Source: Zygnema circumcarinatum SAG 698-1b
Lineage: Eukaryota; Plantae; Zygnematophyceae
Length of the DNA stretch: 64,000 bases
Assembly (NCBI GenBank): GCA_037447605.1
Contig: CM074805.1
Span: 3,257,361 to 3,321,360 of the forward strand
Direction: 5' to 3'
In this document: piece by piece, positions 1 through 64,000 of the stretch
Layout: the number at the start of each line of letters is the position of its first letter
Position numbering within the stretch: position 1 is the first letter of the stretch
Translations under genes and position numbers: made by a program
Notes under the pieces: model-generated
Seen by the model: only the letters and a program-made list of their open reading frames with translations
Told to the model about the DNA's origin: nothing
The model's database searches: none

Positions 1-1389
1 TTTATGCATAGGCGTGCTTAAAGGATCAAATGCGCCTGACTTCCACAAGACCACAATAGACATCGCCAACAAAATTGTCAATCCGAGTTCAATGTGCAGA
101 GGAGCAAAGTTCTAGATGGCCTCTACACGCGTCACAATTGGTCGGCAAACAATGTGAGTTTTTTTCGCTGGTCTCGCTCTTCTGCTTGGCACGTTCACAT
201 CTCCGATATGGGTGAGCTGCTTTGAGTTTCTGTATGTTGGGGAGAAGCTTCTTCCTGGACATTACTTGTTCTGATCTGCACTCGAATTTGCTAGATATTG
301 CAACCTCCCACGAAGCGCCTCTGGGAATCTGGGAAGGGGAAGTTGTAGTCCAAGTCCTTTGTTTCATCTTCTTGCGTTTTTATTTGGAGAGAGCTCGAAT
401 TGTCTGTGGCCAAGCATGATGACGAACCAAACTAATTTTTTTCGCAAACTATTTGAAGTGAACCTATTGAAACTAAGCAATTCCTCGACAAATTCTATGC
501 ATCCTTTAAAGAAGGTGAGGCTACATTTGTCCAAGCAGTGATACGTTTTCACTGAGTGCAGGTGGACACCTTCCTCAAGAGCGTACGCTGGGCGTTTTTG
601 GCACTCTTCATTGTTGAGGTAAATCAAGGAAGCAGAGCAACATCGAATTCCTCTCTCATTTCATTTGTTCAAGCTATTTGTTTGATCTTCGGTTCGGGGG
701 AGGTTTTGGGTAGTTTGCAGTGAACACGTCAAATTGGAAAGCATGGATGCTGTCGATGCGCACCCCTTCCGAGAAAATGCTGCTTGCTGCCTTAGGATGG
801 CTCATTTGTAAACTAACCTGTTTGCTAACATTTGCTTTTGAAATAGGTGCTTTGCATTGTGCTCACTTACGTTAACCACAAATGGATTCCCATCGAATAC
901 TACGAGGTAAAATTAGAGTCTCCATAGAATCTGTTAGAGCATCTGTTTAAATACTCGCTTGTGTGTACAGATCCAGAGGCTATCACGCCAGTTGCGGGAA
1001 ATGATGAGGAAGAACATACAGCTCACAATAAAAGAACTATTGGGATACTCTTTTTGTGTTTTGTGTCTGGCATGAGCTACTCAAACCCACAAATTCTTAC
1101 AACTTGATTGGGGAAATGCTGAGTTCAGACAATAGAGCAGAGCGCTCAGCGTCGAGACATGGCAATGGCAGCTGCAAAGCAGGACACGTAAGAACAATCA
1201 AATCACCAGACTTGCAAATTCTCCAGCTCCTTACAGCCTACGGATTGCCGTTCAATGCTTGTCCTACTTCTTTGGACACTCTTCAACTGACTTGCGTGTG
1301 CATGCTTCAGGTCAAGCAAGCAGGTCAAGGTGGAGAATTCTCGTGCAGCCGCTCTGGATACAAAGATGAAGCAGAAGTACGGAAAGTAA
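1..1389 (+). CDS. 3' part of a multi-exon membrane-protein gene, probably tetraspanin-like/TOM2A-like (5' end outside window)
   Basis: GT-AG exons 562-618 (VDTFLKSVRWAFLALFIVE) and 847-906 (VLCIVLTYVNHKWIPIEYYE) form a hydrophobic helix resembling TM4 of TOM2A-type proteins. The last exon reads ...SRAAALDTKMKQKYGK* (stop 1387-1389), similar to the MREKYG C-terminal motif of that family. Some internal junctions are unresolved. Confidence 0.45.
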
Positions 1390-1537
1390 GCATGCGCTTC
1401 CCCATGACTCCCTTACTAGCTAGTTGGTGCACGGGGCAGTGGGAAAGGGGCAAGGACGGTTAAATAAAAAGGGTACGGTCAGTCTCTGGTACTAGACAGG
1501 GCTTTTTGTGTCTCATCCACAACTTCCAAGGCATGCC

Positions 1538-1578
1538 AAACCCTAAAAACCCTAAAAACCCTAAAACCCTAAAAACCC
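1538..1578. repeat. Interstitial telomere-like repeat: 3x CCCTAAAAA + 1x CCCTAAAA
   Basis: Read directly: aaa-ccctaaaaa-ccctaaaaa-ccctaaaa-ccctaaaaa-ccc. Confidence 0.9.
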
Positions 1579-2315
1579 ATTAGTAGACGTTGTGTATCTA
1601 GCTGTGTGGAAGGGGATTTCTGTGGTCAAAATTTCACTTGTGCCATAGGCGCAGATTGTTACCCACAGGTGGTGCACAAACATGTAATTGATCAATAGTC
1701 TCATGGTGAGATTGAGATGTCTTGTGGCAGGTGGTCCGTGGATGACTGGAGAGGCCCATAGTGAGTCGCTTCATGCTCTTTCCATTCGCCGTATTCCACA
1801 GTTAATAGGTCCAAATTGGCCTGTTCGAATCGACATAATGAAAGGAATCGTGATTCTCACATTATACACGAGGCTCATTTTGTTTTTTTAGACCACAAGC
1901 TAGCGATTAGCTGATGCTAGAGCATTGTCAACATGTATGAATAGTGCATGGGATGGCTGCACTGAGAGGAATCTCAGATTACGTTGTTCGGTGCCAGCCA
2001 GCCGTAGAAATACGTCTACTTTTTTAGACATATTGATGCAATTTGTTGTACAAATCGATGGTTCACTTGAAGTGATATTCTTTTACGTGTGAGCAGTGCT
2101 GGTGCTCCAACATTTGCATGTTGAATGCGGCTAGAGTAACTTGGGACTACGCGTCGCACCATGCTGTTGTAACTATCTATCGCACCTCCATGTCATGTGC
2201 CGCGCTCCTTCCTGTATTGAAGGGCGCGATGATATATTGGCAACGAACTTGTGGCGCCTGCAAGAAGCCTACAGAAGAGACCTTGCTAGAGCTCCCGGGA
2301 TGCCAACAGCCGACA

Positions 2316-2390
2316 CGTGCTGGTTCCATGCGTGTCGTTTCCATGTGCCCCGTTTCGGCGCGTGCCCTTTCCATGTGTGTCGTTTCCATG
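2316..2390. repeat. Five copies of a degenerate 15-bp unit (consensus YGTGTCGTTTCCATG)
   Basis: Units start at 2316, 2331, 2346, 2361 and 2376. Confidence 0.85.
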
Positions 2391-2477
2391 AACTGAGAGA
2401 ATCTCCGGAGAAAGCTCGCTTTTGATTTGGCGCGCTCTGTTCCGCCGCAGGCGTCGCGCCCGCTACGGTACCCCCCT

Positions 2478-3097
2478 GTATCGTCACCATATTGAATTGC
2501 GCTATATCGTCATCGTACTGTATCTCACCATATCGTGACCGTACTATATCGCATCATATCGGAACCGTACTGTATCGCATCCTATCGTCACCATATTGTA
2601 TTGCACCATATCGGCAACATGCTGTACCACACCATAACGACACCATACTGTATCGAACCGTATCGTAACTGTACTGTATCGCTTTGTATCGTTACCGTTT
2701 TGTATCGCAACATATCGTCACCATACTGTATCGCACCGTATCATACTAAATCGTGCCATATCGTCATCGTATTGTACGCGGTGCCGTATCGTCACCATAC
2801 TGTATCGTACTGTATCGCAACTATATTGCATCGCACCATATCGAGATCATATTGTATCGCACCGTATCGCATCATACTGTATTGCACCATATCGTCACCA
2901 TACTGTATCGAGCCATGTCGTCATCGTACTGTATCGCACCGTATCGCCATTATATTGTATCTTACCATATCGCCTCTGTACTGTATCGTTTAATATCGTC
3001 ATCGTACTTACACATCGTATCGTCACCATACTGTATCGCACCATGTCGTCACCATGCTGTATCGCGACATATCGGAGCCGTACTGTATCGCACCGTA
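2478..3097. repeat. Degenerate 26-bp minisatellite (consensus CTGTATCGCACCATATCGTCACCATA), about 24 copies
   Basis: TATCG recurs with alternating ~10- and ~16-bp spacing over ~620 bp. The array ends ~80 bp before the ATG at 3179. Confidence 0.85.
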
Positions 3098-3178
3098 ACG
3101 AAAAGCGGCCCTCGGAAGTCGGATGAACGTTGGGTCGGCGTGCGCGGGAGAGGCGCGGCTTGGAGCGCGTGCCCAGGC

Positions 3179-6100
3179 ATGGCTGGTGCTGGCGCTGCTG
3201 CTGCAGGGGTGGGGGAGGGGATGGAAGCCTTCTGGGTGGCGGAGTTTGCTGCGCATGCGGGAGCGTTCTCGACGACCGTCATCAGAGGTCAGAATGCTCG
3301 GCTGCACCACCCCCGCACCTTAATTTTATCGCTAAACATAGGCTTACCCCTTACGCTAATCCTAACCTAAACGGTAATCCTCCAAATTCTCAGCCTAACT
3401 TGAACCTTAACCGTTTCTGTAATTTTTTTATTTTTGAGCTTGTGTATGAAACCGGATCTTACCCGTGTTTTTTTTTTAAGTAAAGGTATAATACTGTACA
3501 CTGTATTTCTGTATATTACATGGGATAGGATAGCATAGGATACACGTAGAGTTCAGAACTCTATAAATATTTTCCGTTAACTTATCGTCAGGAGTTAAAT
3601 AGTCGTTATTGTTTTGATCGAACTATTCATGAATTTACTTTCTATTTCACGTGTTTACTAGATTACTATGTGAGCCGTGATTATCTTTACAATATAATAC
3701 ATATGGCCAAGAGCAATATTTAAAGTGCTCCACCGAGAAACCTTGAACTTGCAGCCAAGCCACTAGTTGTGCACGAGGCAAACTTGCTCTACGTAGTTTT
3801 GCAATGCCAATTAACTGAATGGGAATATGAGCTTGCGGTTGTGTGGAGCATCAGAACTTGTTGATTCTTTGCCCCCAACCGATGGCACGAATCTTGATCT
3901 CACGCTTGCGATACGTTATCTTGAAGAAGCGATAAACACTCGTCGAGTGGATGGCCGCTGCGTCCCACTTGTCAAGCAGCTCCTGAAACGTCAAGAAACT
4001 TTAAAATGGTCCTATGACGATTCTGAAAGTGAATTTCCAAGCCTGCTTTTACGGGTTCAGACACAGGTACTTACTTGCTGACCTATATTATTAAGTGGCG
4101 GAGGTAAGTAGGTTTAAATTGATGTTTGTTCGCTTGTTGCGGCATTGCTTACTTTTCAGCAGCAGTTATTGATCTTGTCACATCATGCACGAAGGTTTCT
4201 GAATTATGCTAAAGGGGCGCACTTAGTTCGGGTTCTCTTCTCCATACGGTTCCTTTTGTAGATGTCAATCCGAACGGTTGCACAGTTTGGTAACCTGAAC
4301 TCGCTATATGAGTCATTTTTTGTACCATGAGAATTTGATTGACTTACTGAATTTGCAGTATTGGCTGTTTTGTATTAGGAAGTACTACGCCATTTACGTG
4401 GTGAACGCACTGGTGGTGAAGAAAGTGCTGAGCAGAAATATAATTGGGAAGGGTATGGAGAAGCTTTATCCGTATTCGATGAGTTTCCTGCAGACAGCGA
4501 TGAGGCTTGTCGTAGGAAGGAAGAGCTCGAAGCGGTTCTCAAGGTGCCAACAGAATTTTCTCATTGAGGATTTGAATAATCATGGCTTTGAGAGGCAGAT
4601 TATAGTGCACAGAGGGCTGGACGTTTTGTGTTCAAACCTCGTAGATGTGCTGACTTGACTTTTTTTTGTAGGGCTAGTGTTGTTGACAAATCTTGTTTTG
4701 GAACAGAGGAGGTGGCTCTCCTGCTCCAAACACTGTTTGCTGTCCAAAAGGTTTGCAAATGTCAGAGAGGTGCCTACACACTGCGGCCAAATGGTGGCCT
4801 TTTTTGTTTTCAAAGGGATATAGAGCATTCCACCTATATTGAAGCTTGGTTACCATGTTGAAAGTGCAGAACTTTGTCAGGACGGATTCATCATTTCAGT
4901 TTAGGCCCGCACGAATTTTCCGTTATCAATTAGGAGGATTGGTGTTTCATTGATGCAGCACGAAAGAGGTGAAGAAGGGGTTAAGCTCCTTCTTCAAACG
5001 TATCCCCTGGAGCCACTTCTGGAAGACCTCAAGATTCTTATTAAGAGCGTTCGGGACAAGTTACCAGAGCCTTATCTCTACCAGGTAGGTTTCCGATCAG
5101 TCCTGAACTGCAATGACAAAGGATTCATCATATAACAGACTTATTGTTCAGTGCCACGCTATGCTTGCGCTTTCTCTGCTCACTGTCTAAGACATGGTGC
5201 GATCATATTGAGTTGTAGACTTAGGCTATAGTCCTGACTGATCTAAGGCCTCATGTCTCCCAAGCCCATGGAAAGTGCCCGGCATCTTTCTGGAAATTAT
5301 CGAGGATACCAGTGGTCATTGCGACCAACTACGCTGGCAAATTGGCTGCTGACGTCACTAGGATATGCCGGCAAACCTTTGAATTTCGACAGCCAAATAC
5401 TTGCCGACGTAGCAAACTTTAGACTTTGAGAAAGGTCGATTTTGACAAAAGAACTTTTCAATGACGTCGTACGCCGCGCATAGAGTTAACTTCACCTGAA
5501 TCATGATGGCGCAAACGAACCAGCTTTTCTTAAAGCACTTTTGTTCTTTCCACATACTTCTTTATCCTTTTCCCACGGCCCGCGAGCATGCATGCAAGGA
5601 GAACGTTTTGCTTCTGTTTTCATGACATATGAAAAAAGTTAGATGTATATAACCCGCTCGTTGCATTGTTTAAGGTTCCATGTTTATGTCCCCAGTTTAA
5701 AACAATGTCCCATTTCTGCCAAGGCCGCATTAAAATACGGAAACTGATGCATAATGGAAAGATTCCACTGTAAGGCTATTCGATCCTTCTGCTGATTCAG
5801 AGTTGATTTCTTCAACTTGTTCTGGGTCAAATTATACTTATGTTCAACTTTGCAGATAGCTAAGGGAAGGACGGCTGGTCGCTATATACCAAGCTCCGAG
5901 AGTCGTCGAGCAAAAATCGAAGCATCGGCGAGAGAGCTTATGGCCGCTGAAGTTGACGACGGAATTGCTGCAGTGGGACCGACACGCATTAGCCTTGGAG
6001 TTTCAACAACATCAAGAGCTGATGCTTTCGCAAAAGAACTAGGATATGAGAACGAGAAAAGTGCAAGACAAACGAGCGGACGGTTGAAAAGGGTGGGCAT

Positions 6101-9100
6101 GTGTGAAGATGGCTTACAAGATAATAAATATATGGAAAACGAAAGCTTAAATGGAGAACCTGAAGCTGAAGTTGCAGCAGAACACCAGGAGAACCTTGTT
6201 CAGGCGGCTGTTGTGAACCTATCAACAGAGGTTAGTGCGGATATGGCTGGATATCTCACCATGGCCTGTTCTTTGTAAGTCAAACGGCTGGTCTTGAATT
6301 GTGTTGTTGTGAGCACGTTGCACCAAACGAGACAATGACTGGCATGACTGGCACCCACAAAAATGTTTTACGATAGCAATGATCCTTCGAGCGTGTGATC
6401 AATCAATCAATTTCGTCACTGGCTAACGAGTTTTCACTGTAGCTACAGAAGATCTGTGTGTTTGGAGGCACTTTAAGGAGAAGCCTGCATTGGTCATTGA
6501 CTGCTTTCTAAGGAGTTTCAATATTGCTATCAGCGAAAGTTCTTTATGTCTTGTGTGATTAACTGACTCCTGCATTTCCTCTCGGCCAATGTTATCGCTA
6601 CCTTCTCTTTGGAAGTAACACACAGAAGGATTCAAAGGCCTTAGCAAGAATTTTCTTATTGTTTAGCGTACGCTGTATTGCATTGTTGAATCTTGGACGC
6701 TCATGAGGAAGGGTTGCAGCATGACTCGTTCGGTTTATCTTTTGACACACAGGTGGAAGTTATGCCATCAGGGCGTGGGGACGAGCCGGCCGGTGTGGAA
6801 GTTCTAAACAAGCTCAACGGTGAGCAGTGTCATGCTGCAAGCGCAAGAACTTTGACTGAAGGAGTTGAGCCGCCAAGTGGACCGGACACTTCCTATAAAC
6901 TGTCTGATGCCTCGCTCAGAATGCCGGAACTTGAGACTCAGAGCAACGTGCCTTTCAATATGGAAGGGGAAGACGAGCAGCGGAGGGGGGGGCTGTTTGG
7001 GAGCAGACTGGACACTGGAAAGGCTGCTGTCATAGCGACATCTTCTGTAATTAAAGTAAAGCATATAGTGAGAAGCAACGTGAAATTGACAAGCGAATGT
7101 GATTTGCGAATCATTGGACCAGAGTCAGATGGAATGGAGAAAAGTGAGGACCAGAATGTGAAGCTCCTCGATTCGATAACGTGCAATACATGTGGATACA
7201 AACAGTCCGTTGAGAGCGAACTGGAGAATTGGTGCATATCCTGTAAGAAGAGGCGGTTGCTGGACAACGCAGAGATTCAGGCTAGGCCTTCCACGATAAA
7301 TGTGGAATCTCACGGCCCTCCGAAGAAACAGAGGAGCATTTTCCACGAACAGGATGTTCGCACAGGAGTGGGAGGGGAGGGAGTTGTTAATGTGGAGGAA
7401 GAGAGCAGTCATGATAGGACGGTTGTGGAAAAGAAGGGTGATGATTTTGAAAGAGTAAAAAATGATAACCAAAATGTAGAAGACGATGACTCGATTGTAT
7501 GCATGTCCTGTGGCTATAGACAGACTATTGATGGGAAAGCGGAGGAATGGCGATGCATGAAATGTGATATGAAATGCAGGCTTCTGAAGCGGGAGGGTGA
7601 CAAGATAATTTTAGAAGTTGAATCCCCTTTTAAGAAGCTAAGGAGGTATCATCCAGAAGCTGAGGGGCAGGAGTCTGAGAAAAGGGAAATGATGGCGAGC
7701 AGAGGCATTGGGGAACTGAATGCTGAACAGAGCAAAGGGGACAGAGTTAGCGATGGCCAGGGAAATGAACGTGAAGATAATAGGAGTCGAGGTCTTAGAG
7801 GAGGAGAGGAGAAGGTGAGGGACAACCATCCTGCGAGAGACGAAGCTAATGGAGGTTCACCGATCGAAGCCATGGTGCAGTACTCCCACTTAGCTGAGGA
7901 GCAAAAGCAAGCAAGAAAGCTTCATGCTGGAGGACGGGGCCGTAGGAGAAAGGGGAAAGGTCGCGGGAGAAAGGACAAAGGACATAGGACAAAGGACAAC
8001 AAACAACGAGAGGCCGAGGAATGCGTGAAAGAGATGCAGAATGGGTGTCTGACAGGAGAACAAGCCCCTCACTCACATTCAGAAGTGGAGGCGGAAGCTG
8101 CCCGTTGCAGGCAAAAGGGAGGGGGAGGGGGAGAGGGAGAGGGAGAGGAAGAGGGAGAAGGAGAGGGAGAGGGAGAGGGAAAGGAAGAGGGAGAGAGAGA
8201 GGGAGAGGGAGGGGGAGAGCGAGAGGGAGATGGAGAGGGAGAGGGAGAGGGAGGGAAAGAGGGAGAGGGAGAGGGAAAGGGAGAGGGAGAGGGAGAGGGA
8301 GAGGGAGAGGNNNNNNNNNNGGAGAGGGAGAGGGAGAGGGAGAGGGAGTGGGAGTGGGAGAGGGGGAGGGAGAGAGTAAGGGAGAGGGAGAGGGAGAGGG
8401 AGAGGGAGAGGGAAAGGGAGAAAAAGGGGGAGAGGAAGGCAGAGGGGTCGAAGGAGAAAGGGACGGAGTTGAAGTTGGAGAGGGGGTGGTGGAGGTTGAT
8501 GCTGGCTCCGGGCCGGTAGCTGAGGCTGAGACTCGGAGTGGAATAGCTGCAGACGAGCAATGTGGTTGGAAGGAAGGAGAAAGTAGGATGGAGCAAGAAG
8601 ATGGACGGGTGCATGAAGAAAGGAACAATGACGAGGGGGCATCACCGGAAGGAGAAACACTAAAAATGATATCCAATGATCGAGTGGAGACTGGGTGAGT
8701 TTTTTGTTCCAATTTGTTGGAATGGCAGTGACCGCCACGCACGACATGGTTTGTTTTGTCCACAAGTGTCAATGTTCTAGATAGCATTCGTTCATTTTGT
8801 CCGTCATTAACTATTCTTAATCCTCCTTATCGCAGACTGTGACATTTTTATACACAGTTTCTTGAGGAGCCTCATGCGAAAGCTGAGTTTCGAGCAGCTT
8901 TCAAGGCAATGGATGGAAATCATTTTTTACTCACATGCCAGGCTCTAACAGATGGCAATGTTTTGGTTTTTGGCGGGATGAAATGGTTTTCATGGATATG
9001 CAGGAAGCGAAAGCGGCGGGAAACGACACCATGGTATCCCAGAGAGGAAAAATTCTTGCATGTGGGTCCCCTTCTTGGCCTCCTGCATAAGCAGTCTCAA

Positions 9101-9536
9101 TATTCGTTCTAAGTTTCTGCTTTTGCATGCACGCGTCCACTTTCCAAATCGACGCTCTCCTTCTTTCCCTCCGATCATCCTTGCCTCCACCATCTCGAGC
9201 TGCTTGGAAACTCAGATACTCCTAAGTATTAAAGATAAGTAAACAGGAAAAATAGACTGCCTCTTTCAATTATGAAATGATGGCCCAGGAGTTTTGAAAC
9301 GGAGCGTAAGCCTGCAGAGTGTTGGCATGCCACTTTCATGTTATTTGACAGCTTTTGATGACATGGGAGGTTTGCAGGAGGCAGTAGTGTCCCTGAGAGG
9401 CCTGTGGGAGGAAATACGGAGAAAGGGCGTTGGCATTCTGCAGGCTTCCCGCACCTCTGTAGACATAAAAGACAAATGGCGCAATATGGAGAAGCGCGGC
9501 CATACAAGCGAAGGCCCCTGTCCTGCTTGCAAATAG
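3179..9536 (+). CDS. TRF-like (TRFL) telomere-repeat-binding Myb protein with TRFH-like N-terminus
   Basis: Phase-consistent exons: 3179-3287, 3855-4066, 4160-4194, 4262-4289, 4379-4543, 4959-5084, 5856-6230, 6753-8694 (contains an N gap), 9004-9061, 9378-9536. The N-terminus (FWVAEF...IRELVDSLP...LAIRYLEE) resembles plant TRFL N-domains. The C-terminal Myb PWYPREEKFLHEAV...GLWEEI...RTSVDIKDKWRNM carries the telobox. Confidence 0.85.
8117..8500 (+). repeat. GA-rich hexamer repeat (GGAGAG-like) encoding poly(GE) inside a TRFL exon; assembly gap 8311-8320
   Basis: Read directly. The reading frame changes across the 10-N gap, as expected when the gap length is a placeholder. Confidence 0.9.
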
Positions 9537-9976
9537 GCTGTCGAACTGCAACAACGAATGCCCCTCTTTGATTGTTGTGTGAAGGCTTATCGTGGTGGGA
9601 CCCTGACAGATCTCAGTAGTGGGTAGTGAGTATTACATCCGCTCCTAGCATGTGGTATGTGTTGATTTTAGATCCTAACAGATGCTGTACAATTTCACAG
9701 GTCTTTGGGCGCAAGGTAGTTTGGGAGAAATAGACAAAGCTTAGGAAGATGCTTGTGAGACACTGTCGATTGTATCGCACTTGTAAAGGTCGTGGCCAAC
9801 ACGACGCAGAAACAGCACTTCATTGAATGCACGACGCTTGGATGCAGTCTGGCGTGGGTTATTGCCAAGCGAATTCAAGTGGCACTGAAGGGCGATTTTT
9901 CTGCTTGTTCTTAACATGAAATGTGAACATGTCTGGTATGCCGAGTATGCGACGAGTTCGAGTATGTGGCGGCAGT

Positions 9977-10011
9977 TGCATGCATGCATGCATGCATATA
10001 TTGCATGCATG
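9977..10011. promoter_or_regulatory. RY-type (CATG)n repeat upstream of the histidine kinase promoter island
   Basis: tgcatgcatgcatgcatgca...ttgcatgcatg. CATGCA is the established RY element of LAV-class B3 factors; function here is inferred. Confidence 0.4.
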
Positions 10012-10236
10012 TAAGGGCTCCGGACGGCAGCTTCACTTGGGATGCCTAGCCGCATGTTGGCGTGTGAAGAGGGAAAGGGGGGAGAGGGGATGCAGCAGGG
10101 ACAGGCCGGGCGTCCCCCGACAGGACCGCAACTATTTGCACGCCGACGCAGACGCACATATCGGAGGTGACCATCGCCTCGCCTCGCTCGCGCCATCCTC
10201 ATCACACGATCCTCCCGCCTCCTCCTCCCTCCTCAC

Positions 10237-10580
10237 TTATCACTCTCTCACACACACACACGCACGCACGCACAATCACTCCCTCACTCATTCACTGACT
10301 CACTCACTCACTCACTCACTCATTGACTCACTGACTGACTGACTCACTCCACTCTTCCCTCCCTCTTCATTCCTCCACTCTTCCCTCCCTTTTCATTCCT
10401 CCATTCTTACCTCCCTCTTCATTCCTCCACACTTCCCTCCCTTTTCATTCCTCCACTCTTCCCTCCCTTTTCATTCCTCCACTCTTCCCTCCCTTTTCAT
10501 TCCTCCACTCTTCCCTCCCTTTTCATTCCTCCACTCTTCCCTCCCTCTTCATTCCTCCTCCCTCTTCATTCCTCCCTCCC
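10237..10580. repeat. (CA)n/(CACT)n microsatellites followed by 8 copies of a 26-bp unit CTCCACTCTTCCCTCCCTTTTCATTC (10347-10554)
   Basis: Units start every 26 bp from 10347 to 10529. Confidence 0.9.
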
Positions 10581-10599
10581 ACCTTCCACGGTGTTCCAC

Positions 10600-11450
10600 C
10601 TCCCTCCCTCCACTCCCTTTCTCCCTTTCTCCCTTTCTCCCTCTCTCCCTCCCTCTCGTCGTGTTCCTCGCCCCTCCCTCCATCCCTCCCCCCCCCGCGC
10701 GAGGCAGTACAGTACAGTACACCAGCCGCCCGTACAGACCGCCCGCCCGCCATCCCTCGCGCGTGACGCCAGCCAGCCACCCTCTCTCCCTCCCTCGCGA
10801 TCTCCCCGTGCGGGACCGCCCGCGCTTTAACCCCCCCCGCCCGTACGGCCCTCGCCCGTGCCAACCATTCCTCCCCCGCGGCCGTCCTGCGGCCGTCGAT
10901 CACGGTCCTCCGTACCCCGGCCGCTGCATCGCACGGCGGGGAGGCGCCTGCCCGGCTGCCTGGAAAGTCAAGGGCGCCTGCTCGCTCCATGCGCTCGCGG
11001 CCTCGCTCCCTCTCTCACGCCCCGCGCCCTTCGTCCGCACGGCCCCCCCTCGCGATGACGTCACCCCAAACCGTCTCGCACGTAGGTACCTGACGTCAGC
11101 AGGCGGCCCCGCGCGAATTGACGGCAGGAGCGGCGAGCGCGGCGGCGCAAAGACCGCCACGTGGCAGCGCGGCGGCGGGCCCGCAGTCCCGCGGGGCCTG
11201 TCAGGGGATCGGACAGCGCCAGCCGGCGGCGCTGCGCCGTACGATCGCGCCGCTGCCCGCCCGCCCGCCCGCCCGCGCGCGCACACGTGGCAGCGCCGGT
11301 GCGCATGGCCATGCCTGGGGGGAGGGAGCATGCGTGCTAACCCTAACAGCACACGGCCGGCCGCTGCTTGACAATTGCGCGCGCTGCAGGCATGATGCCG
11401 CCATGGCGGGGGGTGGGGCCGTGAGCGGGAGGGAGGGGGGAGGGAGAAGG
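10600..11450 (+). promoter_or_regulatory. CpG/GC island, putative promoter of the histidine kinase gene
   Basis: Very GC-rich. TGACGTCA palindromes at 11056-11063 and 11091-11098, CACGTG G-boxes at 11158-11163 and 11284-11289, and a telo-like CTAACCCTAAC near 11337. Confidence 0.55.
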
Positions 11451-13339
11451 TGAGGGCGAGGGGGAGGTGGAGCGAGAAGGGGGGGAGAGGGAGGGGGAAG
11501 GGATGGGGCAGAGAATGGGGAGCGAGAGGGGGCAGAGTGAGGAGGAAGATTCTTCGAAGCAGGAGGGGCGGGGGGAGACAATGCTGGAGACACTACTGCT
11601 GCCATGGCTGCTGGGCCCATGCGGAAGGTCGTCTGAGTCTCACAATGGACAGCCCACTGCAAGCCGCGTCTCGACAAGGTGAGCTTCAGAGCCGTCTGCA
11701 GGGTAAAATGGCGGGCGCCGGAATGAGAACTCCCTTTTTTCGTTTGGCGGTATGTGGTCGGTGGACGGAGGCTTTTCGTTCTGCGATATTGGTAGTTTGG
11801 AGAAAGCAAAATCAGTTTTTTATGTTCCAAGATTCGATTGTAGCGCCTTTAGTGTGGCTGGTTAGAGTAACATGATACAGCGCAGTGGCTTATGGGAAGG
11901 GTAAAGAAGAGGAAGTGAGAAGCTTCCGGCTTAATGGACAGGCACTCGGCAGGGCAATTCGTGCATTCTTCAGAGCGGTGTTTCTGTGGTGTTACGGCAG
12001 CCGCCTTTTATTTGTCACACCTTTCCTCCTCGTTCCAAGCACAGGGATCCATGTCCTATTAGGGTTACAGACGGATGATTCTCCATATTTCAACCATCTT
12101 CGCATCTTCCAGCATGTGCTGCCGCAATGCATGGGCCTTTCTCAGGGCTGGAGAGTAGAGGCCGGGAATGAGGAAATTAGGTTAAAGTTAGGCCAACCTC
12201 TCTAGGGTTATGCCTCAGGTTCATCTGCTCTCGGAAATGGGTTAATAATTCCCTTCGCGCACTGAATGATGCTGTATAAAGGCAGCCCTGCAGGCTGTGC
12301 AGGCGTAATTTGGCCTTGTGCATTGCTTCCGACGTCGCATTCAGATCCTTCACATTGACTGCGTGAAATCTCTCAGCGAGATTTACATTACATGCCTGAA
12401 TTAGGTTCGTGCTTCACGAGCACCGGTCGATTTTGAAGATGCTCAAGGTCACTGGTTTGCGTCATGTCAGCAGGGGAGTGGCTACAGCTCATTCAGTGTT
12501 AGAAATGCAGATACAACGAACAGATACAAGAAAGGATAAGCGGTGCTATAGAGAGAGAGATATGAGATAGCAGGATGCAGTGGAACGCCCTGACGAGATG
12601 AGCAAATCCACGCTCATAGCCAATGCGTGTTTGTACGGAATGACAAATTTTCCATGATGCACATGAGTAGGACTGATGCAGCAAAGGTGAGAAGCGATAA
12701 GATATGTTCAAGGATATGCGACTGGTATAGCGGGATAATCATAGATAGCTTGATACTGTTTAAAGGAGTTGGGTAGTGTGTATATTCTAGCGGCTATGGG
12801 TGAATGTGCCAATTAGGGAAACGTAAATCAAGGAAAGTGTAGCCTTTTGTATTGTCATGCTGATCAGCACTTCCCTCCTATGTTCATCTTTGATGATCGT
12901 TTTGCGAAATACAATATATATACGTCTCTGGAATAGTTAAGTATAGCTACATGGGCAACATTTTTGTTTCTAGCCTGCACTTAAGGCCACTCTCAAATTA
13001 TTCTTTTTTTTCATGCATTTTATTGCCTTCATGTTTGTGCACAGCTACTAGTCAAACTTGACATTTTACTGTTTGTAGAGGTACCGATAGAAATATGCCG
13101 AACTAGTGCATAGATGTAATTAAACAATTTCTGTGTTGCTTCAATGATGACGTTAATGTTTTTCGTTTTTAGATACCTGCGCATCTGTTCTGCTTCTTTA
13201 TCGTATTTACATCAGACAGGATTTTGCCCTCGCTCACGATTCATCCCTTCTTTGTCGAAAACCCGGTAAAATCGGAATCTGCTAGTTTAAGGTTGGAGTT
13301 CCTAAATCTTTTGTCAAATGCTTACTAGAGAATGAAGCA

Positions 13340-16300
13340 ATGTGCCCCCGCAGCACCAACTGGACAAGCCGTTTAAAGCGGGGTGGGGACTCCCCAATTG
13401 ACCACGTCCTGGTAGACGTGTCAAAGACTCCGACGCGAGCGAGCGAGTACAGCACTTACGAGCACAATCCCGCGCAGCCCTGCTGCCACTGTCGAGTGGG
13501 GCTCATGAATGGCTATGTCATGAATCGCATCCTCCTCCTGGTAAGTTTTTTTCTTTCCTTTGCTGAAAGGTACTTTTGCATTCTCAACTTTGATGGCGCT
13601 TTGACTTCAATGGATTTTCTCTCCATCGGGAAGTGTCTGAGCAACTATTCTAATGTCCACATGCATTCTGAAACGTCTCAATTAAATTCACCTACATTCA
13701 CGTGCCGGTCTTGCGGAAGTTGAAGAAGCTGATCGTTGGAAGCCCTTTTTAGTGTAGGCACACCTCTCATCATGTGAGTGTCGTTTACAGGTTCGCGGAA
13801 GCCTCCAAAATTATTTACACATCTGTAGTAATAAAGTAAACCCCAAGCCAATATTCCGTTACATTATTGCGTCTCTCAGGAACTGGTATGGTACGCGGAT
13901 CTAAGAACGAATGAGCCCTTGTTTTTTATGTCCTCTTACTGTCATTTTGAATTCCTTTCTCGCTTTCTCTTTCCCCCGCTCTCTTTTTTCCTTTTCTTGA
14001 TGGCTGGTTACAGATGATATCAGCAGTGGTTGTGGCCGTTCTCACAATGCTTACATGGTTCTTCACGCAACAGTACACCGCCGATTCATTTCAGGTGGGT
14101 TAATGGGTGCATCTCCACTTATGGAAAATGGTGAAGGAAGAGGGAGTGACGAGCCGACGATGAGAAGAGAGTCGGTCGGTAACTTCTGAGTTTGAGCAAG
14201 TTGTAGAAGAAAGGGGTGCCCTGTGAAGTCACAGTAGAGTTAGAAACACATGCGTCCTTATCGGATTGACACGATGCTGTCTCGGCTCTTTCTGGTTTTA
14301 AGACAAGTAGGAGCTTAACAACTGTGAGTGAACAACAAGTGTTTCATGTGATTGATGTGCTTTGATCCCGTGCAGTCGAAGTCATAGGCACGTTTGTTAT
14401 GAATTGTGGTACGAAATGGAATCGTTAAACCTTCCCTGCCTAGAGGGAAAAGGAATTTAAAGCCCCTCCTCGCCCCCTTCCGCCAAATTCCCCTCTCCTC
14501 CTTCGCCTCCTCCTCTTCTCTGTCAAGTTTCCCCACTGCCTTCGTTCTCGAAATGAGTTCTGAAATCGAAATGTTCATCTCTGCTTCATTGCCCTATTCA
14601 TCCCTCCACTCGCAAGACTTGTGAATGGAAGGCAGTCCTTTTTTCAAGTGCGTGAAATGGCTTTGGGCGTTGTGGAGCAGCCTGTTGTTTTGAACATGAG
14701 AAAGGAGATTCTCCAGCGAGTTGGTCAGCAAACACAGTCCTGCCTGGGAGAACTGGTCAATATTACCGCAGCGTTGACAGCGGTGCAAGGCTTGCTTTTA
14801 CCTACCAAGGGGAGCGTCTCCTTGGCCGACGTCAATCGAACGGTTCGTACACTTGCTCGATGCTTTCTCTCCTTGCCCGTCATTCAGTTCCAAAGCATGG
14901 GAAGAAGTGCTGCAGAGTGGAGATGCCATCTACGGGAAGTGGAGTATTGACCATTCCATCCTCACAAGTTTCTTCGTGGGGCCCTGCAGGTTCAGCCACT
15001 GAACCTGCAGTACCTCATCTCCCAACCCCAACTCAGCTCCGTGTTCTTTCAGAGTGTAGAAGGGGTGGTGGCGGAGCAGCAGCGAACAGATGACACAGTT
15101 GTGGCCCTTCTGTCGGACAGCGGCTCCCTTATTGGGACCACAAATCTGTCGTCTCCAACCCTTCCTGAGGTGAGCAAAGAAACACCACGCTCAAGTGTTC
15201 CCGTTTTTTGGTAAAAGCTACATGCCCAACCAACCAAAGTCGCGTATTGTGAGAACGCAAAGATCCCCAGACACTCAGGACGAACTTTTCGCACCACACA
15301 ATGTAGGTGGATTACGTAACGGTTCAGGATAAGGGGGGCTATTTAGGAATTGGGTTTGGCAAGAACCTGCCAGGCCTATGGAGCAGATTGTAGTACATAA
15401 ATAAGGAAACTTGGTGTAAGTCACTTTTTAGGTGCCTCTGTGTTCTTGGAAGCATTCGCAGCCTCTTCTGTCATCATATCATCCAAGATATGATGATAAG
15501 AACTGCAACGAGCTCCTCACTCTAGTAACAAGCAAGCATCTGAAGGCTTTGTCCAGCCTTGCCCCTGGCCCTCCCTGCATCTTGATGGTTTCTGAGGTTT
15601 AGAGTACACTCCGTAATGCTGGTTGCGGCCATGGGGAGATAGATTGTCAGCTGAGGCATGTCTGAGCCTTTAGAGGAGGCATATTAGAAGGATAGTTTCC
15701 ACCAACGGAGGGATCAGGGCTAGGACACTGTTATGGTTAAGGTTAACGTGGTTTGGGTTATTGTTCCGCGGTCCTTTCGAGTCCCTCCCTACAAGTGGAT
15801 TTTCCGGCCAGAAAACAGCAAAAGTTAGAATGCAATTTTTTTTTTATTGTCCTCTTTTTGCCCGTCTCTCCCTTAGTTTCCCCATATACCTTCAGCTGCT
15901 TGACCCCTTCTGTTGCTGTCAGAATATGCTCCGCGCTGTGTTGGACTTCCTGTCAATAGCTACATGTACATTAAAACTACGTACTCCGCCAATAGCCCTT
16001 AGAATCTGAGATTCCAGCAAATCTATCTGTCTCGTAGTCTCTGCAATTGACACAGTCCATCCAGCAGTGGAAAAATTGTATTGTAATTTATTGCAATTCC
16101 TGGAGAAGGAACGGCCACCTCGATTCTGGGCGTCAGCTAATGTTGGCGGCATTCTGGGCACAGGTCTCCTGGCTCATTCGTGATGGTAGTGATGGGGTGC
16201 GTATTGGGCCCTACCGCACTCTAAAAGGATCGAGCAGCGGGAGGACGATAGGAGTCACGGGAGTGCTCACCTCCCTAGCCTGTCTCAGCTCATTGGGGGA

Positions 16301-19300
16301 TCAAGACCTCGTAGGTGGAGAGCTGTGGGTCGTGTGGTGAGCTCTCTCTCCTTATTGGGAGGCCCCTCATGGTGGAAATTTGAGTGAGATTTGTATATGA
16401 GTTGGAAGAGAGCTGATAAACATAGCCAGCCGTCCTCCATTCACCTTTTTCTCACTTCTTTCGTTCCACGCTTCCCTCTCATCGCTCTTCCTCTGACTTT
16501 CTTCCTCGTGCACTCTTGCCGCCCTGCCCTTTCCTTTCCTTCGCTGCTGCGCATTTCCCCCAAACCCTGTCCCTCTGTCCCTCTCCCTCTCTCTCTCTCT
16601 CTCCCTCTTGCAGGCTCAATGGCAGTGAACCCCAGGTGCTTTTCGCTTCCTCGTTGTCCTCCTCTGACTCGTTGTTAAGCACAGCGCAAGTACAGCGGGA
16701 GCCAATCCGAGCTGCTTCGACATATTTGAAGTCTCATCTTAGCAGCGAAACCCTCCTTTCCAGCTGCACTTATCGAGGAGGAGTTAACCTTGGGCTCGCT
16801 GAGGAATACTTTGTGGATAGTTGTCCAATCACATCTGGTCAACTTGCCGGCCTGCCTTTGGTGCGTAAGGCGTTTCCCCCTCTTCCCCCCCCCCCCCCCC
16901 CCNNNNNNNNNNCCCCCCCCCCCCCCCCCCATAGTATTTCCGAAACCCTGCTTTTCAAAAGAAATTTATTCTTTCTTGTTGATGTCTGTCGTTACGTTTT
17001 CCCTTCTCACGAATGTCAGGGCACCGTGAGCATCCGGTCATGTGCTCCTGGGCATCCCATCATTGCTCCTTTTTGAAGCCCCTTTTGATGTTCTTCCTGT
17101 CAACTACTATACTTCAACCATTGTTGCTGTCAAAGTCTGCAAGCAAAATCCCTTTGACGACAGTTTCATCGGCCTGTTCTACTGCTCTGGTTTTTCATGG
17201 CTCTTGAATTTGCCATCACTATCACAGCCCAGAAATGCATTACCGACTGTTTGCACGTGCACAACTTGATAACAATCCGCAAAGAAAGAAGTAATGTCAA
17301 GCTGGTTGTGTTTACGACGACACGACAGCATTGCCGCGAGAGGCTTCTCAATCGGCTCTTCTTTCATGATTTTGAAAGCGATTGTGTTCATGCTCAAGAT
17401 TTTCCTAGAGTTTCTACCTGGGCTGCAGTACACGGTGCTGGTGACTCCCAACGGCAACATCTATGGCAGTCTGCGGAGCCGCAATCGGAAGGCCATAGGG
17501 GTGTTGGTGGGGGTTCTGGCAGGTCTGCTTGTGATTGGAGCCATAGTCATGGCTATGCGCACACAGCAAGTCACATCAGAGATTGTGTTGAAGCAGGTGC
17601 AAGCTTCAACCTTCACACACTCTGTTCTGGCAGTCCGTTGTTGCTTTTCGACCACTTTCTAAACGTTTAACGCCGTAAAGTCTTCACTTCCCTTTCTACC
17701 TTTCTACCTTTCTTCCCGATACACTCCATCATCTGAATTCTCTCTCAGTTCGAATCTTGCCTTCTTGCGAAGGTCTGTTTTGTCTGATAATCGAATCTCG
17801 GAGCTGAGTGATGCCATGCCGTCGATTGGGTTGATCAGGAGTTGATTCGGCAGCTGATTGCAAAGAACCAAGCAGAGAAAACAAGCAACACGAAGAGCCA
17901 GTTTCTTGCCAACATGAGGTGAGTTTTTTCATGTTTGAAAACCCGATCCAGTTCGGAAGATCGATTTCATGCTGCAGCACCATCAAGTTCTGTACTTTTC
18001 AGGTTTGGATTAAGAACCGGCCTCAGAGGTGATTTTCTCTCCGGCGCGGAATTTCCAGATTTTGAGTTTCGTTTTCAAAACCCTGGCAACGCCCACAGGC
18101 TCTGCATGATAGAACTTGTCATTTCGTGCTTTAAAATGGAAGGACAATCAACCAGTCGTACTGAGGAAGTTCCTTTCCTAGAGTCATCTCGAATGTGCTT
18201 TCGAAAACCTTATCCCTCCCTGCACGTGTGTTGGATGGCAGCCATGAGTTGAGGACACCCATGGCAGGGATAATCGGGCTGTTGGACCTCCTCTCCTGCG
18301 AGTCTCTCACTCCCGAGCAGGAGCTGAGCGTGGCACAAATTCGCCGCTGTGCTTCGGGGCTGCTCGCGCTCGTTAACAATGTGCTGGACATCAGCAAGGT
18401 CGGTGGTTTATTGTTTCAACGACGTTGAAAAGGAAAGGGGGGGGGGGGGGTGGTTACTTTCAGAGGATTAGTGTGGAATTCTGCTTGGGTGGAGATCGGA
18501 TTGGATGAGGGACAGGTCTAGGGTCTTCCCCAATGTGAGATGGGGACTGAGATTCTATAGATGTTTATGCAGGTGGAGGTGGGCATTTTGGAACTCTCTT
18601 CAGCACCATTCAGCATTGCGGATGAACTGGAAGGCTTGGTTGACATTTTTGCCATCACTTGCATGGAGGCGGGCATCGACCTTGCGCTCGACCTGTCAGG
18701 TACTGGAGACCTCCTCTTCTTGAATGCTGCATTCACAATATGGTGCACTAACAGTTTCAAAGATTCTCTGGACGGGCAGCTTACTTAAGCAAAGCACATT
18801 ACAGGGTAACTTTGCAGACCTAGGCAACCACCCAGTATGTGTGCACTGAACTGCTCAACGAGGCCGTTTAGCCAATACTTGTCTAAGGAGTAATTTAAGG
18901 AAATGCAGACTGAATGCTGAAAACTGTTCGTGTCGATGTGGACGGCTTGCCTTTCCTGCAGATGACATTCCTGCACAGGTGCTCGGTGATGCGGATCGGT
19001 TTCGACAGATAATGTCTAACCTCCTTTCCAATGCGGTCAAGTTCACACAGCGTGGGCACGTTGTGCTTCGTGGCTGGGTTCAACCGGTGGGTCATTTTCC
19101 TTATTCCTCAATTCTCTGCCTGTATTCAGAATCCCAGAAGCATCTGGGACCCCTAGCTTTGACGCTTGTCAAAAGATGTATACGCTCATTTGCTTGCCAT
19201 TTGACCTCTTCATGGCGGTGCAGCCTGAGTGGGACAATGAACCTCTGTACGAATATCCCGAGACACATCCGAGTCCTCCCTTGAATGGGCCCGGATCGCC

Positions 19301-22300
19301 ATACGAGGGGAGTTCTGGCCACCCCAAAGATCGGAAAAATTCGTGGATATCAGGAAGGTTTGCACAGTCATTCGCAGGCTTTCTGGGAGACCATGGAACC
19401 GTGAGCACTAAAACCACATCCCAGCAGGAGGAGTCGAGAATGGAGGACAAGGTGGACAACTTCATAGTGCTCGTATTTGAAGTAGACGACACAGGTGGGG
19501 CATGAGAGATGCATTCACGATGCATTCGAATTTGAGTCAGATTGAGTTTACATGGACATCAATTAACCTTCTGGCTGCATGCACGATGCCCGACTAGAAT
19601 GCGTGAAGGCAAGTGTGTGCGTTTGTGTGTGTATATGAGACTTCAAAGGCAGAACACACACGCATCCTTATCTTGATGACATTGTTGTCTTATCTTTGCT
19701 ATAGTAGCAGCATTAGTCTTTGCAAACCATTGAGTAGTACCTTGCTGTTGGGGCATGAGGTTGGTTGATCAGGCTGTGGAATCCCTCCTGAGAAGCGAGA
19801 GGAAGTATTTGAAAGCTTTTCCATGGTGGATCCGTCGAGTACAAGGGCCCACGGTGGATCCGGGTTAGGCCTGTACATTGTGCGTGGCCTCGTCACCCTC
19901 ATGGGGGGAACGGTCGAGATTGTCGACAAGGAGGGATCGGGAACTCTCGTGCGATTGGACGTTGTTTTCAAAGCATTGCCAGATGCAGAGCCCCCCCCAC
20001 CTGCAGACCGGAGTTCTCTTGTCCTCAGGTAATTCAAATTCCCTCTTACGTCGTTGCTGTCGATTGTCTTTTCTTAAGTGGAATGCTTTTGAATGGCATG
20101 ATTACTTTTTACTTACATGAAAGAAATCTTCTTCTTATGTCAGTTTGTTGCCTGTGTGAATCTGCCGTGCCATATCTTTTTCTGTTGTCAAATGTAGCCA
20201 GTCCAGCACATTCAGTATGCAAAAGTGAACCCGTTCTCTCAAAAGATTTGGAATTTCGTTGAGATATGAAGGTGATAACCGTTTCTGACATGTGTGCAGG
20301 AAAGCGCCGTCACTAGGGATTAGTGGACTGTCGGCTCTACTGAGCCAAGGGGCTGATTCTGGAACTGGCACTGAAAGTGAAGCCTTGGAGAATAACTTGG
20401 AGGTATGACAAGCTGAGAAGAATAGGAAGGGGAGAAGTGGCTTGGAATGGTTGTATTCGTCTGTTGGCTTGTTCTTTTTCCTCTATAAATTCTGTGAGGT
20501 CCACGCAGAGAGGGCTGAAGCAGGAGTTTTGGATGGGTGGCTATGGGGAGTGAGTTTCTAAGATAGACTGCAATCATCACCGTACTTCACATTGCATTTT
20601 TCAAAACTTTAGACTTCTGTCCATGTTGTCCAGTAAAATTTCCTGCAGAAATAGCCCCAAAGAAACTGCTTTAGAGACTCATGCGATGCTGCGCTGTACC
20701 TGCTCTGCAGGTGGAAGCTTTAGTCGCCATGCGTGATGGCCCGGGGAGAGAGATGGCCGTACGATGGATGGCTGCGAGAGGTCTACGAGTCCGCCAAGTC
20801 CGAGCATGGCCGGGCATCCTTCCCACATTGGAGTACATGTCCCATGATGTCTCCCTGCATCCCAGAATGAGTCCCTCCCACTCAAGAACAGCATCGCGTG
20901 CAGCTACCACAACGCAGAAGGAGGGCAGCACGTCCGGGTCGTCGGGGCAGGCAGGCATTGGACCCGCCTTGTCGGCTGAGCTCATGAGGTCGAGGTCTTA
21001 TGTTCGACGGAAGTATCTTCTTAGGCTGAACGAGTCGGGAATGTCACCATCAGGGTCTGCCGATTTATCGTCATACACTGAGGCAGTAGCTGCAGCTTCG
21101 CATTTAGAAGCATTGGCAGGAGGGTTCGGGCCGGATGGAAAGGGGGGAAGCACTCTCTCACGGTTTGGCTCTGGAGGTATATCTGAGCGTCTGCCGAAAT
21201 TCACGAAACGGAGGACTGATGATTCAGAACCACTATTGCAGGCGCAGGGAGAAGGTGTAGAGGCGGCTTCACAAGGAGGAGGAGGAGGAGGAGGAGGAGG
21301 AGGAGGAGGAGGAGGGGGGCAGCAGGGCTCAGCAGGGAATTCTGGGTTTAGAAACAGCCTTCTTCCGAAATCGGATCCGGGGTTGGGGCAGGTCATAGGA
21401 GCTGTCCCAAGTGTACCAACTGTGGCAGCACCTGTAGAACAGAAACCAAATTGGCAAAGAAGTTTGAGTGGAAGGTGGGGTTCAGGACAGGGTTGGACTC
21501 TTAGTGGAAAGGTAGGAGCCAATCCTGCTAATGGAACAGTGCAAGGTGTGGAATCTGCTGCAGATTCCACAGCGTCAGATTCAGGCCCTCTCCATGTAGG
21601 AGCTGGAAGCTCGGGAAGTTTGCCTGTGAAAACACCCATTGTGGTGATCATTGACTTGATGCTGTTTCCGGGAAGTCAGCATCTTCGCAGCATGCCGAGG
21701 CCAAGCGCGGACCCTTTAGCAATTGGGGCCTCCTCTGCCAATTTAATGCCTTTGGTGGACCCTTTCACTGGGAAAATTTTAACCGAAGAACTGTTCGCGA
21801 TGCCCAAGGAGTTGGAGGACTTCAGACAAAAGCTTGCACGGCTGTGTTGGAGGAAGGCAGAGGTGTGTAACGATGGTGGAATGGAGGAACAGAAAAGGCA
21901 GAGGGCAGGAGGAAATGGGATGGCGTGAATCAAAGGAAGAGGAGAGGGGAAGTCCAAGGGAAATTAAAGTTACAGCTAAAGCTGAAGTCAGAGAAATGGG
22001 AAGAAGTATAATAAACACGCTGCTTGGAAATTTTCCATTCCAATCGCTGTCAGTAGCATTCTTCGTACTTTTTTATAACTGTGAAATGTCAGCATACTTA
22101 TGTGATTGATTGAAAAAAACGTCTTTATGTCAGAAAGCTCCTTTCTTCTGGAAAAAACAGGCTGACTAATCCTTCGCGACTGTTTGGATTTTCAAACTGT
22201 CATCGGTCTTTCTGTTCTGGCTATTTAGAACTTTCCAAGTTTCTTGTTTTCTTAGGATTTTCATGTGCAGTTTCATTAAAGGTTTCATTCTCATTGTGGG

Positions 22301-25300
22301 TGCAGGCGGGTCAGCAAGTGATAGTTGCGTGGCTACTCTCCCCGGGCATAAGTGCCCAGCTCCGACAGAGTCTGCAGAGAGACGGCTCCTCCCTCATCAC
22401 CAGCAAACCCCTCCATGGCAGCCGCCTTCGCAAACTCTTCACCAGCGTGCAGCGACTTGTACATGCAAACACTCCCGCCATGAGGGGGCTCGCCCCCTTC
22501 CCAGAGAATGGCCCCTTGCTCAGCGGAGCGGATATTGCTTCTGCAGCGTGGGAGAACGAGAGGAGATTGAGTGGTGGTGATGAGGCTGAAGGAGACTCAA
22601 AAGGACGGAAGACTCCGTCGCCAACACGCCTCTCCAAGGCTCCAAGTCTGAACAGTGTGTGGGAAGCGATCATGAGGGGGAAGGGCAAAGTTCAAACGCA
22701 AGACCTGCAGGATGGAAACGCTGCTCCTCCGCGGCCAAGGAACACGGAAGCTGCCTACTATACGACTGGAGACGGGGGAGGTGGCGGCCATAGCCGCAGC
22801 GGAAGCAGCCCAGAAGTGATTGGAAGAGAGCAAGCTTTTGAAACAGACAACAGCTACTCCTCTCCTAGGGAAAGGAGTTTCAGGGAGGGTCATAGCCCCG
22901 ATAAGCAACGTCGGTACGGTGGAGTCCTCAGAGTGAGCCCTCTTCCAATAGACAGAAGCAAAACACCGAGCCCACCACCAGAGCTACCGAGCCCCCCTAT
23001 GCTGCGTTTGAGCCAACGGAAATCCCTCACAAAGGCTCTCTCCATAGACATTCCTGAACCCCCAGAAGAGATTTTGGCAGGGCGTGCTCTCACACAGGAT
23101 AGCTCACGTGCAGCCTTCGGGTCACGTATGTTCGATTCGCCAACACTGGCAGGGGCGGGAATGTCGCCAGGCAGTAAGAAGGAGCTCTCATTTGACGAGA
23201 GGTTCCCGCTTGAGCTTGGCAGAAGGGAGGAGAGTCTGAACATGAACATGCGACAAGAAAGTCAGGATTTTCAACGAGGGGATGAAGGCAACCCTTATAA
23301 AGTGAAAGCTCCGCTCTCAAATCCAACAGAGATAACGAGAGGTGCTGTAGATCCTTCCAGCCTTGTTCGACAGGGTTCAGCGGCAGCAGAGCAATCTCAG
23401 AAGAAAGGTTCAGAAGCAATATCTCCCTTCAGGGAGATTATGAGGACTATGAACAGACCGGCTACTGGCTCGTCGCCATTGAGGCCTTCAAACATCATGA
23501 TCTCAGAGTCATCAAATCCCGGAACACCCCGTGTTCCTCCAAGCCCTTCCATGCCAAGTCCTCTCCCCCGCGAACTAACTCTTCGTCCAAACAATTCGTT
23601 GGATGGCCCCGCGGCAGAATCCATGACTTCTCGAGTTGCAAGTCCGCGGGGGGGGGCAGACCCTGCAGGGAGTGAGCGACTCAAAGAGAATGTGCAGGGA
23701 GGTGGGCATCCTGCCACTCCTGACTTGGGTCACGTGAGTGCGGTGAGCACATCAAGGATGAAGAAATCAGGGGAGGGAGGCGAAGGAGGAGGGAGTTGGG
23801 CCAATTTGGCTTTATCGAGCCCTTCAGTTGCTCGGAAAATTCGCGCAGAGGCAGCTATGAGTCCTGGAGGGAGTCCGGGAGCAAGTACTTTGAAGGGGCT
23901 GCACATTTTGGTTGTGGAAGATACAGCCATTTTGCAGAAGTTAGCTGCACTTATGCTGCGAAAACTAGGTGCTCGGGTGACCATTGTGAGTGATGGGCAG
24001 CAGGCGGTGGAGGCGGTGTCCAATGCGTGGCTGGCAGAGGATGCTGCTACCAGAAAAGCGGGAGTGAAAATGGAGGGAGGGGAGGCAGTGTCAAGGGCTG
24101 AGCAAGGGGAGGGAGAGGCAAATACGTCCACTACTACTGTTGGGGCTGCTCCAACTGCTAATTCTAATCCTACTACTGCTACTACTGCGTCATCTGCTAC
24201 CACTGCTGCTACTACGGATTCGGCTACCTCTGCTGCTACTGTCATAAATTATCAAGATACTTCTACTGCTACTACTACAACTGCGGAAGGCGACCTAGAA
24301 AATGAAGAGAGTCGCGGTGCTGCACAGGGAGAGGGGGGTGGAAAGTTGAAGGGAGATGTGGGTCTGACGCCCAGGGAGTCACCGGCCATTGATCTTGTTC
24401 TCATGGACTGTCAGGTGAGAATCGTAACGGAAAGATTGTATTTTTCCCCCCAGATTTTTTGAGTTTGAAGTAAGCATGGAGATTCTGGCCATTGATTGCT
24501 TTATCAAGCCTTGACTTTTCCTTCTACAATGACGTCACCTTGGATGGACTGGTCATTCCCCCACATAGATTTCTTCTTGATCTGAATGTGGAGTCCTGCT
24601 TGAGCGAGAAATCGACAGGCCATTTGCAAGAACGTGTGCAATTCGCGCAGTACTGCTTTCAGACGTTCTGGGTTTCTAGCGATGATAGCCTCAGGCAAAG
24701 GGTGCTGTTACTGAATATACATATAATTTTAAACTTGAAAAGTTTCTTGCCTTTGACAATAGTGGTTGTGAATGGACTGCTTGCCAATCCTCGTTGCAAT
24801 GCATCGATGCAGTCATTTTCGTGCACGCTTTCGCTTTCAGTGCTATGTGCTTGAGAGGGGCTCCCACTGATAGGGTTGGGGGTGATGGGGCAGATGCCGG
24901 TGATGGACGGCTACACCGCCACTCGGACTATCCGCGCTGCGGAAGTTCGATCAGGACGGCATACGCGCATTGTAGCATTGACTGCGCATGCTATGGCCAG
25001 GTGCTGCTGCTGATGCTGCTCTCTCTCTCCCTCCCCTTCCCCCTCCCCCTCTTCCCCCCATGCTCACGTGTGTTGTGTTGGGTTTTTCTTTTTATCTTAT
25101 TTGAACTCCTCTTCTCTCCCTTTCATGGTTTGGGTTTTCTAGGTGTTTTTTAGACTATATTGAAGCCCTTGCTGGGAGAAATATTGGGCATTGTGTTGGA
25201 AGGCTATCAATGTGGAAAGTCTCTCGTAACTTGTCTTATCTTTGCTGAGTTTCTGACGCACGAGGAGTGGGGCTGGGGATGTGCAGTGACGAGGCGAAGT

Positions 25301-25598
25301 GCAGGCAAGCGGGCATGGATGGTTATCTCACAAAGCCGATTAATGTGAGGTAGGTGTTCTGAAATTTCACTGCCCTGCTTTCTCTGAACCTTTCAAGAAA
25401 CTATCTTGATCTGAGATCCGTTGTTGCATCCGCGCTTCTTTAACCTCTACCTCATCAGAGGAGTCCTTTTCCCATCATCGCTTTCCTTTGGGTTGGACCG
25501 TGTGCAGATTGCTCGTAGACACCATTCTAACTTTGGTAAAGAAGATTCCAGCGAGGAGACCTGTCCCCGACGTGGCCACACAAGCAGCTCCCTTGTAG
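13340..25598 (+). CDS. AHK1: AHK1/CKI1-like transmembrane hybrid histidine kinase
   Basis: TM1 exon 14014-14094 (VVAVLTMLTWFFTQQYT) and TM2 near 17500. H-box KSQFLANMS|HELRTPM (His codon 18243). N-box RFRQIMSNLLSNAVKFT, G1 VDDT|GCGI, G2 GGSGLGL. Receiver ILVVED...LVLMDCQ|MPVMDG...ALTAHA...YLTKPI; stop 25596-25598. The layout matches AHK1 from memory; some ectodomain exon boundaries are not resolved. Confidence 0.9.
16885..16930. repeat. Poly-C tract with assembly gap (16903-16912) in a kinase intron
   Basis: Read directly. Confidence 0.9.
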
Positions 25599-26663
25599 GA
25601 TATACAGCGCGCATCATTGCAGCTTGGCAGCATATTATAGATGAAACATAAACGCCATCGCTCTTATTTTCCACTTCAAATTTGGTTGAACGTGGCTTAG
25701 GGTGACGTATTCTATAGCTCTAGGACTCAGCTTGGGGATCCAGCAGCGGGCTCGGGGAGGGGCAGAATAGAGTAGAAATTGCATTGCACTGCTTTGTGAT
25801 GCGGGGTGAAGAAAAGGGCTTGTGTAGTCGCTGGCTGACTCGGGCTCCGGTCGAATAAGCAATAATTTCCTTGTGGAGATTTAGGCTGTTATTAATTTAT
25901 GTGAGATTCATTCTAATTCTCATATACGAGTTCAGGTGCCGCTGCCTCCTGGTTTTTAGCATGTCGTGATTTTTGGTTGGATACTGACAAGATCGATGTC
26001 GTATCTAAGAAAATCTATTATTGACGAGAGATTTGGCCTAGTCCTGCATGCTCTCTTTGGGCTCCTGTGTAATCTGAGGAGGGAGCTCAATCCGTCTTCT
26101 GCTACTGTGTCGATGGCTTTAGAGGATTTAGGACTTCAAAGGAACGCGTATTGCCATGCTGGTGACTTGGGAGCTCCGCTGGTCGCTGCATGGTGAGATG
26201 TTTGAGCCGCCTAGTTTTTAGTACGGCAGTCGAAACCGAAAGTTGCAACTCAGAACAAGGCACTTGCAATGTTTAGGGCTGCATTCATGTTGTGATGTTG
26301 GCAAGCAGTTGGCACCATTCACGAGTGATATAAAGTGCAGCTCATACTTTACTGGGGCTCAAATCCAAGTCAATGGTTTATAGCCCAACCGATACTCAAC
26401 CGGACGCAGGTTCTTCTATACACGACCACGTCCGGGACTTCGCCCTCCACCGAAGCCCTTTTGTGCGTTCCCAGTCCGTGTCTGCCGTGCCCTCCTGTCA
26501 CCACAACCAGGCCAGTCAGTGGCTGCATGTATGCGAGTGACGCATGACTGGGTCATGACCTCATCGCTGTGACTGCTGGGCCATGGCGTTCGCCCCAAAC
26601 TGCGAGACATGCCAGTGCAATGCATGGAGCCATGCTGATCATCATCTCATCGCATGAGTCTGC

Positions 26664-26949
<286 letters not shown>

Positions 26950-27072
26950 CCATTCGGAGCAGGAGCCGGCGCGGCGCAACAGCCAGCAGCCGCCTGCCCT
27001 CCCTAATGCGAGCGCGGCCGCTGCTAGGGATGGAGCGCTGCGGGAGGGCGCGGGGCGAAGGCGGAGGCGGCC

Positions 27073-29902
27073 ATGGGGCAGCTCTTCTCCTCTTCCTCTG
27101 CGCGCCGCCGCCCGCAGGTCACGGAGGTCGACAAAGCCATTCTCACGCTCAAGGGCCAGCGACGGAAGCTGGCGGACTATCAGAGGAAGGTGAGGGCCCC
27201 CTCTCTCGTTTGGTCTCTCACGCGCCCTCTTTCTTCAAGCTTTCGCCTCACGCTTTTCCGTTCTCCTCTTTCCGTCTCATTATTTTGCTTTGCCTTCCTC
27301 CTCTCTCGCTCTCTCTACTACTCTACACATTTTCCCTTTCCCTATCTTTCTATGTTTTCTGCTCATACGCCTCCCCTTGATCTGAAGGACGTCTGTAGTG
27401 AAACATGTACATGACCCGTTACGCCATTGTAGGAGCAGTCGGCAGAGGGACTATGTGGAGGCAGGTTCCGAGCCTTCTTTCGTACCTGAAATTTAGGTGC
27501 AGTGGTGACTCATTTTAGTACAGAAAATTAGCGCATGTTTTGGCATACTAGGTGTGGTGCCGTTGGAAAGCGCGAAAGTTTTCTTTGAGCAAAGAATAGA
27601 AGTCTGGTAGAGCGCGTGGACGGCCGTATGTCTATTTACCCGGGTTCGCTATGCATGCAGAAGTTCTTGCTGAATTGGTAACGCCTTATACTTGCAAATG
27701 CTAATCGGGATCCCAGGTATTGGAAGAAGGAATGTGTATGTAGGAGGCGTGTCGAACACAGAATGAAATAGAATTTGAAGGCGCCGGTAATGAAATATTT
27801 CGAACTTCTTAGGCCACACCATAGAGCGAGGTTGCTGCAAAACAGGGATGTTCTTTTTTAAGCTTTAAGCGGAAGGAAAGGAGCTTCTCGCCTGGCTGGC
27901 TCTCCTAGCCGCTCTGTTGGACCGTGCACGTACAGTTCATTTAGTTCTTTGAAGTGCAGGCACTTCAAAAAGTAGTAAAAAAATCTAAAATGCTCCCTTT
28001 CACTCACCAGCCGACATCCATGGCTTTCCATGTTTCATCTTGAAGTGAAGTGGCTCTGCTAGCAGGCCATTGTGTCAACTTTAATGCGTCTGTTTTGGAA
28101 ACATCATATCATGAAATGCGTGCAGGTGGAAGCAGTGATTGAGCGAGAAAAGGAGGTTGCAAGAGAACTAATCAAGGCCAAGAAGAAGGACAGGGCAGTT
28201 CTCGCTTTGAAAAGAAAGCGTGTCCAGGAGGAAGCATTGAAGAATGCAGACGTTTGGGTCATCAATGTGGAGCAGCAGGTGGGCTATAACGGATTCTGTT
28301 CACTTTATCCATTTTCACTTGAAGGAATATGGCCCGGGTCGACATTAACCTGGATATTGACTGCCTTGTATCACGTTGCAGCGAATGGATAGCACTGAAA
28401 TTATATTACAAATTCCTGAGCTTTGTGAATTTTCGTCATTTATTATACATATAGAGATCCTCGTAGTTCCTCTCAAGTAATCATACAGCTGTTTTCTGCG
28501 GATTCAGTTGGCGGATATCGAGATCGCAAGCAGACAAAAAGCGGTGTTCGAGAGCTTAAAGTCGGGGCAAGCGGCCATAAAGGAGCTGCAGAGCCACATC
28601 AATCTGGAGGACGTGCAAATGCTGTTGGATGAATCTGCAGATGCCAAGGCCTATCAAAAGGTCTCTCTCTCTCTCTCGCTCTCTCTCTCTCGCTCTCTTT
28701 CTTTCTCTCTCTCTCTCTCTCTGTGTCGCTCCCTTTCTCTATCACTGTCACAACTTTCTATTTTTTCACACTGCATACACATGCTTCCTCTGTCGTTCCT
28801 TGCTTCCCGCCATGCGGCTGATCTGTCTCACCGTGTGGCTGCATTCACCTTACGGTAATTCATTTAGCTGCATTTAAAGGAGCTCCATTACATGGTTTTC
28901 CGTTTAGACGGGATAATCGATAGGATGAATTGATGAGATTGGTCAGGTGGGGACATGAGCAGGAGGCCGAGGCTATGCTGGGACAGCTGTCCGAAGAAGA
29001 CGAGGAGGCTGTGCTGGCGGAATTGGACAGCTTGGAGGTGGAGGTGAGTCTTTTGAAATAGTTGATATAAAGGAGTTTCATTCACCTTGTCGACTCTCAT
29101 GGCTTCCTGATGTCTTTTGCCTGCTTTGAACCTTTTTTGCCTTTAGCTGGAGCAACATCTGTACTTGCTGGCGGGAATTGGTGGTCTTAGTGTGACGATC
29201 ACTCATGGTCATGCAGCTGTTGGAGCGCGGAATTCATTGTTGCCATTAGATCCCTGGTGGATCTAATGGCAACAATGAATGAATGAATGAATGAATGAAT
29301 GAATGAATGAATGAATGAGTTGTGGGTCTAACTTATTGAATGCAGAAAATGGGTTCTACTTGTTGCCAACAATCAAGTAAATTTCAGGAGCTTAGATTCT
29401 TGTTGTGGCTGACACTTAGGGTGCTCTGGCAGTTGGGCTTGGAGGGATTGGAGGATCTGGAGGCACCTCCTTTAGAGCTCCCGTCAGTACCAACGACGCC
29501 TGTTACCAAACCCGAGATATTGGACGCCGACGAAACTGAAGCGGAGGAGGAAGCTGTGTCTCGAACAAAGAGCTCTGCAGCGAGGGAAAAGGGTAAGCAG
29601 GCTGCTGGGGGGCCCTCACCCTGTGGGAGGGACCCCTACCTTCTCTTGCCACCTCCATTTTGAGTTCCTTTCTCGGCTGAAATTGCCGCAGTTGTCTGAA
29701 TGTAGTGGGAACTTTTTCACTGAAAAAAAATATGCGTCATTATCTCGGTGATTTAGACGGTTGTTGCTTGCGAAACGGTCACGCGCATAGTTTGTATTGA
29801 AACTAGGTCTTTGGTGCTGAGAGGGTCATTGTTGGTGGGCTTATCAGTTATCAGTTATCCTTTTCGGTTTCTGCAGTGATGGAAGACCCGCTTGCAGCGT
29901 AG
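27073..29902 (+). CDS. VPS20: ESCRT-III subunit VPS20/CHMP6
   Basis: Exons 27073-27189, 28126-28278, 28508-28660, 28963-29043, 29433-29592, 29877-29902. MG myristoylation start, [19 protein letters not shown], Snf7 helices, and C-terminus MEDPLAA*. Confidence 0.92.
29232..29318. repeat. Perfect 22-bp inverted repeat (5-nt loop) running into (GAAT)n in VPS20 intron 4
   Basis: ATTCATTGTTGCCATTAGATCC (29232-29253), loop CTGGT, GGATCTAATGGCAACAATGAAT (29259-29280). Confidence 0.95.
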
Positions 29903-30715
29903 TGCGCTTCCAAGATTTGGGAAGTGAAAGCAGCGATTAAACTGGAAGCAACGCACATTGCGGAGGGTCGACTGAGGACTTGCTCCACTTTCAACGTGTT
30001 TGGAGAAGCCCCCAGCCAACAAACAGTGAGGGTCCGCTCCCTTGGAGACATGTAATTTGTATAGCTATTTTCTTGGTTGAACAAAGACGTCATAGGCATG
30101 CAGAGGACGCTCTCAGCTGATGTGTGTAATCAGCAAGCTTCTCTTAACGTTAATAATAGTTCATCGCTGAAGCTCTTTTTGCCAAAATGTGCAGTCTTCA
30201 AATGTGAGTACATTTTCCAGTCCGCCAATAATTATGACTGCGCATCGAGGTCTCGATGTGGTGTTCCAATCCAATGGGGCCGTGTGTGCTGTGTTGATGG
30301 CAGCAATGGACTGCGAAGCATTACCATAAAGCTTGTGGTTCTGTGAAAACCTTAAAGTCCTCATAGAACTTGACTGCCCGCAACATAGCCAGGTCACTTG
30401 AGACCCGTCACCTATTATACACAGCTCTAAGGGACGAAAAACCAAACAATAATAACCCTCGATTCTTTTGACTTGCGTCTGGATGTAAAGAAGGATTGCT
30501 GTTGCGAGCCTTTGTTGAACCCAAGGATTCTGAGGACGCTATGAAATCTATGGACATCGCTCCCCACCTTTTTGAAATTCTAATTCCTTGACCTAAACAC
30601 AAAACCTTCGGTTCAACCGAAAAGGCTCCTAACAGAACGCACGCTCTAGTTATACAAACGTAGTTCGAAACCCGTTTTTCCTTCAGCTCCACCGGCCAGC
30701 TCTTTCAAACCACTG

Positions 30716-32434
30716 TCATCTACAGCAGCCCTGCTTCATCTTCTCCGGCTCCGGCCTCTTCATCCACCTGCTCCATTCAAGGCGCCTCGCATCTCCACTG
30801 CAGAACAATGGAAAGAAGCGCAATGAAGGACCGTTCAAAGCTGTACTTTCAACAGAGGGAGAGTTCAACTGTTCAAAGGACAGCAGTGAACAAATGGATA
30901 GCAGACCTTCCAGATGTCTGTTCCAGATTCTCCCTCTTTGCTATGCAAAACACGCACTTGAAAGATTAACTAACTGTAGACACTAACAGAAGGAGGAAGG
31001 TCTCATCCAAAACACTTCCAGTGAGTAGATATCCGTTATGAATGCATCGAGTGAAAAAAGGAAAAACTTTCTCAGGCGTTGGCTGACAGCAGCAAGAATA
31101 TGACAACTTTCAAGCTCAGCACTCGAATTGCAGACGTCCAGGAAGTGGGGAGCTGACCTAGCAAGCAGGGGCTCAGGTTGTGTCAGAATGAATTCAACCA
31201 ATCTGTAAAGCGAGGCAGATGTTAGACAATCCAACTGCAGAACGTAAAGCAGACGTGCCTTATAAGAGTGGAATATTACAAGACGATGATACTGGTCGGA
31301 TAGAGTCACGATCCTCACATGACAAGCGCATCATACTTCGAAAAAAATCCGCAGCGTTTTCAAGTCATCATATATTAACGTGGGCACAAGGAGGCAATTT
31401 GTTGTGCTATATCCAAAACCGCATCCATATCGGATTGCTTATGGAGTGGAGTCTTAAGCTGAATGAGAGAAATTCGGATTTCAGTGCTCTTCAATAAAAG
31501 AAGTGCCAATAGCATTGATGATTTTTTCATGGACGAGTTAAATAAATTGAACACTTCATGTGTGAACGTTTTACCCTAGTGTCATGATGTGGACACAGTT
31601 TCGGTAATCACGACCCAAGGTGAGGCCTTAGGCTTGCAAAGCAATCAAGGTATTGTGCGCTATATGAGAAAAATAGTGTTTCACAGATCATCTGATACAT
31701 CAACCCTAGAAAGGCTGATGGCAATTTAAACCCTAATTCAAGCGGTCAGCTTTTCGGGAAAATACGGACTACTTGTAAATAAGCATCTTAAAATCCACCA
31801 ACTGCAACGTATTAGCGGATATTCTCAGATAGGAATCGCGAGAGAGAGAGCCAACTCACTGTTCACAGGGCTCTGACGCAGGAGGAAGGGATTCCACCTC
31901 CCTCAGCTCCTTCTGCGCGGATAAATGGAAGTGAAATGTACAAACTTTTTTTAGCTAAATGACTTCATTCTTGTATACGAAAATTGTCTCGAGAAGGCAC
32001 GATGCATGACAACGGGCAGGCTGCTATGTGTACCGCCGACGCGCTTAGGAGACATCAAGTTTTGTGTGAGAAATTACATCAGTAATGCATGATGTCATAA
32101 TGTCAAGTTGCCCACCATGATGTCAGAATGCAGAACACCGATGAACAGATGATGCTTGAATGCGTGAAGCATGATAATGCCTGATACGATGTTATTGTGC
32201 ATGATGCTGTGATGCTTGACGAATGAAGCATGACGATGTTTCCAAACGCCGTCATGGAATGTCGCAAATCGTGCCGACCAACCATGATATCCCGTTGCTA
32301 ATGCGACCTGCATGATGCAACCCTATGCCACCATGACGCCATGGATTGCATGAGTGCACCTTCAGCGCTTCAACCTCCCTCTTCAGACGCGCGAGCTTTC
32401 CCTTCTCCCCGTCCCCGCCCGCCTCTCTCCCCAT
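30716..32434 (-). CDS. Heterotrimeric G-protein gamma subunit (84 aa)
   Basis: Exons 32434-32360, 31912-31860, 31202-31158, 30797-30716 give MGREAGGDGEKGKLARLKREVEALKKELREVESLPPASEPCEQLVEFILTQPEPLLASGDARRLEWSRWMKRPEPEKMKQGCCR. This has the coiled coil, the PAS..C..L motif, the (D/E)PLL motif and the W.RW motif of plant Ggamma. Confidence 0.88.
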
Positions 32435-32609
32435 CCCCCTCACTCCCTCCCACCACTCCCTCCCACCACTCCCTCTCCCTCTTCCTCTCCCCCTCCCTCC
32501 CTCTCGAGGCCGCTCCTTAGAGTTGGAGGCAGCGGAGGAAACTCCCTCCTCCGTGTCTCTGCCACGTCAGCGTCCCGGGGACACTGACGGTTGACAAGTG
32601 CCTTCAGAG

Positions 32610-33007
32610 TAGGGATGGCCCGCGTTATAAATTCCGAATACATTATATACTTTACAACGGGTATTAAAGTAGTAATATATTACAAAGTAAAACACTTTAT
32701 TACATATATTATACCCACTCGTTTTGAACAATTGAGCGACCGTACGACCGTACCCGTACGGTCGTACGGTCGTACCATACCAAAATTAGGTCGTTTTGGC
32801 GTTGGCGTTGCGAAATGCGTCCGCCTGGTTCACTCTGTCTGCTCGTGCTCGTGCTCGCCGCCGAGAGGCAGGGACATGTACGGTCGTACAACCGTACGCC
32901 CGTACATGTTGTAAAGGCGTTGTAAAGTAATATATATCAGCCGTTAACTAGTCGTCACAGTTGTATAATATAATATATATTATATAGTCGTAATTAATCC
33001 ATCCCTA
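32610..33007. mobile_element. Non-autonomous hAT-superfamily MITE (398 bp)
   Basis: 9-bp TIRs TAGGGATGG (32610-32618) / CCATCCCTA (32999-33007) resemble Ac/Ds ends. Perfect 8-bp TSD CTTCAGAG at 32602-32609 and 33008-33015. Internal ACCGTACG-type repeats; no coding capacity. Confidence 0.9.
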
Positions 33008-33280
33008 CTTCAGAGCGGAGGAGCTGTCCGTACCGTCCCTACCGTCCGTACTGAGGGTGCCTGCAGGTTCGCAGCTCGCCGCAGGCGATCCAAGGAGGAT
33101 ATACGGACAGCAGCACGGCCGGGAATACCGTCACCCGTTCCGGTTGCGGTTACAGCCGCATCCCCGTAAAACTATGCGCCATGTAGCGCGGTATTTTCGG
33201 GCACAGTGTAACGTCGTCGATGTGAAGCTTCACGCGTGCGAGCCCCCGTTCGTTCGTTCGCTACTTCGTGAACATCGAGC

Positions 33281-33360
33281 AGTATCGATATATATCGAAT
33301 TGTATCGATATATATCGAGTGGTATCGAGTGGTATCTAACGGTATCGAGCTGTATCGAAA
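33281..33360. repeat. Eight TATCGA-type motifs at an exact 10-bp period
   Basis: agtatcgata/tatatcgaat/tgtatcgata/tatatcgagt/ggtatcgagt/ggtatctaac/ggtatcgagc/tgtatcgaaa. Confidence 0.9.
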
Positions 33361-33900
33361 GCTGCCCTGCGCGGGGCGGGCGAGCGGGCGCGCTGTCGGT
33401 CGGCCCTCGCCGCCGTCACCGTCCACTTGCCGCCACGTGGCGCCTTCTCCGCGGCAGTCCCATCCGGCCATTTCAGGCCCGCCAGCCTGGCGGGGGCTGC
33501 GTAACGGCCAGCGTCCGTCCGTCCGTCCGTCCGTCCGTCCGTCTGCTTTTACCCGGACGGGTCTGCCCGTCGGCCGGCGGCCGCCGCCGGTGGACTGCCG
33601 GCAAGTCCGCTCCGGTCCGGTCCGGTCCGGTCCGGTGGCCTCGATACGAGCGTGCCTGTACGGCAACCGATCTCCGTACGGATGACGAGCCTCGGCCCGA
33701 ACCGGCGGCACCGGGCGCGCAGGTCCGGGAGTCCGAGCCGGCCGAGGAGCCGGACAGCGCCGTGCCGCCGGCGCGGAGGCGAGGGGAGTGGCCGGCGAAA
33801 GGGAGGCGCTGGACGGCCGGCCCTCCTTCCCTCCCTTCCTCCCTCCTGTGGTGACTGCGCTGTTCGCGGACTATGGCCCGTGGCTGTGGGCCGTAGGAGA
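33360..33900. promoter_or_regulatory. GC island with (CCGT)n and (CCGGT)n runs and a G-box, probably the upstream region of the Ggamma gene
   Basis: Very high GC and GCCACGTGGC near 33431. The nearest gene start is the Ggamma ATG at 32434. Confidence 0.4.
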
Positions 33901-34674
33901 GGGCCGCCCTCAAAGCACACGGCAAATTTGCAATTTCGCAGACGAAATCTTCAGCATCCAGAAAAGCACTTCGTAGTTCGCAAAATTGATATTGCATAGA
34001 ATTTAATGAATAGAGTTTTTTGTAGAGAATGTGGTTTGAGTAGCAAAAAACGTTTTTTTTTCTGACACCTGTTTGGTTTTACGGTAGCACACTCAACAAC
34101 CTACTCCCCCCATCCAGCACATTAAATTCTCGAAATTCGGAAATTCAGTCAGAACTTTGAGACACGGACGCTGTCAAACCCGACAAGTCACAGAATTTGC
34201 AGGATCCGAGATTCTTACGAATTACTGACGAATTTACGTAATTTAGAAGGTACATTTTCAGATCGTTGAAGCAGATCAGTGCTTTAGTGACCGACGACCA
34301 CTCCGGTTTGCTTTTGCTTTTGCGACCAAGAATGCAAAATTCAGTGCATTTGGAAGGGAGGGTTTGGCGTGCACGTGGTTCCATGCACAAGCCTCCCGCT
34401 CCCTTTCCACGTCAAAACTGCATGTCCTGCACTATGCTACTCCCGGCCCTAATTTGCTACAGATGATGTATGTAGGTATGTATGTATGTATGTGTGTATG
34501 TATGTACATGAGGCAATTACGCTGTACTGAGAAAGAGCTCGTTTACAAAACAGCCTCAATCCATGAAAATCCCAAGTCCCAGCTCCGACTGCCCCATCCA
34601 TGCTGTGTCCCTTGTCCGCGACATTCTCATCGTACTCTCACACTTCGCGACCAGATCCTCCCGCACCAGCCCCT

Positions 34675-37600
34675 CTACGGTCTTCCCAACTCCCCTTCGG
34701 CAGAACGCCCCAAAGATTCTGAGAGTCTCTCCGCAGTACCGGAAGTGCTGTGAATTTCTGATCCCCACCCCACCAGCAACCGTGCCGCTTCAGCAGTTGC
34801 CTCTTCCTCGACAACCGCTTCCAATGCCGCATCAACTAAGTTCAAATCGAAATTCCTCACAACCTTCCTCGTTCCAGCACCTCCATTGCAGGGACGCTCT
34901 TTGCCCTCTCCCGACCTGTGGCCGTGTTCTCCAGCTTCCCTAACATCACCAATGGACTTGCTCTTGCATTCCTCCCTAACCCTGACTGCTACACCGCTCT
35001 TCGCTTTCTGCCCTTTTTCAGCCTTCCCCCCCTCACTCTCCTCCTCCGCCCTCCACTGTTGCTCTTTACCCAGCAGCTTCATCTGCTTTTTTGGATGTAT
35101 GGACGCCCTGGCCTTGCCCTTGTCTGACCAGTCCGCCGCCATTCTGCCTCCTGCATCATCAGCGCCACACGCCGGCAAGGGCGCGTCAGCGCAAGCATCG
35201 GACTTTGACTTCACTTGTGCCGCCCCCCTCAGTCCAGACGCGTTCTTCTCCACTGGGGTGCCTTTCGAAGTCACATTGATTGCAGCTCTCTCCCTGTTTG
35301 CACTATTGCAGTTAACTAGTTGCATGATTTTAAGGGCTTTTGCACCACGACCCCCCACCACTTGAGAGCTAAAGCTTTTCCCTGTTTCCTCCTGCCTGAC
35401 CCTCTTCCCAGCAGCAGCACTTGTCGCTCGTTTAAGCCCCGTTTTCACTATCTTGTTGTCGCGCTTTGTATCCACTATTTCTTTAACTGCCTGCACAGAT
35501 TTCCTTCTGCTGCTATTTCCAAGGAGTTCAGCAGAGCTCCCATTTTTTCCTGACACGGTCTGTCCAGCCTTAGTCAAGGTCGCATCTGTCATCTCTGATA
35601 CTGAAATCCTCGCTCTTTTTTTCACTTTAGCCAGATAACTCACCTTCCTGTGAATACCTTCAGCAACACTTCCGGTTTTATCCGCCAAACCTCCGCGTTG
35701 CCCCCCACACTCTTCACTCATCCCCTTCAAGCTTTCGGGTTTACACCCTCCTGATTGCAAGTGCATTGCACCCTCCTCAACAAATTTTCCGAGCTCACTC
35801 TTCTGCCTGCTCTCACGTTTCGCTCCTCTCCGCTTAGACTTCATTCTGCCCACTCTCCTGTCTCTGTCATCCCCATCCCCTTGTTGAGCTCTCTGTTTCA
35901 GCTTTGTTCGACTGTTGCAGGACCTCCCGGCATCCTTTTTGCGCTGTTGTGCCTCCTCGGAGCACAGTGCCCATGGCCCACTCTGCTTGTCCACTTTAGC
36001 CACCAACTCCAATACAGCCAACTCTTCAGCCCAATAAAAGTCACCCTTCTGAAAGCTCCCTCGTCTCCTTCGCTTGGGAGCTGGATCAGTTTGAACAATC
36101 GTATCAAGGCAATCGCCTATTCTTCCAGCTCTTTCTGCCTTCTCGCCATCTGCACCTGCTGCATACTCAGGCCGAAGATCACTTTCTTTTCCAACCATGC
36201 AAGAGCTCTCTTGCCTGCCTCTCACCTGCAGAAACAGTGGTATGCTCTCACTGTCTATGGGAAACATCTCAGACGTTGCCTGTCCTGCAGAAATCCCGCA
36301 ACGATGCCCTTCAAGAGCTTGTTCTTGAACTCCAGAAACTGAATTATGACTGAAAAGTCTGCTCCCATCTTCTGCTGCCGTTGTAAGCAGCATATGTTCT
36401 AAAGAAGCGCTGCACGGCTGAGCAAAGCCGAGCAGGGAGAGAGGGCTTCCATGCTCTCCACCCCCGAGTGTGCCCGGCTCGAGGGTGCTCTCTCTTCTTG
36501 AGATGCAGCCATGGGCGAGAGAGGTGGCCAGCAGTGCACGTTGAAACTCGCCCTCCGGAAAAGGAGGAATTTGAACTTTATCAACTAAGGCGCTGTCCTG
36601 CTGCAGGTGATGCAAACAGTACCTGCTCATCAGAACTCCCCCACCACAGAAATAAATCCAAAAGTCAGTGGAACCGAAGGGCGTGAGTAGGGCGAGCAAA
36701 AGACGGCCAAGGCAAGAGGGAGAATGAGGGAAAAAAATAGGAGAAGGAGAAGACACAGGAGGCATTAGAGGACAACGAATTATCAGGAAGCATAAATGCT
36801 GCCAGTACTTTGATGCTGAAGCCTACAGCTTGCACAAGAGATTGTGCTCGCTTTAACTCAGTGAAAACAGAAGGCAAAGAGACCGACTGTGATGGCAAGC
36901 ACAGAGCAGAGAGTCCATAAAGCATCTGGACAATGACAGACAGTGCGACTCCAGTGAATGCAGAGATTTGACAGCAGCTTCTGCAGCGAAGGGCCACTGC
37001 ACATCTATGGCGTTGGCTGACAAGCACAGCCAAAAGACAAGGTACAATATGTCCTTGCTGTGTTACTCTCAAAGTAATATCCTCTCCCCGTGCACTCCGG
37101 CCATCTCCATCAGTTTTGCAGCAGTAAAACCCGTATTCGATGACTATACCTTGGCATTGGAAGCTCTTTGGACACAGGCATTTGGCACTGCTGTCCACCC
37201 GCCAATTGGCTCCACCCCTCGCAGGCCGCATAGGGCGCACTGACGTCCTCCAGAATGTGCCACATGCACATGGAACAGCCTGCAACGGCTAGCTGGGTGC
37301 ATGCGCCCTTGGCTGCACATGTGCGCATTTTATCCCCACCTGATGAGGTACTGCATTGATTGACGACATCCCTAAGGAAAGGATATGGCTGAATCACCTT
37401 CCCATTTCTTAAGTCCAGTTCCACAGCCCGGTTCATTGGCCGTCCAAAGGGCATCATTTTGGAGCTATCGGCAGCACGTGCTGAACCTTCTCCAGGGTTC
37501 GTTTCGTCTATCTTTGCACCAGGCTCAGTTAGAATCTCCTCCTCAGCTTGAGAATTCGGCACAACGTGAGTCTGCTTCCTTTTAGGATTCCCCTTCCTCC

Positions 37601-40600
37601 TGTGACCTGCACTTCTTAGGCTTTCACTAGAAGGCCCACAGCCCTTACTCCCAGCCTCGCTTCCACACGCAGCTTGTTCACAATCCATATCTGTCGCCTT
37701 TCGTTTGCACTCTATGGCATCGTCCGGTTCACTCGTGCTCCCTCCGAACACACTGCTTTTCTCATGATCACTTCCGACAGAACAATGACCACCAGCACTT
37801 CCATTCATTCCCCGCTCTATTTTCAATTCCTTCACAACTTCAGGCAACTCACTGACCTCACTATCGTGGCCAGAGGGGTCCGCTCTCGCATGCTCCACTA
37901 TAGTTTCTGAACCTCCCCCAACAGTTTCTCCACTTGACCTCTTTAGTTCAACAACCGTTTCGGGGCATTCCGTGACACTCGCACTCACATCCCCATGCCC
38001 TTCCTGATGACTATTTCTCAGCTCCTGATTCCGCTCTTCATCTTCCAAAGACGTCATCCTCCGTTCACCTGCTTCAAGCACCTTTTCCTCAACTTCAGCA
38101 TCCGTGACCGCACTCAGTCCTACACTATGCTGGGTTTTTTTGTCCTCGACGGTTTCTGGAAAACGGTGGTCAGGCTCCTCCACTGGAGGCGATTCATGTC
38201 CTAGCGAATCTCCATCATCCAGCCTCCCCTCTCTTTCTACAGTGTGCATTAACACGCCATGCTCCACAGCTGAGTCATCAGCCATGCTCACTTTCAGTTC
38301 TACAGGCACTTCAACAATAGTTCCCCTCTCTCCATTGAATGCATCGTGCATAGAAGTTCGCTCAATGCAATCGCCTGGCAGCTCTACGCTTTCAACCCTC
38401 ACATCATGCACTTCTGACGCAGAAGCACAGGCAGCTTCAGGCACCCTTTCCATCCTTCTTTCGATTTCCACGGCAAAGGCGACCTCCAGACTTGTCGCTA
38501 TGACTTTCAGGCCATCGGATCCTCCATCCAAAGGACCTGCTCTCAGGAAAGTGGCGTCTGGCGCCAATACTGTAATCTCAATGTCCACAACCTCCATGTT
38601 GCTGTTTCCAGCTTCCTGGGAACAGTTCATTGTCGTATCGTCTGACTCTACATGCACATCTAGCGACAGTTTCTGCTCCGTTTGCTCATTTTCGGTGAAT
38701 GCAGAGACGGGAGTGAATGCAGAGACGGGAGTGAATGCACAGACTTCATCAGTTACTGGCTGCATCATCCCTGAGAGAAGTTTTTCCCGATTTTCTTCTT
38801 GCTGCTGTACAATTAATAGTTGACTATTATAGCCGTAGGGAGCGTTTGGGAGGCAAGCTCCTCCAGCATCCTCAACCTCCTCTGTTGGTGAGGCTTCAGG
38901 TTTCCTGAACTCCGCACTTGCTAAGTTATCTACCATATCCCCCTCTGCAGCAATTCTCTCCATCGGCACATTCTGCGACCTATCCTCTCCTAAACTCACT
39001 TGCGACCCCTCGGACCCAATTGTTCCATAAACTTCGGCCAGTCGTCTGTCATTGTCCTCCATGGGCACCTCTGCTACGGCTATGCCTCCTCCTTCCTCTT
39101 CCAAAGTAGTCCCTTGTCCACTATCATCCTCTGGCAGTAAGCGGCCTCCATCTGGAGAGCAGTCTTCAGCCAGCATGCCTCCTTCTATCCCAGCTTCCAC
39201 CTCACCTTCCTGTACAGAGGGTTCCCCACTCATTCTGGACCCGTCCTCAACAGTCAGTTTTTCATCCAAGCAACAAATCTCATCTTTCTCTTGGCCTTTT
39301 TCTGTTCTCTTCTCCTGTTCTGCAACTTGTCCTATTTGTGCAGAGCATACTTCACTTCCCTCAAGGTTGCTACCAGCCAGACTACTCCCCTCACACCCTT
39401 GCAGCTCTTTTGCAGGCATGCCATCATTATCTACAACTGCTTCCGGGCTATGATCTCCCCAAGTTGTCTCAGGTACGTCGTCCGTTTGATCGTCAAATTG
39501 CGACATTGTGTGAAGTCTCATTCGCCTTCCAAGCCTATGCTTGCATGGTGGCCTCCCCCTTCGCCTAACAATTTGGTTCTGCCCCCTGGGGGGCCCCACA
39601 ATGTCAGACATATGTCGGAACTTCCGAGCTCCCTGAAGCTCTCCATGATCTCTAAGTACCTGCGGATAGCACAGCAAGACCTTCATGTCATCAAGCAGCA
39701 GGCATCTGTTGATCACCGCATGTGGCCACGCAGGACTTCTGTCTCTATCTGACGATTTTTCGAACCTCATTGGTTTATGGACGGGCCCCATGGAACGTGT
39801 AGATCGACTAGTTGATAAAGCTTCTCCTGAAGCGCGTTTCCTCTGAACTGCTCCTCCAGCGTTCAAATCGCTGCCAGGAGCCGCCGCCAACTTTTGAGAT
39901 CTTCTGAATGCCTTTTCTGAACGAGTAGCGGCTCCTTTCCCAGCTGTTGCCTTAGAAGAGGCACCCTCTGACCTCTTAAAGCAATCTGCTCCTTGATCTG
40001 CTGGCGAAACAACGACAACATTCGAAGAAAAATTACCAAGAGAACTAAGTGGTGGATTGTGCTCCACTACTATATTAGCGTCGGCTTCTCCAACTTCTTT
40101 AACTGCAAGCTTTCTCTTCTTCCTGTGTATGTCTCCAATGCTGTTCTTACTGATTTTAACTCCAAGAAAGCCCTCCGTTTGTACACTCTGAGAAGCAAGA
40201 TCTTTCACAGGGTCCATGCCGGTCTCAAACGCGTTCCTCTCGCCTGCAGGCTGTCGTTTTTGCGGCCTCAGCCTCCCCACATTCAGGCATCCTCGGCTAC
40301 TTTGCAGGAAAGCCTTCCTCCCGCTCCCGTCACATTCCTGCAGTTCTTCTAGATGCCGCTCAGATGAAATCGTGCCTTCCACAGAATCTGCAGAATACAT
40401 GTCCGTTGCATAATGTACTGGGCTTCGAGCGCAAGTATAACTTTCGTCAAGAAGATTTGACACTCCTCCACAAGTCTCCTTTATAACCCTTTCAATGCCC
40501 TCCTTAAGTACGCTATCTCCTAAGTCAACCACTTTGCGAGGCCTCCCACGTCTTCTTTTAATCCACGTTCCCTCGGCCAGTGACAAGGCAAAGAGCTCTA

Positions 40601-42650
40601 ATACTTCACGTTTCGTAGCATTTCCTACCGTCCTCCTCTTATACAACTTCGCCTGCTTGAATGCCAACTGCGCAGCTTTGGAAGCAGAATCCCTCTTTGC
40701 ACGCTGCTGCAAGCTCCCCGGGCCGGTCCAACTGACGAGCTGCGCTAGTTCCCTTAAGCCCCTTGCTGTCCCTCTCCTGCTTGTCATGGGCTCCTTGTGA
40801 GACGCTCCAATTCTCTGCCCCCCTCCAGAATCTCCATTAGCCTCAGCATGTTCCTGGTCACCTTGTGACAACACCTCCCCCGACGCCTGAAGGCCACTCT
40901 TCTTACAGCCAGAACCTTTTTGGAGCTTCACTCCCTTTCGTGACCTCACAAATTCCATCTTCCTAAGCATTTCGACCTTCTTCCGAGACCTCAAACTGCA
41001 TTGTTCATATCCTCTGTCATGTCGATGCTCATCGGCTGCCCCACCCTTTGACTCGTCTGCAGGTCCGGCATTAACCCCTCTTTTCGGTTTCGCCTTTCTT
41101 CGACCCACAAGCAGAAATCTGCGAGGTCTCTTCCACCTAGCCTTGCTGCCGCTGTCCATAGCACTGTCTTTTGCAGGTGCCACGTCTTCTGACTCTTTGA
41201 AAAGCTCCTCTGCGAACGGAGTCTTCACGCGAATTTCCATTTCAGAGGACATATTTGGCAGATTGTTAAGCATCCCATCATCTTGACGGTGGCAATCAAT
41301 TCCACCACAATCAACAACTTCACTTGCCTGAGAAATTCCTCCCACACCCTCCTGAAGCTTAGGGAGTTTTTCACGAATGTCAGCGCCTTCATCAGCCATG
41401 GGAACCACATCAATTGCAGGTCCAGAAATCCATCGCGGACTCCCCCTCCCCAGTGTCCTAGACGAGGTTTGCGGTTCCTTAGGAGCAACTATCCGTTCCT
41501 GTACAGCTAGCTCCTGTTTGCTAGGGTCCTCAGCAGTATGCAATTTTCCGTCACCACTCTGTACACAAAAGAGCCTATCGACTCGCGCGCCAGGCGAAGC
41601 GCTTTGGCCGGCTCTGTTTCGTGCATCTGAAATCTGCCCCGTGGCCTCCGGCGGACCTGCGATTTCCTCCCCACAGTTTTCCTTCCCTATATCTGTACCA
41701 GTCTTGTTGAGTAGTCTTGCCAAGACAGCACCTCTAGAACGCAAAATCTGATAGTACGATTGCATAGGCCCCGCAGATTCGCAAGGTAGACACCACGTCG
41801 GAATCTGGCCCCTTGTTCTCGCTGACCCTTCCGTTTCAAACACAGACACAGCCCTGGACAGATTACTCTGTAACAAGGCCGCTACTGCGGAGGACTGAAC
41901 CAGCGAATGTGATGCAGCATTACTGCAATCTACGGAAGCGCAAGATTCAGGGAGTGCATCGTCATTTCCTGTGCTCTCTGGAGTCAATCTTTCAGTAAAC
42001 ATTATACGATCAGCCCTGGGGTCGAGGACTCTCTCTGACTCCAAACCAAAAGATAGAAAAGCCGGTTCAACATACTCCTGAGACTCTGAACGATTAGCAA
42101 CACAGCCTCGCTGTGATGCTCCCCTTTCTTGCAATAACATTTTCCTCCCCACCTGTACAGGCTCATCTTTGTCTATGAAATAATTTGTTCCGTTATTGCA
42201 CTTCCGTCCAGAACGGCGCAACAAGATTGTAGATTTCCTACGTCTTCCGCGAGCTCCTACTTCTCCAGCCTTCATCTCTCTCTCCAATGAGTCTGCAACG
42301 AATCAATGAATCATGAATACAATGAATTAAATCTTGGAAAATGAGTAAGCAGAGGGTCCATGTCCTAGAGCTTCAAGAGCATGTCGTCCACGTTCTGTGC
42401 CAACACAAATAAAGATTCCAATTAACGCTATGCTTGTCTCAAGCAAGCGCATATTTCCAAGGCGAGGCAATGTGGACTTCAAGTAAGTTTTCAAGCGTGT
42501 TCATGCCAGTATAACTAAATGAAGCAGAAGTCAATACAGGCAAGCCTACTGAGTTACTCCACTTCTCGTCCAAAGCCTCCAACGATCCACCACCAGCTAT
42601 AGTCCCTCACCCTGAAGCAAGACTCTGACTCTGATTTCCCCCTCAAGCAT
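34675..42650 (-). CDS. Gene A: ~2,400-aa nuclear protein with two AT-hook-like motifs and a KANSL2/INO80D-type zf-C3Hc3H finger
   Basis: Exons 42650-42611 (a further 5' exon from ATG 43037 is possible), 42292-37150 and 36622-34675 are phase-consistent. Motifs KRRRGRPRK and RRRGRPP. Finger CAAKGACTQL...CMWHILEDVSAPYAAC...CQMPV...PR|YCLHH. An EAR-like FDLNL lies near the C-terminus. Confidence 0.8.
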
Positions 42651-42999
42651 CTCCAAATCAGCCTCAGACAGTTGGGTGGCTTCCTTTTTCTCTCTCTTCC
42701 CTAGCCTTCTGCAACTTCCATCCTCATTTTGAACGTTTCTTATCGTTCCACCTCTCCAACCCCTTGATCTCTGACCCCTTGACCTCCAAGACTCGCTCCC
42801 CTTTAACCCTCCGATTTTCCCCTGATGCCACGAGACTGCGCCTCACTTCCTCCACGACTTCAAGCCCAAAACCCATCCCATCCCTCGCTCCCTCCTTCCC
42901 TCAACCACACAAACCCTTCCATGCCCTCCCCCCTCCCGCACCGCATCTCCACTCCCTCCCCTCCCTCTCCTCCCCTTACCCGCCTCCGCAAGGTCGCAC

Positions 43000-43480
43000 G
43001 TGCCATGGCGGCCCGCTCGGCTTCCCCCGCCCGGCATGGTCCTCCGCGAGCGCCACGTGGCGCGGCAACTGCAGACGGCGGGCGGGCGGTACGGCGGCGG
43101 AGGTTACCGGTGTACGTCCTCGTGTCGTGTTCTTGTCTCGCTCTGCCGCTTGCGCGGCCGCCCGTCCTCCCCCTCCGGCACAGGCACAGCGCGGGAATTT
43201 CCGGTTCCAGCCTGCCTGCCTTTCAGGGGAGGGGCCGTACGGCGCGCGTGCGGGTGCGCGTGCGGCACGCGTCCAAGGGCGGGCCGAGGGCGACTGGGCG
43301 AGGCAGTGAGGCAGAGGCAGGCGGAGGCAGCGAGCGACCGAGCGCGGGGACGGGACTGGGTCACTTGGGTCACTGGGTCACTGAGCCCGGGCGGGACCCA
43401 CCGGGCCGGACGGCCCGCGATTGGACGGGCCACACCGGTTGTTGGCGGGTTGTTGGGCGCCGGCGCGGGCGTGCGAGCGG
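43000..43480 (-). promoter_or_regulatory. GC island, putative promoter/5' region of gene A
   Basis: GC-rich with GCCACGTGGC near 43052 and a donor-like G|GTAAG near 42980 on the minus strand. Confidence 0.5.
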
Positions 43481-43484
43481 GCAT

Positions 43485-44222
43485 CATGGCATGGCATGGC
43501 AGGGCATGGCATGGCATGGCAGGGCATGGCATGGCATGGCAAGGCATGGCATGGCATGGCAAGGCATGGCATGGCATGGCAAGGCATGGCATGGCTGGGC
43601 ATGGCATGGCATGGTAGGGCATGGCATGGCATGGTAGGGCATGGCATGGCAAGGCATGGCATGGCATGGTATGGCATGGTATGGCATGGCATGGCATGGC
43701 AGGGCATGGCATGGCATCGCATGGCATGGCATGGCATGGCATCGCATGGCATGGCATGGCAAGGCATGGCATGGCATGGCATGGCAGGGCATGGCATGGC
43801 ATGGCAAGGCATGGCATGGCATGGCAAGGCATGGCATGGCATGGCATGGCATGGCATGGCATGGCATGGGGCATGGCATGGCATGGTAGGGCATGGCATG
43901 GCAAGGCATGGCATGGCATCGCATGGCATGGCATCGCATGGCATGGCATGGCATGGCATCGCATGGCATGGCATGGCATGGCAAGGCATGGCATGGCATG
44001 GCAAGGCATGGCATGGCATGGCAAGGCATGGGGCATGGCATGGCATGGCAAGGCATGGCATGGCATGGCAAGGCATGGCATGGCATGGCAAGGCATGGCA
44101 TGGCATGGCATGGCATCGCATGGCATGGCATGGCATGGCAGGGCATGGCATGGCAAGGCATGGCATGGCTGGGCATGGCATGGCATGGCATCGCATGGCA
44201 TGGCATCGCATGGCATGGCATG
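43485..44222. repeat. (CATGG)n pentamer satellite, ~148 units with GGCAA/GGCAG/TCGCA variants
   Basis: Read directly. It is the source of the PCHAM/MAWHG pseudo-ORFs. Confidence 0.95.
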
Positions 44223-45427
44223 TGCTGGAGGAAGGCCTGGCCTGGCCTTCGAGCTCTCGCGTGACCCGTTCCTCGTGGTTCTCTAAGTTATGTTTGTCCA
44301 TGTAACATTTGATGGCCTCGCCCTCGTGAATTCAATGAAATTTCCCTCCCATTTTCCTTCTTCTGTTAGTCGCCCTTTCCTTCGTACAATCTCATGACAC
44401 CAACATCGTGGGATCAAAACAATTCATTTTTCCCTCCTTCATGCATTGCGAGCCATGCGATAGCCGTCCGAAGGGCACAAGAGCAATTTGACCGGCAATC
44501 CTCTCGCCCCAATGCTAACCACGACTTCGTATAGCAGATAGGAATCCAAACCTATCGCTCACAAAGGAAGCTGACTTCAAACAAAAAATATTTATATATA
44601 CATATGTAAAACCACCAAGGGCTCTGTTTCTAAGAACCCGTTTTTATCGAAAACTGTTTCATTCTGTCGTTTGCGAGGAAAAGCGACACACCACCACTTA
44701 CAAGGCCTTGGAACTTTTCACTTTTTAACCTATTTTTCAGCATATGCAAATGTCAACTTTTTCCCTGCACAAATAGGACAAACACAAACCAGGCAGACTA
44801 AAAACGAAGCCAGTTTACACGGCTCATTGTGAACGACGTCACGAGACTTTCCTGTACATGTCTAGTTTCCATAACAGGCACGAAAACGTATTTATACAGA
44901 GCTGGGACACTTGGGGTGCTTCAATCGCCGAGCTGCGGCTCTCTTCTGACCCTCCTATGGGACACAACCCCCCTAACTCCCTCATCCTGACACCCTCTCG
45001 TCATCGTTTTATTCCATACAGCAGACGAGGTTAGGCCGCAGCCAATCAGAGCAGTCCTCCTCGAGCACTGCCTGCTGTGCTGGGAAGCAGGCACGAGGTC
45101 ATCAGAGCGCATGAGATGACCATTGCCTGACTCGCAGCGCTATTCTGTTCTGTTCCCCAGTATCTTGTCCTTTCAGACTCTTCCGAGGAATTTGTGCATC
45201 CCAACTTGAGATGTTTGTGAGCAGCTTGCATGTTCCGCCTCTCTCGGTATCTCATTCATCACCCTCCCAATGTTTTTCATTCAGCTATCCCGCAAAACTC
45301 TTGTCACCATCTACATCGAATTCTTTTTCCGTAAGATCACATTTACCTCCTCTCACAGGCCATCTAGCCTATCTGCCCTCTCAGCTCGTCCTTCACTGGT
45401 CCACATCGTACCTTCTGTCTGCACAAA

Positions 45428-48400
45428 CTACAACATCTTTCTGTTCAACGAGAACAAGCGGTCACGGCTTTTATCACCAATTTCAGTGATGGAACCCTTA
45501 CAAGACCTGCAGCAAGATACAACTTCCATTCGAATCGTACCCAGCTCCCGCAACACTGGTAACCTTTGTGCTGTCTCTATGTTTGCGATGTCCTCATGGC
45601 CGCAAGATGATATAAGTTCCACATAGAACACGTTCAGGGTTTCCTCAGTTTCCCCACTCCTGTCCCATTCCATGATTTCACCTGCGCAGCTTTCACCGAC
45701 CCTCTCCCTCTAACAATGCCTTGTTCCTTCTTTCAGTGCCCCGTCCTCCTCCTAGGACTCTACACCTGCTTGACACGTGTCAGAATTTGCATGTGCAAAA
45801 TTTGTCTTTGCCTGCGGACCCCACTGTTCTCGCGCTGCGCAGTCGTATACCTTCGCGGCAGCCATTGCGGTAGGGAAGCTTCCGAGCTGAATCTTCCAGC
45901 CAGACTCACTGCAAGGAATTTCAGCAACAAACTTTCCGGAGTCTGTTCTGCGAATTCCAACGTAAGTGACATCACTGCACATCGCAGTCTGAGCTGGGAA
46001 TGTCGAGATTTTGGATTCAGCTGGAGGGAAAGGGAGTTGCTCAAGACCAGCATCGCTCGGATAGTCTTTGCTGACCCCTGTTTGAAAAAGAGAGGAACGT
46101 GCTGATTTGCCTGAATCGCCACATTGTTGTGCACGCTTGAGGCCAGTGACTTCCCTTCGACTTCCACACTTCCCCACTACTTGCAATGCTGTAACTTTTG
46201 ATATAGAGCGCTTCATGCTTTTGGAAAACTCATCAGCGTTAAGCCCTTCATACTCCGTGACTTCCTCACAATGACCAACGTTCCCTAGCAATGAGAGCCT
46301 TTTGCTTGTAAGAGGCTGAGCATGCTTGCCCCCTCCACGATTCAGAATGAATCCTTCAGTTTTTGGGACACACATTGCGGGTTCAGGGTCTTTTGGGCTT
46401 GAGCCGAAACCACGTTTGAGCCTAGAAAGTCGCCGGTTTCGGACCTCTGTGAAAGGATGATCTTGGTCACTGTCCCGGTGATTACCGGTCTTATTAGTGG
46501 GTTCTTCATCAGGAGGAGGCATATAAGAGGTGATAAGAGGTGGGTGCCAAGATAGTGGAATGATTTCATGCGCAAGAGTGGCTGCTGCAACAGCCTTAGA
46601 AAATTCCCCGCCCTGGAGAAGACCTCTCAAGTGATTGGCAGTTCCCAGGGTTGCAGCTTCCGGCCGATGCAATAGACAATACCTACAGAAACAACCCAAT
46701 TGTTCTGTCAATGATCATGAGACATTTAAAAAAGGGCGCCTGTTTCTACATCAGAGTACATTCGCAGCAGGCAAAGGGTATCGCACTCAAAGTAAACACA
46801 AATGCGTCATGAAGTGGTGTACCTGGGATTGGAGTTATTCACCCAAACGGGCATTGAACAGTTGTACCGTTGCGGCTGCTTCTGCTTCGCCTCTGAATTA
46901 CCCCCACCTCCATATTGGCATCGATAGTATGGAGAAAAGGCATCCTCCAGAATGTGCCGAATGCAGAACCTGAACCCTGTCATAGAGAGCTGAGTGCATC
47001 CTCCTTGGGATCGACAGGGAGATATTTGTAGATCTGACGGGTATGCCATCTCGTCACATTTCCCTTTCTTCGCCATGGCTTCTTCATCATCCTCACCAGA
47101 CCATTCCTCTAACTCTCCCATTTTCCTGTGTCGAGCTTCCTCTAAACACTGTTTATCCGCTATCTTCATCGCTCCATCCTCTGCGTTCAAAGTGGTGATG
47201 CGCAAATGCGTAGACGAGACGACTTCAATCAACAAAACAGTGCCTGTCACAACTTCATTTGCCTTAGCGAATGCATGCCAACCACTTCGGAGACGCACAT
47301 TCTGGTTTTTGGATCCGTATGATTCCCACGCCATCCTCCACTTGCGGCCGCGTTCATCTTCCACCGACAAAGGTCCATAACTTCCAGGAAGAAACTGCTT
47401 CATGAAAGGCACGGGCAGATCCTGACCCATGCCAAAATGCAAGACTTCAAATCAGACCGCCGCTAGGAGAGCATGACATGATACCTAAAAAAACGACATG
47501 ATTCTATTGGGTTTATACAGCCAACATGGTTTGAGAGCAAGCAAGCTACGAATAGGGCTGATATGTACGGTAGTAGCTTCATCGATCCACAACGGTACAA
47601 GGTTTAGGAGGAAGTTGTGAGACAGAATAACATACCATGTATTTCAACAAAGTCTGATACTTTGGTACTCTTTTGGCACAGGATGGCCAAAAACCGCGCT
47701 TGGCTTTTAGCATTTGTAGAATGTAAACAAGCTCTTTGTGGTGGTAAATGCCCGAGTCAATCAGAGGTACATATAGACGGTCTATAGAGACCTCATTGTT
47801 GACAACGGCCATTGTCAAATCCTCGTCCTTTTCACCGACAAACACGTATTTTTTTCTTTGTGTTGCACGAGATAATTTGACCAATTCAAATGGTATTGCT
47901 GATGGCTGCATCCTGCAGGACCAAGGTACGCAGTCATAACACATTCTTGACCTCCTTTCCCTCGATCTCATTTCACTATCCTATCGTGAGAGCTAATCAA
48001 GAACAGCAGATACTGAAGCTGTGACCGGTGCCGCTTCAAGTGGATATTACTCCTTCTACAACGGAACTCCAATAGATGGCAATTGTGCTGGTCTGAAAAC
48101 ATACATTCCGGTCTAGAGGACTTGTCATTCATACTCAGGGTTGTCCTGAAATCTAAGTGTTTTGACAAAGACGGTAGCACATAATCAAGGCCTGCGCTAA
48201 GTCTAAATGCACAACTCTGAACTGTAAAAGCTAAAAGACCAAGTACAAGAGCTGTAGCAGCAAAACCCAAGTGAGCACATGGAAGAGGCGTTAATGCAAC
48301 TTCGTTGAACCCTACCGTTGTGAACGAATACCGGGTCTGACTCCGTCACCAGATTCTTCTTTTGTTGGCTCTGATTCCATGGCAATCTCTGTCCCAACCA

Positions 48401-51400
48401 TTCCATTTCCAGAGATATGCTTTCCGCTTTCCCCATCTGCAACACCAGTCCCTTTAGAAAAGGTCTCACACTGTACTAATCCCCTTTCAACCGACTCCTC
48501 TTGACGTCCAGTGCGTGCCATCTTCACATTCAAATCCTCAAAACCCACCTCCCTTTCTGAAATTGTGCACTGTTCTCCCCCTGCAGATTGCGCTCGCATC
48601 TGCGCAAATCCAATGTTTGTTGCCTCCTCAGCTCCTCCAGAAGCCGCTTCCTTCGTCTCTGCTTCCTTGAGGGAAGCAAGTCTCTGGAAATCCTCTTTTT
48701 CAGTGTTCATTATGATGTCCTCAACGATAGGCTCTGTCACCTCGCCTGAAAGTCCATTCTCTACCATGTTTTGACCAGCTCCAACATCACTCACCTTCGC
48801 AATTTTGACATCGGATGCGGCCTGACGCTGAAAACCACCTTTTCCCAAGGTCGCTTCAGTTCTTACTGGGACACATCGCTTTAGCATTTCTTCCGACTGT
48901 CTGCAGTTTGCCATCTCCTCGCCATCTCCAAAATCAAATTTCTCCGTCACAACCTCCTTAAGAGAGGTTTGCCTTTGGACTACCGCCATTTCAGTGTTAG
49001 CCAAGTTCGCATCAACTTCAACAAACGTTTTTTCCATCCCAGCTTCCATACACGTTGCGCCCTCTTGAGAAACCTCTTGTTGAAAGGCTGTCTCCGTTCC
49101 CTCTGATAACAAGTTTTTGCTTATCTCGTCTCGACTTCCACCATTCCTCATTATTTCAAGGCCAACATACTCTAATGACTCCCAACGTGCCGCACGTTCA
49201 CACCTTTCTTCAGAGTTCCTCAGATATGATGTTTGTCCCACTTCAGCAGAAGGTGTTTCCGCAGAAACACGTCCCACTTCAGCAAAAGGTGTTTCCGCAG
49301 AAACACATTCCATTGCTACCCCTTCTCTACCGCCTGCTCGCTGTTCAATACTCAGATCGCCATTTTCTACCTGGAAGTTCTGACCACCTCTACTTTCAAT
49401 ATACGACTCCAACTGAGCCCAAGGAGCGCCACTCTGCATGCGGAAGACAACAACTTTGAAAACTTGAACTTGAAACTTGAAACTTGAACTTGAAAGCTTT
49501 GCCCCATTCAGTAGTTCGAAGAGGAGAACATCCCCTGCAAGCAGTCCTTTCGCCATCGCAAAGTCCAACCAGCCGCGCTGCAGGTGTGGATTCCTCCCTG
49601 AACTTTCAAACTTCCAAAAGGCATCCCAACGCTTCCCCGCATCATCTTCCAGGGCCACTTCTCCCGCATTTCCCTTCACGTACTTGTGGAAAAATTGCGC
49701 CGGCAAAGCCTGGAGAATACCCCCCCGGATGAAGAAGAAAAGAATGAGATGATCCAGTTAATTGTACGGTTAAGAAACCCTTCTGTGGATGCGAACCCTA
49801 TTGAAAGATACAGTCGCATAACCCAGGGATTGTATTCAGACCAACAAGTATTCATGACGATTCTACGGGTTTCTCATCCAAAGCACTCTTGATCCAGTTC
49901 ATTGCCCCAATTCGCAACTTCAAAAAAGCGTCTCCTATCAAAGAAAGGCAGCCAGGTTGTGAAGTACATTTTTGGTTCTAGTTACAGGAGCTATGTGACA
50001 CCTGTCACCAAATATGAACAAAATGTTTCTAAAGACCCTGACGTAACACATGAATGCCCAAAGCAACTCTACCCCCCACTTTCTGTCACCGTCCTAAAGC
50101 CTTAAAATATTCCCCTAATCCAGTTTCTTGTGGAATGGAAATCTTGAAGTCAAAGTCAAATGTACTCAAGGATGCCCGATAGAACTATCGCTTAAAAAGT
50201 AACTAACGTTGCTGGCATTAAAATATCTGGCACTGATATTCTTTCTATACCATCCTTCTTCCCCTACTGTGCTCACCATAATCACCAACCAAAAGCGACT
50301 AGAGCAAAGGTGACATTACCATGCCTTTGTTTGTCTTCAAGAAATCTGTTGGAGTCATCACCCTTGCGAATGAAGGGTGACGAGTCCATAACCCCTCAAT
50401 CGCCGTCATTAGCGATTCAGCTCCATCCCGTGCATTGGGGTTGTGCGTAGTGCATGGTTGATGCCGGACACTCCCATTCTCAATCCTACTATTGAAAATC
50501 ACTCGCCCTTTGTCAGATTGAGACGTTTGTTCCTCCTTCCCATGTAAATCCACCACCTGTAGCGGACTACTGCTTGACGGGTTCTGAACTCCCGCTGTCT
50601 GCAAAGTATTCCCCTGTGAGCATTCGAAATTGCAAAGGGGGAGGCCTGCGACTTTACACCGTTTACTTTCCTTCCTGTCTCCAGTTGTAAGAGCATCATC
50701 CGATGCCACCTGTCCAGACCCACCATCACTGCTTGAGCCTGCGACACGTGGCCTACCTGCAGGAATTCCAAAACCAGGCATCCCGAGACTTCGAAAACGA
50801 CGTTTTTTGGCTTTTCCTCGAGCATTTGCTGCAGCCGGTTCGGAAGGACCCGCTTGGAGGGGAACATCTTGGGATTGTGTTAACTCATTCGGAACACACT
50901 GCGCAAAACGATCGTGCATGCCATCAAGAAAGGAGAAGAAACATGCCGCGTGAAATGAAAACTACCAATTGGATCTAAATAACGCACTCCTATATTTGTT
51001 AACACTTGCATGATACAGCATCTGAACTCAGCACGTTCCCTCTATTCCGTGTGCCTTGTGTTATTCTCACTGCTATCACATTTCTTTCTGAACAAATCCA
51101 CTTGCGTATTTGCTGCCCAAATAGCATGTCAAGGCGTGTGACGGGTTGTGGAACACTGACTTGACAGGGCACCTCACCTTGCTTTTGTCAAGCGTTGCAA
51201 TTTGCATACCCCTCTCCATTTGCGCACGAACGGGAAAGGTAACTCTCACTTTTTCCTTTCCAATGACCTCAAAAAGAAGAACCTCTCCTTGCTCAATCTT
51301 ATGCGCCTGCGCGAATTCATTCCAACCCTGGCAGATACTAAACTGTCTCCTCCCAGTAACCCCATGGGATTTGACCAAATATTCTCGCATCAGATAACTA

Positions 51401-52652
51401 GCTGGCCATTTTCGCCCCGATTCATCTTCCAAGGTCATCCTCCCTTTTTCTTTTCGCCAATACTTGGGAATAAACCACAGAGGGAAAACCTGCAAGGAAA
51501 ACAAGCGCAAGCAAGAACACAGTACGCAGTAAGCAACACGAAGCACGCTGCAAGAAACGCTCGCCTCACTCCGTTCCCCGTGTGTTGCAAACCACCCACG
51601 TGTCACTAAGCTGTAGCTGCAAGTACACTACATAAAACATAAAGGAGTTCGAAAAGGGACTACAAAAAAGCAAAACATTGGGTTGTGCCTTGCGGAAGTG
51701 AGCTGTTTCCATGGCTAGATTCATCCTAGCAAATCGAGTCAAGCTAGGAAATTACGAGCAAAAGCACACAGTCCTTATCTGTGTAACATTCGTCCCCCTT
51801 CCTATTTTGAAATGGCTCATCTAGCACAAACCATTGTTCAGTTGATCTACTCTTCATGGAAAAAAGTTGGTCATGAAGTTTAAAAGAGCTTGCACCTCCA
51901 CCTAGGGAGAAATGTTTCACGGGCTGATGCGTACATAAAGAGCTTAACAGCTTCGAGTTTTTGCACGCATGAATTGTGTGTTTGACATCACGAAATGAAA
52001 ATATTATACAGAATACTTGCACATGTATGTGAGTGAAGTACATGCAAGGAGTACAATTGTTACGATGTGAACAGCTATACTACACTATTGAAGAAAATAT
52101 GTAATTCTGATAATCCTCGTTATTTTTTGATAAGTTTCCTTATAACAGTTAAACAGTTAAGTTGCAGAAGATGGTCAAATGTGACAGTGTGGATAGATGG
52201 GTAAAAATGGGTAAATGCCAACCTTTCAGTTAAAATTAGAAAGCACGATTAAAGAATGGAAGGTCAGACATAGATGAGCTCAATTTCGTTCAAGAATGTT
52301 AACTTAGACATGCTGGATGAAAAATGTGTGGCACGACCAAGTGGACAGTGCTCGGTAATGCTCAAGGTAGGAGTGACAGGGAGCCATCCTGAACAGGGTC
52401 TATAGGTAGTTACATTGTACTAATGTGAAACAAGAGCAACACTCATTCGGGTGTCGAATTGGACGGAGTAGTAGGAGTGTCTCTTACCACGGGGACTTGA
52501 GGTCGATGGAGAAGCGACGTCCTTGGAATTGTCCTAGCAAGAGAGGGGTATTCCGTCTTCACGCCTTTAAGAACTTCAGCAATATACCTTTTGTCATCAA
52601 TTTTCTTAGCACAAATGTACGGCTCAAAGGTGCTGCCTTGGTCTTCCTCCAT
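45428..52652 (-). CDS. Gene B: ~1,500-aa protein with three B3 domains, a zf-C3Hc3H finger and a C-terminal AP2-like domain
   Basis: Phase-consistent exons: 52652-52488, 51489-51178, 50898-50320, 49709-48316, 47912-47636, 47421-46823, 46682-45766, 45681-45428. B3 cores: LEDESGRKW...QGWNEFAQAHKIEQGEVLLFE; LEDDAGKRW...RGWLDFAMAKGLLAGDVLLFE; VEDERGRKW...SGWHAFAKANEVVTGTVLLIE. Finger FCIRHILEDAFSPYYRC...CSMPV...PR|YCLLH. AP2 YVGIRR...GKFVAEI...LGSFPTAMAAAKVYDCAA...AKTNF. The 3' end is less certain. Confidence 0.85.
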
Positions 52653-53039
52653 GCAGCCTATTATCTGCGGAGAAGTTCAGCTTAAATGGGATTTGAAACA
52701 AAGGAATGCACTCCCAGTCCTACAACTCTGACAGAGGAAGTAACATGCCTCATTAATATAGCAGCTGCAGCACACTACACTTGACCAAGTAATGACAGAC
52801 TCAAAACAGCAAATTTCCCCTCGAACTTAAGGTGCTTTCCACTCTACTGGAATTGAAAGGACCAGTCTGCTTAACCTAAGCAGGCCCTTTACTCCCTCTG
52901 CCACATTTTGCGACATCTTTCACCAAACAACCACGACTGCGAGACTCCCTTCCGATATGTACGCACGGGTACTGGAAAGCACTACTGCACTTGAAATCAC
53001 TGGAAAGCACTCCTGCACTCGCTATTCCTCCTCTTCGTC

Positions 53040-53420
53040 TCGTGGCGGGAAGAGCTGGAGAGGCCCCGAGAGAGCAGGAAGGAGAGGGAGAGGGAGAACG
53101 CGGGAGGGCGAGGGAGAGCGGCAGGCCCGGGCCGGGGCCGGGGCGGTGGCGCGCAGGAGGGCACGCCCCCGCCCCCGTTCACACGGAGGCGACGGAGCGG
53201 GAACCGGCGACCATGGGATGGATGGATGGATGGATGCCATGGGATGGGATTGGCTGTGAGGGACCGGAGGGAGGGATGTGCCGTGTGACCATGTCGCCAT
53301 GTCCATGCGCTTCTCGTCGAGGCCATGAGGCCATGGGCATGAGGCCGATGGTTTGTTTGGTTTGCAGTGCGGGCGGTACTGTGTACTGTGCTCTTGGTTG
53401 GCGAGGCGGCAAAGTACGAA
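53040..53420 (-). promoter_or_regulatory. GC island with CATG/(GGAT)n cluster, putative promoter of gene B
   Basis: GC-rich; ccatgg(gatg)n and repeated CATG at 53211-53345; lies upstream of the first B3 exon. Confidence 0.5.
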
Positions 53421-54202
53421 GGGCAGTCAGCAGTCGCCAGCCACCTTGGGTTGGACGTTGGAGACACATGCTATAGCTTTCAGTGACGGAGACTGTGCAA
53501 GCGACTGTTCAAAGGTGCCGCTGCTCATGCAAACGTTGTCTTTGTCGCCCTGTTTTTAAATTCGGCTTAGCGTCACCTGACCACACTAACAGCTCATTCA
53601 AGGCTTTCCATGATACAAGCTCTTGCCCTCTCCAATTCCCATGCCGAAATTAGCCCTTATCATGATGCAACGGGGGAATTGCAGGTAGTAAAAGCTACAG
53701 CCGTATCCCAGGCCACACATTAGCCCACTTCAAAAAGCAGTCAAACCAAAAACCCACTATGTTCTGAAAATCCCCATCACAGACTGAACTGTTCCATGTC
53801 GTACGTGACAAACTGAATCACTTCCCAATAATTTGCAACTTCACTTTCTGGATATGAAAGTTCCACTCCTACTTGAAATAGAAACCTTCTTAAGTAGCCA
53901 AAAGAATAGTCGCAAGCCCGGCTTTCTTATGGCAGCTGCAAAATTCCTTTTTGAATGCTTTAGCACAATCTATTCAAGTGTCAAGTACTCCAGCTTCAGG
54001 CTCCTAGCGTCCTCCCTAACGTAGATCCTAGACATGTCGTCATACCTGCAACAATGCGCTGCAGACTCAATACCTTACGGGCATTGCTGCTGATAGTCTT
54101 TGTCACATAGACGGAAAGGTCCCCTGTTCTCCTGCTTCATCATCATGACCCGCCAAAGCTCCTCCAACCAAACCCGTTGTATGTTTACACTACCAAGTAG
54201 CT

Positions 54203-55837
54203 CTAACGGACTTTCTTAATGGATGAAGTCTTTTCGCTCTCTCTCATCCGGTCGTCAATGAAATCCAGTTTTGGCGGTGTGAGAGATGCAGCAATTCTGT
54301 TTGGTGGAAAGGGTGCCAAGTCAGGCACCTTTGCCGCCTCTCTCAATTTGCCAGCTGGTAGTGCCTCAATAGCTGCCAGTTTTAATTTCAGCCTCGTCGA
54401 TTCACTTGCTGCTTGCATCCGGTGCTGTTTCATCTTGAGTCGAGAGTACTCCTTAGCTCGTTCTTTATCCCCCGCAGCTTCCTCAGGAGTGCGCTCCAAG
54501 GTCTGTATGGGCGATGGCTTAAATGCCATCTCAATTATCTTGGCTCCCTTCTCTCGTGTATCGACCGCGACTCCCTTCTTCCCTTTGCCCCCCTTTGAAC
54601 CGTCCTTCCCTGATCCCTTCTTTGCAGTCACAGAAGCAGCACTGGCTAGTCCTGCAACTTGCACTTGCGGCCAGACATTGCTCTGGCAAGCGATGGCTGG
54701 ATACCGCCCCAGCGCCTGCCATAGTATCAACCTGCGCAATGCGCCCTGCAGACAGAAGCAAAATTGGACACGACAATGTAACGAGAATCTCCAAAGAAAT
54801 AAAACTCCCCCTTGCCATATTGCTTTTAAAGTCGTTTGGGAATTGGAAAAAGACAATCCAAGACACGCTATCAGCAAGCTCGAGAGACTAAGAGTTTAGG
54901 CGAAGTATAATCTGGGAGATCGTGTTTTCCCACTGCTGAATTGTTCACGATTGTCATTCCGATACACCAAATCAGCTTCCGTCAGAACACATAATGCCAC
55001 GATCGACACTATTATGAACAGCTGGGTACTGTCAACATTCCAGGCCCTTGTTCAGGGCTGGTAATTGCTTGCAAAAATAGAGGCGGGACATGAAGTAAAG
55101 CAAAAAGAAGCAAGAACGAGTATGCATTTCGCTCACAAAGACCATTCAAAAGCTTCGCCTACCATTCCAGTGCGCTCGGCACAATAACATGCCAAAAGAC
55201 AGTATGATAATACAGTGCGGTAAGACAGTATGGTAAACTGTATACTGACACCGTTTCTTTGCTTTTACGCGGCTCTTACATTCCCTCTAGATGCTACAAG
55301 AAGCTCAGCAATTCTCAATGAAAATTTATTTTGTTATTGCAGACCTTATAGATAACTCCCTAAATTCAGCTGCTCAGCAGCAGAACGAGGTAACTCGCAT
55401 CATCAACCCATTCAGACACACTCCAAATAAAGCACAAGATGATATCACCACTAGTCAACACGCTTCGTCAACTGCTGGCAGCTTCTACAAGCGTTTCTAC
55501 ACCTTCAACCCAAAAAAAGAGAGAAGAATAAGCAGCCTCACCCCCCAAACCGGCTTTCTTCTCTCTCTCTCACACTCTCGCTCTCCGTCTCCCTAATTCC
55601 ACCAAACCACAAACCCGTCTCTCTCTCTCGCTTCCCTCCCTCACTTCTCTTCCCTCTTTATCTGATTCCACCAACCACAAACCTCCCCCATTCCAGATCA
55701 TTCCCTCTTTTTCCAACATTCTTTGCCCAATCCCTCTCTCGCGCTCTCTCTCTCACCCCTCCTCTTCCTCCCTCATTTCCTCCTTCCAGCCCCTAATTTC
55801 TGACTGCTAGAAGAGCTCAATAGCCTACCGTCCGCAT
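54203..55837 (-). CDS. MRPL40: Mitochondrial ribosomal protein mL40 (183 aa)
   Basis: Exon 1 55837-55829 (MRT, donor GTAGGC), exon 2 54745-54203. Motif KEYSRLKMKQHRMQAASESTRLKLKLAAIEALP...AAKVPDLAPFPPNR..SLTPP matches plant mL40 from memory; Arg-rich N-terminal presequence. Confidence 0.85.
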
Positions 55838-55861
55838 GGCTGCCGTCGCAGAATCACAGAC

Positions 55862-56020
55862 TCAGTAGAGCCACCGCTCCCGCACAGCGAGGGCGAGCAG
55901 CGCCACCACGAGACCGAAGAAGAGAGCGACAGTGGTGTGCACGAACGTCTGGTCGTTGGCTGTCACGCAAATGGCCACGGAAACCACTCCCAGCAGGATG
56001 GCCACAGCGTTGGGATGCAT
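55862..56020 (-). CDS. 52-aa two-TM small ORF immediately upstream of mL40 (candidate uORF-encoded microprotein)
   Basis: MHPNAVAILLGVVSVAICVTANDQTFVHTTVALFFGLVVALLALAVRERWLY*. GCCATG start context and mostly G/C-ending codons; the stop lies 24 nt before the mL40 ATG. Confidence 0.55.
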   Translation of the reverse strand: MHPNAVAILLGVVSVAICVTANDQTFVHTTVALFFGLVVALLALAVRERWLY

Positions 56021-56173
56021 GGCGGGCCTTCCGCGGAGCAGAAGGGAGCGGTTGCGGCTGGTTGACCAGGGGAGTGTAGGGGAGGGGAGGGGAAGTGGAG
56101 GGGCAGGAAGGGCGGAAAGGTTGTTGAAAAGGGCGGGCGGAGCGGAAAGTGAGTGGAGAGAGAGTGGGACGAC

Positions 56174-59100
56174 ATGGCTGTGGGAGGGAGAGCTGCTTTG
56201 CTGCTGACGCATGGCCAGCGGAGGATGGCTCCCTGCGCTTGGAGGGGAGCCATGGCTGCTTTCAGACAGGAGGGCGGTTGCAAACATTCTGGGGGAGAGG
56301 AGATTTTCTCAGGATTGCAAGGCAGGGTGGGGGTTAACATAAGGAGCGAAAAGGAGGGAGCATGGCTTGTCAGAAGCTTTTTCTGCTCATCTCGTTCTGG
56401 TTCTTTGGTAATGTCGCTGCTTACATGTCTCTTTCCGTGTGAGTTCATGCGAAGGCAGTCGTAACAGTTACATTTCTGAAGGACTTCAGGGCTCGAGACA
56501 GTTTTCCCTGGGCTATGCAGGATTGGTTCTCAGCCCTGCGCATCGCTCATCCAGGTTTATCGCCACCGTTTTTGGTGCCTGCGGCATGCTCTTGTGGATG
56601 GAAACTTTTGCACTAGCTAAGGCACCAGCAAGAAGTGCTGAATGCCGTGCGCTTTGTCTTCGGCAGGCGACAAGTGGAATTTTGTTCCCTGCTACTTCTC
56701 GAAGAAGTTACAGTCAAGGTGGCGGAGGGCTAAACCAAGGAGGTGTATATGAGCTCAAACTTGCACAGACTGGAGAAGGAATTGCAGAATGCGAGCTTGT
56801 TCGCTGGTTTATTCAAGAGGTAGGATTAACTTTTCATGGACAAACTATTCTTGGTAGTTTTCAGCTACTTCAGATTTTCTAAATGCACAGAATGCTGCCA
56901 TCAACTAATCCTTTCCTCCCGAACAGCGTTACTTCAAGTTAACTATTCTGTCATCGAAAGTTTCAAACAAGTGCCTCAAATCAGGAAAAGCTCTTGTAGT
57001 TTGGTCGCATTAAGCATTTGCTTTTACTCCAATCCTTTACGGACCTCGCTTTTTGCATTCAATGCTTGAATCCAGTCACACTTTCTCCACCTGCCTGGGA
57101 CCTGCTTGGAGCATGATCCTCCAACATCCCGTGATTTGATGACTTGAGAACTGCGTGAACCAGTTTTCACTTCTAAACTTAATCACAAACAGAATAAAGG
57201 CTTCTCCAAGTATTTATTTGGAAAACTTGTGGGTATGCTCGAATGTATCTCTTTCTTACTTCAGTATGCTTTGCTCGGCTTTCATCGTTGGAATCGATCC
57301 AACAACTTAACTCTTTCATGAAGGAAAAGGTACTGCAAATTTTACGTCAATATTTTGATTGCAGGCTAAGTCATTGTTTGTCTTATGCAGGGTGAGGTGG
57401 TGGAAGCCTTCCAGCCTGTATGTGAAGTGCAGAGTGATAAGGCATCTGTGGAGATCACCTCTCGATACAGCGGGAAGATCGTCCGGGTTCACTTTACCTC
57501 AGGAGACATTGTCAAGGTAAGGACGAGATCCGTTCATGGCTGTCTCTTATGCGATTGGAAAGCTGAAGTTTTTTGAAGCGTTTTGGTTGCATGTCGAGCT
57601 GTTCAGTCTGGAACCCTAGTCCAATGGTTCTGTGAAGTCTGTCGATGCAAGATTTCGATTCGAAGTCTCTCATGTTGCTCGTGGAGAGTCCAGGTTGTTT
57701 AATCAACTCAAACGGCAGATTTTTCAGAATGTGCTCATGGCACGTCTTTTTAAGTAGCTTAAAAGGTGGTGATAGTGTGGTGACTATGCAAATTTATGAG
57801 CATTAATGCACACGAAGAGACAGAGAAAGAGCGATGAAGTCTACAACCTGATCTTGGTTACTTTTTTGTGGCTGAAAGGGCCCTGGATGCTTTGCAGGTC
57901 GGTGAGACTCTCTGCGATGTATTGCCCACTGGAGCCACTCCTGCAGCGTCCTCTCCCCTCCCTTCTCCACAATCTGCTCATGGTAGTTTCACCTCCGAGG
58001 ATATTTCCAAAGGAGGAACTTTGGCGGACATGACTCCATCACCTGACGGCAATGTCTCCGCGACTCCAGCTGTCAGGCATTTGGCTAAAACTTTGGGGAT
58101 CGGTCTATCCAAAATAGATGGATCAGGGAAGAGTGGAAGAATACTGAAAGACGATGTCTTGCGGGCTGCATCTGAAAGGCAGGGAACAGAGGAGGAGGCG
58201 CGTATGGAGGAGAGCGTATTCGAAGGACGAGCGAAAGAAGAGGCACAAGGGAAGGCAGTAGCTCATGGCATGGAGGAAGCTCGCTTGGTAGAGAGTGTAG
58301 AAGAAGAAGGCATAGAAGGGAAGCCTCAAGAGATTCTTGGAAAAAAGGAGCTTCAGCAAGGAGATCAAGTTATTCTGATCAGGTTCGTAGCTGTGCAATC
58401 TCATGCACACACCTGCTGTTGAGACGAGAGGAGTGATGGAGCCAAAGGAAAAAGTGAGTGAATGTAGTTGTCGTGAGATACAGATCGAACGTGATGAAAA
58501 AGGGAAAACTGAGATGATCACGTGCTATGACAGAGTTTATGCAGTGAGTTGTTCTCTTTGGTTCTCACTTCTCTCCCTTCACGAGCAGCGAATTGTAGTG
58601 GGAAAACTGCACCATCTGACAAAGGCTGCATTACTAATTAACTCCTTTTCTCTGCCTCGTTCTGTTTCTGTGGGTTCCAGAGGGTACAGAAGAGTCATGG
58701 CCAAGACTATGGCTGATGTCGCAAAGGTGCCCCACTTCAACTTCATGGAGGAAGTGGAGATGAACCGTCTGATAGAGCTCAGAGAGGCTTTCAAGAGGGA
58801 GGGGCAGGCGGAGGGCGTGCAGCTCACTTTCTTGCCATTCATGGTGAAGGCTCTCAGCCAGGCGCTGCTCAAGTTCCCATTGCTCAACAGCACTGTCAAC
58901 GAGAATGTCACAGAAATTCACTGCAAAGGTGCGTATCACTTTTTCTGAATATTCTTCAAAAGAGTAACCTGGGGGAGGGTAGGTTGGCCACCATACAGCT
59001 TATGAACTTTTGTCATACCCAAACAATGCGCACAATACTGCAGGCCGAGCTTTGTTGCAGGCGGTAGTACGTTCGGTATCGAAAGATTACAACCGCTTAC

Positions 59101-60321
59101 CCAATATTTTTTTCATTGAGTCTTAGCAAATTACTGTCGTTGTTATCTCCTCTTACAGAACGGTGGGCTTTGACGGTGGGCGTGTATCTTGCAGCTTCGC
59201 ATAATATAGGGATAGCTATGGCTACAGATGGAGGACTTGTTGTGCCAAACATAAAGAACTGCCAAGACCGATCGATTCTTGAGGTTAGATTCGTCTCTTG
59301 TGTCTTATCTCTCTCACTCACAGGAGGCAGTAATGAGAGTGCGGATGTCCGATTTCTGGAGCTTTTTTCCTTAAGATAACTCCGCATGACAAGTAGGAGT
59401 TAAGGACCTGTACAGTCTGAAATTCGTCTGGCTAAGTGGCCTTTCCAGAGCTTATGTCTTGACCAATGGAAGTGGTGGTATGAACCATTTTTATCTTCTT
59501 CTTTTATTTTTTACCTTTGACAACTCGCAGATAGATGGAGGGAAGTGACACAGGAATGGAAGCAGAGCCACTTTACAAGACAAAGCTTATTTCTTAGTCG
59601 GCTTTGATGGCTGTTGAGATGTTATCTTTGTAATAATCACGTAGTTTCTAGGTCTTGCCTTAGGCCTCTTTCTCTGGTCATTCAAGTGATTTATGGGGCC
59701 TGCAAGCAAGAGTACTTTCAGTCATGCTAGGGCATCTTGAGACTTGATAACTCAATTTTCTTAATTCTTACTTCACACAAGTGCGTTATCTTGCAGATTG
59801 CCATAGAGCTTGCCCGACTGCGCCTTCATGCAGCCAATAACAAGCTTTCTAGGGAAGATGTGACGGGAGGGACCATTACTATATCAAATGTTGGGACCAT
59901 TGGCGGCACCTACGCTACCCCCCTCCTAAATGCTCCAGAAGTGGCCATTGTGGCCCTTGGCAGAATTCAGAAGCTGCCGCGGTTTGACGAGGAAGGAGCC
60001 CTTCGCGCCGCCTCCGTCATGCAGGTATGGGGTCATGCTAAAGTCGTGCAGAATCTGCAAAGAGATGCGGGTTTTGACGGAAGACACAAAAGCCTGCTTC
60101 TGTCTGCCTGCCGGCGTGCCCCCACTTTCGTAATAATCAGCGCATCCTGCTCGGCATTGTCCGATTGATTTAGGAGGCGTTTTGTGCCACCTTTTTTTTT
60201 TTGGCAGGTGAGCTGGTCAGCAGATCATCGGATTATTGATGGCGCCACCCTTGCCAGCTTCTGCTGTGAATGGAAGGCCCACTTAGAGAAGCCGGACCGC
60301 CTGCTGTTGCGCCTCAAGTAG
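56174..60321 (+). CDS. BCE2: Branched-chain alpha-keto acid dehydrogenase E2 (dihydrolipoamide branched-chain transacylase), mitochondrial
   Basis: Exons 56174-56326, 56490-56819, 57391-57516, 57898-58382, 58681-58928, 59195-59283, 59797-60024, 60208-60321. Lipoyl LAQTGEGI...[14 protein letters not shown]3-binding [10 protein letters not shown]...[12 protein letters not shown], catalytic [12 protein letters not shown]. Confidence 0.95.
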
Positions 60322-60769
60322 GGGAAGCGTTCTGATGGGAAGTTATGGCCACTCTGCGGCTTCCAGAGTTTCTTGCATCCTCCTAGTCAGACGTGGTTTG
60401 TAAATAGAAAGTATTGCAGCACATTTCCTTATTCGGTGTACAGCTGTGAAGCGGCGCGTGATGTCGATAGAGAGCGAAGGCAGGCAGGCAAACAGGCAGA
60501 CATGCATGCTCGTCCTTAGGCTCAGCCGATGCTGGCGGTGCGCCCACAGCAGGCCGCAGCAGGCTGTGCGTGCGCCCGCTCTGCGCGCGGCGGTTTTGGC
60601 GGACCGCATGTACGGACAGCCTTGCGGTGTGCGCCTGCCTTCTGTGTACCGCACAGTGAATCCATCCCTTCATGCTCGCAGCTTTCGCGCCATCAATTCA
60701 TCCATCCACGCATCCAGCCATCCATCCGCCCAGTCATGTTGGTGCCGGCCGCCTTCGCAGGACGAGGCC

Positions 60770-61981
60770 TCCCGATACGGTACCGATACTGCGCTGTATC
60801 GTACGTACGGTAGGGAGTCCGCTTTCCCGTCCGTCCGTTCTGTCCGTCCGGCACGAGTTGCCGTCCGGCACGAGTTGCCGTCCGGCCCACCCCCGCCCTC
60901 CCCCTTAACCGTTGCCCTGCGCGGGCGGTCTGTCTGGCGGCGCGGCGGGCGCGGACCACGCGCGCGGATCACGGAAGGCGCCCGGAACGAGTGTGCGGCC
61001 GCCGCGTGGCGCCCGGACGGGGGCGGGCCGCGCCCCGCCGACGAGGAGCTGCCGCGTGGCTGGCGGGGCGGGGCGCGGTCCTGCGGTCCTGCGGGCGGGC
61101 GGGCGGTGTCAGGGCAGGCCCGGGCGGGGGGGGCTCGCGGGCAGGTCTGTAAAACCGAATATATATTATCGACCGGTGGCCGAAGGCCGGGCTTGCACAG
61201 GAACCTTTCTGTCTGTGCGCGAACGAGCTGTTCGGTGGGTGGGTGACACATGAGAACCCAAAGGGCTCGAATGATGGCCCCTTCCCGCCTGCCTTCTTTC
61301 GCTTCACATTTGGTTCTCCATGTACATTGTTCGATCCATCGTGCGACCAACGCCATTCGAGGAGCAGAGCATCGCCCAGCTGGTGCCCGCCCGCCCGCCT
61401 GCGCGCATGAATCGCGGCTCGATCCCGGCCCGAGCCGATTTTCCTGCTAGCTCGCTCGCACGAGCACCGTCAATGCGGCCTTTGGCCCGCGGGCGGGTGT
61501 CCGCCTGTAAAATTTCCGGGCAGACGGCACGAGAAGATGAAAACTTTCCGCCCAGCCCGGCGAGCGTAAACATTTCTGCCCGCGCGCCCTCCCCCCGTCC
61601 GCGGGCAGCGCGCCAAACCCGCCGTCCCCTGCGCGTCCGTCCAAACGGGCCGCCTCCAACTTTCAAAATTTGAACTCGCAAGTTTGCTCACGCGAAAACA
61701 CCGTACGGGCGCGGCCGGCTCTGACAGGCGAGCGCGGCGTGCCACCTGGCGGCGGAAGCGGTACCGCGCGGCGGCCCCGGGCAGGGCAGGACAGGACAGG
61801 GCCTGCCAGGAGGCCGCCGTGTGGCGCTGGACAGGCCCCCCGCCCGCCTGCAACGGCTCTCCGCGCCTGACTGCCAGTCCGGGGGCGTATATTAAGGCGA
61901 GGGGAGGGAACAGGCGATTGCAGACGGAGTGGGAGGCGGCAGGGCAGGGCGGGTGCAGCAGCTGCTTGCAGGGACTGAGGT
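60770..61981 (+). promoter_or_regulatory. GC island, TATA-like box and non-coding first exon of the SPARK-domain gene
   Basis: CGATAC/TATCG cluster at 60773-60801, 17-bp direct repeat at 60844-60886, TATATTAA at 61888-61895, donor GAG|GTAGGT at 61980. Confidence 0.5.
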
Positions 61982-62690
61982 AGGTGTGTCGCTGCTTGTT
62001 TCCTCGCAGGAGCTCTCTTGATCAGCACGATGAGGGGTGTGTTTGGTCAAGGGCGAAGGCTGATTCTTTTCAAAGCGCTGAGAAAGATTAAGAGAGGAGT
62101 GTGGGCTGGCAACTGCTTTTGACGCTTTCGTTGCAGCTTGTTTTTGGCTCGCTCATAATTCTGACATCTGGGAAACTGTGTGTATCAGGTGGTGCTGTTT
62201 GCATTTCCGTGAGGCTGTTGCTTCATGCTGTGACCTCTACGTTGCAATATGGCGACTGTCGGTCGTTCCGTCTTGATATGGTGCGAATCGTAATTCCCCG
62301 CAGCCACGGTGCTTCAGTTCAGTGTTTGTCTGGTTTTATCGCTGGTTGCCTTGCTCGTGTAGCACACTAACGAGAAGGTGGTCATCAGTTCTGTATGGTC
62401 AGTTTTTTTAGCAGGTCGTTTCTTTCCTGTTATGGGCTACAACATAGTAATAAATGTTCCATTTTTAGCTGTAACAGCCGAAGCTAGTTCAGGAGCTGAT
62501 ACCTTTGTATTTTCTTTTGTTAATCATCGCCTAATTGAAATCAATCAAGAAATGTGCAGTAGCTGATTATGAAGGTATTGTTCAGAACCATGATGATAAG
62601 ACTATTCTTTTTGCAAGCCGAGTCGCTTTTATCTCTGCATTTACGTTGTGTTAAACGTTAGTGCTGACTTCTTTGTCCCGGTGTGTGCAG

Positions 62691-63811
62691 TATTTTCGCC
62701 ATTTACTGCTTCTGTGGCCTGCACTCTGCCACCGCGCAAGACGAAGAAACTAGCCAGTGCAATCTAGTTGATAGCATCGACCTCCTCACTGGTAACTTAG
62801 TGAAGAATTTGCTCACATCCCACTTTTCGATGAATTTCCGGTTGGAATGTGTGGAAGTTTACAATGGTTACGAAAATTAACAAATAGCCTTGATTTTTGC
62901 TGCAGGTTTACTTCGCTGCCAGGGGGCCAGTCCAAACCAATCAGACTGTTGTGCTGATGCTACGGCTGTTGAGAATGCCATTGCCCTAAAAAATCCTCAA
63001 GCTTATTTGGCTACGCTTACTGTTCAAACTCTCAACCAGGCCTGTCGAGAGGTATGCTCCTGCTTCCTGTCATATATCGTACCGAAGCTTACAGCGTGAT
63101 GAAGATTGCATGCTGACTTGGGCATCTTGGCTTTTTCTGGCATTTTGTATGTCCTTTTTTGGCTCATGTTGCTCGGCTTTTTCAAATTTTGCAGGATTAC
63201 AATCAAACCCTCAGAGGCAGTGGAGTGAAAGTGGATCTGTTCAAGTTTTGCCCAGATGCAAAGTTACTCCAATACCTCAGTGTGGCCAGCTTCGAAGCGT
63301 GCCCTGTTACGCAAATTCAAGACGTTATTCCATTGTAAGAATGATGTTCCCTAACAGTTCAGTTAACACGCACGCTGTGTAGTATCAGAGTGAAAATTAG
63401 CAGTACTTGTTTGATATGTAGACAATAGCATGCTTATTGTACTGAGCACCTGCTCTGTATAGTGGCTTCTGTTGAAACTATCTTTGTTATGAGAGAAGCG
63501 TTTTCCTGTTCATGTTTTAAGTCAAATTCCTCCTCTGGTCACTCCTCTATTCCTCCTCTGGTCTGCTGTATACTTTCGATCGCCTAGCTTCTTATGTTTC
63601 ACAGGCCGTCCCCTGATTCAAATGTCTGTTCTGTGAATGCAGGGTGAATTTAACAGCTGTAGCAGAAAATTGCAGCGTTTCGGATCAAGCTTGTACCACT
63701 TGCTTGCCCTCCGTCAACCAGGCATCAACCATACTTGCTCAAGGAGATACAACTCCAGAAGTTGTACAAGCGTGCCAATCCATTGCCATTTTCTTTCTAT
63801 ATCAGCAGCAG
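62691..63811 (+). CDS. Secreted or receptor protein with a SPARK-type Cys-rich ectodomain (RKF3-like RLK or GPI protein); partial
   Basis: Exons 62691-62791, 62906-63051, 63195-63334, 63643-63811 are in phase. A signal-peptide-like end (...HSATAQ) is followed by a C-C-CC-C-C-C-C-CxxC-C pattern like SPARK ectodomains. The start codon is unresolved and the gene continues past the window. Confidence 0.65.
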
Positions 63812-64000
63812 GTACTAGTATTTCCATTTTTTTCTATCGAGTATCTGTTTTGCTTCTATCTGTACCTTACCAGTAAAAGCGCTCAGAGAATTTGCTCTTT
63901 CTTTGTAACTAATATCTCTCAATTTTTTTTTTGCTTCTAATGCAACGCTTTTAATCCTTTTTTCTTGTGCAGTCATGAAAATGAACATTTTTTTTTTCCC

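Follow-up and report, generated by a model that had tools for sequence, protein, structure and literature searches.

A stretch of 64,000 nucleotides from the alga Zygnema circumcarinatum SAG 698-1b (the window, in which all positions are counted) carries a single expressed gene that very probably encodes a 1418-aa nuclear DNA-binding protein of the streptophyte B3 / zf-C3Hc3H / AP2 (TcA3Bz1) family. Established here are how the gene is built, that it is transcribed, which domains it encodes and which family it belongs to; what members of the family do, we infer from their sequences. The gene adds a new member to a functionally unstudied family that was already known, and its architecture is not itself new: a 2019 paper described the order B3, zf-C3Hc3H, AP2 as that of an AP2/EREBP subgroup, TcA3Bz1, defined by one B3 and three AP2 repeats, with Taxus TcA3Bz1, Ginkgo Gb_05581 and, explicitly included, Marchantia PTQ32953.1 (MARPO_0093s0032) as examples (BMC Plant Biol 2019, PMC6781369). 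A preliminary description of this DNA knew of no protein with the combination and proposed a new transcription-factor class; both proposals fall with the 2019 report, prior annotation in a known family being a ground on which that description itself would have given up the class.

The same domain order is found in Mesotaenium, Marchantia (MARPO_0093s0032), the ferns Ceratopteris and Adiantum, the lycophyte Diphasiastrum and Taxus, and on one further genomic contig. The Adiantum capillus-veneris member (P0011) has one AP2 repeat and the other members have two to four, so repeat number is variable within the family. In the Zygnema protein, the finger with its tail motif is preceded by three B3 domains and followed by one AP2, which falls below the Pfam gathering score; of the three published AP2 repeats, only the first (R1) is present. 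Gene structure also agrees with Marchantia: in both genes a phase-2 intron interrupts the Arg codon that precedes YCxxH in the finger, and in both another intron lies slightly ahead of the '(F)PV.FMKQF' motif of the finger-adjacent B3, within a few residues of it (Marchantia boundaries, taken from BLAST, are approximate). A word-based search with the finger–AP2 region of Mesotaenium returned the query as its sole match. Literature searches on the Marchantia gene identifier and on citations of TcA3Bz1 yielded nothing beyond the 2019 paper, and our searches found neither a functional study of the family nor an experiment on one of its members.

Assembled, spliced RNA contigs from four runs define seven coding exons on the minus strand, from the ATG at 52652 to a TAG at 45754-45752, with a complete coding sequence (45752..52652) of 4257 nt including the stop. 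Exons 1–4 lie at 52652-52488, 51489-51178, 50898-50320 and 49709-48316, and exons 5–7 at 47912-47636, 47421-46823 and 46682-45752. All six introns are bordered by GT..AG on the minus strand, the reading frame is open through every junction, and every junction is carried in one molecule by RNA contigs (four runs from four studies), these being assemblies, not single molecules, of runs labelled 'RNA?' or '?'. When GT/AG pairs that keep the frame from one ORF segment to the next were enumerated, the combinations were too numerous to be of use, and the RNA contigs took their place; database searches were queried exon by exon, not with the spliced 1418-aa protein. Four domains are split by introns, and the exons are therefore not separable into distinct genes. 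The preliminary description was right that the exons join in phase into one gene, and the transcript check that it proposed across the junctions, run here on the assembled contigs, gave one spliced mRNA and not separate genes; its count of eight exons and length of ~1,500 aa were too high. The candidate eighth coding exon, 45709-45431, is ruled out because contigs of all four runs pass unspliced over 46679-45701, the TAG included, which places this segment in the 3' UTR (45428..45751, minus strand).

Two regions between the domains are without recognizable relatives. The first is a Glu/Gly/Ala-rich linker (48316..49451, minus strand, ~aa 440-817) with no detectable domain; Pfam finds nothing but B3 in its exon, and phmmer gave no match for the linker among relatives. 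Exon 5 (47636..47912, minus strand, aa 818-910) is, at 277 nt, longer than a minimal B3 leader; homology is recognizable only in its last residues, where the third B3 begins, and it gave no Pfam, BLAST or Atlas lead.

The three B3 domains, all on the minus strand, are each identified by Pfam PF02362, in agreement with the preliminary count. B3-1 (51199..52535, aa 40-152; E 2.5e-11, 61 bits with a family B3 HMM) is interrupted by a 998-nt intron (52487-51490), and a search against solved structures gave no B3 match for it. B3-2 (49452..50361, aa 339-438; E 4.2e-10, 60 bits) is interrupted by the intron 50319-49710 and matches the solved B3 domains of TEM1, VRN1 and RAV1 (E 6e-5 to 7e-4). B3-3 (47152..47668, aa 899-999; E 1.7e-9, 80 bits) adjoins the finger and is interrupted by the intron 47635-47422. 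In a tree built on few columns, with the REM-type B3s returned by the search as outgroup and no ARF, RAV or LAV sequences, the 14 family B3 domains, those of Zygnema included, form one group (support 98/80) separate from 70 REM-type domains. Within it, B3-1 pairs with Mesotaenium B3-1 (100/95), B3-3 pairs with Mesotaenium B3-2 (94/52) and B3-2 branches basally. The B3 was probably duplicated internally in the algal lineage, leaving two copies in Mesotaenium and three in Zygnema.

The zf-C3Hc3H finger and its tail motif (GEFSKAVAAATLAH) lie at 46556..47034 on the minus strand (finger aa 1044-1114, tail to aa 1151). Pfam PF13891 identifies the finger at E 1.5e-8 (35.2 bits; cut-off 27), the C3H-C-C3H pattern is whole in the spliced protein, and its early assignment as a complete finger of the KANSL2/INO80D family stands. 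The phase-2 intron between exons 6 and 7 (46822-46683) cuts it within the Arg codon of 'R|YCLLH', a phase and codon shared with the Marchantia gene and with a tandem neighbour; the tail motif, G-x-F...AA..AH, aligns with Mesotaenium and Marchantia. The neighbour, a predicted gene at 34675..42287 (minus strand), would encode a protein of very large size and low complexity that has two AT-hook-like motifs, a single zf-C3Hc3H finger paralogous to the one described here, and neither B3 nor AP2. Its finger (37331-37146; PF13891 E 6.1e-8), made whole by splicing of a predicted intron at 37149-36623, has the intron phase and tail motif of the B3–finger–AP2 gene and is matched by the family finger in tblastn.

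The finger of the B3–finger–AP2 protein could be a docking module that delivers an INO80- or NSL-type chromatin complex to the sites recognized by B3 and AP2, which would make the protein a sequence-specific recruiter; we consider this unlikely. It is suggested by the clear homology of the finger, in the Pfam match, to the N-terminal finger of INO80D/KANSL2, by a sequence match to a starfish INO80D-like protein, and by a signature, FCxxHILED..(A/S)PY..C, kept between plant and animal fingers. A model of the Marchantia orthologue finger also has KANSL2 and INO80D as its best Swiss-Prot matches in Foldseek (E 2e-5), its identity with the mouse and human INO80D proteins being 41% across 69 residues. 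A domain common to complex subunits does not, however, imply binding to those complexes: no binding partner of zf-C3Hc3H is known in any protein, Pfam describes the finger merely as 'potential DNA-binding', the family's own tail motif is absent from the INO80D match, and our searches found neither interaction data nor literature linking KANSL2/INO80D to finger function. Single-sequence and profile searches found no solved structure containing the finger, and a Foldseek search of the PDB yielded nothing beyond insignificant matches to MCM10 and SIAH zinc modules. In the DNA-binding family protein that we favour, the finger, together with the conserved helix that follows it, would probably add an interaction surface, for protein or for nucleic acid.

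The AP2/ERF domain (45794..45970, minus strand, aa 1347-1405) ends 13 residues from the C-terminus and corresponds to R1 of the family. It is divergent: Pfam scores it at 21.1 bits, short of the gathering score of 33.3, and only when a 75-aa stretch is queried alone. The AP2-like domain of the preliminary description therefore misses the Pfam threshold and stands on its matches to solved AP2/ERF domains (WRI1 1e-8, ERF096 1.3e-7, AtERF1 1.7e-6; range to 2.8e-6). Its identity with land-plant R1 is 41-44%, and the residues that define the fold are kept. Four of the seven AtERF1 DNA-contact residues are replaced (R152T, W154S, R162P and W172Q), and because of this we infer that it is chiefly the three B3 domains that would target DNA, and these could recognize sites that are spaced or repeated. 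AP2 binding to DNA would be weakened or altered and, with a domain below the Pfam cut-off and without most canonical contacts, may be absent altogether. The Zygnema protein retains R1 alone; tblastn with family members found no further AP2 repeat in the whole window.

Such losses might mark a decaying or neofunctionalized paralogue that, without AP2 R2/R3 and the R1 contacts, is no longer a transcription factor, a reading to which the single AP2 in the window, the replaced contacts and the long low-complexity linkers without homology all lend something. We hold it to be highly improbable: the 1418-codon ORF is unbroken across six introns, with a spliced transcript assembled in four studies, and the Adiantum capillus-veneris member likewise has a single AP2. 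Mesotaenium R1, moreover, shares both the substitutions and the one-residue insertion of the Zygnema domain, so the loss of contacts is an old and retained state. There is a negligible chance that the gene is an assembly or annotation chimera, two neighbouring genes, one REM-like with multiple B3s and the other with finger and AP2, joined only in contigs, since, although a contig over two genes would not prove one transcript and run X2 has the transcript split over three contigs, single contigs span all exons in runs X1, X3 and X5 with canonical, frame-keeping joints, exon 6 is shared by B3-3 and the finger, which runs on into the AP2 exon, and in the orthologues, too, a single protein carries the domains in this order.

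As an expressed member of the TcA3Bz1-type family, the Zygnema gene is the second algal representative of transcription factors so far seen in sequence alone. Together with Mesotaenium, it makes the B3–finger–AP2 core older than land plants, with repeat numbers that are fluid (one to three B3, one to four AP2) and a finger intron retained since the common ancestor with liverworts. With little confidence, we raise the wider idea of an ancient streptophyte regulator that arose before land plants and was lost in angiosperms, its finger coupling DNA reading to a remodelling or acetylation complex. If this were true, the algal system could run on B3 domains alone, because its AP2 is a single repeat without the canonical contacts. 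No angiosperm member was found in our searches.

Among established families, RAV/TEM proteins likewise combine AP2/ERF and B3 in one protein, and the solved TEM1 and RAV1 B3 domains are weakly matched by Zygnema B3-2 and B3-3. RAV, however, has AP2 first, then a single B3, and no zinc finger or other DNA-binding module; the Zygnema protein has the reverse order, as was noticed at the outset, with further modules. MpRAV (Mp2g22250; AP2, B3 and PB1) was considered as the Marchantia counterpart and ruled out as a different gene. REM proteins such as VRN1 share tandem B3s in one protein, and angiosperm REM proteins are the highest-scoring matches outside the B3–finger–AP2 family, but they consist of B3 repeats only, without finger or AP2, and their B3s fall outside the family group in the tree. 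VAL/HSI proteins combine B3 with PHD-like and CW fingers; Pfam gave no PHD or CW match in any Zygnema exon. INO80D and KANSL2 have an N-terminal zf-C3Hc3H homologous to the family finger, as shown on the Marchantia orthologue, but are chromatin-complex subunits, not sequence-specific factors, with two fingers, no B3 or AP2 and nothing similar outside the finger, whereas the Zygnema protein, of 1418 aa, has one finger only, at aa 1044-1114, beside B3 and AP2.

The closest likeness is to the TcA3Bz1-type family itself, in domain order, finger intron (as in Marchantia), tail motif, B3 grouping and AP2-R1 identity. The Zygnema protein differs in having three B3s, not one, and one AP2 repeat, not three or four; land-plant R1 keeps RKRPWG...EIR...RLWLG, whereas four of the seven canonical contacts are gone from the Zygnema domain, and an Agenet domain in the Marchantia member is absent from Zygnema. 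The best match of an exhaustive HMMER search is Mesotaenium endlicherianum ME000150S01146 (P0001, 1211 aa), whose domains are ~33-38% identical to those of the Zygnema protein and whose linkers show no identity to its linkers. It has only two B3s and retains additional AP2 repeats (~aa 935-1011 and 1145-1211). Like the Zygnema protein, it has multiple B3s before the finger, its B3-1 and B3-2 pairing with Zygnema B3-1 and B3-3, and an R1 with the shared one-residue insertion, a 'WK(I/L)xLG' motif and the canonical contacts lost.

Translated from stop to stop, the minus strand carries open segments in series across 45000–53200 that make up a gene for a B3, zf-C3Hc3H and AP2 protein. Seven of the organism's ten listed runs cover this region, and the transcript evidence used here is assembled Logan contigs, from four runs in four studies, aligned to 45701–51700. 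An identical five joints appear in all four runs, reading CT..AC on the plus strand and hence GT..AG on the minus strand, and in all four a loose contig end at 51490 continues at 52489. Every joint lies on one contig of 5.8–6.9 kb in three of the four; in the remaining run the transcript is in three pieces, with the joints still visible at the piece ends. With the cuts moved to canonical dinucleotides, seven coding exons result (52652–52488, 51489–51178, 50898–50320, 49709–48316, 47912–47636, 47421–46823 and 46682–45752, minus strand), whose six introns are all GT..AG and whose CDS of 4257 nt encodes 1418 aa. The preliminary description had proposed eight exons and ~1,500 aa; all joints of the seven-exon model are present in RNA, but the junction to the eighth exon (45709–45431) is absent. 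The contigs run from 46679 to 45701 without any joint, so the TAG at 45754–45752 is contained in the transcript, and the protein ends 13 residues past the AP2 domain. The proposal of a single gene uniting these domains is upheld by the spliced contigs: intron 1 interrupts B3-1 (numbering from the N terminus), intron 3 B3-2, intron 5 B3-3 and intron 6 the finger, so the exons cannot be independent genes. Low-depth contigs retaining intron 4 (47884–48327) or intron 2 (50874–51207) have a word depth of 4.5–9.5, versus 32–84 for the spliced form. Past 45701, contigs reach 1064 nt (run X1) to 2044 nt (run X5) further, which implies that the 3′ UTR is no shorter than about 1.1 kb.

Pfam bears out all three predicted B3 domains, in three segments (E 2.5e-11, 4.2e-10 and 1.7e-9), each of them scoring over the 30.1-bit cut-off. 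Long acidic low-complexity linkers connect them (15% Glu over aa 440–815), and the basic stretch KKRR at aa 190 may be a nuclear localization signal. Exon 5 (47636–47912, minus strand; aa 818–910) comprises 92 residues, the last few of which start B3-3; the rest of it has no match in Pfam, BLAST or Atlas and no counterpart in Mesotaenium. The segment bearing B3-3 also bears the zf-C3Hc3H finger (PF13891, E 1.5e-8; its 35.2 bits exceed the cut-off of 27), complete in the spliced protein, as first claimed, from CRSQGGC via FCIRH to RYCLLH. Its intron (CCC AG/GTACAC...CTGTAG/G TAT TGT) matches in codon and phase that of Marchantia polymorpha MARPO_0093s0032 (AAC AG/GTGAAA...TTTCAG/G TAC TGC), which falls in phase 2 within the Arg codon that precedes YCQMH. 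A tail motif, G-x-F(S/T)....AA..A(H/N), follows the finger in all family members, reads GEFSKAVAAATLAH in this gene and is absent from the animal INO80D match in the alignment. The Marchantia finger and tail, modelled from a 10-sequence alignment (mean pLDDT 72.5; 79–88 over the first 70 residues), match KANSL2 and INO80D best among Swiss-Prot models, in each case at the N-terminal finger (E 2e-5 to 8e-4), so the original assignment of the finger to this type was right. The Marchantia finger is 41% identical to mouse/human INO80D over 69 residues, and the PDB holds no match to the finger by sequence, profile or fold. Its suggested role as a recruiter of INO80 or NSL complexes is a guess.

Directly downstream, at about 42287–34675 on the minus strand, lies a gene for a very large low-complexity protein with two AT-hook-like motifs (KRRRGRPRKV and RRRGRPPCK), a single zf-C3Hc3H finger (37331–37146, Pfam E 6.1e-8) and no B3 or AP2 domain. 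This second finger has a predicted 527-nt GT..AG intron (37149–36623) with the same Arg codon and phase, and is followed by the family tail motif, reading GEFQRALLATSLAH. The shared intron position and tail motif support a reading of the two genes as putative tandem paralogues for the finger module; in Marchantia, no second finger occurs within 10 kb of MARPO_0093s0032. Between the two genes stands a (CATGG)n array (43485–44222, about 147 copies, 88% matches), into which one RNA contig of the B3–finger–AP2 gene may extend and which yields long spurious 'MPCHA' ORFs in every frame.

The segment following that of B3-3 and the finger ends in an AP2-like stretch. In Pfam this stretch comes up only if the query is restricted to the final 75 residues, and then at 21.1 bits against a curated cut-off of 33.3 (E 3.8e-4), but the same residues match solved AP2/ERF domains (WRI1 1e-8, ERF096 1.3e-7, AtERF1 1.7e-6 and 2.8e-6). 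Alignment with AtERF1 (1GCC) shows the framework YxG...GKF.AEI...LG.F...AA..YD.AA...G..A..NF to be retained. AtERF1 reportedly contacts DNA through seven residues, R150, R152, W154, E160, R162, R170 and W172 (Allen et al. 1998). In the alignment to 1GCC, R150 and E160 alone are unchanged, with R152 replaced by T, W154 by S, R162 by P, R170 by K and W172 by Q. Judged by its sequence, this is a genuine AP2 domain, though a divergent one. It is 41–44% identical to R1, the first AP2 repeat, of land-plant members, in which the canonical contacts are kept; like Mesotaenium R1, it has lost those contacts, carries a one-residue insertion and shows the pattern WK(I/L)xLG. Searching the whole 64-kb window by tblastn with all family proteins revealed no further AP2 repeat.

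Exon 6, which holds B3-3 and the greater part of the finger, was run in an exhaustive HMMER search of 1.84 billion representative proteins and gave 116 matches, none above 50% identity, so the organism's own protein is absent from the searched library. Multi-B3 proteins of the REM type from angiosperms make up the majority, and a smaller subset also aligns to the finger and AP2 stretch of the spliced protein. Pfam confirmed the order B3, zf-C3Hc3H, AP2, with every domain over its threshold, in Mesotaenium endlicherianum (ME000150S01146), Marchantia (PTQ32953.1, 'EREBP-like factor', with an additional Agenet domain), Ceratopteris richardii (KP509_39G001200), two Adiantum species and Diphasiastrum complanatum (O6H91_20G050800), and a partial Taxus chinensis protein has B3 and finger. 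HMMs built from the family read B3-B3-B3-zf-AP2 in our gene, B3-B3-zf-AP2-(AP2)-AP2 in Mesotaenium, B3-zf with three to four AP2 in Marchantia and four in Diphasiastrum, B3-zf-AP2-AP2 in Ceratopteris and Adiantum nelumboides, and B3-zf-AP2 in Adiantum capillus-veneris. The Logan genomic contig SRR22405887 (L002:3306-10203), with a B3 and zf-C3Hc3H exon and then two AP2-domain exons in family order, is a further unannotated member. MpRAV, considered as the Marchantia counterpart, is a separate gene (Mp2g22250) with AP2, B3 and PB1.

The combination and its order, initially taken as unknown and as possibly marking a new class, recur in these relatives and are already described: TcA3Bz1 (Taxus chinensis), Ginkgo Gb_05581 and Marchantia PTQ32953.1 form a new AP2/EREBP subgroup in which a single B3 and a single zf-C3Hc3H accompany three AP2 domains, the B3 lying N-terminal to the AP2 domains, unlike RAV (BMC Plant Biol 2019;19:413, PMC6781369). 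The same paper reports two Physcomitrium proteins with finger and three AP2 domains without B3, and the subgroup's absence from angiosperms; it contains neither algal members nor multi-B3 forms. No other paper came up when full texts were searched for zf-C3Hc3H together with AP2, and literature searches found neither the TcA3Bz1 name in later papers nor a functional study of the family. The Mesotaenium protein is already in public proteomes.

In a maximum-likelihood tree of 84 B3 domains (102 columns; domains chosen by family HMM, outgroup of REM-type domains only), the 14 family domains form one group (support 98/80), with B3-2 of our protein at its base. B3-1 pairs with Mesotaenium B3-1 (100/95) and B3-3 with Mesotaenium B3-2 (94/52), both of the latter adjoining the finger; at least one B3 duplication is therefore older than the split of the two algae. 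Finger intron, tail motif, B3 tree and the likeness of the AP2 domain to R1 show membership rather than convergence, and are suggestive of a streptophyte alga as the source, perhaps one allied to the Zygnematophyceae. The protein's most likely role, we infer, is that of a nuclear factor in which the three B3 domains would do most of the DNA reading, while DNA contact by its R1-type AP2 is probably altered or weakened and finger and tail helix would present a further conserved surface. With this gene the published B3–zf-C3Hc3H–AP2 family gains a new algal member, one with an unusual repeat count: whereas the TcA3Bz1 subgroup (PMC6781369) combines one B3 with three AP2 domains, this protein combines three B3 domains with one AP2.
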